From: an uncultured Rhodospirillaceae bacterium
GTDB lineage: Bacteria; Pseudomonadota; Alphaproteobacteria; MPNO01
NCBI GenBank assembly: GCA_937916005.1
Contig: CALGIA010000111.1
Coordinates: forward strand, 1 to 59,177
DNA length: 59,177 nt
Direction of reading: 5' to 3'
Program-made: the position numbers and the translations under genes
The notes under the pieces: generated by a model
The model's database searches: none
Told to the model about the DNA's origin: nothing
The model's input: the letters and a program-made list of their open reading frames with translations, nothing else
Shown: positions 1 through 59,177 of the stretch, one piece after another
Numbering within the stretch: position 1 is the stretch's first letter
Layout: the number at the start of each line of letters is the position of its first letter

Positions 1-53
<53 letters not shown>

Positions 54-205
54 TTAAGTCTCTATTTCCCGCGCATCGTCTGAGGCCCGCCCGGTTCGGC
101 GACATTACCGAAACACGGCTGTCCGGCGCAAGCAGCTTTGCATGCAAACAGGTCGCGGATTGTCATTCGGCGCGATCAACTCCGCCGGCGTCGCGCCGGG
201 CGTCA

Positions 206-610
206 TCAGGAGTCATCGGATTTTTTACTCCCAACCCGGACGATTACCCCGGAAACGTCATCGTCTTCGTCCAGATCCGACTCGTCATCGATAAGGGGAT
301 CGTCCCCATCGTCATCGTCATCGTCATCGACATCCAAATCCAAATCCAAATCCAGATCGTCGTCAGTCGAGGCCTTGGCCTTGGCCTTGGCTGCCGCTTC
401 AGCGGCTTCGACCTTCTTGGCGGCGTCGGCGGCAGCCACCGCAGCTGCGCGGCTCCGGCGCGGTCTGGTGACAGCGGCAGGATCAAATTTCACGTCACAT
501 TTTGGGCAGTTGATCGGATCGCGCTTCATGTCATAGAATCGCGCACCGCAACCTAGGCAAATTCGTTTTAGGCCCCATTCGGGTTTAGCCAACTCTTCCT
601 CCATCTGCAT
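206..610 (-). CDS. TIGR02300-type zinc-ribbon protein with acidic C-terminal tail (FYDLN_acid family)
   Basis: 134-aa ORF. The N-terminus CLGCGARFYDMKRDPINCPKC is a CxxC...CxxC ribbon with the FYD motif. It is followed by an Ala-rich linker and the tail DDDLDLDLDLDVDDDDDDDGDD. Confidence 0.8.
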   Translation of the reverse strand: MQMEEELAKPEWGLKRICLGCGARFYDMKRDPINCPKCDVKFDPAAVTRPRRSRAAAVAAADAAKKVEAAEAAAKAKAKASTDDDLDLDLDLDVDDDDDDDGDDPLIDDESDLDEDDDVSGVIVRVGSKKSDDS

Positions 611-770
611 GACGACGTCTGCGGGCAGCCAATGCCACTTTCACGGCGTTCTGTCAAAACCAAAATCATGAAAAACCGATTCAACCGATTGCAGTCTGCC
701 ATTTCCGGACAATATGACTATGTTATGAACGGTTTATGCGAGTGGAATATAAATTGAAGGATGTGACGGA

Positions 771-2117
771 GTGAGTGGGCTGAGTTCCAGGTCGGCGCGA
801 AACCTTGCCGGAGACATCCGGGCGCCGGGCGATAAATCCATTTCCCACCGTGCGCTGATGATCGGCGCAATGGCGGTCGGCGAAACCACGATTTCCGGTT
901 TGCTGGAAGGCGAAGACGTGCGCCGGACAGCCGCCGCGCTGGCTGCCATGGGTGTTGGAGTTTCCCAACAGGAAAGCGGCGTCTGGCGGGTCCAGGGCGT
1001 CGGCGTGGGCGGGCTCGCCGAACCCGCCAGCGTGCTTGATATGGGAAATTCGGGGACCGGCGCGCGGTTGCTTATGGGCATGCTCGCGACCCATCCCTTT
1101 ACCGTTCACATGACGGGCGATGAATCGCTGTGCCGCCGGCCCATGGGGCGGATCGCCGAGCCCATAGAACGCATGGGCGCGCAGGTGATCGCGCGGGATG
1201 GGGGTCGTATGCCGCTGGCGGTTCGGGGCGCGGCGGATCCCGTGCCGATCATCTATCAGCCGCCGGTCGCATCGGCGCAGATCAAATCGGCAGTTCTGCT
1301 GGCTGGGCTCAACACGCCGGGCCAGACCACGGTGATCGAGCCCCGGCCAAGCCGCGATCATACGGAATTGATGCTGCGTCATTTCGGGGCGGAGCTCGAG
1401 ATCGACGAGGGGTCGGACGGTTCGCGCCGGATCACGCTGACCGGTCAGCCCGAGCTTTCGGCCCGCGACGTGACCGTTCCGGGCGATCCGTCATCGGCGG
1501 CATTTCCGGGCGTCGCCGCATTGCTGGTCCCCGGATCGGTCGTCACTATTCGGGGCGTCGGGCTCAATCCCCTGCGGGCCGGGCTGTTCGCGACACTGAT
1601 CGACATGGGCGCCGATATCACCATCGGCGCGCAGCGTATCGAAGCCGGCGAACCGGTCGGTGATCTGACGTTCCGGGGTGGTGCGCCAGGTTCGCTCAGG
1701 GGGATCGATGTGCCGGCATCGCGCGCGCCATCGATGATCGACGAATATCCCATTCTGGCCGTCGCCGCCGCTTTTGCCACGGGGACCACCCGGATGCACG
1801 GTCTGGCCGAATTGCGGGTCAAGGAAAGCGACAGGTTGGCGGCTATCGCGCGGGGGCTGTCATTATGCGGCGTAAAATGCGCCATAGAACAGGACAGTCT
1901 GGTCGTGGAAGGAAATGGGCAAAAGCCGCCCGGCGGCGCGCTTGTGGCCGCTGAGCTCGATCACCGTATCGCCATGTCGTTCCTGGTTCTGGGGATTGCC
2001 GCGGAACGGCCGGTGGAAATCGATGACGGTGAGACCATCGACACCAGCTTTCCGGATTTTGCCGGGCTGATGAACGGTCTCGGCGCATCCATTACAGAGG
2101 TGGGCGGCAATGCCTGA
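771..2117 (+). CDS. aroA: 3-phosphoshikimate 1-carboxyvinyltransferase (EPSP synthase)
   Basis: 448-aa ORF with GTG start and N-terminal [12 protein letters not shown] and LEGEDV motifs. Full EPSP synthase length. 8-nt overlap with cmk. Confidence 0.95.
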
Positions 2118-2772
2118 CGCGCCGGTAATCGTCGCGCTCGACGGTCCGGCGGCCTCGGGCAAAGGCACACTCGGCCGGCGGCTCGCGTCCCATTTCGGAT
2201 ATGCCTATCTGGATAGTGGCCTGCTGTACAGAGCGGTCGGATGGCGGATGCTCAGAGAGGGGAAGGACCCTGAAGACGCCGCCGCAGCGGCAATAATCGC
2301 GGCTGAGCTTGGGGAAAATGATCTGAAATCCGCCGAATTGCGCGAAGACCGGGTCGCCAACGCGGCCACAATTGTCGCCGCGCACCCCGATGTTCGCCAG
2401 GCATTGGTCGGATATCAACGGGGTTTCGCCGCCAAGCCGCCGCAGGGCGCCCCGGGGGCGGTAATCGACGGCCGCGACATCGGAACCGTCATTTGCCCAG
2501 ATGCGGACTGTAAGATTTTCGTCGATGCCAGCGTTGAGGTCCGGGCCATGCGGCGGCTTAAAGAGTTGCAGGATCGGGGGGTTGAGAGTATATATCCGCG
2601 CGTTCTGCGAGATATGGAAGAACGAGACGCACGGGATCGAAACCGCCCGGTGGCGCCGTTAATCCCGGCCGACGACGCATTTAAGCTCGATACCACGGAC
2701 TTGGATGCGGATGCGGCATTTGAATTAGCGGCGGCTTTCATTGCTGCGCGGAACAAGCCGGACAAAAGCTGA
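2110..2772 (+). CDS. cmk: (d)CMP kinase (cytidylate kinase)
   Basis: 220-aa ORF with P-loop [14 protein letters not shown] and motifs YLDSGLLYR and GRDIGTV. Conserved aroA-cmk-rpsA order. Confidence 0.93.
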
Positions 2773-2913
2773 GACCTGCCAGTGGCGTTTAATGGCCACG
2801 TAGCGGGAGCTCGGATTTTGTCTTTATTGTAACTCTAGACCGGACCCTGGGACGCGAGACAAAGGAAAACAACCGCCGGAACCAGGACCCCGGATTAAAA
2901 TTGGGAAACTTGA

Positions 2914-4704
2914 ATGTCGAACGAAACCGCAACCGCGCCTGAAGAAGACTTCGCCAGCATGGAAAATTTCGCCGCACTATTGGATGAAAGTTTCAGCGAA
3001 GGGAAACTGACCGAAGGATCGGTTATCAAGGGCACGGTTATTGCCGTCGACGGCGACGCCGTTCTGATCGATGTCGGATTGAAATCCGAAGGACGGGTGG
3101 CGCTGAGGGAATTCTCTGTACCGGGTCAACCCGCGGAGATCAAATCCGGCGACATCGTCGATGTTTATCTCGAGCGGATGGAAGACAAAAACGGCGAGGC
3201 CGTGCTCAGCCGTGAGCGCGCCCGGCGTGAGGAAGCCTGGACGCTGCTGGAAAACGCCTTCAATGAAAATGAACGCGTGACCGGCAATATATTTGGTCGG
3301 GTCAAGGGCGGGTTCACCGTTGATCTTTCCGGAGCCGTCGCCTTTCTGCCGGGCAGCCAGGTCGATGTTCGCCCGGTTCGCGATATCGGCCCGCTTATGG
3401 GTTCGCCGCAGCCGTTCCAAATTCTGAAGATGGACCGCCGACGCGGCAATATCGTGGTTTCGCGCCGCGCTGTGCTCGAAGAATCCCGCACCGAACAGCG
3501 CAACGAGCTTCTGGCCAACCTCAAGGAACGCCAGGTTCTCGAGGGCGTGGTCAAGAATATCACCGATTACGGTGCCTTTGTGGATCTTGGCGGCGTCGAT
3601 GGCCTGCTGCATGTGACCGATATTGCTTGGCGTCGCATCAACCATCCGAGCGAAGCTCTCACCATCGGCCAGAACGTTAACGTACAGGTCATCCGCTACA
3701 ATCCGGAAACCCAGCGGATCTCTCTCGGCATGAAGCAGCTTGAGGCCGACCCCTGGGATGGCGTGGACACCAAATTCCCGGTGGGCGCCAAATTTACCGG
3801 CCGGGTCAGCAACATCACCGATTACGGCGCGTTTGTCGAACTTGAGCCCGGCGTTGAAGGGCTGGTCCATGTCTCTGAAATGAGCTGGACCAAAAAGAAC
3901 ATTCACCCCGGTAAGATTGTTTCGACCAGTCAAGAGGTCGAGGTGATGGTGCTTGAGGTTGATCCCAACAAGCGGCGGATCAGCCTGGGGCTGAAACAGT
4001 GCAAGGACAACCCGTGGGAGTCCTTCGTCGATCTCTTCCCGGTCGGCACCATACTCGAAGGCGAGATCAAGAATATCACCGAATTTGGCCTGTTTGTCGG
4101 GCTCGACGGCGATATCGACGGCATGGTCCATTTGTCCGATATCGACTGGAAGCTTTCCGGCGACGACGCGGTCAAGAATTTCAACAAGGGCGATGTCGTC
4201 AAGGTCAAGGTCCTGGATGTGGACACCAGCAAGGAACGCATCAGCCTGGGCATCAAGCAGCTTGACGAAGATCCGTTCGAAGGAACGATGGACAACATCA
4301 AGCGTGGCGATACGGTGACCTGCACGATCACGAATGTGGTCGAAGGCGGGCTTGAAGTTACGGTCGGGGACGGGCTTCCGGGCTTTATCCGCCGGACCGA
4401 TCTTTCCCGCGAACGCAGCGAACAGCGCCCTGATCGGTTTTCCGTCGGCGACCGGCTGGATGCACGCGTGACCAGCTTCGATCGCAAGGAGCGCAAGGTT
4501 TCGCTGTCGGTCAAGGCCCAGGACGCGGCTGAAGAGAAGCAGGCAATGGCCGAATACGGGTCATCTGATTCGGGCGCGAGTCTCGGAGATATTCTGGGTG
4601 CCGCGCTCAACCGGGCCAATGAGGAACGGGGCAGCGCCGATGGGCCGAAAGACAGCGCTCCGGAAGCCGAGGCCGTCGATGAAGAAGACAAGAAAGACGA
4701 TTGA
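2914..4704 (+). CDS. rpsA: 30S ribosomal protein S1
   Basis: 596-aa ORF with six recurrent S1 repeats (ITDYGAFVDLGG/GLLHVTD, ITDYGAFVELEPG/GLVHVSE, ITEFGLFVGL/GMVHLSD and others) and an acidic C-terminal tail. Confidence 0.96.
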   Translation: MSNETATAPEEDFASMENFAALLDESFSEGKLTEGSVIKGTVIAVDGDAVLIDVGLKSEGRVALREFSVPGQPAEIKSGDIVDVYLERMEDKNGEAVLSRERARREEAWTLLENAFNENERVTGNIFGRVKGGFTVDLSGAVAFLPGSQVDVRPVRDIGPLMGSPQPFQILKMDRRRGNIVVSRRAVLEESRTEQRNELLANLKERQVLEGVVKNITDYGAFVDLGGVDGLLHVTDIAWRRINHPSEALTIGQNVNVQVIRYNPETQRISLGMKQLEADPWDGVDTKFPVGAKFTGRVSNITDYGAFVELEPGVEGLVHVSEMSWTKKNIHPGKIVSTSQEVEVMVLEVDPNKRRISLGLKQCKDNPWESFVDLFPVGTILEGEIKNITEFGLFVGLDGDIDGMVHLSDIDWKLSGDDAVKNFNKGDVVKVKVLDVDTSKERISLGIKQLDEDPFEGTMDNIKRGDTVTCTITNVVEGGLEVTVGDGLPGFIRRTDLSRERSEQRPDRFSVGDRLDARVTSFDRKERKVSLSVKAQDAAEEKQAMAEYGSSDSGASLGDILGAALNRANEERGSADGPKDSAPEAEAVDEEDKKDD

Positions 4705-4756
4705 TCCGGAACGCACCCCGAGATGATCGGGTCGCAAATATTGGCGGTCTAATCTC

Positions 4757-5668
4757 ATGGCGCTGGATGCGGATTATCTAGTCGACAGGCGGCGCTTGAA
4801 GCGCCGCCTGTTTCTGTGGCGCAGCCTGGCCATCGTCGCCCTGGTCGTCGGGGTTGCGGCGGGGATCGGGCGTTTTGCCGGTTTCCCCCATTCTGATTAT
4901 ATTGCGCGGCTGAACGTCGCGGGCGTCATCGTTGATGATGCCAAACTGCGCCGGGCGCTGGGCGTCATTGCGCGCGATGGCAATGCCCGCGCCATGATTG
5001 TCCATATCAACAGCCCGGGCGGCACCGTGGTTGGCGGTGAAGCGCTCTATCATGAGATCCGCAAGGTCGCCGAACGCAAGCCGGTCATCGCCGTCATGGG
5101 AGAACTCGCCACCTCGGCCGGCTATATGGTTGCGCTGGCCGGAAACCGGATTATCGCCCGCAACGGAACCATCACCGGGTCGATCGGCGTGATCATGCAG
5201 ACCACGGAGGTCTCCGGGCTGCTTAACAAGCTCGGCATCAATACGGAGGCGGTCAAAAGCGGGCCGCTCAAGGCGGCGCCCTCGCCGTTTGAGCCCATGA
5301 CCCCAGCCGTGCGCCGGGTCGCGCAGTCGCTGGTCGATGATATGTTCGAGATGTTCGTGGATCTGGTGGCGAAACGCCGCAACATGTCCCCGGGGGATGC
5401 GTTGGCGCTCGCCGATGGTCGGGTCTATACGGGTCGACTCGCGGTCGAGAAAAAGCTGATCGATGGCATCGGCGGCGAGGGTGAGGCGGTCGACTGGCTC
5501 GAAAAACAATCTAACCTTCCGCCCGGACTACCACTACGCGATGTCCACATCGACAGGAACGTCACCGAATGGATCGATTATTTTGGTTCAATGGGCCGAA
5601 AAGCGGTTTTTTCTGAAAGACTTACCCTTGACGGGCTGATTTCCGTCTGGCACCCTGATTTGCGTTAG
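4757..5668 (+). CDS. sppA: signal peptide peptidase SppA (36K type)
   Basis: 303-aa ORF. An N-terminal TM helix is followed by a ClpP/crotonase-like peptidase core ([25 protein letters not shown]). Confidence 0.85.
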
Positions 5669-5801
5669 GGTCGTAATTCGGCGTTTGGAAATAATAAGTC
5701 AAGCATTGGAATATGAACCCGAGCCGTGCGGAGGGGACGATAACTGGCTGGCGATACTGACCAGCAGCCGCATTGGAAAAACAACAAACGGGCGGCGTTC
5801 G

Positions 5802-6086
5802 ATGACGAAATCCGAACTCATTCAGCGGTTGGCTGAACAGAATCCGCATTTGTACCAGCGGGACGTGGAGCGAATCGTCGCGACTATTTTCGATGAGATT
5901 TCTTCAGCACTGGCGGAGGGCGATCGGGTCGAGCTGCGCGGCTTTGGCGCCTTTTCCGTTAAGGCGCGGGATGCCCGCGTGGGGCGCAACCCGCGTACCG
6001 GCGAGGCAGTCAACGTATCTAAAAAATACGTTCCGTTCTTCAAGGCCGGCAAGGATCTCCGTGATCGGCTGAACGACAACGATTAA
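5802..6086 (+). CDS. ihfB: integration host factor subunit beta
   Basis: The ORF track begins at 5685. The conserved IHF/HU sequence starts at ATG 5802 ([17 protein letters not shown]...[26 protein letters not shown]). Confidence 0.9.
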
Positions 6087-6175
6087 TCCGCTGTTCGGTC
6101 GGCTTCCGGCATCCGTCCGTCCTGTCGTAAAATCCGTGCCCGGCTTATCCAAATTTGGTATAATCGTCGGCAACC

Positions 6176-6544
6176 ATGAAAATTCTCGGAAAAATCATAT
6201 TCCTGCCCGTTGCGATCGCCGTTGTGTTGTTCGCGATCGCCAACCGTCATGAAGTCGGAATCGATTTCTGGCCCCTGCCGTTTGACGCCAAAACCCCGCT
6301 CTATGTGGCGCTGCTCGGCGCGTTGGCGCTGGGCATCTTGATCGGCGCGGCCGCGTCCTCGGTGTCGGTCGGCAAATGGTGGCTGCGCGCGCGCGCCAAT
6401 GCGCGCCGAAAGCCGGCGGCCCCCGGCAGCTCGGAACTCATGCACGGCCCTGTATCCGGCAATGCCGGTTATCCCGGACCAACGCTTACCCAGCCACATT
6501 CGAGCCTGCCCGCTGTACGCCGTGCGGCATCCGGCGACGATTGA
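6176..6544 (+). CDS. LapA/DUF1049-family inner-membrane protein
   Basis: 122-aa ORF with two predicted TM helices (IIFLPVAIAVVLFAIANRH; LYVALLGALALGILIGAA), then a basic stretch WWLRARANARRK. It follows ihfB, as is usual in alphaproteobacteria. Confidence 0.7.
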   Translation: MKILGKIIFLPVAIAVVLFAIANRHEVGIDFWPLPFDAKTPLYVALLGALALGILIGAAASSVSVGKWWLRARANARRKPAAPGSSELMHGPVSGNAGYPGPTLTQPHSSLPAVRRAASGDD

Positions 6545-6682
6545 TAACAACGGGCGAAATCACGCTGTTTGGATCCGGGTTGAAATCCGGTGGCGCGCCA
6601 ATCGAAAATCGCGCAGCCGCCGAGCTTGCGCTCGAACGCGCCGCCATTTAAGTACGGTCACATCATTGATGCGAAAAAGAAT

Positions 6683-7387
6683 ATGACCGCTGAAAAAATA
6701 TTTTGCGCCGTCGATACCACCGATCTTGACGCCGCCCTGGCGCTGGCCGAATTGCTCAGCGGCGAGGTTGGCGGGTTGAAGCTCGGCAAGGAGTTCTTTA
6801 CCGCACACGGGCCCGACGGGGTCGCGCAGGTCGCCGCGACCGGGCACAGGATATTTCTGGACCTCAAATATCACGATATCCCGAATACGGTGGCCGGGGC
6901 CGTGCGCGCCGCGGCCGGGCTTGGGGTGCATATGTTGACCATCCACGCCTCCGGCGGCGCGGCCATGATGCGCGCTGCGGCCGACGCCGCGCGTGACGCA
7001 GGCGAGTTGGGTGAAGCGCGCCCCATGATCCTGGCGGTCACCGTGTTGACCAGCCTGGATGAGGAAGATTTGGCGGCTGTCGGCCAGATCGGTCCGATTG
7101 CCGCACAGGTGTCCCGCCTTGCGGGGCTGGCCAAATCTGCCGGGGTCGATGGCGCAGTTTGTTCGCCGCTCGAAATAGCGGCGCTGAAATCGTCGCTGGG
7201 CGCAGATTTTGCGCTGGTGGTTCCGGGGGTCCGTCCCGATTGGGCTGGCGCCGATGACCAGAAACGCGTCATGACGCCCGGCGATGCGGTGTCGGCGGGC
7301 GCCGATTTTCTGGTGATCGGCCGCCCGATCACGCGGGCCGACGACCCTGTATCGGCGGCCCGGCGCATCGCCGATGAGCTGTCTTGA
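6683..7387 (+). CDS. pyrF: orotidine 5'-phosphate decarboxylase
   Basis: Conserved sequence starts at ATG 6683 (MTAEKIFCAVDT...). Motifs GGLKLGKEFF and FLDLKYHDIPNTV. The ORF-track start at 6590 is probably too early. Confidence 0.9.
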   Translation: MTAEKIFCAVDTTDLDAALALAELLSGEVGGLKLGKEFFTAHGPDGVAQVAATGHRIFLDLKYHDIPNTVAGAVRAAAGLGVHMLTIHASGGAAMMRAAADAARDAGELGEARPMILAVTVLTSLDEEDLAAVGQIGPIAAQVSRLAGLAKSAGVDGAVCSPLEIAALKSSLGADFALVVPGVRPDWAGADDQKRVMTPGDAVSAGADFLVIGRPITRADDPVSAARRIADELS

Positions 7388-8034
7388 TGGCGGTCGCGGC
7401 CAAGATCTGCGGCATCAATTCCACCGATGCGCTTGACGCCGCGGTTACGGGCGGCGCGCAATTTATCGGGTTGGTGTTCTTTCCCCGATCGCCCCGGAAC
7501 CTGACCCCGGAACAGGCCGGCGCGCTGGCCGCCCTTGTGCCGGCCGAAATTACCGTGGTCGGGCTGCTGGTCGATCCGGATGATGCGACCCTGGCGGACA
7601 TCGCGGCCAAATCGCGGATCGATCTGTGGCAGCTTCACGGCAAGGAAACCCCGGAACGGGTGGTCCGGATCAAGCAGCATACGGGCAAGCCGGTGATGAA
7701 GGCGATCAGTGTCGCCGGGCCCGAAGACGTCGCGTCGGCCGAGGCTTATATCGGCGTCGCCGACCGGCTTTTGTTCGACGCCAAACCGCCGGCGGATCTG
7801 AAGGACGCCATGCCGGGCGGAAATGCGCTGGCCTTCGATTGGGAATTGCTCGGTGGCTGGTCCTGGCCGTGCCCCTGGATGCTGTCGGGCGGGCTCGATC
7901 CGGACAACGTCACCCAGGCCGTCGCCATTTCCGGCGCAAAGGCGGTCGACGTGTCGTCGGGGGTTGAAAGCGCGCCCGGGGTCAAGGATCCGGACCGCAT
8001 CCGGGCGTTTCTAAATCGGGTCGCGGCGTTGTAG
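7387..8034 (+). CDS. trpF: phosphoribosylanthranilate isomerase
   Basis: About 215 aa, with KICGI and FIGLVFFPRSPR motifs. ATG 7387 overlaps the pyrF TGA by 1 nt (TGATG). An alternative TTG start lies at 7384. Confidence 0.9.
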   Translation: MAVAAKICGINSTDALDAAVTGGAQFIGLVFFPRSPRNLTPEQAGALAALVPAEITVVGLLVDPDDATLADIAAKSRIDLWQLHGKETPERVVRIKQHTGKPVMKAISVAGPEDVASAEAYIGVADRLLFDAKPPADLKDAMPGGNALAFDWELLGGWSWPCPWMLSGGLDPDNVTQAVAISGAKAVDVSSGVESAPGVKDPDRIRAFLNRVAAL

Positions 8035-8043
8035 ATTGGGCGA

Positions 8044-9258
8044 ATGATGGAACAACCTAATAGTTTCCGCGCCGGCCCGGATGAAAATGGCCGATTTGGC
8101 ATTTACGGCGGGCGTTTTGTCGCCGAAACCCTGATGCCGTTGATCAAGGATGTGGAGAGCGCCTATGAGGCCGCGCGCATCGACCCGGATTTTATCGCCA
8201 AACTGGATTATTACCTGAAATACTACGTCGGACGGCCGAGCCCGCTCTATTTTGCCGAACGGATGACCGAACATCTCGGCGGCGCAAAAATCTATTTCAA
8301 GCGCGACGAGCTGAACCATACCGGCGCGCACAAGATCAACAACACCATGGGTCAAATCCTGCTGGCCAAGCGCATGGGCAAGAAACGCATCATCGCGGAA
8401 ACCGGGGCCGGGCAGCACGGCGTTGCGACCGCGACCGTGTGCGCGCTGTTCGACCTGCCCTGCGTTGTCTATATGGGCGCGACCGATATCCAACGTCAGG
8501 CGCCCAACGTGTTCCGTATGAAGCTGCTGGGCGCGGAGGTGGTGCCGGTGACGTCCGGGTCGGCGACGTTGAAGGACGCGATGAATGAAACCCTGCGCGA
8601 TTGGGTTGCCCATGTGGATGATACATTCTACATCATCGGCACGGTCGCCGGACCGCACCCTTATCCGGCCATGGTGCGCGACTTCCAGTCGGTCATCGGC
8701 ACGGAAGTGCGCCAGCAGATACTGGAACTGGAAGGCCGGCTGCCCAATTCTCTGGTCGCATGTATCGGCGGCGGGTCGAATGCCATGGGCCTGTTCCACC
8801 CGTTCCTGGATGAGGCCTCGGTGGATATTTTCGCGGTGGAAGCCGCCGGCGAAGGGATCGAAACCGGCCGCCATGCGGCATCGCTCAGCGCGGGCAGACC
8901 GGGCGTCCTGCATGGCAACCGGACCTATCTGCTGCAGGACGATGACGGCCAGATCACGGAAGCCCATTCGATTTCCGCCGGGCTCGATTATCCCGGCATC
9001 GGCCCGGAACATTCCTGGCTGCATGATGTGGGCCGGGTCAATTATGTATCCGCAACGGACCAGGAGGCGCTCGACGCGTTCCAGCTCTGCAGCCGGATCG
9101 AGGGCATCATCCCTGCCCTGGAACCGGCCCATGCGCTGGCCCATGTAATGCGGGTGGCCGGCGATCTGCCGGCTGACCATCTTCTGGTGATGAATATGTG
9201 CGGCCGGGGCGACAAAGATGTCTTTACCGTCGCCGAAGCGCTCGGGGTGACGTTGTGA
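8044..9258 (+). CDS. trpB: tryptophan synthase beta chain
   Basis: 404-aa ORF with the PLP-lysine motif HTGAHKINN and GGGSNAMG. Confidence 0.97.
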
Positions 9259-10103
9259 GCGGTGCGCAAGGCCGTATCGGGCGTCGCTTCGCCGCGCTGA
9301 AGAAAGCCAATCGGGCCGGCCTGGTAACCTTTGTGATGTCGGGCGATCCGGATTTAGATACCTCCCACGCCATTCTCGACGGGTTGACCGACGCCGGCGC
9401 CGATATCATCGAGCTGGGCATGCCGTTTAGCGATCCCATGGCCGACGGGCCGGCCATCCAGGCGGGCGGGCAGCGGGCGTTGAAAAATGGTCAGAATTTG
9501 AAAAGAACCCTCGCCATGGTCGAGGAGTTCCGCGCCGCCGATGACGAAACCCCGATCGTGCTGATGGGCTATTTCAACCCGATTTGCCAATATGGCGTGG
9601 CGGCATTCGTCGCCGATGCATACAAAATGGGGGTCGACGGGTTGATCGTGGTCGATACGCCGCTGGAGGAAGACGATGAGCTGCGCGTTCCCGCCGAAGC
9701 GGCCGGGCTCGACTTTATCCGCATGGTCACGCCGGCGACCGGGGATGCCCGGATCGGCGAGCTTGTATCGGGCGCGCGCGGGTTTATCTATTATGTGTCG
9801 GTGACCGGCATTACGGGCGCCGGGTCGGCGCTGATCGACGATATCGCGGCGGGGGTCGAGCGGGTGAGACGGGCAACCGATTTGCCGGTTGCGGTCGGAT
9901 TCGGCGTCCGTACCCCGGACCAGGGGGCCGAGATCGCGCGGGTTGCCGACGGGGTCGTGATCGGCTCTGCGATTGTCGATATCGTCGCCCAGGGTGTCGA
10001 TCAGGGCGTCCATCGGGATGGCGGCCCGGCAACGGGGCTCGCCGACGACGTGTTGGGTTTTGTGAAAGAGCTTTCCGCCGGCGTCATAAACGCGCGGAAA
10101 TAG
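9255..10103 (+). CDS. trpA: tryptophan synthase alpha chain
   Basis: GTG 9255 overlaps the trpB stop (GTGA). Motifs [14 protein letters not shown] and [10 protein letters not shown]. The ORF-track start at 9198 lies inside trpB. Confidence 0.93.
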
Positions 10104-10126
10104 ACGGGTAACGGGGTGCCGCATCA

Positions 10127-11038
10127 ATGAGTTGGCTGACGAATATTCCGCCCAAGATCCGGGCCCTGGTGAGCAAGCCGGATGTGCCGGATAATCTGTG
10201 GCAGAAATGCCCTGCTTGCGAGCAGATGATATTCCATCGCGAGCTCGACGCCAATCTGCAGGTCTGCCCGGGCTGCGGCCACCACATGCGGCTGTCCGCC
10301 GAGACGCGTTTGAAGACCGTGTTCGATGAGGATAGCTGGGAAAAGCTCGAACTGCCAAAGGTGGTCAGCGATCCACTGAAATTCCGCGACCGCAAGCGCT
10401 ATTCGGACCGCCTGAAAGAAACGAGATCATCGACCGGCGAAACCGATGCCATCATGGCCGCGGAAGGAAAAATCGGCGGCATGGGCGCGGTTGTGGCGGT
10501 ATTCAATTTCGCCTTCATGGGCGGGTCCATGGGTATCGCTGTCGGCGAAGGCATTCTGGTCGCTGCGCGGCGCGCGGTGGAAAAGGGCGTGCCGTTCCTG
10601 ATATTTCCATCCTCCGGCGGCGCGCGCATGCAGGAAGGCATCCTGTCGCTGATGCAGATGCCGCGCACCACCATCGCGGTGCAGGAAGTCCGCGAAGCGG
10701 GCCTGCCCTATATCGTGGTGCTGACCGATCCCACCACCGGCGGGGTGACGGCGTCCTTCGCCATGTTGGGCGACATCGCCATCGCCGAGCCGGGCGCGGT
10801 GATTGGATTTGCCGGCGCCCGGGTGATCGAGGATACCATCCGGGAAAAACTGCCGGATGGTTTCCAGCGCGCCGAATATCTGTACGACCACGGCATGGTC
10901 GACATGGTGGTCAAACGCCATGACATGCGTGAGACATTGATCCGGATTATCGATCTGCTGGTGAACCGGCGAGAAAATTCGGCGGCATCGGCGCGGCTAC
11001 CGGCGCCCGAGGCGGCGGAGACCGGCCCTGCGGAGTGA
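10127..11038 (+). CDS. accD: acetyl-CoA carboxylase carboxyltransferase subunit beta
   Basis: 303-aa ORF with the N-terminal zinc ribbon [26 protein letters not shown] and a carboxyltransferase core (FMGGSMG). Confidence 0.95.
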
Positions 11039-11084
11039 CGCCGTCCTTGATCGGCTGACCGGGCTTCATCCCAAGCTGATCGAT

Positions 11085-12305
11085 TTGTCCCTGGGCCGGA
11101 CCGAACGCCTGCTGGCCGCGCTCGGCAATCCGGAACGAAGGCTGCCGCCGGTCATCCATGTGGCGGGCACCAATGGAAAGGGCTCGGTGATTGCCTTCCT
11201 GAAGGCCATGTTTGAGGCTGCGGGGCTCAGCGCTCATGTCTATACCTCACCGCATCTAGTGCATTTCCGTGAACGTATTGCAGTCCGGGGCGTGCCCATA
11301 AGCGATGGCGCGCTGGTCGATATTCTGGAAGAATGCGAAGCCGCCAATGACGGCGCGCCGATCACGTTTTTTGAGATCACCACGGCGGCGGCGTTCCTGG
11401 CGTTTTCTCGCCATCCCGCGGACATCGTTCTGCTGGAAACCGGGCTCGGCGGACGGTTCGATTCGACAAACGTGATCGCGACGCCGCGTCTGTGCGCCAT
11501 TACCCCCATCAGCATCGACCATGTCCAGTTTCTCGGCGAAACGATTGCGGAAATCGCCTTCGAGAAGGCCGGTATCCTGAAACCGGGCGTTGGATGTGTC
11601 GTGGCCCCCCAGAGTCCCGAGGCCATGCGGGTCATTTTCGATCGCGCGGCTGAAATCGGCGCAACCCTGTTCCGGTCGGAACAGGATTGGGGTGTGGATA
11701 AATTCCATATGCCGGTACCGGGGCTCGCCGGCGCTCATCAGATCGGCAACGCGGCGCAGGCCTATGGCTGTATCCATCAGCTGGATGAATTTCATATCGG
11801 CGATGCAGCAGCCCGCGAGGGCATCGCGGCGGCACGCTGGCCCGCGCGGCTACAGCGTCTGACCGGCGCGGGGCTGGCGGGTGAGCTGCCCGCCGGTTGG
11901 GAGCTTTGGCTCGATGGCGGGCATAATCTGTCGGCGGCCGACGCCCTGGCGGCGTTTGCGCAAGGCTGGGACGACCGACCGCTGCATGTGATCGCCGGCA
12001 TGTTGAACAACCGGGATGCGGTCGCGTTCCTGCACAGGCTGGCGCCGCTGGCCCAATCCATCCAGACCGTGGCCATTCCGGGTGAGGAAAACACCCATGA
12101 CCCGGAATTGGTCGCCCGGGCCGCGCGCCATGCCGGGCTCGATGTCCGCTCCGCGTCCAACATCACGGACGCGGTCAGGGGATTGGCCGGGCAACCGGCC
12201 GGCCGGGTGCTGATCTGCGGATCGCTTTATCTGGCGGGGGCGGTTTTGGCCATGGCGGGAGTCGACTCGGACGCTGGGTTACTGCATCCTCCGACCGACA
12301 AATAA
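11085..12305 (+). CDS. folC: bifunctional folylpolyglutamate synthase / dihydrofolate synthase
   Basis: Motif HVAGTNGKGS plus a Mur-ligase-like body. The true start is probably upstream of TTG 11085, because conserved N-terminal residues are encoded at 11034-11084 (see finding). Confidence 0.9.
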   Translation: MSLGRTERLLAALGNPERRLPPVIHVAGTNGKGSVIAFLKAMFEAAGLSAHVYTSPHLVHFRERIAVRGVPISDGALVDILEECEAANDGAPITFFEITTAAAFLAFSRHPADIVLLETGLGGRFDSTNVIATPRLCAITPISIDHVQFLGETIAEIAFEKAGILKPGVGCVVAPQSPEAMRVIFDRAAEIGATLFRSEQDWGVDKFHMPVPGLAGAHQIGNAAQAYGCIHQLDEFHIGDAAAREGIAAARWPARLQRLTGAGLAGELPAGWELWLDGGHNLSAADALAAFAQGWDDRPLHVIAGMLNNRDAVAFLHRLAPLAQSIQTVAIPGEENTHDPELVARAARHAGLDVRSASNITDAVRGLAGQPAGRVLICGSLYLAGAVLAMAGVDSDAGLLHPPTDK

Positions 12306-12318
12306 CTCTTTCAGGAAT

Positions 12319-15153
12319 GTGCGTATGAGTGAAGCTGCGGAACAGCAACCGAAGCGGAATGCCCGGGACCATGTCTATCTGGTCGATGGGTCCGGTTATA
12401 TTTTCCGCGCCTTTCACGCGTTGCCCCCCATGACCCGGCCCGATGGCACCCCGGTCAACGCCGTGTTCGGTTTTACCAACATGTTGAGTAAGCTGGTCCA
12501 GGATACGGAAGCAGAGTATATGGCGGTGGTGTTCGACACCTCGCGCAAAACGTTTCGCAGCGAGATTTATGGCGACTACAAGGCGCACCGTCCGCCGCCA
12601 CCGGATGATCTGATCCCGCAATTCGCGCTGATCCGGGAAGCCACCAGGGCGTTCAACCTGCCCAGCATCGAGATGGAAGGTTTCGAGGCCGACGACATCA
12701 TCGCGACCTATGCGAAACAGGCCGCCGAGCAAGGCCACGAGGTCACCATCGTATCGTCGGACAAGGATCTGATGCAGTTGGTCGGCGAGAATGTCCGCAT
12801 GATGGACCCCATGAAAAACCGGATTGTCGGACCGGACGAAGTGCGCGAACGGTTCGGTGTCGGGCCGGAAAAAGTGATCGACGTTCAGGCGTTGGCCGGT
12901 GATTCCTCCGACAACGTTCCGGGCGTTCCGGGGATCGGGGTGAAAACCGCCGCCGAACTGATCAATATCTATGGTGATCTGGATAGCCTGCTGGCCCGCG
13001 CCGGGGAAATCAAACAGCCCAAACGGCGTGAAAATCTGGTCAATTTCGCCGATCAGGCGCGGGTGTCGCGCGAGCTGGTGACGCTGCGCCTGGATGTTCC
13101 CCTGGAGATGAAGCTGGAGGATCTGGCGCTGCACTTGCCTGATGCGGAAATTTTACGGGCCTTTCTCAGCGAGCAGGGCTTCCAATCGACGATCGCCAAG
13201 TTGCAGCTTGGCGCTGCTTCTGGCGCTGCTTTCAAAAACGCCGCACAGGCTGCGCCGGCCAGTTCTGATTCCGCGTCCGCCGCGCCGGTTACGACGCCCG
13301 TCGAAACAGATTATGAATTGGTGCAAACCATCGACCGGCTGCAGGACTGGGTCGATGATGCCCGAACGGCGGGCGTGGTGGCCGTCGACACGGAAACCAC
13401 TTCGCTCGATTCCATGCGCGCCGAGCTGGTCGGCGTGTCCCTGTCGATCCGGGGCGGGCGGGCGTGTTATATCCCGCTGGCCCATGTGGGCGCGCCGCCA
13501 CAGGGGTTGCTCGATCTGGGGGGCGAGTCCGGGGCCTGCGACGCGCCGGAACAGATTCCCATGGACCAGGCGCTCGGCCTGTTGCGTCCGCTGCTGGCCG
13601 ACCGGGGCGTGCTGAAGATCGGCCACAATATCAAATATGACATGGAGGTGCTGGCGCGTTACGACGTGACTGTGGCGCCCATCGACGACACCATGATCCT
13701 GTCCTATGTGCTGGAAAGCGGGTCCCACGGCCATGGGCTTGACGAATTGTCGCTGCTGCATTTCGGGCATTCCAACATCAAATTTTCCGATGTGGCGGGA
13801 AGCGGCAAGAAACGGATCGGGTTTGCCGAAGTGCCGCTCGACAAGGCGCTTGAGTATGCCGCCGAGGATGCGGACATGACCGCGCGGCTTCATCTCGCGC
13901 TTAAACCCCGTCTCGCGACGGAACATATGACCGTCATCTATGAAAATATCGAACGCGCTTTGATCCCGGTTCTTGTCCAGGTGGAACAGGCCGGAATCAA
14001 GGTCGATGCGGGTGAGCTGAAAGCGCTGTCGGATGATTTCGAAAAACGGGGCGCCATCCTGGGCGAGGAAATCCATAAGCTCGCCGGGCATGATTTCAAC
14101 ATCGCGTCCCCCAAGCAGCTGGGCGAGGTGCTGTTTGACGAGATGGGGCTGTCCGGCGGCAAGAAGGGGAAGGCGGGAGCCTATTCCACCGACGCCAGCG
14201 TGTTGGAAGGGCTCGCCGCCGAGGGCCATGATTTGCCCGCGCGGGTGCTCGATTGGCGGCAGCTGGCCAAGCTCCGCAGCACCTATACGGAGGCGCTGAT
14301 CAACCAGATCAACCCCGATACGGGCCGGGTGCATACGTCCTACGCCCAGGCCATCGCGTCGACCGGACGGTTGAGTTCCACGGACCCGAATTTGCAGAAT
14401 ATTCCGGTTCGGACGGAAGACGGTCGTAAGATTCGCCGCGCCTTCATCGCCGACAAGGGCAATGTGCTGCTGTCGGCCGATTATTCCCAGATCGAGTTAC
14501 GGCTGCTGGCCCATGTCGCTGATATCGGCTCGCTCAAGGAAGCATTCTTGAACGGCGCCGATATCCACGCCCGCACGGCCAGCGAAGTGTTCGGCATTCC
14601 CATGGAAGGCATGGACGGGGCCGTTCGCAACCGGGCCAAGGCGATCAATTTCGGCATCATATACGGCATCAGCCCGTTCGGCCTGGCCCGACAGCTCGGC
14701 ATTCCCCAGGGCGAGGCGAAGCAATATATCGAAAGCTATTTCCAACATTACCCCGGCATCCGGGATTATATGGAACAAACCAAGGAGTTCGCCCGGATCA
14801 ATGGTTTTGTGACCACGGTTTTCGGGCGCAAATGCCATGTGCCGGGAATTCAGGACAAGAACCCGGCGCGCCGTAATTTTTCCGAGCGCGCGGCGGTGAA
14901 CGCGCCATTGCAGGGGGCGGCGGCCGATATCATCAAGCTCGCCATGATCCAGGCGCCAAAGGCGCTGGAAAAAGCGGGGCTCACCGCCCGGATGCTGCTC
15001 CAGGTGCATGATGAGCTGGTCTTCGAGGTTCCCGAGGCGGAACTGGAAAAGACCACCGAGCTGGTTTCAAAAGTCATGTCCGGGGCCGCCCACCTCAGCG
15101 TTCCGCTGGTGGTGGATACGGGAAGCGGGCTGAATTGGGCCGACGCTCACTAA
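12319..15153 (+). CDS. polA: DNA polymerase I
   Basis: 944-aa ORF with a 5'-nuclease domain, a 3'-5' exonuclease domain (VAVDTETTSLD) and polymerase motifs DYSQIELRLLAH, KAINFGIIYG and QVHDELVFE. ATG 12325 is an alternative start. Confidence 0.97.
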   Translation: MRMSEAAEQQPKRNARDHVYLVDGSGYIFRAFHALPPMTRPDGTPVNAVFGFTNMLSKLVQDTEAEYMAVVFDTSRKTFRSEIYGDYKAHRPPPPDDLIPQFALIREATRAFNLPSIEMEGFEADDIIATYAKQAAEQGHEVTIVSSDKDLMQLVGENVRMMDPMKNRIVGPDEVRERFGVGPEKVIDVQALAGDSSDNVPGVPGIGVKTAAELINIYGDLDSLLARAGEIKQPKRRENLVNFADQARVSRELVTLRLDVPLEMKLEDLALHLPDAEILRAFLSEQGFQSTIAKLQLGAASGAAFKNAAQAAPASSDSASAAPVTTPVETDYELVQTIDRLQDWVDDARTAGVVAVDTETTSLDSMRAELVGVSLSIRGGRACYIPLAHVGAPPQGLLDLGGESGACDAPEQIPMDQALGLLRPLLADRGVLKIGHNIKYDMEVLARYDVTVAPIDDTMILSYVLESGSHGHGLDELSLLHFGHSNIKFSDVAGSGKKRIGFAEVPLDKALEYAAEDADMTARLHLALKPRLATEHMTVIYENIERALIPVLVQVEQAGIKVDAGELKALSDDFEKRGAILGEEIHKLAGHDFNIASPKQLGEVLFDEMGLSGGKKGKAGAYSTDASVLEGLAAEGHDLPARVLDWRQLAKLRSTYTEALINQINPDTGRVHTSYAQAIASTGRLSSTDPNLQNIPVRTEDGRKIRRAFIADKGNVLLSADYSQIELRLLAHVADIGSLKEAFLNGADIHARTASEVFGIPMEGMDGAVRNRAKAINFGIIYGISPFGLARQLGIPQGEAKQYIESYFQHYPGIRDYMEQTKEFARINGFVTTVFGRKCHVPGIQDKNPARRNFSERAAVNAPLQGAAADIIKLAMIQAPKALEKAGLTARMLLQVHDELVFEVPEAELEKTTELVSKVMSGAAHLSVPLVVDTGSGLNWADAH

Positions 15154-15229
15154 GAAATTATCTCCCGGCACATTGGTGCGGCGATTCGCCTATTGCGTCG
15201 GCAATGGTGGTTTCGCTATAGTGCCGACT

Positions 15230-15248
15230 GCAACTGATAATCATTCTT
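15230..15248. promoter_or_regulatory. candidate Fur box
   Basis: GCAACTGATAATCATTCTT matches the 19-bp Fur consensus GATAATGATAATCATTATC at 14 of 19 positions by hand alignment, with core GATAATCATT exact. It lies 22 nt upstream of the Fe(3+)-binding-protein ATG. Confidence 0.35.
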
Positions 15249-15270
15249 AGTTAAGGGAGCGGGGAAAACC

Positions 15271-16326
15271 ATGTTTGTTCATCGCAAGGATCGCGGAAAG
15301 ACGATCCTGTTCGCTGTCGCCGCCATGATGTCCATGGTTGCCATAACGCCTTTCCTGGCCGGACGCGCGTCGGCGGAAGAGGTCAATATCTATTCTTATC
15401 GCAAGGAACATCTGATCAGGCCGCAGTTGGACGCTTTCACCAGGCTGACGGGAATAACGGTCAATCTGGTGACCGGAGAAGCGGATGCCCTGATCCAGCG
15501 GATCCTGCGGGAAGGCATGAACAGCCCGGCCGATGCGCTGCTGAGTTCGGATGCGGGACGGTTGGTGCGGTCAAAGGAAATGGGCATTCTTCAGCCCGTG
15601 AGATCCGCCAAGTTGGAAGGCGCCATTCCGGCGCGCTATCGTGATCCCGAGGGGTACTGGTTTGGGCTGGGGGTTCGCGCCCGGGCCATTTTTTACGCAA
15701 TTGACCGGATCAAGCCGTCATCCTTGTCGACTTACGAGGCGCTGACCGGCGCGCAGTGGAAAAACCGGGTGCTGATCCGGTCATCGAGCAATATCTATAA
15801 TCAGTCCCTGTTGGCGTCGCTGATTGAACATTTGGGCAAGGACGGCGCCACGTCGTGGGCGCGCGGCATTGTCGCCAACATGGCGCGCCGCCCCCAGGGC
15901 GGCGACACCGACCAGATTCGTGCCGTGGCGGCGGGCGCGGGCGATGTGGCTATCGCCAATCATTATTATTATGCGCGGCTGATGGCGTCGACAAAGGCGA
16001 GCGACAAGGAGATTGTGGCGAAGGTGAAAGTATTCTGGCCGAACCAGAACGGGCGTGGAACCCACGTCAATATCTCCGGCGCGGCTGTTACGAAAAGCGC
16101 CAAGCACAAGGCGGCCGCCATCAGGCTGCTGGAATTTCTGGCAAGCGAGCCGGCCCAGAAGATCTATGCGGAAAAGGGCTTTGAATTCCCGGTACGAAGG
16201 GGCGTCGCCGTCTCCAGCGTGGTGGCGTCGCTGGGTGCATTCAAATCCGACGCCATCAAGATCGACGTCCTCGGGAAGAACAACGCTGCGGCGGTCCGGA
16301 TATTCGACCGGGTCGGCTGGCGCTAG
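15271..16326 (+). CDS. Fe(3+) ABC transporter periplasmic substrate-binding protein (FbpA/AfuA-like)
   Basis: 351-aa ORF. It has a signal peptide (ILFAVAAMMSMVAITPFLAGRASA) and a family-1 solute-binding fold typical of ferric-binding proteins (VNIYSYR..., IANHYYYARL). Confidence 0.82.
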   Translation: MFVHRKDRGKTILFAVAAMMSMVAITPFLAGRASAEEVNIYSYRKEHLIRPQLDAFTRLTGITVNLVTGEADALIQRILREGMNSPADALLSSDAGRLVRSKEMGILQPVRSAKLEGAIPARYRDPEGYWFGLGVRARAIFYAIDRIKPSSLSTYEALTGAQWKNRVLIRSSSNIYNQSLLASLIEHLGKDGATSWARGIVANMARRPQGGDTDQIRAVAAGAGDVAIANHYYYARLMASTKASDKEIVAKVKVFWPNQNGRGTHVNISGAAVTKSAKHKAAAIRLLEFLASEPAQKIYAEKGFEFPVRRGVAVSSVVASLGAFKSDAIKIDVLGKNNAAAVRIFDRVGWR

Positions 16327-16343
16327 GGATATTCACTGAAATG

Positions 16344-16380
16344 AAAAACGGGGCGGCGCTTGATGCGCCGCCCCGTTTTC
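16344..16380. terminator. bidirectional intrinsic terminator between convergent genes
   Basis: AAAAACGGGGCGGCGC-TTGAT-GCGCCGCCCCGTTTTC is a perfect GC-rich stem flanked by an A-run and a T-run. It sits between the stop at 16326 (+) and the stop at 16398 (-). Confidence 0.78.
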
Positions 16381-16397
16381 GATTCCAGCCGGTGGGA

Positions 16398-18041
16398 TTA
16401 CGCCGCGGCGTGAATCCCGGCCGCATTGACCTTGTCGTCGACCGCATCTTCGAACTGTTCGAAATTCTTTTCGAAGCGCTGGGCCAGGTTGCGGGCCATG
16501 TCATCATAGCCCTTCTTGTCGTTCCAGGTCGATTTGGGGTTGAGCACTTCCTGGGGCACATCGGGGCAGGATTCGGGCACCAGCATCCCGAAATTCGGGT
16601 CCGGCCTGGAGGCGACCGTCGCCAACTTGCCTTCAAGGGCCGCCCGCAGCATGCCGCGCGTATGGGCGATTTTCATGCGCTTGCCCACGCCATAGGCGCC
16701 GCCGCTCCAGCCGGTATTGACCAACCAGCATTTGGCGCCGTGCCGGGCGATCTTTTCACCCAGCAGCTTGGCATAGACCGTCGGATGGCGCGGCAGGAAC
16801 GGTGCACCAAAGCAAGTCGAAAAGGTGGCCTCAGGCTCATTGCCGAGACCGCGTTCCGTGCCGGCCACTTTCGCGGTATAGCCGGACAAGAAGTGATACA
16901 TTGCCTGTTCCGCGCTGAGTTGGCTGATCGGCGGCAACACGCCGAACGCATCGGCGGTCAGCATCACGATGTTTTCCGGATGTCCGCCCATGCCCGTGTC
17001 GCTGGTGTTGGGGATGAAGCTCAGCGGATAGGACGCGCGGGTGTTTTCCGTCAACGATCCGTCGTCGAAATCGGGCATGCGGGATTCGCCCTTGAGCACG
17101 ACATTTTCAAGCACGGTGCCGAAACGGAAGCAGGCGGCGTGGATTTCCGGCTCGGCCTCGGCCGACAGCTTGATCGCCTTGGCGTAACAGCCGCCTTCGA
17201 AATTGAACACGCCGCTATCGGACCAGCCATGTTCGTCATCGCCGATCAGTTTGCGGGTGGGCTCGGACGACAGGGTCGTCTTGCCGGTGCCCGACAGACC
17301 GAAAAAAATCGCCGTATCGCCCTTGGGGCCGATATTGGACGAACAATGCATCGGCAGCACGCCCCGGGCCGGCAGCAGATAATTCAGCACCGAGAAAATG
17401 GTCTTCTTGATTTCGCCCGTATAGTGCGAGCCGCCAACCAGAACCAGGCGCTTGGCGAAGTTAAGCAGCACGAAAACTTCGCTGCGCGTTCCGTCAATCG
17501 CGGGGATCGAATTGAAGTTCGGCGCCTGGATAACCGTGAAATCCGGCTCGAAATCATGCAGCGCCTCGTTTGCCGGCGGGATGAACATGTTGCCCGTGAA
17601 AAGGCTGTGCCAGGATTGTTCGGTCACCACGCGGACCTTCAGGCGGTAATCCGGATCGGCTCCGGCGTAAACGTCGCGCACGAACGCTTCGCGGCCCTGG
17701 AAATAGGCCAGCATACGCTTGTGAACGGTGTCGAAATGTTCCGGCGAAATCTTGTTGTTGACCGGACCCCACCAGATATCGCCACTGGATGACGGCTCAT
17801 CAACGATGAACTTGTCCTTGGGCGAGCGCCCGGTATATTCGCCGGTCGTGGTCACGAAACCGCCGCCATAGGCCAGCTCGCCTTCGCCGCGCCGCAGCGC
17901 ATGCTCATACAGCGCCGGCGTCGATAAATTCCAATGTGCGGCGCTCAGATTGCTAAACCCGTGGTTTTCCAACCCGAATTTGCTCTTAAAAGGTCCCGTC
18001 TGTTCCACCATTTCCTCCTGAATTCCTGTGCTGTCCTGCAC
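16398..18041 (-). CDS. pckA: phosphoenolpyruvate carboxykinase (ATP)
   Basis: 547-aa ORF with the kinase-1a motif FFGLSGTGKTTLS and conserved LIGDDEHGW. Confidence 0.96.
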   Translation of the reverse strand: MQDSTGIQEEMVEQTGPFKSKFGLENHGFSNLSAAHWNLSTPALYEHALRRGEGELAYGGGFVTTTGEYTGRSPKDKFIVDEPSSSGDIWWGPVNNKISPEHFDTVHKRMLAYFQGREAFVRDVYAGADPDYRLKVRVVTEQSWHSLFTGNMFIPPANEALHDFEPDFTVIQAPNFNSIPAIDGTRSEVFVLLNFAKRLVLVGGSHYTGEIKKTIFSVLNYLLPARGVLPMHCSSNIGPKGDTAIFFGLSGTGKTTLSSEPTRKLIGDDEHGWSDSGVFNFEGGCYAKAIKLSAEAEPEIHAACFRFGTVLENVVLKGESRMPDFDDGSLTENTRASYPLSFIPNTSDTGMGGHPENIVMLTADAFGVLPPISQLSAEQAMYHFLSGYTAKVAGTERGLGNEPEATFSTCFGAPFLPRHPTVYAKLLGEKIARHGAKCWLVNTGWSGGAYGVGKRMKIAHTRGMLRAALEGKLATVASRPDPNFGMLVPESCPDVPQEVLNPKSTWNDKKGYDDMARNLAQRFEKNFEQFEDAVDDKVNAAGIHAAA

Positions 18042-18148
18042 CGGGCAGGCGGCGTCCCGCGCCTGAATCGCGCCGAAGAGGCAACATAAACATCCGGCCC
18101 CGGACTTGCAACAAAACCACGACCGGAGATCACAATTTTCTAAGCGTT

Positions 18149-18889
18149 TCAGCCGATGTTGCGTGATTTCTCCACCAGGGCCACAAGCATTGCCCGCGCG
18201 GCGGCTGGATCGGCCACCAACCGGTCGAATTCAAGCCGCGCGCATGCGCCGCCCTGACGCAGATCGCAGCCCTCCGGGTCGATCCCGGTCATGGTCCATT
18301 TGTCACCCGTAAGCCCCAATAATTTATCGGCGTAAAGCGCCAGCGCATCCGTATGATCGGCGTTCATGTGGTCGACGATATCGGCCTCATCCGCCGCCAG
18401 CGCATCCGCGCCATCTCCGGCAAAAAGCACGGAATCCGTGTCAAGCCAGTCGATCGCGCCGAATCCGGCGACCATATGGACCTGTTCCGGCTGCAGGCGA
18501 TAGAGATTGAAATCGGCAAATCCCACATATCCCGCCGCGTCCGGGTGACGCCGCACATAGCGCGCGAGCAAAGCGTCGTCGCGGCAAATTTCAAGCCTGC
18601 CCAGCACGGTAGCGCGCAACCCGGTCAGCGGAATTTCGAGCCCGGAAGTGTCCTCGAACAATAGCGACGCGCGCGAATCCCGCTTGATGTTTTTGGTATG
18701 TTCGGCGAGATCGGAGATCAGCAGTAACGGCGCGGCGCTGAAATCACACGCGACCATGACAAAGGACGCATAGGGCCAGTTTTCGCCCCCCCCGGTTTCG
18801 CCGGTCAGGCAGGTGGCCAGCGCCGCACGGTCGGCCGCGCGGATCAGGCGGCGAATTCTCGGGCCATAATCTTCATTATTCTCGGTCAT
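18149..18889 (-). CDS. HugZ-like / pyridoxamine 5'-phosphate oxidase-fold protein with DUF2470 C-terminal domain
   Basis: 246-aa ORF. The N-terminal split-barrel region (AALATC...WPYASFVMVA) is followed by a C-terminal IVDHMNADHTDAL motif typical of DUF2470. Confidence 0.65.
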   Translation of the reverse strand: MTENNEDYGPRIRRLIRAADRAALATCLTGETGGGENWPYASFVMVACDFSAAPLLLISDLAEHTKNIKRDSRASLLFEDTSGLEIPLTGLRATVLGRLEICRDDALLARYVRRHPDAAGYVGFADFNLYRLQPEQVHMVAGFGAIDWLDTDSVLFAGDGADALAADEADIVDHMNADHTDALALYADKLLGLTGDKWTMTGIDPEGCDLRQGGACARLEFDRLVADPAAARAMLVALVEKSRNIG

Positions 18890-18962
18890 GAAACAGATAG
18901 TGATGGCCGGTGGCGACCCCGGTCAAGTGGGCATCGGAAAAATTAACCTTATACAGCCCCTG

Positions 18963-18985
18963 GTATTGTGTCTGAGTATTGTGTC
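18963..18985. repeat. tandem direct repeat GTATTGTGTC x2 (3-nt spacer) in the divergent hugZ-like/chvI intergenic region
   Basis: GTATTGTGTC-TGA-GTATTGTGTC read directly at 18963-18985. The repeat is certain, but any regulatory role is unproven. Confidence 0.6.
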
Positions 18986-19111
18986 GGGCAACAGCCCCAT
19001 TTCTGCCTTATTGCGATGCTAGCTTTATGAATGGCGGCTTGGCGCGGATGCCGGTGGGTATCAGGGCCAAACAGTGATAGGCTGGGTCACGTTTTCGATA
19101 AGGAAATGGCA

Positions 19112-19816
19112 ATGAAACGCACGATTGCACTGGTTGACGACGACCGAAATATCCTGACGTCCGTATCGATTGCCCTGGAATCAGAGGGTTATATTGTGGA
19201 AACCTATACTGATGGCGCGGCGGCGCTTCAGGGCCTGAAAGCGAAACCGGTGGATCTCGCGGTGCTCGACATCAAAATGCCGCGCATGGATGGCATGGAG
19301 TTGCTGTCCAAGCTCCGAAAGGAAATCGAACTGCCGGTGATTTTTCTGACCTCCAAAGACGATGAGGTGGACGAAATCCTGGGCCTGCGCATGGGGGCCG
19401 ATGATTATATCACGAAGCCTTTTTCCCAACGGCTGTTGCTCGAACGAATCCGCACCATATTGCGGCGTCACGAAAAAATTGCCGCCAACAGCAATGATCT
19501 GGAAGCGACGGCGCCTCCCCTGGTGCGCGGCAATCTGGTTTTGGACGCCGACCGGCATCTCTGCTCCTGGAAGGGTGTAACAGTCGATTTGACCGTGACC
19601 GAATTTTTGATTGTTCAGGCCCTGGCGGCGCGGCCGGGCCATGTCAAAAGCCGCGACCAGTTGATGGACGCGGCTTATGGCGACAGCATCTATGTGGATG
19701 ACCGGACCATCGATAGTCATATAAAACGGCTGCGCAAAAAATTTAAGGCATCTGATGACGAGTTTTCGGAAATTGAAACGCTGTACGGTATCGGCTATCG
19801 CTACCGGGATGGGTAG
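19112..19816 (+). CDS. chvI: OmpR-family response regulator ChvI
   Basis: From ATG 19112 (RBS AAGGAA upstream) the protein reads [27 protein letters not shown]...[13 protein letters not shown]...[12 protein letters not shown]. This closely resembles the ChvI/BvrR N-terminus. C-terminal winged-helix domain. Confidence 0.9.
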
Positions 19817-19822
19817 TCTCGG

Positions 19823-21532
19823 TTGACGGGGCGACGTGAAACACCACGGGCTCACCCGGGAAAAAAGCGCGAACCGACGCCGAAAATTCGGACGGATGCC
19901 CGGACAGAAGCCCGGTTAGAGGAACGCCGCCGGTCTCACGGACGGCTGATATCGCCCCTGACCCGCCGGATTCTGACCGTCAACATGATCGCGCTCGGCA
20001 TCCTGGTGGGCGGATTGTTATATCTGGGACAATATGAAGACGGCTTGGTTGAGGCCGAGCTTGATGCGCTCAAAACCCAGGGCGAAATTTTCGCCGGCGC
20101 GATCGGTCAGGGCGCGGTCGGAACCGGCGCGGATGGATCCCAGACGTTGTTGCCGGAAGTGTCGCGCCAGTTGCTGCGCCGCCTGACCGAACCCACCCGG
20201 ACCCGGGCCCGGCTCTATGATAATAATGGAACGTTGGTTGCCGACAGCCGTTTTCTGAAGGGGCATGGCGGAAGCGTCGAAGTGGAGGACCTGCCGCCAC
20301 CCGAAAAAAGCGGCGGCGTTATGGGTTTATTTGAGAACGGCTATGAAACCCTCGTCACCTGGTTGCCGGCGCGCGGCGATCCGCCGCCCTATATGGAACG
20401 CGCCAATCAAACCGCATTTGACTATCCCGAAGTCACCAAGGCGTTGTCCGGCGAAACCGGACGCAAGGTCCGCCTGACCTCCGACAAGGCTAAAGTGCTG
20501 ATCGCCGCCATACCGGTTCAACGCTTCAAACAGGTCATGGGCGCCTTGATGCTGACCACGGGCGGCGCGGAAATCGAACTTGCGGTGCGCGATGTTCGGT
20601 TCGGTATTTTGAAAGTATTCGCCGTTGCGTTGGCGGTTACCGTCCTGCTGTCGTTTTATCTGGCCGGCACGATCGCCCGGCCGGTGCGCCGCCTGGCCGA
20701 AGCTGCCGATCAGATGCGTGGCGGCCAGCAGGGGCGGGCGGCAATTCCCGACTTCACCCGGCGGCGCGACGAAATCGGGGATTTGTCGGTTGCGTTGCGC
20801 GATATGACCGATGCGCTCTGGCGTCGCATGGAAGAAATTGAAAACTTCGCCGCCGATGTCGCCCATGAAATCAAGAATCCGCTGACGTCCTTGCGCAGCG
20901 CGGTGGAAACCGCTGCCCGCGTCACCGACCCGGATCAGCAGCGCCGCCTGATGTCGATCATTCAGCAGGATGTTATGAGAATGGACCGGTTGATCAGCGA
21001 TATCTCCGATGCGTCCCGGCTCGATGCCGAGCTCGCCCGCGCTGAGCTGGCGCCGGTGGATATGGGAAAGCTTCTTGATACGCTGGTACAGATCGAGGGC
21101 GCGAAGGCCAAAGACGGGGAACCCGGATTGACAAGCGACACTTTTGACCCGGGCGCGTGCGTTATCAACGGGATCGAGGGACGGTTGGTCCAGGTCATTC
21201 AGAACCTTGTCGGCAACGCTCTGTCTTTTAGCCCGCCGGGCGGTATTGTGCATCTTTCGGCAACGCGACAGAACGGTGAAATCCTGATTACAATTGATGA
21301 CAACGGTCCGGGCATTCCACCCGAAAATCTCGATTCCATATTCGAAAGATTTTATACCCAGCGGCCTGTTGCGGAGGCGTTCGGAACCCATTCCGGGCTT
21401 GGGCTCAGTATTTCACGCCAAATCATCGAGGCCCATGGCGGAAACATCGTCGCCACAAACCGATATGAAGACGGCGATGAACGGGGCGCAATCATCGGCG
21501 CACGTTTTGAAGTCCGTCTGCCGGCGGCATGA
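19823..21532 (+). CDS. chvG: sensor histidine kinase ChvG/ExoS/BvrS
   Basis: 569-aa ORF with a basic N-terminus, two TM segments around a periplasmic domain, a HAMP region, the H-box FAADVAHEIKNPLTSL, and an ATPase G-box (GLGLSISRQI). Start codon uncertain (TTG 19823). Confidence 0.85.
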   Translation: MTGRRETPRAHPGKKREPTPKIRTDARTEARLEERRRSHGRLISPLTRRILTVNMIALGILVGGLLYLGQYEDGLVEAELDALKTQGEIFAGAIGQGAVGTGADGSQTLLPEVSRQLLRRLTEPTRTRARLYDNNGTLVADSRFLKGHGGSVEVEDLPPPEKSGGVMGLFENGYETLVTWLPARGDPPPYMERANQTAFDYPEVTKALSGETGRKVRLTSDKAKVLIAAIPVQRFKQVMGALMLTTGGAEIELAVRDVRFGILKVFAVALAVTVLLSFYLAGTIARPVRRLAEAADQMRGGQQGRAAIPDFTRRRDEIGDLSVALRDMTDALWRRMEEIENFAADVAHEIKNPLTSLRSAVETAARVTDPDQQRRLMSIIQQDVMRMDRLISDISDASRLDAELARAELAPVDMGKLLDTLVQIEGAKAKDGEPGLTSDTFDPGACVINGIEGRLVQVIQNLVGNALSFSPPGGIVHLSATRQNGEILITIDDNGPGIPPENLDSIFERFYTQRPVAEAFGTHSGLGLSISRQIIEAHGGNIVATNRYEDGDERGAIIGARFEVRLPAA

Positions 21533-21533
21533 C

Positions 21534-22013
21534 ATGTCAAAAAAATCCATACATGGCGTCTGCGTGGAATTCGACGGCAAGGGGGTCCTGTTGCTGGGAC
21601 CATCCGGATCGGGGAAATCCGATCTCGCGCTGCGTCTGATCGATGGCGGCGCAAGGCTGGTAGCCGACGATCAGGTTGTGCTTGAACTGGAAGTCGGGGC
21701 GACAAAACCTTATATTGTTGCATCCGCGCCGACAGAAATTCACGGGTTGCTTGAGATACGGGGCATTGGGATTGTCGCGGTTGAGACCGTTCAGATTTCG
21801 CGACTTTCTCTTGTTGTTCAACTTGTGACACCGGACCTGATCGAGCGTCTTCCCGAAGGCGCTTCATGGAATTATCTTGGGGTTGAGATTCCGATGATTA
21901 TGCTGGCGCCATTTGAGGCATCGGCCGCAGCGAAGCTCCGCCTTGCCGTTCGCGCCCCAAACATGAATGATGGCGCAATGACGGATAACCCTGGTCCAAC
22001 ACATGCCAAATAA
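21534..22013 (+). CDS. hprK: HPr kinase/phosphorylase, short alphaproteobacterial form (C-terminal catalytic domain only)
   Basis: ATG 21534 lies 1 nt after the chvG TGA. 159 aa, with P-loop GPSGSGKSDLAL and LEIRGIGI. The upstream part of ORF 21294-22013 overlaps chvG and is not coding. Confidence 0.85.
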   Translation: MSKKSIHGVCVEFDGKGVLLLGPSGSGKSDLALRLIDGGARLVADDQVVLELEVGATKPYIVASAPTEIHGLLEIRGIGIVAVETVQISRLSLVVQLVTPDLIERLPEGASWNYLGVEIPMIMLAPFEASAAAKLRLAVRAPNMNDGAMTDNPGPTHAK

Positions 22014-22938
22014 AAAACAAACTCCAGATGGAAATTCTCGGCCAAGGCCTGAAGCAGCCGGCGCAAGCGCGTTGTTCCGCGTGCTTCTGGTCACCGGCAT
22101 GTCGGGTGCGGGCAAAACCGCGGCGCTCAAAGACCTGGAGGATATGGGGTATGAGGCGGTGGATAATCTGCCGTTGTCTCTGGTGAGCGCGCTGGTCGCG
22201 CCGGCGGCGCGGTCGGGCCTTCCCATTGCGATCGGGATCGACATCCGGACCCGGGATTTCGGGATCGTGCAATTCCTGCACGAAATCGATGAACTGATCG
22301 CCAACGGCAATTACGATGCACGATTGCTGTTTCTCGATTGCGACGATGACGTTCTGCGGCGTCGGTTTACCGAAACCCGTCGGCGCCATCCGCTGGCGCT
22401 GGATCGCCCGGTGGAGGACGGAATCCGTCATGAACGGCGGTTGATGTCGGAACTGCGCGACCGCGCCGATCTTGTCGTCGATACAACAAGCCTGATTCTT
22501 GGAGATTTGAAACGGGTGCTGCACGGGCATTTCGCGCTGGACGCGTCACCGGGCATCGTTGTTTTCGTGACGTCATTTTCCTATCGCCGCGGATTGCCGC
22601 CGGAAGCGGATATCGTTTTCGATGCGCGATTCCTGGCCAATCCACATTATGTCGCCGAGTTGAGAGACCTTACGGGTCTTGATTCAGCGGTTGGCGCGTA
22701 TGTCGCCGCGGATGAGGGCTTCGACATTTTTTTCAAATCGGTAACGACCATGCTGGGGTCGCTCCTGCCCAGGTTCAGCCAGGAAGGCAAAAGCTATCTG
22801 ACCATCGCCGTCGGTTGCACGGGCGGTAAACACAGATCGGTCTATGTGGCGGAACAAATTGCGGCTTGGCTCTGTGAAAATGGTGAACAGGCGGGTATAT
22901 CCCACCGAGATTTGCCGGGCGCGCGAGCGCGCGCCTGA
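22003..22938 (+). CDS. rapZ: RNase adapter protein RapZ (YhbJ family)
   Basis: 311-aa ORF with Walker A GMSGAGKT, DIRTRDF, and C-terminal IAVGCTGGKHRSV. It overlaps hprK by 11 nt. GTG 22081 is an alternative start. Confidence 0.88.
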   Translation: MPNKKQTPDGNSRPRPEAAGASALFRVLLVTGMSGAGKTAALKDLEDMGYEAVDNLPLSLVSALVAPAARSGLPIAIGIDIRTRDFGIVQFLHEIDELIANGNYDARLLFLDCDDDVLRRRFTETRRRHPLALDRPVEDGIRHERRLMSELRDRADLVVDTTSLILGDLKRVLHGHFALDASPGIVVFVTSFSYRRGLPPEADIVFDARFLANPHYVAELRDLTGLDSAVGAYVAADEGFDIFFKSVTTMLGSLLPRFSQEGKSYLTIAVGCTGGKHRSVYVAEQIAAWLCENGEQAGISHRDLPGARARA

Positions 22939-22953
22939 ACTGACGGGAATTAA

Positions 22954-23376
22954 ATGATGATAGGTATCGTTCTGGTAACTCATGGCAGGCTCGCCGATGA
23001 GTTCGCCGCCGCGCTGGAACATGTCGTTGGACCGCAGGATCAGGTCTCCACGGTCTGTATCGGCCCGAATGACGACATGGAACAACGCCGGCAGGATATC
23101 ATTGCAAGCGTTACCGCCGTTGATGATGGGGGTGGCGTCGTGGTGCTGACCGATATGTTCGGTGGGACGCCGTCCAATCTTGCTATTTCGGTCATGAACG
23201 AGGCGCCTGTTGAGGTCATAGCGGGCGTCAACCTGCCCATGTTGGTCAAGCTCGCAAGCGTGCGCGCGACACACTCGCGTGCCGACGCGGTTGAACTGGC
23301 GCAGGAGGCGGGCCGGAAATATATTAGTGTTGCGTCCATCCTGTTGGGCGAAAATGCCGGCGTGAAGCCGAAATGA
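22954..23376 (+). CDS. PTS EIIA component, mannose/fructose family (EIIA-Man-like)
   Basis: 140-aa ORF. The N-terminus IGIVLVTHG contains the phosphorylatable His context. No EIIB/C/D genes are adjacent. Confidence 0.85.
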   Translation: MMIGIVLVTHGRLADEFAAALEHVVGPQDQVSTVCIGPNDDMEQRRQDIIASVTAVDDGGGVVVLTDMFGGTPSNLAISVMNEAPVEVIAGVNLPMLVKLASVRATHSRADAVELAQEAGRKYISVASILLGENAGVKPK

Positions 23377-23672
23377 ACGATACTTCCGGCGATGCCCGGC
23401 GCGGGGCGACAATCGTCAATCAGCGCGGGCTGCATGCGCGGGCATCGGCACAGTTGGCGAAAATTGCCGGAAGATATGAAGCTCACGTCATTATCTCGAC
23501 GAAATCCGATGAGGTTTCGGCGCTGTCGATCATGGGAATGTTGATGCTGGCGGCCACCAAGGGGACCCGGCTGAACATTCGCGGCGACGGCGTCGACGCG
23601 GAACAGGCCGTCGCGGCGATTGCCCAAATGATTGAAAATGGGTTCGAGGAGGAAGATTTTCCGGGTTGTTGA
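23373..23672 (+). CDS. ptsH: HPr/NPr-family phosphocarrier protein
   Basis: 99-aa ORF with the His-15 region NQRGLHARASAQL and the regulatory Ser region SALSIMGMLML. ATGA overlap with the EIIA gene. Confidence 0.85.
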   Translation: MNDTSGDARRGATIVNQRGLHARASAQLAKIAGRYEAHVIISTKSDEVSALSIMGMLMLAATKGTRLNIRGDGVDAEQAVAAIAQMIENGFEEEDFPGC

Positions 23673-23880
23673 AATAGTGGAATGGCGAAACTATTCATCG
23701 AAAATTTATTCGCCACCCAGCATCGATTTGCACGGAAAAATAACGAAATTGGGCTATTTACTTGCGCCGTCGCGCGGCTGACTGCTATATGACCCCGCTC
23801 GAAACCTGCCGGAATGCGCCCAATAATTCAATTGCGCCCGTCCAGGCCTTTAATTCGCCGCTCAACCCCCGGAGACTCTT

Positions 23881-25176
23881 ATGACCGCAACGACAGATTA
23901 CAAAGTAGCTGATATGTCCCTGGCCGACTGGGGCCGCAAGGAAATCACCATTGCCGAGACCGAAATGCCCGGCTTGATGGCGCTGCGTGAGGAATTCGGG
24001 GCGGCCAAACCCCTGGCGGATGCGCGTATCGTCGGTTGTTTGCATATGACCATTCAGACCGCTGTGCTGATTGAAACACTGACCGCGCTGGGCGCGACGG
24101 TGCGCTGGAGCTCCTGCAATATTTTCTCGACCCAGGATCACGCCGCAGCGGCGATTGCGGCCACGGGCGTTCCGGTATTCGCCTGGAAGGGTCTGTCGGA
24201 GGAAGAATTCTGGTGGTGCATCAACAAAACCGTCGAGGGTCCCGATGGCTGGAAGCCCAATCTGATCCTGGACGACGGCGGTGATCTGACCAAGCTGATC
24301 CATGAAGAACACGGCGATCTGCTGAACGACATTCGCGGATTGTCGGAGGAAACCACCACCGGGGTTCACCGTCTGTATGAGATGTCCAAGGCAGGTACGC
24401 TGAAGGTTCCGGCGATCAACGTGAATGATTCCGTGACCAAATCGAAATTCGACAATCTGTATGGCTGCCGTGAAAGCCTGGTGGATGGCATCAAGCGCGC
24501 CACCGATGTGATGATCGCGGGCAAGGTCGCCGTGGTGTGCGGCTTCGGCGATGTGGGCAAGGGGTCGGCGGCATCGCTGCGGAACCAGGGCGCCCGCGTG
24601 CTGGTCACCGAAATCGATCCGATCTGCGCGTTGCAGGCGGCGATGGAAGGTTATCAAGTGGTGACCATGGAAGAGGCTGCGAGCATTGGCCAGATCTTCG
24701 TCACCTGCACTGGTAATGTCGACGTCATCACGCTCGACCATATGCGTCAGATGCCTGATCGGGCGATTGTCTGCAATATCGGCCATTTCGACAGCGAGAT
24801 TCAGATCGAGGCGCTGCGCAATTACAAATGGGAAGAAATCAAACCCCAGGTCGATGAAGTCGAATTTGCCGATGGCAAGAAGCTGATCGTGCTGGCCGAA
24901 GGCCGGCTGGTGAACCTCGGCTGCGCTACCGGGCATCCCAGCTTCGTGATGAGCGCTTCCTTCACCAACCAGGTGCTGGCGCAGATCGAGCTTTGGGAAA
25001 ATTATAAGAACTATAAAAACGATGTCTATGTTCTGCCCAAGAATCTGGACGAAAAAGTGGCCACCCTTCATCTGAAAAAGCTTGGCGTGAATTTGACCGA
25101 GCTGACCACGGAACAGGCTGATTATCTGGGCCTCAAGAAGGAAGGCCCCTATAAGCCCGACCATTACAGGTACTAG
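23881..25176 (+). CDS. ahcY: adenosylhomocysteinase
   Basis: 431-aa ORF starting [16 protein letters not shown], with NAD-binding [17 protein letters not shown] and C-terminal PDHYRY. Confidence 0.97.
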
Positions 25177-25187
25177 GCGCAAAACCC

Positions 25188-27722
25188 GTGGAACCCGAGA
25201 ACGGGTACAGGTTTCCGGTCCGGAACCCACGTGTCGTCGCGGGCGCCAAAGGGGCGCGCCTGTCCCTACTTGCGGTTCCCTTGATTCTGAATTCGGGGCA
25301 GGCCAACGCGGCTGATCTTTCTGATCTTCTGGTCTCACTCGACCCGACCATGGGGGTATGGGCGGGGTTGGCCGCGACGACCGTCGCGCTTGGCGCGGCG
25401 TTTCATTATCGCAATCGACTGAAAACATCCGAAGCCGAAAACGTCCGAAGCGCCGAAGTCGCCAGAAAGCTGGCTGAACTTCTGAACGCGTCACCCGATC
25501 AGTTCCTGTGCTGGGACCTGGCCGCGGGCGGCGAAGAGACCTCTCCCGGGCTCGCGTCCATTGTCGGTCTGCCGACAACGGAATCCGTCCGGTTTTCCAA
25601 TATCTGCGGACTATTCGGCGGTGCCGACCGCGCCCGTCTTGAGGCCGCCGTCGAGGCGCTTCATGCGGGCGGAGAAGAATTCGAACTCACGCTCGACACC
25701 CCGGCGGGGCAGACGCCCATCGGCCAACGCACGCTTTGTCTTCGGGGCGCGGCAATTATCGATGACGACGGAACGCCCGCGACTTCCGTTGTCTGGGTGC
25801 GGGATGAAACACGCAATGCGGTCAATAACCGGTGCTTGCGAGGTCAACTGGCCGAGGCAAGATATCTGCTTGATTCCCTGCCGGTACCGGTTTGGCAGCG
25901 CGGTGAGACTCTCGATCTGGAATACGTCAATCGCGCTTATGCGGACGCCGTAGGCGCGGATCCATCCTCGTCCCCGGAATCGTGGCCGGAACTGGCAGGC
26001 GGCGCGGGCGATCCGCAGGGCCGCAACGTGGCGCGCCGGGCGAAGGGCGGAGAGGAACAGGCGAGCGAGACCGTCCACGTGGTCATGGGAGGCGCGCGCC
26101 GGCTCGTTCAGATCACCGAAACCCGTCTGCCCGGTGGAAATAATATCGCGGGCTACGCGCTTGATTTGACCGAGACGGAAGATACCAAGGCAGAACTCAG
26201 CCGTCACATTGCCGGGCATGAAGACGTGTTGCACATACTTGGAACGGCGATCGCAATCTACGACGCAGATCACAAATTGCGATTTTTCAATAACGCCTTC
26301 CTGCGCATCTGGGAACTGGACGAGAATTGGTTACGGAGCGCCCCCACACTGGGTGAAATATTGGAAGCATTGCGGGAAAGCCGGCGTCTCCCCGAACAGG
26401 CCAATTTCCCCGAATTCAAGGCCGAACGGCTCCGGCAATTCACTTCACTGATGGAACCGCTGGAAGAACTCATCTATCTACCCGACGGGTCGACCTATCG
26501 TTCGGTGATCGCGCCGCACCCCTTTGGAGGGTTGTTGCTGACCTGGGAAGACGTCAGCGACACACTGGCCCTGGAGCGGTCCTACAACACCTTGATTGCC
26601 GTGCAGCGCGAAACGCTCAACAATCTGTATGAAGGCATTGCCGTGATCGGTTCCGACGGCAGATTGCAACTCAGCAACCCGGCGTTCGGCAGTATGTGGC
26701 AAATGAATGAGGAGGAGCTTGCCGCATCGCCGCATATTTCCGATCTTGTCGAGCAGATGCGGGAATTTATTGTCCAGGAGGCGGATTGGCCATCGCAAAA
26801 GGAAGACATCATCGTGATGTTGACCGACCGCGAAGGGCTTACCGGCCGCCTGGAACGAACCGATGGCTCGATCCTCGATTATGCAACCGATCCGCTTCCC
26901 GACGGCGCCATGTTGCTGAGCTATCTCGATGTCAGCGATTCGACCCGGGTGGAGCGGGCGTTGCGCGAACGCAATGACGCGCTGGAAACCGCCGACCGGC
27001 TGAAGTCCGAATTCATTGCAAATGTTTCATACGAACTGCGTACGCCGCTCAACACAATTATCGGATTTGCAGAAATCATGAACGGTCAGTATTTCGGTAC
27101 GCTGAATGACCGGCAGATGGAGTATAGCGGCGGCATTCTGGAATCGTCGCAACGGTTGTTGTCGCTGATCAACGACATCCTTGATCTTGCCAGCATTGAA
27201 TCCGGGCATCTCGTCCTGGAGCCTGAACCCGTCAATCTGCACGATCTTTTATCGAGCGTCCTGACGCTGACCCGTGAACGCATGCGCAAAAAAGGCCTGT
27301 TTCTGGATTTCGATTGCCCGATTGAAATCGGGTCGATCATGGCCGACGGCCGGCGGCTCAAACAGGCGCTCTTCAACATCATGAGCAACTCGGTCAAATT
27401 CACGCCTGAAGGCGGATCAATCACCGTATCGGCGCGTCGCACCGACAGCCGGGTCATGTTGACGTTCACGGACACGGGGATCGGCATCAGCGATGCGGAC
27501 CAATCCCATATCTTCAACAAATTTGAACGGGGCACCAGCAAAGACGCCCGCCAGGCCGGCGCCGGCGTCGGCCTTGGGCTATCCCTTGTCAGGAATTTCA
27601 TCGAACTCCATGGCGGTCAGGTAGAGCTTGAATCGGAAGAGGGCGTGGGAACAAAAGTGACGTGCGTCCTGCCGGCACGGGAAGTCACCGATATCATCCC
27701 GGCGGAAATGAAAGCGCTCTGA
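25188..27722 (+). CDS. membrane-associated multi-PAS sensor histidine kinase
   Basis: 844-aa ORF with hydrophobic N-terminal segments, several PAS-like repeats, the H-box FIANVSYELRTPLNTIIGF, and N/G boxes (FNIMSNSVKFT, GVGLGLSLV). GTG 25188 has no obvious RBS. ATG 25350 (MGVWAGLAATT...) is an alternative start. Confidence 0.85.
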   Translation: MEPENGYRFPVRNPRVVAGAKGARLSLLAVPLILNSGQANAADLSDLLVSLDPTMGVWAGLAATTVALGAAFHYRNRLKTSEAENVRSAEVARKLAELLNASPDQFLCWDLAAGGEETSPGLASIVGLPTTESVRFSNICGLFGGADRARLEAAVEALHAGGEEFELTLDTPAGQTPIGQRTLCLRGAAIIDDDGTPATSVVWVRDETRNAVNNRCLRGQLAEARYLLDSLPVPVWQRGETLDLEYVNRAYADAVGADPSSSPESWPELAGGAGDPQGRNVARRAKGGEEQASETVHVVMGGARRLVQITETRLPGGNNIAGYALDLTETEDTKAELSRHIAGHEDVLHILGTAIAIYDADHKLRFFNNAFLRIWELDENWLRSAPTLGEILEALRESRRLPEQANFPEFKAERLRQFTSLMEPLEELIYLPDGSTYRSVIAPHPFGGLLLTWEDVSDTLALERSYNTLIAVQRETLNNLYEGIAVIGSDGRLQLSNPAFGSMWQMNEEELAASPHISDLVEQMREFIVQEADWPSQKEDIIVMLTDREGLTGRLERTDGSILDYATDPLPDGAMLLSYLDVSDSTRVERALRERNDALETADRLKSEFIANVSYELRTPLNTIIGFAEIMNGQYFGTLNDRQMEYSGGILESSQRLLSLINDILDLASIESGHLVLEPEPVNLHDLLSSVLTLTRERMRKKGLFLDFDCPIEIGSIMADGRRLKQALFNIMSNSVKFTPEGGSITVSARRTDSRVMLTFTDTGIGISDADQSHIFNKFERGTSKDARQAGAGVGLGLSLVRNFIELHGGQVELESEEGVGTKVTCVLPAREVTDIIPAEMKAL

Positions 27723-27803
27723 GCCATTCGCCGCTTACGGGGTATGACGCGGCATCGCACCGACCCGTTCCGCCAAATCAGATTTTGATATATCATCCGG
27801 CCG

Positions 27804-28310
27804 ATGGTCAAACCTATCGTGGCGGCATCGCCGATCTTACTGGAACTGTCCGATCTGGAGGCAACCCGTGCCTTGGCCGGACGGATTGCCTCGTGGGTGC
27901 GGCCAGGCGACGTTCTGGCGCTGAGCGGCGCGTTAGGCGCGGGAAAAACGGCCTTTGCCCGGGCTTTTATCGAAGCTTTCGCCAAGCGCGCCGGCGCGCC
28001 GACGCCCGAGGAAATACCGAGCCCGACCTTCACTCTGGTGCAGGTTTATGAATTCGAGGATTGCCAAATTTATCACTTTGATTTGTATCGCGTGGACACA
28101 CCCACGGAAGTCTATGAGTTGGGAATCGAAGACGCTTTTGCCGATTCTGTTTCCCTGATCGAGTGGCCGGACCGGCTTGGCGCGCTGTTGCCGGGCGACC
28201 GCCTGGAAATCGAATTGCGGGACGGGGCGACTGAAAACGCGCGCCAAGCGGAAATCACTTTCCTTGGCGCCTGGTCCGATCGCGTAACAGAGATTTTCCC
28301 CAATGACTGA
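27804..28310 (+). CDS. tsaE: tRNA t6A37 biosynthesis ATPase TsaE
   Basis: 168-aa ORF with P-loop LSGALGAGKTAFAR, SPTFTLV and HFDLYR motifs. Confidence 0.88.
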   Translation: MVKPIVAASPILLELSDLEATRALAGRIASWVRPGDVLALSGALGAGKTAFARAFIEAFAKRAGAPTPEEIPSPTFTLVQVYEFEDCQIYHFDLYRVDTPTEVYELGIEDAFADSVSLIEWPDRLGALLPGDRLEIELRDGATENARQAEITFLGAWSDRVTEIFPND

Positions 28311-29316
28311 CCGTTCGCGCCAAATCGACGATTTCCTGGAATCCTGCGGCTGGTCCGGCGCGGAGCGCGCAATCCTGGCCGCCGACGCTTCGTTTCGCCG
28401 CTATGACCGCATTCGTCTGGGGCCGCGCCGCGCGGTGTTGATGGATGCGCCGCCCGACAAGGAAGACATCGTCCCCTTTTTGCGAGTCGCCCGGCATTTG
28501 TGCGGGCTGGGATACAGCGCGCCGGAGATCCTGGCGGAAAACGTTGATCTTGGCCTGTTGCTGCTGGAGGATTTTGGTGACGACACCTACACCAGATTGC
28601 TCGGGCGCGGCGAAGACGAGGCGGCGCTCTATCGGCTGGCGACCGATCTGCTGATCGATCTTCATTCGCGCCCGGAGGGCGACGCCCTGCCAGACGGACT
28701 GCCCCCTTATAGCGATACGCTTTTTCTGGATGAGGCCTCGCTGTTGGTGGAATGGTATCTGCCGGCGGTCTCGGATACCGGCAGTTCGGACGAAACCCGT
28801 TCCAGCTACAGGGATTGCTGGGCCACACTGATGCCGCACGCGCGGCGCGTTCCCGATTCCCTGGTGCTGCGTGATTTCCATGTGGATAATCTGATGCGGC
28901 TTGATGGCCGCGTGGGGGTATCGGCCTGTGGCCTGCTGGATTTCCAGGATGCGGTCGCCGGGCCGGCAAGTTACGATTTGGTCTCGTTGCTGGAAGATGC
29001 GCGGCGCGATATCCCTGAACAACTGGTCGCGGAAATGCGCGACCGTTACCTGAACGCTTTCCCGGATTTGGACCGTGACGCCTTTCTTGCCTCCTGCGCG
29101 ATCCTTGGCGCGCAGCGTCATTGCAAGGTCATCGGTATTTTTTCCCGGCTTTGCGTGCGGGACGGCAAGCCGGATTATCTGCCTCACATCCCCCGGGTCT
29201 GGAGGCTGCTGGAAAACTCCGTGACCCATCCGGTCATGGAGCCGTTGCGCCGGTGGCTCGATGAAAATATTCCCATGTCCCTTCGCACCATACCCTCTGT
29301 TGAGGCCTGCCGATGA
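28303..29316 (+). CDS. aminoglycoside phosphotransferase-fold kinase, AmgK-like (anomeric MurNAc/GlcNAc kinase)
   Basis: 337-aa ORF with the APH/choline-kinase catalytic motif LVLRDFHVDNLM and DFQDA. It overlaps tsaE by 8 nt and is followed by a MurU-like gene. Confidence 0.7.
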   Translation: MTDRSRQIDDFLESCGWSGAERAILAADASFRRYDRIRLGPRRAVLMDAPPDKEDIVPFLRVARHLCGLGYSAPEILAENVDLGLLLLEDFGDDTYTRLLGRGEDEAALYRLATDLLIDLHSRPEGDALPDGLPPYSDTLFLDEASLLVEWYLPAVSDTGSSDETRSSYRDCWATLMPHARRVPDSLVLRDFHVDNLMRLDGRVGVSACGLLDFQDAVAGPASYDLVSLLEDARRDIPEQLVAEMRDRYLNAFPDLDRDAFLASCAILGAQRHCKVIGIFSRLCVRDGKPDYLPHIPRVWRLLENSVTHPVMEPLRRWLDENIPMSLRTIPSVEACR

Positions 29317-30044
29317 GCGCCCCCACCCGTGTCCCCACCCGTGCCATGGTTCTTGCCGCCGGGTTGGGCCTGCGGCTTCGCCCGATCACCGATTCCCTGC
29401 CAAAGCCGCTGGTCAGTGTGGCCGGACGGACTATGCTTGATCGCGCGCTGGATCACCTGGAAGCTTTCGGCATCGAAACCGCAGCCGTAAATTGTCACTA
29501 CCTTGCGGACATGATCGAGCGGCATGTGGCGGACCGAATATCCTCTCGGCCCCGGCCCCGAATCGATCTGTTCCGAGAGGAAATTTTACTCGATACGGGC
29601 GGCGGTGTCTCCAATGCCCTGCCCGCCCTTGGAACCGATCCGTTCTTTGTGGCCAATGCGGATATCATCTGGACCGATGGCGCGCACCCCGCGCTTGCGC
29701 GTTTGGCCGGGTTCTGGCGCGATGACGACATGGATGCGCTGTTGCTGATGCACCCGGTCGACAAAGCTGTCGGCTATCGTGGCAGCGGCGATTTTTTTTG
29801 CGATGATGCGGGTCGTTTGCGCCGTCGTTCGCCGACGGAAATATCGCCGCTGGTTTTCGCCGGCGTTCAGATTCTGCATCCCCGGCTGTTGGACGATGCG
29901 CCGAAGGGTGCGTTCTCCCTGAACCTGCTCTATGACGCGGCGGAAAAAGACCGGCGGCTATTTGGCCTGGTCCATGACGGCGGTTGGTTCCATGTGGGGA
30001 CCCCGGATGCGCTGGATGAAGCCTCCGGCCTGTTGGCCCGGTAA
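29313..30044 (+). CDS. sugar-1-phosphate nucleotidyltransferase, MurU-like
   Basis: 243-aa ORF. The N-terminus AMVLAAGLGLRLRPITDSLPKPLV is the GxGxRxnK nucleotidyltransferase signature. ATGA overlap with the preceding kinase gene. Confidence 0.7.
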   Translation: MSAPTRVPTRAMVLAAGLGLRLRPITDSLPKPLVSVAGRTMLDRALDHLEAFGIETAAVNCHYLADMIERHVADRISSRPRPRIDLFREEILLDTGGGVSNALPALGTDPFFVANADIIWTDGAHPALARLAGFWRDDDMDALLLMHPVDKAVGYRGSGDFFCDDAGRLRRRSPTEISPLVFAGVQILHPRLLDDAPKGAFSLNLLYDAAEKDRRLFGLVHDGGWFHVGTPDALDEASGLLAR

Positions 30045-30046
30045 CG

Positions 30047-33004
30047 ATGGCGAAAATCTTCACCATTCCGCCGGGGGCGTCCTTCGCCGACTCCCTGGCG
30101 CGCGGTGTGCTCGATCAATTTGGCGACGATCCCATGTCGTTGACGCGGATGACCATCCTGTTGCCGACCCGGCGGGCCTGCAGAACCCTTGCCGACGCCT
30201 TTCTGTCCCAGAGCCAGGGGCGCGCGCTTTTGCTTCCCAACATGATTCCGATCGGTGATTTGGGCTCGGACGAAAACGAAATCTCGGAAATTGCCAAATT
30301 CAACGGCGTGGAAATGGCGGCAATTCCGCCGGCAATTCCCCAACTGCGCCGCCGGCTGATGTTGACCCGGCTCATCCTGCAAAAGGCTGAGGCCGAGGAA
30401 GATGTTCATCATTCTCCGGCCCAGGCGGCGGAGCTGGCCGCCGAATTGGCGAGATTGCTCGATCAGGTTCAGACGGAGCGGCTGACCTTTACCGATTTGG
30501 CCGGTCTTGTCCCTGACGATTACGCGCGCCACTGGCAAATCACCCTCGACTTCCTGAAAATCGTGACCGAATCATGGCCCGCCGTTCTTGCGGAAATCGA
30601 TTGCCTGGATCCCGCCGAACGCCGCAACCGGGTGATCGCCGCGCGCATTGATGCCTGGCGCAAGAATCCGCCGGTGGAACCCATCATCGCGGCCGGGTCG
30701 ACGGGAACGATCCCGGCTACCGCCGAACTGATCGCCGCCGTGGCTGAATTGCCCGCGGGGATGGTTGTGCTGCCGGGGCTCGATAATTTTCTCGAGGACG
30801 ACGGCTTGTCCCATCTTGCCCCGTCCCATCCTCAGTTCGGCATGGTGTCGCTGCTCGACCGGCTCAGCCTGAAACCGTCCCAGGTGACGATCTGGCCTGG
30901 AGCGCAGGTGACGCCACAGGCTGCCGCGCGCGCGTCCCTGTTGCGCCATGCCATGCACCCCGCCGCCGCGCCAACCGCCGCCCTGAAGGACGGCGAAATC
31001 GACGTTGCCATTGCAGGCATGCAAGCCGTCAATTGCCCCAGCCCCAGGGAAGAGGCGGCGGTCATTGCGTTGATGTTGCGCGAACAGCTTGAGATACCCG
31101 ACAAGACCGCCGCCCTGGTCACCCCCGACCGCGCTCTGGCGCGGCGGGTCGCCATCGAAATGCGCCGATGGGGCGTGGAAATCAACGATTCGTCGGGGCG
31201 CAATCTGGGCGAAACGCCGCCCGGGGTCTTCCTGCGGCTGACGGCGACCATGGCGGCTGAAAACGCCGCGCCCATTGCGTTGCTCGCAGTGCTGAAACAT
31301 CCGCTGGCGGCAGGTGGAACCGCGCCGGCGGAATTCCGCGCCAGGGCGAGAGAACTGGAATGCGCGGTCCTGCGCGGGCCGAAGCCGGGCGGCGGCCTGA
31401 ACGGGTTGGTCCGGCTTATCCGGTCCGGCAAACATAGTGATGGGCTGGGGCCGTGGCTTGAAAACCTGGCTGAAATCGGCAGAAATTTTTCCGACCAGAT
31501 CGGGTCCGGCAAGCTGCCGATCAGCCAGTTGCTGGCGTCTCACGTGGCTTTTGCCGAGGCGATGGCGGCGACCGACCTGCGGCCCGGGACAGAACGGCTC
31601 TGGGCCGGTGAGGCCGGTGAAGCGGCGGCCGCCCTGATCAATGATCTTGCCGCCGCGTCTTCGGCCATGGGACCGATTCCCGGCGATTCCTGGCCCGCCT
31701 TCCTGGAGTCCATGATGGCCGATCTGGTGGTGCGGCCGCTCTACGGCCAGCATCCCCGGGTCAATATATGGGGGCCGCTGGAGGCCCGGCTGCAACGAGC
31801 CGATCTGGTGGTGCTGGGCGGTCTCAATGAAGGGTCGTGGCCGCGCGAGCCGGCCGCCGATCCCTGGATGAGCCGTCCCATGCGGGAGAAATTCGGCCTG
31901 TTCCCGCTGGAGCGCCGCGTCGGGCTTGCCGCCCATGACTTCGCCCAGGCCTTTACCGCCGAAAAGATTGCCTTGACCCGGGCCAACCGGGTCGAAGGTT
32001 CGCCGACCGTGCCGTCGCGCTGGTTGCTCCGACTCGACAACAGCTTGCGGCTCATGGGTCGGGACGGTGCGCTTACCGCCGGCCAGAACAGATGGCTGGC
32101 CTGGCAAGGCGCGCTCGACGCATCCCAGGGCGACATCCAGATTCGTGCGCCTGCCCCGCGCCCGCCTGTGGATATCCGCCCCCGCCAGCTATCGGTCACC
32201 CAGATCGAAACGCTGATGCGTGATCCCTATGGCATATATGCCCGGCACATTCTGCGGCTCAGGGCGCTGGAGCCCATCGATGCGGACCCGGGCGCGGCCG
32301 AGCGCGGCAATTTTATCCATCAGGCGCTGGATGATTTCCTGCGCGCGTTCCCCAACCACATCCCGGAGGACGCCCTGGACCGCATGCTGGAAATTGGCGA
32401 AAAAGCGTTCGGCGATGCGCTGGACCGGCCCGGCGTGCGGGCTTTCTGGTGGCCGCGATTTGAACGCATCGCCGACTGGTTTATCGATCAGGAACGTGAA
32501 TTTCGAACCCATCTGACCCGAATTCACAGCGAGGTCACGGGCCATATTGAAATCGCCGCACCCGCCGGGCCTTTCACGCTGACCGCCAAGGCCGACCGGG
32601 TGGATGAAATTCGGGGCGGCGGTTTGGCCATCGCGGATTACAAGACCGGCGCCATTCCCGCCCCGAAGGATATTCGCGGCGGCGTCTCGTCACAGCTATC
32701 CCTGGAAGCGGTGATCGCCGAAGCGGGCGGGTTTGAGGGCGTGCCGGCGGGCCTGGCCGCGACCTTGACCTACTGGAAGCTGTCCGGAGGCGACCCGCCG
32801 GGCGAGCTATCGCCGGCGGGCGCCGATATTGCCGCGCTGGCGGCGGAAGCCCGCACTGGTCTGGAAAACCTGATCGCCGAATTCGACGATCCGGAAACCC
32901 CTTATTTGTCCCAGCCCGACCCGTCGCGCGCGCCGCGATTTTCCGACTACAGGCATCTGGCGCGAATTCAGGAATGGATCGTCCAGAGCGGGGAAGAGCG
33001 ATGA
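30047..33004 (+). CDS. addB: double-strand break repair protein AddB (alphaproteobacterial type)
   Basis: 985-aa ORF with a C-terminal PD-(D/E)XK nuclease motif (KADRVDE...IADYKTG). It sits immediately upstream of, and overlaps, addA. Confidence 0.88.
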   Translation: MAKIFTIPPGASFADSLARGVLDQFGDDPMSLTRMTILLPTRRACRTLADAFLSQSQGRALLLPNMIPIGDLGSDENEISEIAKFNGVEMAAIPPAIPQLRRRLMLTRLILQKAEAEEDVHHSPAQAAELAAELARLLDQVQTERLTFTDLAGLVPDDYARHWQITLDFLKIVTESWPAVLAEIDCLDPAERRNRVIAARIDAWRKNPPVEPIIAAGSTGTIPATAELIAAVAELPAGMVVLPGLDNFLEDDGLSHLAPSHPQFGMVSLLDRLSLKPSQVTIWPGAQVTPQAAARASLLRHAMHPAAAPTAALKDGEIDVAIAGMQAVNCPSPREEAAVIALMLREQLEIPDKTAALVTPDRALARRVAIEMRRWGVEINDSSGRNLGETPPGVFLRLTATMAAENAAPIALLAVLKHPLAAGGTAPAEFRARARELECAVLRGPKPGGGLNGLVRLIRSGKHSDGLGPWLENLAEIGRNFSDQIGSGKLPISQLLASHVAFAEAMAATDLRPGTERLWAGEAGEAAAALINDLAAASSAMGPIPGDSWPAFLESMMADLVVRPLYGQHPRVNIWGPLEARLQRADLVVLGGLNEGSWPREPAADPWMSRPMREKFGLFPLERRVGLAAHDFAQAFTAEKIALTRANRVEGSPTVPSRWLLRLDNSLRLMGRDGALTAGQNRWLAWQGALDASQGDIQIRAPAPRPPVDIRPRQLSVTQIETLMRDPYGIYARHILRLRALEPIDADPGAAERGNFIHQALDDFLRAFPNHIPEDALDRMLEIGEKAFGDALDRPGVRAFWWPRFERIADWFIDQEREFRTHLTRIHSEVTGHIEIAAPAGPFTLTAKADRVDEIRGGGLAIADYKTGAIPAPKDIRGGVSSQLSLEAVIAEAGGFEGVPAGLAATLTYWKLSGGDPPGELSPAGADIAALAAEARTGLENLIAEFDDPETPYLSQPDPSRAPRFSDYRHLARIQEWIVQSGEER

Positions 33005-36000
33005 TGTCGGGTGAATTGCAACTTCATGACGCCCAGCGCCGGGCGGCCGAGCCGGCATTGTCGGTCTGGGTCGCGGCGTCCGCCGGTGCGGGAAAAACCA
33101 AGGTCCTGGTCGACCGGGTGCTGCGGCTGATGCTGTCGGGCACGCCGGTAGAGCGAATCCTGTGCCTGACATTTACCCGCGCCGCGGCGGCTGAAATGTC
33201 CAACCGCATCAAGAGCGCCTTGGGCGAATGGGCAATTATGGGTGCGGAAGACCTCGGCGGCGCGATCGAAAGTCTGACCGGTTCCGCGGCCCATGACGAT
33301 GCCATCTCAACCGCGCGGCGGCTTTTTGTTCAGGTTCTGGATGCGCCCGGCGGTCTGCGCATCATGACGATCCATTCCTTTTGCGAATCCCTGCTCGGAA
33401 GGTTCCCGCTGGAAGCCCGGGTCGCACCCCATTTCAGCGTCGTGGATGAACGCTCGGCGGCGGAGATCATGCATGAGGCGCGCGATGAATTGCTGGTCCG
33501 TACCGAGCGCGACGACGAGACCGAGCTGGCCGGGGCGCTGCGCGAAATAACCGGGCGGGTGGGAGAACAGGAATTCGTCGAGCTGATGACCGAACTCGCC
33601 GGCGAGAGAGGGCGGCTCAAGCGGCTGGCCGGGTCCGCCGACAGCATCGCGCGGCGCGAGGCGCGATTATACAGGCTTTTGCAGGCGTCACCCGGCGAAA
33701 CGGAAGCCCATATCATTGCCGGCGCCTGCGCCGAAGCCACCTTCGACCGGGAAGGCTTGAGGGAGGCCATGGAAGCCCTCGCCACGGGGACCAAAACCGA
33801 CATCGCGCGGGGCCTCGCCATCGCCGAATTCCTCGCCGCTGCCGATGACGCGGGTCGGATAGCTATTTTCGATGCCTATGCCGATGAATTGCTGCGAAAA
33901 GACCGGCGTCCCCAGGCCAGGCTGATGACCAAGAAACCGGCGGAAACTGCACCGGACGCGCCCGATACTCTGGCGGCGGAAGCGCTGAGACTGGCCGAAA
34001 TTTTCGAACGGCTGCGCGCCCAGGCGGTGGCTAGCGCCAGCGCGGCGCTGCTGCGGCTTGGCGACGGGCTGATCGGCGCGTACGAGACCCAGAAACGGCT
34101 ACGCGCCAAGCTTGATTATGACGATTTGATCCTGCTGGTCCGCGCCCTGCTGGAAAATGACGGGGCCGCGCCCTGGGTGCTTTATAAGCTCGATGGCGGG
34201 GTTGATCATATCCTGATCGACGAAGCCCAGGATACCAGCCCCGATCAATGGGCCATCGTGCGCGCGCTGGCCGATGAATTTTTCGTCGGGGCCAGCGCCC
34301 GCCCACAATCCCGAACCGTGTTTGCCGTCGGCGACCCCAAGCAATCGATCTTCAGTTTTCAGCGCGCCGCGCCGGAAGAATTCGAATTCATGCGGCGTCA
34401 TTTCGCCGATCGCGTCGCGGCGGCGGAACAACGATGGGACGATGTGGGGCTCGACATTTCATACCGGTCGGCGGAATCCGTGCTGCGGGCCGTCGATTCC
34501 GTGTTCGGCGACCCGGATTCGAGAGACGGGCTTGGCGATGCGCCACTGCGCCATGAAGCTTTCCGCGCCGGCCAGGCCGGGCTGGTCGAGATTTGGCCGG
34601 CGGTTTTACCCGATGCCCGCGATGAGCTCGACCCCTGGACGCCGCCCACATTGCTGAATTCGGCCATGCCGCCGCAATACAGGCTCGCCAACGCGCTGGC
34701 CGTCAGGATCGCGGACTGGCTTCAGTCGGGCGAAATTCTTGAAAGCCATGGGCGGCCCCTGCGGGCCGGCGACATCATGGTGCTGGTGCGCCGCCGCACG
34801 GCATTCGTTGACGATCTGGTCCAGGCGCTCAAGACCCGCGGCGTCCCGGTCGCCGGCGTCGACCGCATGGTTTTGGGCGATGAAATCGCGATCATGGATC
34901 TGGTGGCGCTGGGCCATTTTCTGCTTTTGCCCAGTGACGATTTGACTCTGGCCACAATCCTGAAGGGACCCTTGATCGGCTTCGATGAAGATCAGCTGTT
35001 TGATCTTGCTCATGGGCGGGACGATCGCGGCCTGTGGGAGGAACTGATCCGCCGCGCCCATGAGATCCCGGCATTTGCCGACGCGGTCGAATTTCTGATG
35101 GATCTGCTGAGCCGAACGGATTTCATGCCGCCCTTTGAGTTTTATGCCGACATCCTGACCCGTCTTGGCGGCCGTCAAAAAATCGTCGAACGTCTGGGGG
35201 TGCAGGCGAATGATCCGCTGGACGAGTTTTTATCCCTGACCCTGTCCCATGAACGGTCACACCCGCCGTCGCTGCAGGGTTTCCTGCATTGGTTCGCCGA
35301 AGGCAAAACCGAAATCAAGCGCGACCTGGAACATGCGGCGCGCGACGAAGTTCGGGTGATGACCGTTCACGGCGCCAAGGGGCTGCAAGCGCCTGTTGTC
35401 ATTCTTGCCGATACCATGCAAACGCCGAGCCACACGATGAAGCTGTTATGGACGGAAGAATCCGATGACGGCGCGCCATTGCTGGTATGGCGGCCGCGCG
35501 CCGAGCTGGAAGAAACGGTCACGGCCGGACTTGGCGCCGAGGCCAAACACAAGCGCGATCAGGAATATCGGCGGCTGCTGTATGTGGCCATGACGCGGGC
35601 CGAGGACCGGCTCTATGTGTGCGGATACGGCACGCAGAGGAAAGCGCCCGAAGGCTGCTGGTATAATCTGATCTGGAATGGCCTCCAGGATATCGCGGAC
35701 TGCGATGAAATCGAAATCGATGCTGCGGCGGCGGGCGGTTGGCGCGGCCCGAGTCTGCGTCTGGCCAATTCTCAATCCGCCGCGCCCGATAAAGCCATAG
35801 ATTCGGAAACATCATTCGGCGCGGTGACGCCTCTGCCGCTCTGGGCGCGCGAACATATTCAGGATGACGAACCGGCGCCCCGCCTGATACGGCCGTCGAT
35901 GCCGGCCGATGAGGAGCCAACCGTAATCCCGCCCTTGACCATAGGTGGCCAAGCGGCCTTCCGGCGCGGTAACCTGGTTCATCATCTGTTGGAAATTCTG

Positions 36001-36447
36001 CCCGAATTACCACCGGCGGACCGGCGCGAAACGGCGCTGCTGATCGGCCAACAGGAAATCCATGGGGTGTCGGCGGAAGATTGCGAAAATATTGTCGCCG
36101 CAATCATGACAATCCTGGATGACCCGGAGATGGCGGCGCTCTTCGGGCCGGGCTCCCGGGCGGAGGCGCCACTGGTCGGGGAGGTCAATAATATGGTGAT
36201 TTCCGGGCGGATCGACCGTATCGTCGTCGACGGCAAAACCATTAAAATCATCGATTTCAAGGCCAACCGCTCGCCGCCCGCGCGGGCAGGCGATATTCCG
36301 CCCATCTATTTGCGCCAGCTGGCAGCATATCGGGCGGTTCTACGAAAAATTTACCCTGATTATTCAATTGGTTGCGGACTTTTATGGACCGCCGGACCGC
36401 GATTGATGATGGTTGAGGATGCGCTGCTGGATCGCCATGAACCTTGA
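33001..36447 (+). CDS. addA: double-strand break repair helicase-nuclease AddA
   Basis: ATG 33001 overlaps the addB stop (ATGA). UvrD-like Walker [21 protein letters not shown], and a C-terminal nuclease GRIDRIVV...IIDFKAN. Confidence 0.92.
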
Positions 36448-36505
36448 CGAAAGGGCGGTCCAACAATACCTTCAAGGGAAGCTAAATCGAACCAGGGGCA
36501 TATTC

Positions 36506-36826
36506 ATGACAAGCAAACCGATTTCCGACGAAACGTTTGAAGCAGATGTTTTGAAAGCAGAAGGCGTGGTCCTGGTTGATTTCTGGGCTGAATGGTGCGG
36601 CCCCTGCAAACAGATCGGGCCTTTTCTGGAAGAAATCGGCGATGAAATGGCTGACCTGGTGACGGTTACCAAACTCAATATCGATGATAATCCCATGACG
36701 CCCTCGAAATTCGGCGTGCGCGGCATTCCCACGCTGATCCTGTTCAAGGATGGTGAGGTTGCGGCGACCAAAGTCGGCGCTGCGCCGAAAAGCCAATTGG
36801 TCGAATGGATTCAATCGGCGCTATAA
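36506..36826 (+). CDS. trxA: thioredoxin
   Basis: 106 aa from ATG 36506, with the [12 protein letters not shown] active site. The ORF-track start at 36413 overlaps addA and is too early. Confidence 0.96.
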
Positions 36827-36844
36827 GCCACCTGCCGGAAGATC

Positions 36845-36880
36845 ATGAACTCCGCCCCGTGGCGGGGTTCATTTCGTTTG
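36845..36880 (+). terminator. intrinsic terminator of trxA
   Basis: ATGAACTCCGCC-CCGT-GGCGGGGTTCAT forms a 12-bp stem with one U-G wobble, followed by TTCGTTTG. On the - strand the wobble becomes an A-C mismatch and no T-tract follows. Confidence 0.7.
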
Positions 36881-36896
36881 GGGCGCGACAAAAAAC

Positions 36897-37085
36897 CTAA
36901 TGCCCGCCGCCACCGGCGCCTTCCTTCAGCGTGAACAGCCGATCGCAATAGGGGCACTCAACACGGCCTTTTTCGGCCAGGCTCAAATAGACTTTGGGGT
37001 GGCCCAGCGCGCCGCCGTCACCGTCGCAGGCGATGGTGGTTTGCTCAACCTCGATAGTTTCCGGCGGTTTGGTGGGTGTATTCAT
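36897..37085 (-). CDS. zf-CHCC zinc-finger protein (NDUFS6-like domain)
   Basis: 62 aa from ATG 37085: MNTPTKPPETIEVEQTTIACDGDGGALGHPKVYLSLAEKGRVECPYCDRLF. The C-x-H...CxxC pattern is typical of the zf-CHCC family. Confidence 0.75.
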   Translation of the reverse strand: MNTPTKPPETIEVEQTTIACDGDGGALGHPKVYLSLAEKGRVECPYCDRLFTLKEGAGGGGH

Positions 37086-37198
37086 GACCGAAGGTAAATC
37101 CGTCCGCTGTTGGGTGACGCCGATCCACATTGACCAGTGCGTCGGGTGGATGATACCCAAAGCCCGTAATCAATCAACCATCATGGTTTGACCGCATC

Positions 37199-38218
37199 AT
37201 GCCGCCTAAATACGCCGTTGAGACCATCGGCCTGACCAAGACCTATGCCGCGACCCACGATGGACCCGCCAAGAAGGCGTTGAACTCGGTCGATCTCGCG
37301 GTGCCACGGGGATCGATTTTCGGCCTGCTGGGCCCGAACGGAGCCGGAAAATCGACCTTTATCAATATTCTTGCCGGGCTGGTGGTCAAGTCGGGCGGCG
37401 CCGCGCGTGTCTGGGGCAGCGACATTGAAACCGATATGCGCCGCGCCCGGTCCGCGATCGGCGTGGTGCCGCAGGAAATCAATCTGGACGCATTTTTTTC
37501 ACCGCGTGAAGTGCTGGAAACCCAGGCCGGGATGTACGGCGTCCCCCGACGCGAACGGCGCACCATGGAAATTCTCAACGCGCTCGGTCTCGGCGACAAG
37601 GCCGACGCCTATGCCCGGTCCCTGTCGGGGGGCATGCGCCGCCGCCTGCTGGTCGCCAAGGCCCTGGTGCACACGCCGCCGGTTCTGGTGCTGGATGAAC
37701 CCACCGCCGGCGTGGACGTGGAATTGCGGCAACAGCTCTGGGCTTATTTCCGCGAGCTCAACAAGGCGGGGGTCACCATCATGTTGACGACCCACTATCT
37801 GGAAGAGGCCCAGGAGCTGTGCGATCAGATTGCGATCATCGACCATGGAAAGGTCGTGGTCTGCGAGGAAACGACCAAATTGCTCGGCCGGCTCGACCGC
37901 AAGGAGTTGGCGATTGTGGTCGGCCGGGATTTGGCCACGCCGCCGCCGGAACTGTCCAGGTGGCGCGTCGATCTGCAATCGCCGCGCCGGCTGACGATCC
38001 ACTTTCAGCCCAGTCTTACGTCTGTCGGGCAGATTCTCGACGCGGTGGCGAACGCCGGGCTTGAAATAATCGACCTCACCACCGAGGAAGCCGATCTTGA
38101 GGATGTTTTCCTGCGCCTGACCGGCAGCGTCTGCGCCGCGGAAGAACCCTCGGTCATGGGAACCGGCGATCCGCAGGCGGAAACCCTGGCGGTGACCCGT
38201 TCCCGCCCGAGCCCGTAA
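37199..38218 (+). CDS. ABC transporter ATP-binding protein (ABC-2/NatA-like) with C-terminal extension
   Basis: 339-aa ORF with Walker A GPNGAGKST, signature LSGGMRRRL and Walker B LVLDEPTAGVD. No permease gene is adjacent. Confidence 0.88.
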   Translation: MPPKYAVETIGLTKTYAATHDGPAKKALNSVDLAVPRGSIFGLLGPNGAGKSTFINILAGLVVKSGGAARVWGSDIETDMRRARSAIGVVPQEINLDAFFSPREVLETQAGMYGVPRRERRTMEILNALGLGDKADAYARSLSGGMRRRLLVAKALVHTPPVLVLDEPTAGVDVELRQQLWAYFRELNKAGVTIMLTTHYLEEAQELCDQIAIIDHGKVVVCEETTKLLGRLDRKELAIVVGRDLATPPPELSRWRVDLQSPRRLTIHFQPSLTSVGQILDAVANAGLEIIDLTTEEADLEDVFLRLTGSVCAAEEPSVMGTGDPQAETLAVTRSRPSP

Positions 38219-38224
38219 GCGCCT

Positions 38225-39205
38225 ATGAAAACGGTCCGGTGTCTGATTGTTCTTGTCGCGTTGGGTATGACGTCCTGTGCGCCGGTCGTGCAATCGGTCG
38301 GGCCGATAATCCGCGCGCCGGAATTCACAGGCGAAACCCTGGTCATGGGCGATGGCGCGGTCCTGCCGGTCCGTCACTGGTCGCCAAAGGGCGCGCCAAA
38401 GGCCGTTGTGATCGGGCTGCATGGATATAACGATTATTCCAACGCGTTTGCCGGCCCGGCGAAATTCTGGGCCACGCGCGGCATCGTGACCTATGCCCAT
38501 GACCAGCGGGGTTTTGGTGCCGCGCCCGAACGGGGCATTTGGGCCGGCGCGCCAGGCCTGGTCGGTGACGCCGTTGAAATGGCGCGTCTGGCGCGGCGCA
38601 AGCATCCCGGCATCCCGCTTTATTTCGTCGGGGTCAGCATGGGGGGCGCGGTCGCCATGCTGGCAATGACGCAAAAATTCGCCGGGAAAAGCCCCGCGGA
38701 CGGCGCGGTTCTTGTGGCGCCCGCCGTCTGGGGCCGCCGGCATATGAACGTCTTCCAACGCAGCGCGCTGTGGTTTTTTTCCCACACGGTTCCGTGGTTT
38801 CCGTTGACCGGCCAGGGGCTGAATATCAAGCCGTCGGATAATATACCCATGCTGCGCGCGCTGGGCCGCGATCCGCTGGTGCTGAAACAAAGCCGGGTCG
38901 ATTCGGTCCATGGGCTGGTTGACTTGATGGATCTCGCCTTTGCCGCCGCGCCCAAACTGACATCGCCCACATTAGCGCTGTATGGCGAAAAGGATGAGAT
39001 CGTGCCCGCCGGGCCCAGCTTCGAGGTGCTGAAACTCATGGCGCGGCGCAAGGCAACCCGGGTCGCGGTCTATGCCGGCGGCTATCACATGCTGCTGCGC
39101 GGCCTCAAGGCCCGAACCGTCCTTGGCGATATTGTGGCGTGGATCGAAAACACGGCCTCCCCCCTGCCGTCAAAGGCGGATTTAGCCTGGGTAGAGACGC
39201 GATAA
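38225..39205 (+). CDS. alpha/beta hydrolase lipoprotein (lysophospholipase / monoacylglycerol lipase-like)
   Basis: 326-aa ORF with the lipobox LVALGMTSC, an HG oxyanion motif (GLHGYNDY) and the nucleophile elbow GVSMGG. Confidence 0.8.
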   Translation: MKTVRCLIVLVALGMTSCAPVVQSVGPIIRAPEFTGETLVMGDGAVLPVRHWSPKGAPKAVVIGLHGYNDYSNAFAGPAKFWATRGIVTYAHDQRGFGAAPERGIWAGAPGLVGDAVEMARLARRKHPGIPLYFVGVSMGGAVAMLAMTQKFAGKSPADGAVLVAPAVWGRRHMNVFQRSALWFFSHTVPWFPLTGQGLNIKPSDNIPMLRALGRDPLVLKQSRVDSVHGLVDLMDLAFAAAPKLTSPTLALYGEKDEIVPAGPSFEVLKLMARRKATRVAVYAGGYHMLLRGLKARTVLGDIVAWIENTASPLPSKADLAWVETR

Positions 39206-39279
39206 ACGCCCTATCCAGAATAATTGCAGTCGCGCTTGGGTTGGAGTAGGTTGCCCGGCGCGCAAGATATGCGCAGTGT

Positions 39280-39356
39280 GCGCCCGTAGCTCAGTTGGAT
39301 AGAGTGCTGGCCTCCGAAGCCAGAAGTCACAGGTTCGAATCCTGTCGGGCGCACCA
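39280..39356 (+). tRNA. tRNA-Arg (anticodon CCG)
   Basis: GCGCCCGTAGCTCAGTTGGATAGAGTGCTGGCCTCCGAAGCCAGAAGTCACAGGTTCGAATCCTGTCGGGCGCACCA. Acceptor GCGCCCG/CGGGCGC, anticodon stem CTGGC/GCCAG with loop CUCCGAA, T-arm GGTTCGAATCC, and an encoded CCA. Confidence 0.95.
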
Positions 39357-39551
39357 TTTTTCCAACCTTTTCAGGCTTTGTGCCAGCGTTTTTCAAACTT
39401 TTGTTCGCTATTTGGCCTCTTCGCCGCATTACGGTTCAGTTGACAGGAAAGAAAAATCGACAATTGAACCAATGACTGTGAAGGAAGAGATGTTTTCCTG
39501 CGCGGATGTCGATCGTGAGATCGAACGATTGACGGACGAAATCAAGCTCTT

Positions 39552-39814
39552 ATACCAAGGAGCGCTGATGAAGGCTCATAGAGACGGCTTTTCAAGGTTT
39601 TCGGTTAGGAGCGCGTGGCGTGGCGATACGGTGTATCGGAAGACGCGCGCGACGACATCCGAAAGCCTTGAAAAGCCGCCGTTCCGGTCGCCTCCGCGCC
39701 CCGCCGGAGGTCGTCGTGAAACCTTACCGATGCACCGCATCGCCTGCGGTTCCGCTCCTACCCGGCGGGGCGCGGAGGCGATCTCTATGGGTCTTCATCA
39801 GCGCTCCTTGGTAT
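39552..39814. repeat. 263-nt nested inverted-repeat element (MITE/RIME-like mosaic repeat or highly structured RNA)
   Basis: The outer arm 39552-39584 pairs with 39782-39814 (33 bp). Inner palindrome A is 39585-39604/39659-39678 (20 bp), extended by 39611-16/39643-48 and 39624-29/39633-38. A 9-nt linker follows. Inner palindrome B is 39688-39707/39762-39781 (20 bp, perfect). TTA direct repeats lie at 39550-52 and 39814-16. Confidence 0.85.
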
Positions 39815-39969
39815 TAGACCAACAGGTGGTTTCGTTGCATCAGGCCGCGCACCCGGGCGACCATGAAATGCGGTTCCGCCGTGATCACGCGCTTGGCCAT
39901 CAGATCATTGATTTTGACGACCGCGCTCTTGCGCTCGCTGGTGGACGAGACCGGTTGGTGTAGTCGCAT
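39814..39969 (-). pseudogene. possible truncated CBS-domain gene fragment (51 codons)
   Basis: The small ORF MRLHQPVSSTSERKSAVVKINDLMAKRVITAEPHFMVARVRGLMQRNHLLV* matches the first half of a CBS motif (hhDhM...VIThxP...h..A..hM....h). Third-position GC is about 80% by hand count, against about 62% for the opposite-strand frame. It stops at the TAA that abuts the repeat element. Confidence 0.35.
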
Positions 39970-39980
39970 CTTCCATTATT

Positions 39981-40400
39981 TTACTTCTCCTGGCCGGATC
40001 GCCATGCCGCATAGCCGCCGGCGAGCGATGAGACGTCGCTGAACCCCATATCGTGAAGTGTCTTGGCCGCAAGGGCCGACCGACCTCCGGTGCCGCAATA
40101 GAGGATGAGGCGATACTCCGGGTTGAGCGCGGCGTTGTGGCTCGGGCTCTCCGGATCGGCCTGAAATTCCAGCAGCCCGCGGGGCGCATGCACCGATCCA
40201 GGGATCAGCCCATCATTCTCCCGTTCGACGGTTTCGCGGACATCGACCAGAACCGTCTCGTCATCATCAAGAAGAAAGTCCAGATCCTGCACTGACACCG
40301 TTGTGATCAGTGCATTGGCCTCCGCCAGGAGCTGCTTGAATCCTCTTTTTAGCATTTCGTCGCATCCTGTAATCGTTTTTTGCCAATCTCGGGATGACAA
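39981..40400 (-). CDS. rhodanese-like sulfurtransferase domain protein
   Basis: The ORF carries the active-site loop LYCGTGGRSA and VLVDVRE. ATG 40355 (MLKRGFKQLL..., AGGA upstream) is a likely alternative start. Confidence 0.85.
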   Translation of the reverse strand: MSSRDWQKTITGCDEMLKRGFKQLLAEANALITTVSVQDLDFLLDDDETVLVDVRETVERENDGLIPGSVHAPRGLLEFQADPESPSHNAALNPEYRLILYCGTGGRSALAAKTLHDMGFSDVSSLAGGYAAWRSGQEK

Positions 40401-40647
40401 CTCTATCGGTACAACGGGCCTGGCAAATTGATCTCGATCAAACCCAGCCGCCCGATAATCGTTTATCCGCTTATTGTCGGAGATCCGAAATCATTTTGGT
40501 CGCTGTCGGAATCCGGGTTCGGTTATAGAGCGATGTTCCACTGCTTCTGATTGAAGCCCGCTGGTTACTCCATACGCGGAGCTTCCAGTGTCTGCTTCCA
40601 CTCAATTTTGAACGCCTGAAAAGTGCGATTATCACAGCGCAAACGCC

Positions 40648-41166
40648 TTAATCCTCAATATTGAGTTCGGCGCCGTTGAGCATGACCTTGCGCTTGACCG
40701 GGGTTGGCTGAACCACCGCCTGCATGACGAAGCAGCCGGCTTCAGCCGCGCGGATACAGGCGGCCACGCGCTCGGGTGGATCGTCCGACTCGACCTCGAA
40801 CTCTATCTCGAAATCAACCGTTTTGGCCTGGATGGTGCCCTGCAGCACGGACCCGTCGGTGCGAAAGCCGGACCTGACGGTGACTTTCTGGTCCCGCAAA
40901 TTCACCTTCAGCATGTCGCTGTACCGATGAAGCTGGGTCAGGGCGCAAAAACCGACCGAGAGAAGAAAATAAGTCAGCGGCCGCGGCGCCGTATTTTCGC
41001 CTCCAAGGCGTTCGCCTTCATCCGCAAAGACCTCAAATTTGCTGGTCTCCGCCGGCTCGACAATAATTCCCTGTTTACGCAATCCACCGGCGGCGACGGT
41101 GACGATCTCCTGTCCAAACTGGCGTCCCTGCCAGGCATATTCCTTGGTTTGTTCCGTATCGGCCAT
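40648..41166 (-). CDS. OsmC/Ohr-family peroxiredoxin-like protein
   Basis: 172-aa ORF with GENTAPRPLTYFLLSVGFCA (first conserved Cys) and AEAGCFVMQ (second Cys). Confidence 0.82.
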   Translation of the reverse strand: MADTEQTKEYAWQGRQFGQEIVTVAAGGLRKQGIIVEPAETSKFEVFADEGERLGGENTAPRPLTYFLLSVGFCALTQLHRYSDMLKVNLRDQKVTVRSGFRTDGSVLQGTIQAKTVDFEIEFEVESDDPPERVAACIRAAEAGCFVMQAVVQPTPVKRKVMLNGAELNIED

Positions 41167-41293
41167 GTGTCATTCCTTTTCTGCAATTAGGATGCGCCCA
41201 TTCAAGCACACACTCCGCCCATTGGCGATCAGGACCATGGCCTGTAAAATGCATCAGACGGGATAAACGTCATTTCAAATCACGGGGAAGCTT

Positions 41294-42088
41294 ATGAGCG
41301 ATACAAATCAGACGATTTTGACCCGGGTTGAAGGCGGGGTCCATTGGTTGATCCTCAACCAGCCCGAAAAGCGAAATGCCATATCGCTGGACATGTCCAT
41401 GCGGGGGCTTGAGTTCGTCGAAGCTTTTGCCGCCGACGAAACAGCCAGGGTGCTTATTATCCGGGGCGCGGGCGAAGCGGCGTTCAATGCCGGCGCCGAC
41501 ATTTCCGAGTTCGCGGAAAGGCGCAACAACGCCGAAGCCGCTGCGGAATACGCGGCAATCTCGACCAGATTTTATGACGCCATCGCCACTGTGGAAAAGG
41601 CGACAATCGCCATGATCCACGGTTACTGCATGGGTGGCGGCGTCGCTCTCGCGGCCAGCTGCGACCTGCGGTTCTGTTCCGACGATGCCGTGTTCGCAAT
41701 TCCGGCGGCGCGGCTGGGCATCGGATACCGGGTCGATTTCACGCGCCGGATCACCGATCTGATCGGCCCGGCCTTCATGAAGGAGATGCTGTATTCAGCG
41801 CGCCGTTACAATGCCGGCGAGGCCGCCGGGCTGCGTCTGGTTAATCGCGTCATCGCGAAAGCCGGGCTGGAAGACTATGTGCGCAACTTCGCCGCGACCA
41901 TCGCTGACAACGCGCCCCTTACGGTCAGGGCCACCAAGGTGGTGGTGAATGAGCTCATGAAGGATTCCGGGGCCCGCGATCTCGATCACTGCCAGACCGT
42001 GATTTCGGCATGCGCGGACAGTGATGATTTCAAGAACGCGCGTCAGGCCTTCATGGAAAAGCGCAAGCCGGTCTTCACCGGCAAGTGA
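41294..42088 (+). CDS. enoyl-CoA hydratase/isomerase (crotonase) family protein
   Basis: 264-aa ORF with the crotonase fold (RNAISLDM, IIRGAGEAAFNAGADISEF, HGYCMGGGVALA). Confidence 0.88.
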   Translation: MSDTNQTILTRVEGGVHWLILNQPEKRNAISLDMSMRGLEFVEAFAADETARVLIIRGAGEAAFNAGADISEFAERRNNAEAAAEYAAISTRFYDAIATVEKATIAMIHGYCMGGGVALAASCDLRFCSDDAVFAIPAARLGIGYRVDFTRRITDLIGPAFMKEMLYSARRYNAGEAAGLRLVNRVIAKAGLEDYVRNFAATIADNAPLTVRATKVVVNELMKDSGARDLDHCQTVISACADSDDFKNARQAFMEKRKPVFTGK

Positions 42089-42185
42089 GGCCTGGGACAG
42101 GCGCCATGACCACGCCAATTGATGCGGCGCCCGAAAGGGTCTAGCCTTTGGGCGAGTGCGGCAATTTGGAGCATGGCGGAAGATC

Positions 42186-42995
42186 ATGGCGGTTATCCCC
42201 ATATGCGATGAGACCATTGCGGCCTATGACGCGGATGGCGTCGCGTTGTTGCGGGGCGCGTTTTTGGAGTCGTGGATTTCGCTGCTGCGCGAAGCGGTGG
42301 AACAGGTGATGTTTGAGCCCGGCCCGCTGTCGAAAAATTACGCCGAGCCGGGTCGGGGAAAGTTCTTTACCGACCACCACATGCACCACGGCAACCCGCT
42401 TTTTGCGCGCTTCATAAAGGAATCGCCGGCGGTTGAGATCGCGGCGCGGATGCTGAAAGCCCGCCGGCTGAACTATGTGGATGAACATCTTCTGGTCAAG
42501 GAACCGGGTACGGCAAACCCGACCTATTGGCATCAGGATCAACCATATTATGAAGTCGCCGGCACCCAGTTCGCGTCATTCTGGATCCCCCTCGACCCGG
42601 TGACGGCGGAGACCGGCGCGATGAAATTCGTCAAGGGGTCCCATCTCTGGGGCAAGCTGTACCGGCCCATACGCATCGGGCTTGGCGAGGTGGTCGAACA
42701 GGCGGATGTGCTGGACGGGCTCGCGCCGGATATCGATGCGGAACCCGGAAAATACGATATCGCCATGTTCGAGATGGACCCGGGCGATTGCCTGTTTTTC
42801 AATGGCGCGGTGCTGCACGGGGCCCAGCCGAATCTTTCCACCCATACACGTCGGCGCGCGCTGTCGCTGCGCTTTGCCGCCGACGATGTTACCTGGCAGC
42901 CGCGATCCTATATTCCATCGCGGCCGGAAACCGCCGATCTGGTGGCCGGCGGGCCGCTCGGCGGCGACGAATATCCGGAACTCTGGACCGCTTGA
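42186..42995 (+). CDS. phytanoyl-CoA dioxygenase (PhyH) family Fe(II)/2-oxoglutarate oxygenase
   Basis: From ATG 42186 (GGAAG upstream). The HxD motif is in WHQDQPY, with a distal His in FFNGAVLHGAQPN and RRALSLRF. Confidence 0.8.
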   Translation: MAVIPICDETIAAYDADGVALLRGAFLESWISLLREAVEQVMFEPGPLSKNYAEPGRGKFFTDHHMHHGNPLFARFIKESPAVEIAARMLKARRLNYVDEHLLVKEPGTANPTYWHQDQPYYEVAGTQFASFWIPLDPVTAETGAMKFVKGSHLWGKLYRPIRIGLGEVVEQADVLDGLAPDIDAEPGKYDIAMFEMDPGDCLFFNGAVLHGAQPNLSTHTRRRALSLRFAADDVTWQPRSYIPSRPETADLVAGGPLGGDEYPELWTA

Positions 42996-43016
42996 AACTA
43001 TGGAGGGCGCGGGGCC

Positions 43017-43613
43017 ATGCTGGTCATTCGCGGCCTGACGCGCGCCGGGCTGGAACCGTTTGATTTCGATCTCGCCGATGGCGAATGCGTGTCGGTGCGT
43101 GGTCCGTCGGGCGGCGGAAAGACCACATTGTTGCGCGCCATTGCCGATCTCGACCCCAGTACGGGCGACCTGTCGCTCGACGGGGCGGCGCGTGAGAGCA
43201 TGCCGGCGCCGCAATGGCGACGGGCGGTGTGTTACCTGGCGGCGGAGTCCGGGTGGTGGGAAGATGGCGTCGGCGCGCATTTCCCGGATCCAGATGCCGC
43301 GTGCGCACTGCTGCCCGAATTCGGTCTCGCCGGGGAGGCCCTTGAATGGCCGGTTTCCCGGCTGTCGACGGGGGAGCGTCAGCGGCTGGCCCTTGCCCGG
43401 TTGATTTTGATCGCGCCCCGCGTTCTGTTGCTGGATGAACCGACCTCGGGGCTTGATCCAGAAACGACCGAACTGGTTGAAAAGCTGCTGCGGGACCGGC
43501 TCGAAAATGGCGTGAGCATCCTTATGGTTACCCATGACCGGGATCAGGAACGTCGCCTCGCCACGCGGAGTCTGCACGTGGAAAACGGGCGCGTGAGCGA
43601 GGAATCGCCGTGA
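43017..43613 (+). CDS. fetA: ABC transporter ATP-binding protein, FetA/YbbL-like
   Basis: 198-aa ORF with Walker A GPSGGGKTT, signature LSTGERQRLALA and Walker B LLLDEPTSGLD. It is paired with a YbbM-type permease gene. Confidence 0.72.
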   Translation: MLVIRGLTRAGLEPFDFDLADGECVSVRGPSGGGKTTLLRAIADLDPSTGDLSLDGAARESMPAPQWRRAVCYLAAESGWWEDGVGAHFPDPDAACALLPEFGLAGEALEWPVSRLSTGERQRLALARLILIAPRVLLLDEPTSGLDPETTELVEKLLRDRLENGVSILMVTHDRDQERRLATRSLHVENGRVSEESP

Positions 43614-44413
43614 ATTTCATTATCCTCAGCCCCGTCGATATTGCGATTGCGGCAACGCTGCTGATCCTGAATGCTGCCCTGTCGATCTTCCTCCGGTTGC
43701 GGCTCGAAAAACAGATGCTGGTGGCGGCGGCTCGTATGGTGGTCCAGCTGTTGCTGATGGGGTTGGTGCTGAAGACCCTGTTTAATCTTGATTCGGCGCT
43801 TTTTACGTCATTGACCGCCCTGTTCATGATGCTGTTCGCCGGGCGCGAGGTGATGGCGCGGCAAAAGCGCCGGCTTAAAGGCTGGTGGTCCTATGGGCTG
43901 GGAACGTCCAGCATGGTGTTCTCCTGTACCTTGGTAACGGTTTTCGCCCTGACCACCCAGGTCCGGCCGGATCCGTGGTATGAAGCGCGAATTGCCTTGC
44001 CCCTGCTCGGCATGATTCTGGGTAACACCATGACCGGCGTCGCCCTGGGGATCGACCGGCTGTTGACCGGTGCGGCGGCGGAACGATCGGCGATCGAGGC
44101 ACGGCTGGCGCTGGGACATCCCCGGGCCGAGGCCTTCGGCAACGTCATTCGAGAGGCCATGCGAACCGGAATGATCCCGACCGTCAATTCCATGTCGGCA
44201 ATCGGGTTGGTTTCCATACCCGGCATGATGACCGGCCAGATACTGGCCGGAGTTGCGCCCATGGAGGCGGTGAAGTACCAGCTACTGATCATGTTTCTGA
44301 TTGCCGGTGGCACCGGCTTCGGTGTGCTTGCCGCCGTGTTGGTGGGTGCCGGGCGGCTGACCGATCAGCGCCATCGCCTGCGGCTGGACCGGTTGCGCGC
44401 CAGCTCGGATTAG
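43610..44413 (+). CDS. fetB: UPF0014/YbbM-type ABC permease, FetB-like (putative iron export)
   Basis: 267-aa polytopic membrane ORF. GTGA overlap with the ATPase gene. Conserved LGMILGNTMTG and IPGMMTGQILAG stretches typical of YbbM/FetB. Confidence 0.72.
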   Translation: MNFIILSPVDIAIAATLLILNAALSIFLRLRLEKQMLVAAARMVVQLLLMGLVLKTLFNLDSALFTSLTALFMMLFAGREVMARQKRRLKGWWSYGLGTSSMVFSCTLVTVFALTTQVRPDPWYEARIALPLLGMILGNTMTGVALGIDRLLTGAAAERSAIEARLALGHPRAEAFGNVIREAMRTGMIPTVNSMSAIGLVSIPGMMTGQILAGVAPMEAVKYQLLIMFLIAGGTGFGVLAAVLVGAGRLTDQRHRLRLDRLRASSD

Positions 44414-44427
44414 AGCTGATCGAAACT

Positions 44428-45576
44428 TCAGGAAATTACCGCCAGGTCCCCTTCCGGGGTGCGGCCGTGGCGCATATAAAAGCGCAGCGCCTTCAGGGCC
44501 GGTTCGTCCGATGACACGAACAGGATCGCGTCATTCGAGGGTGATCCGTTGGCGTGTTCGACCCATTCGCCGCCGGGGACGCAGAACGTATCGAATGGAT
44601 TCCAATCGAAGCGCCGGCCACCGATGATGGAATGGCCGGACCCTTCGATCACCGTATAGATCAGGCTGGCATTCTGTTTCGATGCCAATGTCGCTTCCCC
44701 CGGCCGCAGCATCTGGGCAAAAAACGTCATGGTCGAATAGGGCGCCTGGCCCGTTGTTGGATCGACATATTCGACCAGCACCCCGTCATAGAGGCTGCCG
44801 TCCCGGTCGCGCAGGTTTTCCAGCGCCTGGCGGGTCGGTTCCCACCGATAGACATACATGGGGGATGCATCCCCGGTCCCCCGGTGATGGGACTCAGACC
44901 GGGGCAACAGGCCGCCATTGCCGTAGACCCGTTGGGAATAGTCGTTGGGGAAGCGGGCTTCCTGCACATCCTTGAGAATTTTCTCGCCCTTTTCATCTTC
45001 CTCGAAATAATCATGTTCGAAATAGGTGGCGTTCAGCGTGTTCACCAGCGGCATGTCCAGCACACTGAGATTGACCGCACCGCCTTCGCCCTCATTGCCG
45101 TGATTATGCCACGTGTCATGGGGTGTCAGCACCAGATCGCCGAACCCAAAGGTGATGTCCTCACCCTCGACGCCGGTGAAATTGGTGCTGCCGGTCAATC
45201 CGAACCGGATCGCGTTGGGCGAATGGCGGTGGGCGGGCGCAATTTCATTGGGGTTGTTGATGCGATAGGCCGCGAACATGGTCGTGGTGGTGGCGATCTG
45301 GCCTTCCAGGGCCGGGTTGCACATGATCAGGGACCGTCGCTCGGAATCATACATGTCGATCAGCTCACCGGCCTTTTCTAGGCAGGGAAAGACATCGGCA
45401 TATTTCCAGATATGGGGGACCGCCTTGGTAAATTTCTGGAGATTGTTCGTCGCTTCGTGTTCGGTCTCATTGTTGGCCGACCAGAATTCATAGAGATTCA
45501 GCGCCTGGGTGCGCTCATGGAGGATGGCAAGCTCCGAATCCCGATTGTGGTGGCGTGATGTTTTAGCGACGGTCAT
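44428..45576 (-). CDS. bicupin dioxygenase, gentisate 1,2-dioxygenase-like
   Basis: About 382 aa from ATG 45576 (GGGGAG RBS). Cupin metal motif APAHRHSPNAIRF...TPHDTWHNHGN, plus a second cupin barrel. Confidence 0.72.
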   Translation of the reverse strand: MTVAKTSRHHNRDSELAILHERTQALNLYEFWSANNETEHEATNNLQKFTKAVPHIWKYADVFPCLEKAGELIDMYDSERRSLIMCNPALEGQIATTTTMFAAYRINNPNEIAPAHRHSPNAIRFGLTGSTNFTGVEGEDITFGFGDLVLTPHDTWHNHGNEGEGGAVNLSVLDMPLVNTLNATYFEHDYFEEDEKGEKILKDVQEARFPNDYSQRVYGNGGLLPRSESHHRGTGDASPMYVYRWEPTRQALENLRDRDGSLYDGVLVEYVDPTTGQAPYSTMTFFAQMLRPGEATLASKQNASLIYTVIEGSGHSIIGGRRFDWNPFDTFCVPGGEWVEHANGSPSNDAILFVSSDEPALKALRFYMRHGRTPEGDLAVIS

Positions 45577-45608
45577 GACGGTCTCCCCCGATTGAGGGAA
45601 AAATCCTA

Positions 45609-46475
45609 TCACGAAGTGCGGGATTCCCGCCAGGAAATGAACCAGCCGCTGGCAAAGATGATCCCCGCGCCGATCCAGGTCCAGAATTCGGTGGGTTGGG
45701 AAAAAATTATCCAGGCCAGCAGTGCGCCGAACGGCAGGCGCAGGAAGTCAAACGGCACTACTGCGCTGGCGTCGGCCGCCGCAAATGACCGCGCCTGGCA
45801 GAAATGGGCAGACCAGCCGGCCAGCGCCATGATGAGCATCAGGGGGACGTCTTCCCATGACGGCGTGACCCAGAAAAACAGGGAGATCACCAGCGCCACG
45901 GGCAGCATGAACATGTTCATGTAGAACACGATGATCGCCGCCGAATCCGTCCTGGTGAGAATTTTTACCGAGGTCCACGCCCCGGCATAGAACGCCGCCG
46001 AGGCGATCGCCACCATCGCCGGAAAGCTGATGTCCTGAAACCCCGGACGGATGATCACCAGCGCGCCGGCGAACCCGATTGATGTGGCGAGCCAGCGCGG
46101 CGCATCCACCACTTCCCCCAGGATCAGGGCGGCGGCAATGGTGGTGAACAGGGGGATCAGGAATGAAAACGCCGTAGCGTCGGCGACCGTCACATGGGCC
46201 AGCGCATAGAAAAATCCCAGCATGCCGATGAAGGCGAAGCCGGTGCGTATCAGATGCAAGGGGATGCGCCTGGTCTGCAATGCCCGAAAGCCGAATTTTC
46301 CGATCAGGGGGATGATCATGAACAGGCCGATAACCGCCCGCATCAGAACGATTTCCACAGCGGGAAATTTAACCGTCAGCCCCCGCACCGCGACCGAAAG
46401 GACCGCGAACGACATGGCGGTCAGAACCATCCAGAACACGCCGCGTGCGAAGGATTTGGTGGGGGGGCTGTTCAT
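45609..46475 (-). CDS. DMT-superfamily (EamA) transporter
   Basis: 288-aa ORF with 10 predicted hydrophobic helices. It shares GFAGALVIIRPGF and WVTPSW with the upstream paralog. Confidence 0.85.
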   Translation of the reverse strand: MNSPPTKSFARGVFWMVLTAMSFAVLSVAVRGLTVKFPAVEIVLMRAVIGLFMIIPLIGKFGFRALQTRRIPLHLIRTGFAFIGMLGFFYALAHVTVADATAFSFLIPLFTTIAAALILGEVVDAPRWLATSIGFAGALVIIRPGFQDISFPAMVAIASAAFYAGAWTSVKILTRTDSAAIIVFYMNMFMLPVALVISLFFWVTPSWEDVPLMLIMALAGWSAHFCQARSFAAADASAVVPFDFLRLPFGALLAWIIFSQPTEFWTWIGAGIIFASGWFISWRESRTS

Positions 46476-47353
46476 GACGCCGTCTGCCGCGCCACGCGGG
46501 CTTCACGGCGCAGGATATAGGTCGTGCTGCAAATGATGATCGCGCCGCCAAGCCAGATGAAACCGTGTGAGACTTCGTGGAACAGGAACCAGCCGAACAG
46601 CGCGGTGAAGATCAGCTTGGAAAAATCAAGCGGGGCGATGACGCTGGCCGGGGCCAGACGATAGGCGCGGCCCATGAAAAAATGCGCCGTGGTGCCGAAA
46701 ATGCCGAGCGCCAGTATCCAGGGCATATGATTCCATGACGGCGTCACCCAGCCGGGGATGGCAAGCGCCAGGGTCAGGGGCAGGGCGATCAAATTCATAT
46801 GAAACGCCATCACCCCTACATGGGTGTTGGCGATGGCGCGGGTGGTCAGATGCACCCCGGCATAAAGTGCGGCGGCCGCCAATGCGACCAGCGCTTCCGG
46901 TCCAAGTCCATCGAACCCGGGGCGGATGATCACCAGCGCGCCGGTAAACCCGACCGCCGTTGCGGCCCAGCGATGCAGCCCGACCTTTTCGCCCAGAAAC
47001 AGCACGCCGCCCAGTACGCAAAACAGCGGCAGGGTGAATTGCAGCGCGACGGCATCGGACATCGGCAGCAGGCTGAGCGCCAGAAACCAGACCACCACCC
47101 CGGCGAAATTGAGCAGGCTGCGGAGCCACAATATCCGATGATTATCCGCCCGAAACGCCTCTTTTCCGGCGCGCAATGCCCAGGGAAGCTGGAAAAGAAG
47201 GCCGATGGCGGCGCGGAAGAACGCGATCTCGAAGACCGAATAGTTCGGCGACAGGGATCGGACAGCGGCGATCATGATGGAAAACGACGCAGCTTGCCCC
47301 AGCATCCACATGGCGCCGCGCACCGGCGCGGGAAGGGAGGAAAGCGCGGTCAT
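46472..47353 (-). CDS. DMT-superfamily (EamA) transporter, tandem paralog
   Basis: 293-aa ORF with GFTGALVIIRPGF and WVTPSW. ATGA overlap with the downstream paralog. Confidence 0.85.
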   Translation of the reverse strand: MTALSSLPAPVRGAMWMLGQAASFSIMIAAVRSLSPNYSVFEIAFFRAAIGLLFQLPWALRAGKEAFRADNHRILWLRSLLNFAGVVVWFLALSLLPMSDAVALQFTLPLFCVLGGVLFLGEKVGLHRWAATAVGFTGALVIIRPGFDGLGPEALVALAAAALYAGVHLTTRAIANTHVGVMAFHMNLIALPLTLALAIPGWVTPSWNHMPWILALGIFGTTAHFFMGRAYRLAPASVIAPLDFSKLIFTALFGWFLFHEVSHGFIWLGGAIIICSTTYILRREARVARQTAS

Positions 47354-47370
47354 GTTGCCTCCCGAAAGGG

Positions 47371-48582
47371 TCAGCGCGCGCGGCCCATGCCCAGCAGGCG
47401 CAGACGCAGGGCGTTCAGTTTTATGAACCCTTCGGCATCGCGCTGGTTATAAACCTCATCCGCCTCGAAGGTGACATGGTCGACGGAATACAGGCTGTTG
47501 GGCGATTTGCGACCGGCGACATTGACCGAGCCTTTATAGAGCTTGAGCCGGACCGTGCCCGAGACATGGGCCTGGCTCTGATCAATCGCGGCCTGCAGCA
47601 TCTCGCGCTCCGGCGCGAACCAGAAACCGTTATAGATCAGTTCCGCATAGCGCGGCATGATCTCATCCTTCAGATGGGCCGCGCCGCGATCAAGGGTAAT
47701 GCTCTCAATGCCGCGATGGGCGGCCAGCAGCAATGTGCCGCCCGGGGTTTCGTACACCCCACGGGATTTCATGCCCACATAACGGTTTTCAACCAGATCG
47801 AGCCGGCCGATGCCGTGGGCGCCGCCCAGCTCGTTCAACCGGGTCAGCAGCGCCGCCGGAGACAGTTTTTCGCCGTCGATTGCAACCGGATCTCCGGCGG
47901 TGAATTCGATCTCGACATATTGCGGTTTATCGGGCGCGGCCTCGGGCGATACGGACCGGGTGAACATGTCTTCATGGGGTTCCACCCAGGGATCCTCCAG
48001 CACTTTGCCTTCATAGGAAATATGCAGAAGGTTGGCGTCGGTGGAATAGGGCGCTTCGCCGCGCTTGTCGTTGGCGATGGGGATCTGGTGGGATTCGGCA
48101 TATTCCAGCAGCTTGGTGCGGGAATTCAAATCCCATTCCCGCCACGGCGCGATGATCTTGATGTCGGGGTTCAGCGCATAGTAGCCGAGTTCGAACCGGA
48201 TCTGGTCATTGCCCTTGCCGGTGGCCCCGTGGGACACCGCATCGGCGCCGGTTTCCCGGGCGATTTCGATCTGGCGCTTGGCGATCAGCGGCCGCGCGAT
48301 AGAGGTGCCCAGCAGATAGAGCCCCTCATAGACCGTATTGGCCCGGAACATGGGAAACACGAAATCGCGCACGAACTCCTCGCGCAGATCCTCGATATAG
48401 ATTTCGCTGGCCCCGCCGGCCTGGGCCTTCTTGCGGGCGGGTTCTACTTCTTCGCCCTGGCCGAGATCGGCGGTGAACGTCACCACCTCGCAATTATAGG
48501 TTTCCTGCAGCCAGCGCAGGATCACCGAGGTGTCGAGTCCGCCGGAATAAGCCAGCACGATTTTATTTACATCGCCTGTCAT
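47371..48582 (-). CDS. argG: argininosuccinate synthase
   Basis: 403-aa ORF with the ATP-PPase motif [10 protein letters not shown] and [12 protein letters not shown]. Confidence 0.97.
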
Positions 48583-48646
48583 GGCGCACTTTCCTTAAGC
48601 ATGTGGTCTATCGGGTGTCTATCCGGATTGGCGGCGCAGTATAGGC

Positions 48647-48676
48647 AAAAGCCCGGTCGCGGCAAGATCGGGCTTA
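48647..48676 (-). terminator. weak candidate intrinsic terminator after the DsbA-like gene
   Basis: The minus strand reads TAAGCCCG-(13-nt loop)-CGGGCTTTTGCC, a 7-bp stem overlapping the stop codon followed by TTTT. Confidence 0.35.
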
Positions 48677-49321
48677 TTCACCCGCTTCCTGGGCCAGGGT
48701 TCCCTCGAGCCATCCTTCGAGCAACGGGCCGATCTGTTCCAGGGGCTGGTAGCCGATGGTCAGATAGGCGTAATCTTCATCTTCGCGCACAAGTACCGTC
48801 GGGAAACCGCTGACTCCGTATGATCTGGCGATCCCGAAGTCGGCAATTGTGGCCTTTCGCATGTCCTGGGACAGGAAACGGTCCTTAAAGGCGCCGCCAT
48901 CCACGCCGAAATCGATTGCAATTGTCGTCAGGGCGTCGGTTTCGGTGATATCAACCCCGTCTTCATAGAAAGCCTGTTGCAGGGCGCTGAAATAGGCCAG
49001 GGTGGTCGGGTTGCCGAGCATTTCACGCATGGTGACGGCGGCCCGGCACGGCGGTTCGGTATCATAGACGAAGTCGTCACGATCCAGAATGGCGAAATCA
49101 AAGGGTTGCCCGGTGCGTTCGCCCACATCATGCCAATGCTCTTCCAGGAATTGTTTGCGTTCATCATCCTGGGGCTCGGTCGTGCCCGGATGCAATCCGC
49201 CCACCACCAGCAAAAATTCGGCGCGGCCCTCGCAGAGGTCTTCCAGCGCGCGCTTGACCGGCGCAAAGCCCCAGCACCATGAACACATGGGATCGCCCAC
49301 ATAGATCAGCTGCTTGGTCAT
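48674..49321 (-). CDS. DsbA-family thioredoxin-fold protein (cytoplasmic, CSWC active site)
   Basis: 215 aa from ATG 49321: MTKQLIYVGDPMCSWCWGFAP. No signal peptide. The ORF-track start at 49399 is probably too early. Confidence 0.75.
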   Translation of the reverse strand: MTKQLIYVGDPMCSWCWGFAPVKRALEDLCEGRAEFLLVVGGLHPGTTEPQDDERKQFLEEHWHDVGERTGQPFDFAILDRDDFVYDTEPPCRAAVTMREMLGNPTTLAYFSALQQAFYEDGVDITETDALTTIAIDFGVDGGAFKDRFLSQDMRKATIADFGIARSYGVSGFPTVLVREDEDYAYLTIGYQPLEQIGPLLEGWLEGTLAQEAGE

Positions 49322-49331
49322 AATCGTTGCC

Positions 49332-50378
49332 TCATATATCGGCGAGTTTTGGCATGACTTCATTTGTGAACAGCTGCATGGAGCGTTTCGCATCTGCAAA
49401 CGCCATGTTGCCGAAAAACAGATAGGTCAGCAGGTAATTCAAACCGAGCATTTCCGCCTGGCGCTTGATCTCCGTCAGCACGGTTTCCGGGCTGCCGGCG
49501 ATTACCATGTTCATTTCCCGCCAGCTGTCATAATCGGCGCCCCGATGCACGTTGAGCCGGTTGGTAAACTCGGACGAGCCGTAATTCTTGCGGATCCAGT
49601 TCAGGCTGTCGGCGTGATGTTCCAGCGCCGGACGGGCGATGCGTTCGGCCTCTTCATCCGTATCCGCCACGACAATATGGCGCAGCAATCCAATGGCCGC
49701 ACCGCCCGGGAATTCACCCTTGGGCTGGGCCGGGCCACCGCGTTTGGTCAGGGCCGTGCGGTAGGCGTCGATATTTTCCTTGGCCAGTTCCGGCTGGCCG
49801 TTCGCCGTGAAATGCATGCCCTGTTCACCGGCCCAGGTGGCGCCGACGGTGTTCGATGATCCGTACCAATAGGGGGGATGCGGGGCCTGCAACGGCCGCA
49901 GCGGCATGGGCACCTTGTCATATTGGAAATATTTGCCGTCATGGCTGAATTCATCCTGGGTCAGGGCCGCATTCAGGCATTCATAGGCGTCGAAGAAAAT
50001 TTCGCGGGATTCTTCCGCGTCCACATGGTGAAAATTCAGCTCGAACGGCGATACGCCGCGTCCGACGCCGACTTCCAGCCGCCCCTTGCTCAGATGGTCG
50101 AGCATGCAGATTTCCTCGGCCAGGCGCAGCGGTGAATACAGCGTCAGCAGATACACCAGCGGGCCCAGATGGATACGCTTGGTCGCGCGCGCCACGGCGC
50201 TGAGCCAGATGCCCGGCGCCGGGACCATGTTCAGCGGCGATGAGTGATGTTCGGCAACGTGCAGGCAGTAAAACCCGGCCTCATCGGCAGCCACGGCGAA
50301 TTCCAGTCTTTCGTCGAACTGGGTTGCCAGCGGCCGGTCGGTGGACCGTTCCAGATGATCAAAAAGTCCAATTTTCAT
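49332..50378 (-). CDS. LLM-class (luciferase-like) flavin-dependent oxidoreductase
   Basis: 348-aa ORF with TIM-barrel LLM features (MKIGLFDHLE..., HVAEHH, LSKGRLEVGVGRG). Confidence 0.85.
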   Translation of the reverse strand: MKIGLFDHLERSTDRPLATQFDERLEFAVAADEAGFYCLHVAEHHSSPLNMVPAPGIWLSAVARATKRIHLGPLVYLLTLYSPLRLAEEICMLDHLSKGRLEVGVGRGVSPFELNFHHVDAEESREIFFDAYECLNAALTQDEFSHDGKYFQYDKVPMPLRPLQAPHPPYWYGSSNTVGATWAGEQGMHFTANGQPELAKENIDAYRTALTKRGGPAQPKGEFPGGAAIGLLRHIVVADTDEEAERIARPALEHHADSLNWIRKNYGSSEFTNRLNVHRGADYDSWREMNMVIAGSPETVLTEIKRQAEMLGLNYLLTYLFFGNMAFADAKRSMQLFTNEVMPKLADI

Positions 50379-50380
50379 GG

Positions 50381-51553
50381 TTATTCTTCTTTCTTATGGA
50401 GTCTTCGTGATTTTTGGATTTGTTCGCTGGCGGATTTCAACTGCCCACAGGCGGCCATGATATCGCGCCCGCGTGGCTGGCGTACCGGCGAGGTGTAACC
50501 GGCCCGGTTGATGATCTCGGCGAAGGTGGCGATGGTTTCCGGCGCCGAACATTCGAATTCCACGCCCGGCCAGGCATTGAACGGAATCAGGTTGACCTTG
50601 GCCGGAATGCCCTGGATCAGCCGAACCAGTTCGCGCGCATCGGCGGGCGAGTCATTGATGCCTTTCAGCATGACGTACTCGAACGTAATACGCCGCGAAT
50701 TGCGCGATCCGAAATAGGCGCGGCATGCGTCCAGCACCTCGGCGATCGGGTATTTCTTGTTCAACGGCACCAGAATGTCGCGGATGTCGTCGCGCACCGC
50801 ATGCAGGGAAATGGCCAGCCCGACGCCCAGATCCCGCCCCACGTCGGCGATCCTGGGCACCACGCCGGCGGTCGACAGGGTGATGCGCCGCCGTGAAAAA
50901 CTCATGCCGTCTTCATCGGTGATAATCCGCAGCGCCTTGACCACATTGTCATAGTTATAAAGCGGCTCGCCCATCCCCATCATAACGATATTGGACAACA
51001 GCCGCGTTGCCTGAGCTGCCGGCCACTCGCCGATTTCATCGCGCGCCATCATCATCTGGCCGACGATTTCGCCCGCCGTCAGGTTGCGCACCATGGGCTG
51101 GGTTCCGGTATGGCAGAACGCGCAGCTCAACGTGCAGCCGACCTGGGATGAAATGCACAGCGCGCCCCGGTCCCGTTCCGGAATAAACACGGTTTCCGCC
51201 TGTTTTCCGTCGTTGAAATCCAGCAGCCATTTCCGCGTGCCGTCATTGGAAAGCTGGGCCTCCGCTATGCCGGCGCGGTGGATGGTGAATTGTTTCGCAA
51301 GAAGCGGGCGCAGGGATTTGGCCAGGGTGGTCATTTCGTCGAAGGATTTCGCGCCCCGATGATAGATCCAGTGCCATATCTGCTTGGCGCGGAATTCGGG
51401 CAGGTCCAGTTCCGCCACGGCGTTGGATAGCTCCTCGCGCGACAGCCCGACCAGCTCGATCCGGGTATCAAGCGCCGGGCCGTTCCTGGCCTCCATGGTC
51501 TCGGATTCTAATATCATGGGGTGAATATAGTGCGCCCCGGGCTTCAGCGCCAT
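50381..51553 (-). CDS. rlmN: 23S rRNA (adenine2503-C2)-methyltransferase / tRNA m2A37 methyltransferase RlmN
   Basis: Radical-SAM motif [11 protein letters not shown], plus MGMGEPL and ISLHA. ATG 51553 overlaps the MFS stop by 1 nt (TAATG). ATG 51517 and 51496 are alternatives. Confidence 0.93.
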
Positions 51554-52743
51554 TATTCCGCCGGCTGTTGCGCAGGTATTCGCCGCAGCCAGAAATTCGA
51601 AGCCAAAACGATCAGGACCAGCGGGGCAACTGCCAAATTGACGGTTTGCCAGCCCAAAAAATGGTGCATTGCGCCGGACCCGAACGACGCAAGGGCCGCG
51701 GTGCCATAGACCAGAAGATCGTTAAGACCTTGAACCTTGGCCCGTTCCGCCTGGGTATAGGTGGTGGTTAACAGCGTGGTGCCGCCGACGAACAGGAAAT
51801 TCCAACCGATGCCCAAGACGAAGTTGGAAGCCCAGAAATTCCAGACCTCCATTCCGGCCAGGTTGATCGCCACCGCGCCGACCTGAAGCAGCGCGCCGGT
51901 CAGCATGATATTGGCCAGCCCGAATCGCAGGATCAATGCGCCGGTGATGAATGACGGCGCGAACATGCCGACGATATGCCACTGGATCACGAAGGCGCTG
52001 TCGGCAAATACGTGGTGGTTGACCTGCATGGCCAGCGGCGTGGACGCCATCAACAGCACCATCAGCCCCCACGTCATCATGGAGGACATGATCGCCACCA
52101 GGAATCGGGGTTGGCGCGCGATCTCGCTCATTGGGCGGCCCTGGCCGGCGCTTCTTTCGTGGACCGTCGGGCGTGGCATTTTTAACCGGGACAGCACCGC
52201 CATCTTGACGAACGAAATGGCGACAATGGCCGCATAGCACCCTATGAACAGGGATGCATCGAACAAGTCACGGGTTTCGGTCGCGATTTTCGGTCCGATG
52301 AACCCGGCGATGACGCCGCCGGCCAGCACGTAGGATATGGCGCGGCTCCGAAATCTTTCATCGGCGGCGTCGGCGGCCGCGAAACGATAAAAGACGGCGA
52401 ACCCGTTGCCCGACCCCAGGAAACAGGCGCCGATCCAGAGCAACATGAACTGGGAACTGATCAGCGCATAAACGCAGAACAGACCGCCGATAATGTAAAA
52501 CCCTTCGGCGGATATGAATCCCAGGCGGCGGCCGAATCGACGCATCAGCATCGATGCGGGGTAGGCCGTCATCATCGTAAACAGCCACTGCATGGCGTGC
52601 GGCAGGGTCACGAGCGCCTTGTCCTCGGCCAGCATTTGGCCCGCCAGGGGGGCGGCCAGAATGACAATCGACAGCGCTGTTCCGTTGAGCCCCTGGCAGG
52701 TCGCCAGCAGCAGGACGTTGAGCCTTGTGGCGGATAATTTCAT
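51553..52743 (-). CDS. MFS transporter
   Basis: 396-aa ORF with 12 predicted hydrophobic helices and a loop 2-3 motif-like MRRFGRR. Confidence 0.85.
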
Positions 52744-52775
52744 GGCCAGATATTTGGGCGTTGTGAAATGTCTGG

Positions 52776-53345
52776 TTACCGCCGTTTGCAGGCCCGGCCC
52801 ATGGCCTGATATGCTTGGGTAAAGCCCGACAGTGAATAGGTGTCGATGGTTACCGTGCCCCGGCTTGATGTCGCGCGGACCGTCATCTCCCGGCCCTTCT
52901 TCAGGGCGCGTACAAGGATTCGATCCTGCCGCGCGTCTTTCGCCCAGGCCGTATCCTTGTCGGTGAACAGCACGAAACGTTTTTTGTCGATGGTCACAAT
53001 GGCTTCGCTATCGGCGCGATAGGCATAGCCGCCGGTAATGCCGACCTCGTTCCAGGTTCCTTCCGCGGGACGGTGCGTGACCTGGATGTAAGTTTTGCCC
53101 CGGGTTTTGTACTTTCCGGTCATTTTGGTCGGCTCGCCATGGGCGTAGCAGGTTTTGGCCTGCCCTTCCCGGAATTCATGGGCCGACCAATGTTTGAATT
53201 CGCCAAGTGACTTGCTCTTGATCGCCGCGGCCGCGTTGCCGGCCTGCAAGGATAACGACGCCATAAAAGCGATCACCATGAATCGTTGAATTAGGGAGTT
53301 CGTATATCTCAAAGGCATACGGGAACTTTCTTTTGTCGGTAACAT
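52776..53345 (-). CDS. invasion-associated locus B (IalB) family periplasmic protein
   Basis: A signal peptide (FMVIAFMASLSLQAGNAAA) is followed by WSAHEF...CYAH...GGY...TVRATSSRGT, as in the IalB family. Start uncertain (ATG 53345 or 53318). The ORF-track start at 53471 overlaps the upstream gene. Confidence 0.68.
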   Translation of the reverse strand: MLPTKESSRMPLRYTNSLIQRFMVIAFMASLSLQAGNAAAAIKSKSLGEFKHWSAHEFREGQAKTCYAHGEPTKMTGKYKTRGKTYIQVTHRPAEGTWNEVGITGGYAYRADSEAIVTIDKKRFVLFTDKDTAWAKDARQDRILVRALKKGREMTVRATSSRGTVTIDTYSLSGFTQAYQAMGRACKRR

Positions 53346-53346
53346 T

Positions 53347-53901
53347 CTAGGAACGTCGCGCTCGCTCACGCTGTTTCTGTTTCTTTTTCCAGACGGGTTC
53401 GCCGAACACATGTTCGGGCAACGGCTGCGCCGGGCCGCCGGGCACGACCGGTCGTTCGCCAAAGCGGCCAACCGATGTCAGCCGATCATACATGACGATG
53501 GCGCCGGCAGCCGCCAGATTGAGTGAGAATTTTGTCGGAATTTTGATCAGGTGATCGCAGCATTCGACCATTTCGGGCGTCAGGCTGCCGCGCTCCATGC
53601 CCAGAACATAGGCCGCGCACCTGGGGTGACGAAAACTGGGCAAATCCACGGCATCATCATGAATTTCAACGCCCACAAGGCTGCAATCATTGGGCAGCCG
53701 CATGGCGCTCAACGAATCGAACGCGTAGAATGGCAACTGCCCGGTTGCATCGGAGGTGTCCGACGTGCTGTCCTCCGCATTATATACGGCGCTGACCGTG
53801 AACATGAAGCTGGCGCCAAAGGCATTTGCCGACCGAAAAAGGTTGCCGACATTGATCGCTTTGCTGACGCCTTCGACGCCGATTCCAAAATATCCACGCA
53901 T
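53347..53901 (-). CDS. SPOUT (TrmH/SpoU-family) RNA methyltransferase
   Basis: From ATG 53901: MRGYFGIGVEGVSKAINVGNLFRSANAFGA...YVLGMERGSL...IPTKFSLNLAAAGAIVMYD. These are the SpoU motifs 1-3. Confidence 0.8.
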   Translation of the reverse strand: MRGYFGIGVEGVSKAINVGNLFRSANAFGASFMFTVSAVYNAEDSTSDTSDATGQLPFYAFDSLSAMRLPNDCSLVGVEIHDDAVDLPSFRHPRCAAYVLGMERGSLTPEMVECCDHLIKIPTKFSLNLAAAGAIVMYDRLTSVGRFGERPVVPGGPAQPLPEHVFGEPVWKKKQKQRERARRS

Positions 53902-53974
53902 GATGGGTCCTTTACTACCAAGCCGGTGCGTTAACGAAAACCCCAAGATGATTTTTCCCTAGCAGGTTTGTACC

Positions 53975-55252
53975 ATGAATGACGGCCAGAATGACGACAA
54001 CAGCATGACCGACCCGGTCCGCGCCCAGTATGAGAGATATCCCTATCCGCCGCGCGACCCGGGTGACGAAGCGACCCGGCTGGTTGTCGGCTCCCCCAGT
54101 CATATTCTTGAAATCGACCATTTCCTGTTCGGCGGAAGCCGCGATTTTTCCAAACCGTTCCGCGCCCTGTTCGCCGGCGGCGGAACCGGTGATGCAACAA
54201 TCATGCTGGCCCAGCAGCTCGCCGATATCAACGCCGATGCGGAAATCATCTATCTCGATATTTCCGAGGCATCGCGCGATGTCGCACGCGCGCGCGCCAA
54301 AGCCCGGGGCCTGACCAATATCCAGTTCGTTACCGGTTCACTCAATGATCTACCGGCGCTTGGCCTCGGCGAATTCGATTACATCGATTGTTGCGGCGTG
54401 CTGCATCATCTGGAAGACCCGCTCGCCGGCCTGAAAACCCTGGGCGGTGCGCTTCTGCCCCATGGCGGCATGGGGGTGATGCTGTACGCGCCGCTCGGCC
54501 GCACGGGCGTCTACCATGTCCAGGCGATGGTCCGGATGATGTCCGAAAACGCATCGGACGATGTGAAGCTTGATATCGCGCGGCGGACGCTGAACAGCCT
54601 GCCGCCGACCAATTGGCTCAAGCGCAACCCGTTTGTCGGCGATCACACGGGCCTGGGCGATGCCGGAATTTATGATTTACTGCTGCATTCGCGGGACCGG
54701 GCCTATTCGATCATGGAAATAGCCGAACTTGTGGCCCAGGCCGAACTGAAGCTGGTGACGTTCCTCGACCCGCTGCGCTATGAACCGGGCATCTATATTC
54801 AGGATGAAGAATTGGGCCCCCGCATTCGCGCCATGTCCGGCCTGCAGCGCTGCGCCTTTGCCGAGCTGCTCTGCGGTAATATGAAGACCCATCGGTTTTA
54901 TGCCGTGCGGAGCGATAATGACCAACCCACCGTGGCCATGTTGGGGTCGCCCGACGCCGTGCCCATCCTGCGGGAACTCGATGGCGCCGCAATGGCTAAG
55001 GAAATGGCGACCAACCGCACCATGACCGTGGAGCTGGACGGCATCAAGGCGGGGTTCAATTTGCCGCAGATGGCGCCCGCGATTTTCATGCTGATCGACG
55101 GCAAGCGGTCCCTGAAGGAAATTCACGAAAAGATCGTTGCGGCGGCGCCCGATAACATCGCCCCCGATTGGGACGCGTTCATGCAGCAATTCCAGCAGAT
55201 CTTCATGACCGTCAACGGACTCGGCAGGATGTATCTGCGCTGTCCCGCTTAA
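53975..55252 (+). CDS. class I SAM-dependent methyltransferase with an uncharacterised C-terminal domain of about 200 aa
   Basis: 425-aa ORF with motif I ALFAGGGTGDATIML, motif II-like IIYLDIS and DYIDCCGVLHHL. The C-terminal half has no motif I recognise. Confidence 0.75.
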   Translation: MNDGQNDDNSMTDPVRAQYERYPYPPRDPGDEATRLVVGSPSHILEIDHFLFGGSRDFSKPFRALFAGGGTGDATIMLAQQLADINADAEIIYLDISEASRDVARARAKARGLTNIQFVTGSLNDLPALGLGEFDYIDCCGVLHHLEDPLAGLKTLGGALLPHGGMGVMLYAPLGRTGVYHVQAMVRMMSENASDDVKLDIARRTLNSLPPTNWLKRNPFVGDHTGLGDAGIYDLLLHSRDRAYSIMEIAELVAQAELKLVTFLDPLRYEPGIYIQDEELGPRIRAMSGLQRCAFAELLCGNMKTHRFYAVRSDNDQPTVAMLGSPDAVPILRELDGAAMAKEMATNRTMTVELDGIKAGFNLPQMAPAIFMLIDGKRSLKEIHEKIVAAAPDNIAPDWDAFMQQFQQIFMTVNGLGRMYLRCPA

Positions 55253-56007
55253 TTCACGTTGGCGGCTTCACCCAGGGTGGGCCCGATTTCCAGGTTCAGA
55301 ACCAGATCGGCCAAGTGATCGAGATCCGTCGGTTCCCGATTGAGGATCACCAGCTGGGCGCCGTTTTCCTTGGCGATGGCGGGAAAGCCGGCGGCGGGAT
55401 ACACCACCAGCGACGACCCGATGGCAATGAACAGGTCACAGGCCAGGGTGGCGTCTTGGGCGCGCCGCATTTCGTCTTCCGGCATGGCCTGGCCGAATGA
55501 AATCGTCGCCCCCTTGATCAACCCGCCGCAAAACCGGCATTCGGGGATGATATCCGCCTCGAGAAAATCTTTCTTGATGGGCTCCAGATCATAGCGCGTC
55601 GCGCAGGTCAGGCATTTGGCGTAGGTGCCGTTGCCGTGCAGTTCGATAATGTTTTCTTCCGGCACGCCCGATAGCTGGTGCAGCCCGTCGATGTTCTGGG
55701 TGATGACCGCCGATACCACGCCCTCGCGTACCAGCCTGGCGACCGCCCGGTGGCCCCGATTGGGTTCGGCATTGTCGATATCCTGGTCGATGTGGAATTT
55801 GCGCCGCCAGGCTTCGCGCCGCGCGGCTTCGGATGATACGAATTCGTCGAAATAGATCGGCGTGGTTTTCGACCAGATGCCGTTCGGGCTGCGGAAATCC
55901 GGAATCCCGGATTCGGTCGAAATCCCCGCGCCGGTGAACACCACCGCGCGGGAACAGCCGTCGATCATGTCCTTGAGCCGGCGGATTTCCGCATTGTGCC
56001 GATCCAT
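55249..56007 (-). CDS. cobB: NAD-dependent protein deacylase, Sir2/CobB family
   Basis: 252-aa ORF with GAGISTESGIPDFRS, QNIDGLH, the catalytic IELHGN, and zinc-ribbon cysteines CLTC...CRFCGG. Confidence 0.9.
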   Translation of the reverse strand: MDRHNAEIRRLKDMIDGCSRAVVFTGAGISTESGIPDFRSPNGIWSKTTPIYFDEFVSSEAARREAWRRKFHIDQDIDNAEPNRGHRAVARLVREGVVSAVITQNIDGLHQLSGVPEENIIELHGNGTYAKCLTCATRYDLEPIKKDFLEADIIPECRFCGGLIKGATISFGQAMPEDEMRRAQDATLACDLFIAIGSSLVVYPAAGFPAIAKENGAQLVILNREPTDLDHLADLVLNLEIGPTLGEAANVN

Positions 56008-56012
56008 CGAGT

Positions 56013-56354
56013 TTATCCGGCCAGCTGGTCGAACGCGGCCAACGCGTCGGCGCCATACACCGCCGCCGGACCGCCGCCCATTTCAACCGCCACGCCGATG
56101 GTTTCGGCAAGCTGTTCACGGGTTGCGCCATGCTTGGCGGCGGCGCGCACATGGAACACGACGCAGCCGTCGCAATGGGTCGCCACGGCGATGGCCACGG
56201 CCATCAGCTCCTTGGTCGCCGAATCGAGCGCACCGTCGAGGGTCGCGGCCTCCATCAATCCGCGAAAGGCGCGCATTGGGCCGGGCGCGGCCTTGAACAG
56301 CGCCACCGCGCGGGAATCGATATCGGCGGCGAGGGCTTTGTAATCCTTGGGCAT
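56013..56354 (-). CDS. carboxymuconolactone decarboxylase (AhpD-like) family protein
   Basis: 113-aa ORF with KELMAVAIAVATHCDGCVVFH, the CxxC-containing AhpD-like motif. Confidence 0.8.
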   Translation of the reverse strand: MPKDYKALAADIDSRAVALFKAAPGPMRAFRGLMEAATLDGALDSATKELMAVAIAVATHCDGCVVFHVRAAAKHGATREQLAETIGVAVEMGGGPAAVYGADALAAFDQLAG

Positions 56355-56364
56355 GTTTTAACTC

Positions 56365-58350
56365 CTAATTTTGCAATTCCGCACAGTCGCGGAACAGGTC
56401 AAGCGCTTCCGGATTGGCCAGCGCCTCGATGTTTTTTACCTCGCGCCCGTGGACGATATCGCGCACCGCAAGCTCGACGATCTTGCCGGATTTGGTGCGT
56501 GGAATATCGGCGACCTGGACGATGCGCGCCGGTACGTGGCGCGGCGAACAATTGGCGAAAATGCGCGACCGGATCCGGGCGGACAGATCGTCGTCCAGTA
56601 TCTGGCCGTCCTTCAGTCGGACGAACAGCACCACCCGGGCGTCGCCGTCCCATTCCTGACCGATGGCGAGGCCTTCCTCGACCTCTTCCATCTGTTCAAC
56701 CTGGCGGTATATCTCCGCCGTGCCGATGCGCACCCCGCCCGGGTTCAGCACCGCGTCCGAGCGGCCATAGATGACCATCCCGCCCCGTTCGGTAATCTCG
56801 GCGTAATCGCCGTGACACCAGATGTTGGGAAAGCGTTCGAAATAAGCGGCGCGGTATTTGGCGTCGTCCGGGTCGTTCCAGAACCCCACCGGGGTGGACG
56901 GAAACGGCGTCGCACAGACCAACTCGCCCTTTTCGCCGATCACGGAATTGCCGTCATCGTCAAAGATCTGAACATCCATGCCCAGCGCCAGCGCCTGAAT
57001 TTCGCCGCGCCAGACCGGCCCGGTCGGATTCCCGGTCACGAAGCAGGATACGATATCGGTGCCGCCGGAAATGGATGACAGGCAGATGTCGGATTTGATA
57101 TTTTCGTATACGAAATCATAGCTTTCCGCGACCAGCGGCGACCCGGTCGACATTATGGTGCGCAGCTTCGACAGATCATGGGTCTTGTTCGGCGTCAGCC
57201 CGGCATTTTTCACCGCGTCGATGAATTTCGCCGACGTGCCGAACTGGGTCATGCCCGTGTCCTGGGCGAAATCGAACATGACATTGCCGTCCGGGTGAAA
57301 CGGCGATCCGTCATACAGCAATAGCGTGGCTTCGGCGGCTAGTCCCGTGACCAGCCAGTTCCACATCATCCAGCCCAGGGTGGTGAAATAGAACAGCCTG
57401 TCATCCGGTTTTACGTCGGTGGCGAGAATCTGTTCTTTCATATGCTGCAGCAATGTGCCGCCCTGGCCATGCACGATGCATTTCGGCGCGCCCGTGGTGC
57501 CTGATGAAAAGAGGATGTATAGCGGATGATCGAACGGCAGTTGGCGGAACGGAATGCCACGCGCTGCATGGGGCGCGATGAAATCATCCAGCGAGATCCC
57601 ATGGGGCAGGTCGGGTCCATCCACCTGTTCCCCGGTGTAGGAAATAACAATTTCGCGCCGCAGCGTCGGCAGCCCCGCGACGGCTTCACGCGCGCGGCTC
57701 AGCGTCTCGATCTGTTTGCCGTTGTAGTAATATTCGTCGGCCGTGAACAGCACCACCGGCTCGATCTGGCCAAACCGGTCGAGAATGCCGCCGGTCCCGA
57801 AATCGGGTGAGCATGACGACCAGATCGCGCCCAGGGAATTGGCCGCCAGCATGGCCGCGACCGCTTCCGGGATATTGGGCAGATAGCCGACCACCCGGTC
57901 GCCCTCGGTCACGCCTTCAGCCTCCAACCCCTGGGCGATACGCGATACCAGATCATACAGTGCGCCCCGTGACATGTCGCGCTGGCCCCGGTCTTCGCCC
58001 CGGAATATCAGCGCCGGGCCGTCATCGCGCCGGCGCAGCAGATTTTCCGCGAAGCTCAGCCGCGCCTCGGGGAACCAGCGCGCGCCCGGCATCTTGTCGC
58101 CATCGACCAGCGCCAGTTGGCCCTGGGTCTCCGCGATCACGCCGCAGAACGACCAGACGGAACGCCAGAATTTTTCTTTCTCAGTGACCGACCAGGCGTG
58201 AAGCTCGGCGTAACCGGCGGGCTCGAAACCCCATTCCTCTTTCAGCGCCGCGATAAAGGCGGTGAGGTTGGCCTTGTTGATGCGTTCGGGCGATGGCCGC
58301 CACAACGGTTCCGGCACGGCTCCTGAGCTCCCTGTTTCCGAAGGGCCCAT
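56365..58350 (-). CDS. acetoacetate--CoA ligase (acetoacetyl-CoA synthetase)
   Basis: From ATG 58350: [32 protein letters not shown]...KFWRSVW. AMP-binding motif [16 protein letters not shown] and A10 motif [11 protein letters not shown]. The 768-aa ORF-track version overlaps the upstream SDR gene. Confidence 0.88.
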
Positions 58351-58373
58351 CACGCCTTGGCGCGCGCCTGTCG

Positions 58374-59177
58374 TCAAGTCTTCGGTGACGAATTTCTTGC
58401 CGGCAATCGCAAGGCGCGCGACGACCACCAGGGAAAATATTTGGCGCGCCATACATGCCAGCATTGCCACAAGGGCGCGATCATGACTTCCCGCCGTCCC
58501 CGCGCCACCGCGTCGAGAATACGCCTTGCGACCTGCTCCGGGTCCATCCCGTCCGCCTGGATTTTGTTCTTTTTGCCATAGGTTCCGCCGTTTCCAGTCG
58601 CCGCATTGACGGAAATATTGGTGTTGGCCGACCCCAGGACAATGGTTGTCACTTCTAATCCTCTTGACCATTCCTCGGCCAGCAAGGCGGCGAAAATACG
58701 TTCAAGCGCTGCTTTGGACGCGCTATAGCCCGATCGCAGCGGCGTCGAGTATTTCGCGGCAATGGAGGAAATCACCAAAATCCGCCCGCCCTCGGCCATT
58801 GACGGCAGGACCAGCCTGGCCAGCGCCAGAGGTCCGAAAAAATTGGTCTCGAACAGATCGCGAAACACATTCATTTCGGTTTTGACTATCGTGGCGCGCA
58901 TTGTGCGGCCGGCATTATTGACCAGGATGTCCACATGCCCGAACCGTTCGAACGCCAGCCCGGCCGCCTGGGAAAGCGACGTCTCATCGGCCAGGTCGAG
59001 GGGGATCACCAGATGTTCCCCGTCTCCGTCCCCCAGATCATGGGCGACCCGGTTCAATTCATCGACGCGTCGCGCCGACAGGATCACATGGGCGCCCTCA
59101 TTATGGAAGGCGTGGGCCAGCGCCTCGCCGATGCCCGACGATGCGCCCGTGATCCAGACGACTTTTCCCTTGAACCG
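58374..59177 (-). CDS. SDR-family oxidoreductase (5' end just outside the window)
   Basis: The frame is open to the window edge: [21 protein letters not shown] (TGxxxGxG), NNAG, and the catalytic YSASKAAL. Confidence 0.88.

Follow-up and report, generated by a model that had tools for sequence, protein, structure and literature searches.

Correia elements (CREE) of Neisseria and the enterobacterial ERIC/IRU repeats are bacterial MITEs of about 100-155 nt with long terminal inverted repeats. REPINs are inverted doublets of REPs that are mobilised by RAYT; their units measure 20-40 nt and carry an invariant GTAG, and the RAYT gene is flanked by REPs. The rhizobial RIME repeats span about 108-122 bp. 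A TNA target of the kind described below presumably resembles that of the IS1031 and IS427 groups of the IS5 family and of the Tourist MITEs derived from PIF/Harbinger. We analysed a 263-nt palindromic element at 39552-39814 of a 59,177-nt stretch of DNA from an uncultured Rhodospirillaceae bacterium, the whole of which is called the window here. Most probably it is a copy of a transposable element that is not autonomous, i.e. a MITE, whose family is without a match in the libraries compared. The family consists of previously unannotated small, non-coding MITE-like repeats that occur in many copies in uncultured bacteria and keep a Y-shaped fold to an unusual degree.

The geometry of the window copy had been read from the letters in an earlier note on this DNA. 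Every coordinate given there for the stems P1, P2 and P3, the linker and the TTA on both sides was reproduced base for base, and an independent repeat search of the window returned identical arms (Table 1). The terminal stem P1 comprises 33 pairs, of which only G39574-T39792 and T39576-G39790 are not Watson-Crick. P2, the outer stem of module 1, has 20 pairs with T39598-G39665 as the sole wobble, and P3, the outer stem of module 2, is perfect in 20/20 pairs. The window copy is well preserved, with three G·T pairs and nothing else. A second copy was not present in the 59-kb window, where the element is single-copy.

Table 1. Features of the window copy and its immediate context.
Feature	Position	Strand	Remarks
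tRNA-Arg(CCG), context	39280..39356	+	195 nt upstream of the element
Left flanking TTA, putative 3-bp target-site duplication	39550..39552	.	A39552 also pairs with T39814
Left terminal inverted repeat, P1 5' arm, ATACCAAGGAGCGCTGATGAAGGCTCATAGAGA	39552..39584	+	tip TACCAA near-invariant in the main family
Hairpin module 1, 94 nt, sense on +	39585..39678	+	20-bp outer stem 39585-39604/39659-39678
Module 1 motifs TAGGAGCG, GGCGATACGGTGTATCGG and CGACGAC	39606-13, 39622-39 and 39650-56	+	conserved
Module 1 interior: middle stem and apical 6-bp hairpin with 3-nt loop	39611-16/39643-48 and 39624-29/39633-38	+	no imperfect pair
Central linker CCGTTCCGG	39679..39687	.	centre of the whole palindrome; 3-bp mini-hairpin
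Hairpin module 2, 94 nt, sense on -	39688..39781	-	inverted paralogue of module 1
Module 2 outer stem, 20 bp	39688-39707/39762-39781		sequence unrelated to module 1 outer stem
Right terminal inverted repeat, P1 3' arm	39782..39814	-	
Right flanking TTA, putative target-site duplication	39814..39816	.	equals the TAA stop of the minus-strand ORF 39814-39969

The minimum free energy structure calculated with RNAfold was the three-way junction on both strands. The plus strand folded with -184.1 kcal/mol, compared with a mean of -104.5 for 200 shuffles (z = -14.4), and the minus strand with -169.6 kcal/mol (z = -14.1); on either strand 0/200 shuffles were as good. Thus the fold strength of the element is far above chance expectation.

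Copies elsewhere were collected with a 21-base core pattern, GGAGCG-N8-GGCGATNCGGNGNATCGG, which derives from the two inner hairpins and is common to both modules. The strict pattern matched 87 metagenome stretches, about 75 of them with the same kind of element. Among the loci collected, an nhmmer profile yielded full-length copies at 35 distinct insertion sites (37 listed rows); most of the partial copies that it found stop at the end of a contig, the few others being truncated within one. A six-frame peptide query led to a second copy, 85% identical, on the JGI contig L018. Assembly WLWD01 holds at least 6 copies (two on L021, the others on L045, L059, L077 and L090), with a mutual identity of 86-95% and flanks that are unrelated, and assembly WLWI01 holds at least 4. 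The view of the element as a MITE or mosaic repeat, put forward in the earlier note, was therefore borne out to the extent that its family is dispersed in many copies whose termini are conserved and whose flanks differ. Copies are built in the order TWA, 33-bp terminal repeat starting TACCAAG…, 94-nt module, short linker, inverted paralogous 94-nt module, terminal repeat and TWA. The mean pairwise identity of the aligned full copies was 75%; of 32 such copies 24 were 263 nt long, 6 were 262 or 264 nt and two carried deletions. The hosts appear to be uncultured, G+C-rich, alphaproteobacteria-like lineages.

Searches of reference collections gave chance matches at most. The 19-nt tip, searched exactly in 185,579 representative genomes, had 4 single chance matches, one of them a Shine-Dalgarno plus ATG region. 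BLASTN of the window copy and of the family consensus against 72,556 plasmids, a collection that takes in Rhizobium and Agrobacterium records, produced no significant match (E <= 0.01), and the terminal repeats of two subfamilies met chance matches only among these plasmids. In viral contigs the core pattern had no match, and a looser pattern had one chance match in a coding region. The comparison with Rfam that had been proposed was equally fruitless, with nothing at the gathering score and a single chance miRNA match (E = 4.6) up to E <= 10. A literature search found no description of the element family.

The open frame of the element, compared with 1.84 billion representative proteins, returned 163 clusters at 50% identity (P0123-P0271), nearly all of them short ORFs called through an element copy. 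These spurious 'hypothetical proteins' of 80-130 residues start at the ATG after AAGGAG in the terminal repeat. A protein-coding reading was rejected: although many gene callers place an ORF across the element, most copies have a broken frame. In 18/32 copies stops interrupt the only frame that is open in the window copy, and copies of 262 and 264 nt exist. Thus no meaning attaches to the preservation of the flanking frame by a length of 88 codons, to which the earlier note had drawn attention.

The short-read contigs of the window locus (L005, L006, L008, L009, L013 and L014, from ENA, NCBI and Logan) all end inside or next to the element; breaks inside the element are the expected behaviour of a repeat or palindrome. 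On contig L033 a perfect palindrome running past a copy is a fold-back assembly artefact. On L051 a full copy is abutted by an isolated, inverted piece of the terminal repeat (23 nt, 1040-1062), which results in a perfect 50-nt palindrome around TTA and puts AAGGAG-N8-ATG ahead of a minus-strand ORF continuing into a panC-like gene.

Conservation of the fold was assessed in the 32 full copies with the window structure as the reference. Standard pairs were present in 92.7% of 3,500 pair cells, compared with 81.2% after the columns had been shuffled and 34-40% after the partners had been slid, cells in this count and in the wobble count below not being independent events. In 62/110 pairs both sides had changed, and 0/500 shuffles reached any covariation measure. 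The stems are kept by compensatory change. Covariation was seen in P1, where 21 of the 33 pairs had changed on both sides and 95.4% of cells were paired, in the two outer stems, in the middle stems, in the apical hairpins and in the 3-bp hairpin of the linker, the third pair of which is GC in 19 copies and CG in 11. The three long stems contain 3-10 non-Watson-Crick pairs per copy, which is what neutral decay after insertion would give.

The distribution of the wobbles was examined by reading each module on its own sense strand, GGAGCG…GGCGATGCGG. In the inner stems G·T outnumbered A·C by 38 vs 3 in module 1 and by 45 vs 3 in module 2; the corresponding values for the outer stems were 22 vs 11 and 31 vs 13. 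Columns at which G·T occurred in at least 4 distinct copies numbered 5 in module 1 and 9 in module 2 (10 distinct positions), and A·C never occurred in more than 3 distinct copies at any column of either module. P1 was without strand bias (24 vs 20). Each module retains its wobbles on one strand only, namely the one reading inward (5' to 3') from the closer terminus, i.e. on the plus strand in the left half of the window copy and on the minus strand in the right half. The earlier hint at selection on a plus-strand RNA was thus half right: the wobbles favor the plus strand in module 1, the minus strand in module 2 and neither strand in P1. Because wobbles are tolerated on the inward strand only, the pattern indicates a state of mirror polarity in which the DNA or RNA is single-stranded. 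It may also be due to inherited polymorphism or to a mirror-image mutational bias, e.g. by convergent read-through transcription.

The two modules align without gaps when module 1 is read on the plus and module 2 on the minus strand, i.e. they are inverted paralogues. Both contain TAGGAGCG, GGCGAT(R)CGGTG(Y)ATCGG and CGACGAC, and the R/Y difference between them is compensatory (CGATAC…GTATCG vs CGATGC…GCATCG). The 20-bp outer and the 7-8-bp middle stems are unrelated in sequence between the modules, each being complementary to itself. GTAG stands ahead of the inner hairpin in most copies of module 2; it is not conserved in module 1, which has a conserved NWAGGAG instead. The element, with two inverted-paralogue halves on either side of a 9-nt centre, is therefore over its full 263 nt an old palindrome centred on the linker. 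It forms a three-way junction instead of a rod because the stems of the two modules have diverged from each other.

Some copies differ in the arrangement of these parts. Compared with all other copies, L096 (657-919) and L104 (4133-4395) have the inner 54 nt of module 2 turned round, with the arms of the 20-bp stem unmoved, which is a DNA-level flip-flop inversion between hairpin arms. L047 (1783-2032) and L098 (198-439) contain a relative of 242-250 nt that combines one GGAGCG-type module with a different second hairpin and has unrelated terminal repeats (GTACTGCCTT.CGTAATTACGG) and TAA/TTA flanks. This relative suggests an exchange of modules between repeat families.

At the ends of the main family the tips TACCAA/TTGGTA are near-invariant, and the inner part of the terminal repeat varies with compensation. 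The 3-mers outside TACC…GGTA (TAA, TTA, TCA) were identical at 18/35 distinct sites, where permutations led to an expectation of 10.9 (P=0.004), and inverted flanks were found at only 8 sites; about 40% of the sites are without identical flanks. Hence direct TWA repeats are in excess of chance, in agreement with the TTA bracket that had been read as a target-site duplication in the window. A 2-bp TA duplication at an ATAT target fits the flank data too. The empty site would read …AAGCTCTTAGACCAAC… under a 3-bp TTA duplication and …CTCTTATATTAGACC… under a TA duplication.

In some subfamilies that have the module core, the terminal repeats are unrelated and start with GAGCGTGAGAAAG…, GAGCGGTTCCGAAC…, GGAGCTGTCCTGAG… or GTACTGCCTT…. 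These subfamilies are TNA-flanked as well (L081 TCA/TCA, L098 TAA/TAA). The tips of family and subfamilies include TACCAAG…CTTGGTA, GAGCGGTTCC… and GGAGCTGTCC…. Gathering the family with a core-based pattern inflates the conservation of the core relative to that of the terminal repeats.

The flanking TAA or TGA ends an ORF of at least 40 codons reading into the element in 18/36 copies and an ORF of at least 88 codons in 10/36. This stop-codon habit shows no preference for side or orientation, and the window copy follows it. Copies would often lie exactly on stops since TAA serves as a stop codon and these G+C-rich genomes have few A+T-rich triplets.

Signals within the terminal repeat were considered and rejected. 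The positions of an inward GATAAT-like promoter covary with the other arm, the window copy has GATGAA there, and a scan found no promoter- or terminator-like site in or beside the window copy. A hammerhead-like CTGATGA in P1 sits within the helix and is not conserved among copies.

In the window the spacer between tRNA-Arg and the element (39357-39551, 195 nt) has a G+C content of 44%, compared with 60% window-wide. On the other side the right-hand TTA supplies the TAA stop of an ORF of 51 codons, beyond which rhodanese and OsmC genes follow on the minus strand. No transposase, reverse transcriptase or other mobility gene adjoins the window copy. A retron msr/msd was dismissed, the neighbours being a hydrolase, tRNA-Arg, rhodanese and OsmC genes with no reverse transcriptase nearby. 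Relatives of a neighbouring protein carry the source names Rhodospirillaceae or Alphaproteobacteria MAGs. Those with 74-76% protein identity are without the tRNA and the rhodanese gene at the corresponding position, i.e. the stretch downstream of the hydrolase gene is variable. Elsewhere in the window a 24-nt G+C-rich inverted repeat (16336-16388; 88% complementary, 5-nt loop, then a T-run) lies at a gene junction and resembles an intrinsic terminator, and a partial tRNA is found at the window edge (1-53, minus strand; Rfam RF00005, 31.6 bits).

Taken together, the element has the properties of a MITE: it is short (263 nt) and without coding capacity, it is bounded by 33-bp terminal inverted repeats, it occurs in many dispersed copies with different flanks, and the 3-mers at 18/35 sites qualify as target-site duplications, the 2-bp TA reading being possible as well. 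In the proposed mechanism a transposase encoded elsewhere in the genome would recognise the ends of the element and act in trans. It would excise or copy the element and insert it at T-W-A with duplication of the three bases. Insertion on the stop codon of a gene would regenerate the stop, in the window the TAA of the 51-codon ORF. We infer that the transposase is of the DDE type and that the subterminal hairpins are needed for mobilisation. The hairpins, the constant length and the polar wobbles suggest that the ends are handled as a folded single strand at some step.

A partner for this mechanism was looked for in several places. There was no autonomous IS with matching terminal repeats near the copies or in the plasmids, and the IS5- or IS630-like origin envisaged in the earlier note was accordingly not shown. 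No protein family recurred beside the copies, and the ORFs fused to copies were without transposase domains. An empty site, named as the proof of insertion, was not found for any copy by look-ups of the proteins of flanking genes or among the DNA compared; in P0011 and P0009, the relatives with 74-76% protein identity, synteny is lost at the element locus, and other contigs break within the element. Thus we infer the mobility of the element rather than demonstrate it. What counts against a MITE is that the inner core is common to subfamilies with unrelated terminal repeats, the reverse of the usual situation, in a comparison that is biased by a search that had used the core. Likewise, strand-polar G·T pairs are not predicted by plain double-strand cut-and-paste.

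The latter observations are accommodated by a REPIN-like selfish element, in which the two inverted hairpin modules are the functional units. A RAYT-like HUH/Y1 transposase or a hairpin-binding protein would recognise hairpins of single-stranded DNA, each on its inward strand, and P1 would be a structural stem and not a transposase-binding repeat. The inverted paralogy of the modules, their conserved core and freely covarying stems, the presence of the core in subfamilies with unrelated P1, the recurrent G·T at 5 and 9 columns where A·C never recurs, and the GTAG before the inner hairpin of module 2 are in line with this view. Yet REPINs have neither conserved tips nor an excess of direct-repeat flanks, GTAG is confined to module 2 with NWAGGAG in its place in module 1, no Y1/HUH or other recurrent gene lies beside the copies, and modules of 94 nt far exceed the length of a REP. 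We therefore regard a REPIN-like element as unlikely. A related idea, doubtful in our judgement and nevertheless worth stating, is that the conserved unit is the 94-nt module, present twice in mirror orientation, and not the terminal repeat, and that a hairpin-recognising enzyme or host factor reads the module inward as a single strand of DNA or RNA. If true, the family would represent a new class of structure-dependent mobile element between MITEs and REPINs, and the three-way junction itself would be selected, with the module stems kept different so that no rod forms.

The polar wobbles can also be explained at the level of RNA. Read-through would produce transcripts of copies at the 3' ends of genes, the module that the polymerase reaches first would always be in the sense direction whichever way the element is inserted, and a stable hairpin would protect, process (by RNase III/E) or tune the upstream mRNA like REP and Correia elements do, mobility still being by transposition. 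The position of copies at stop codons on either side without orientation preference and the conserved three- or four-way fold with module stems that are kept different, disfavoring a simple rod, agree with such a function. However, a read-through transcript would also carry the antisense module and the second arm of P1, the 3-10 unrepaired mismatches per copy are as expected for neutral decay, and neither the promoter and terminator scan of the window copy nor Rfam at E <= 10 provided a genuine match. A mainly RNA-level element thus seems rather improbable to us. Finally, the second copy is read through at the 3' end of the ORF of P0001, a protein with DEDD_Tnp_IS110 and Transposase_20 domains, which raised the question of whether the element is the non-coding (bridge/seek RNA) end of an IS110/IS1111 IS and the window copy a remnant that has lost the transposase. 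No relative of the P0001 transposase occurs at other loci, and in L018 the element is split by the IS (1153-2143): with 1152 joined directly to 2144 the left end again reads TAA-TACCAACCTGCACGG, as seen in L087. Because an intact left end is restored, the IS is an insertion into the terminal repeat of the element, and we rejected the bridge-RNA reading as highly improbable. The IS in L018 (JGI 3300060026) is a 991-nt IS110-family remnant in which P0001 has internal deletions; it has the subterminal repeats TAATTCC/GGAATTA and sits between TAATAC and CAACCTG of the left terminal repeat. The repeat family seems to be a target of this site-specific IS110-family IS. Overall, we favor the view that the element is a MITE.

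The family is of practical relevance for annotation, as it is widespread in metagenomes, breaks short-read assemblies and yields false hypothetical proteins of 80-130 residues. A family model would clean annotation and help to close MAGs of uncultured alphaproteobacteria-like lineages. Biologically, the family illustrates with unusual clarity how a selfish repeat can retain a complex fold, as shown by 62 covarying pairs, near-constant length and polar wobbles. The polar wobbles and the fold point to a single-stranded step in the life cycle and offer a handle for finding the mobilising enzyme. Furthermore, the family seems to be a natural target of an IS from the IS110 family, whose members insert site-specifically.

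Among the described systems the rhizobial RIME1 and RIME2 resemble the element as intergenic mosaics of two large palindromes in alphaproteobacteria. Yet neither the window copy nor the consensus matched any of the plasmids significantly, the Rhizobium and Agrobacterium records included, and the RIME-like relationship that had been suggested thus found no support. With REPINs the element shares two inverted hairpin units, compensatory change and the character of a non-autonomous selfish replicator, but REPINs are without terminal inverted repeats and without target duplication. IS5-derived MITEs (IS1031/IS427; Tourist/PIF-Harbinger) have the same 3-bp T-N-A direct repeat around terminal inverted repeats, and some subfamily tips (GAGCGGTTCCG…, GGAGCTGTCC…) look IS5-like; in contrast to these MITEs no parent IS was found and no transposase lies near the copies, so that we treat the assignment as a lead. 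Like the Correia and ERIC elements, the family is small, non-coding, dispersed in multiple copies and bounded by long inverted repeats, has short target duplications rich in A+T, forms a long hairpin when single-stranded and is frequent at gene ends. It differs from them by its length of 263 nt vs about 100-155 nt, by TWA instead of TA flanks, by a lack of sequence similarity, by its apparently alphaproteobacteria-like hosts, and by two internal 94-nt modules with a conserved core that form a three-way junction and not a rod.
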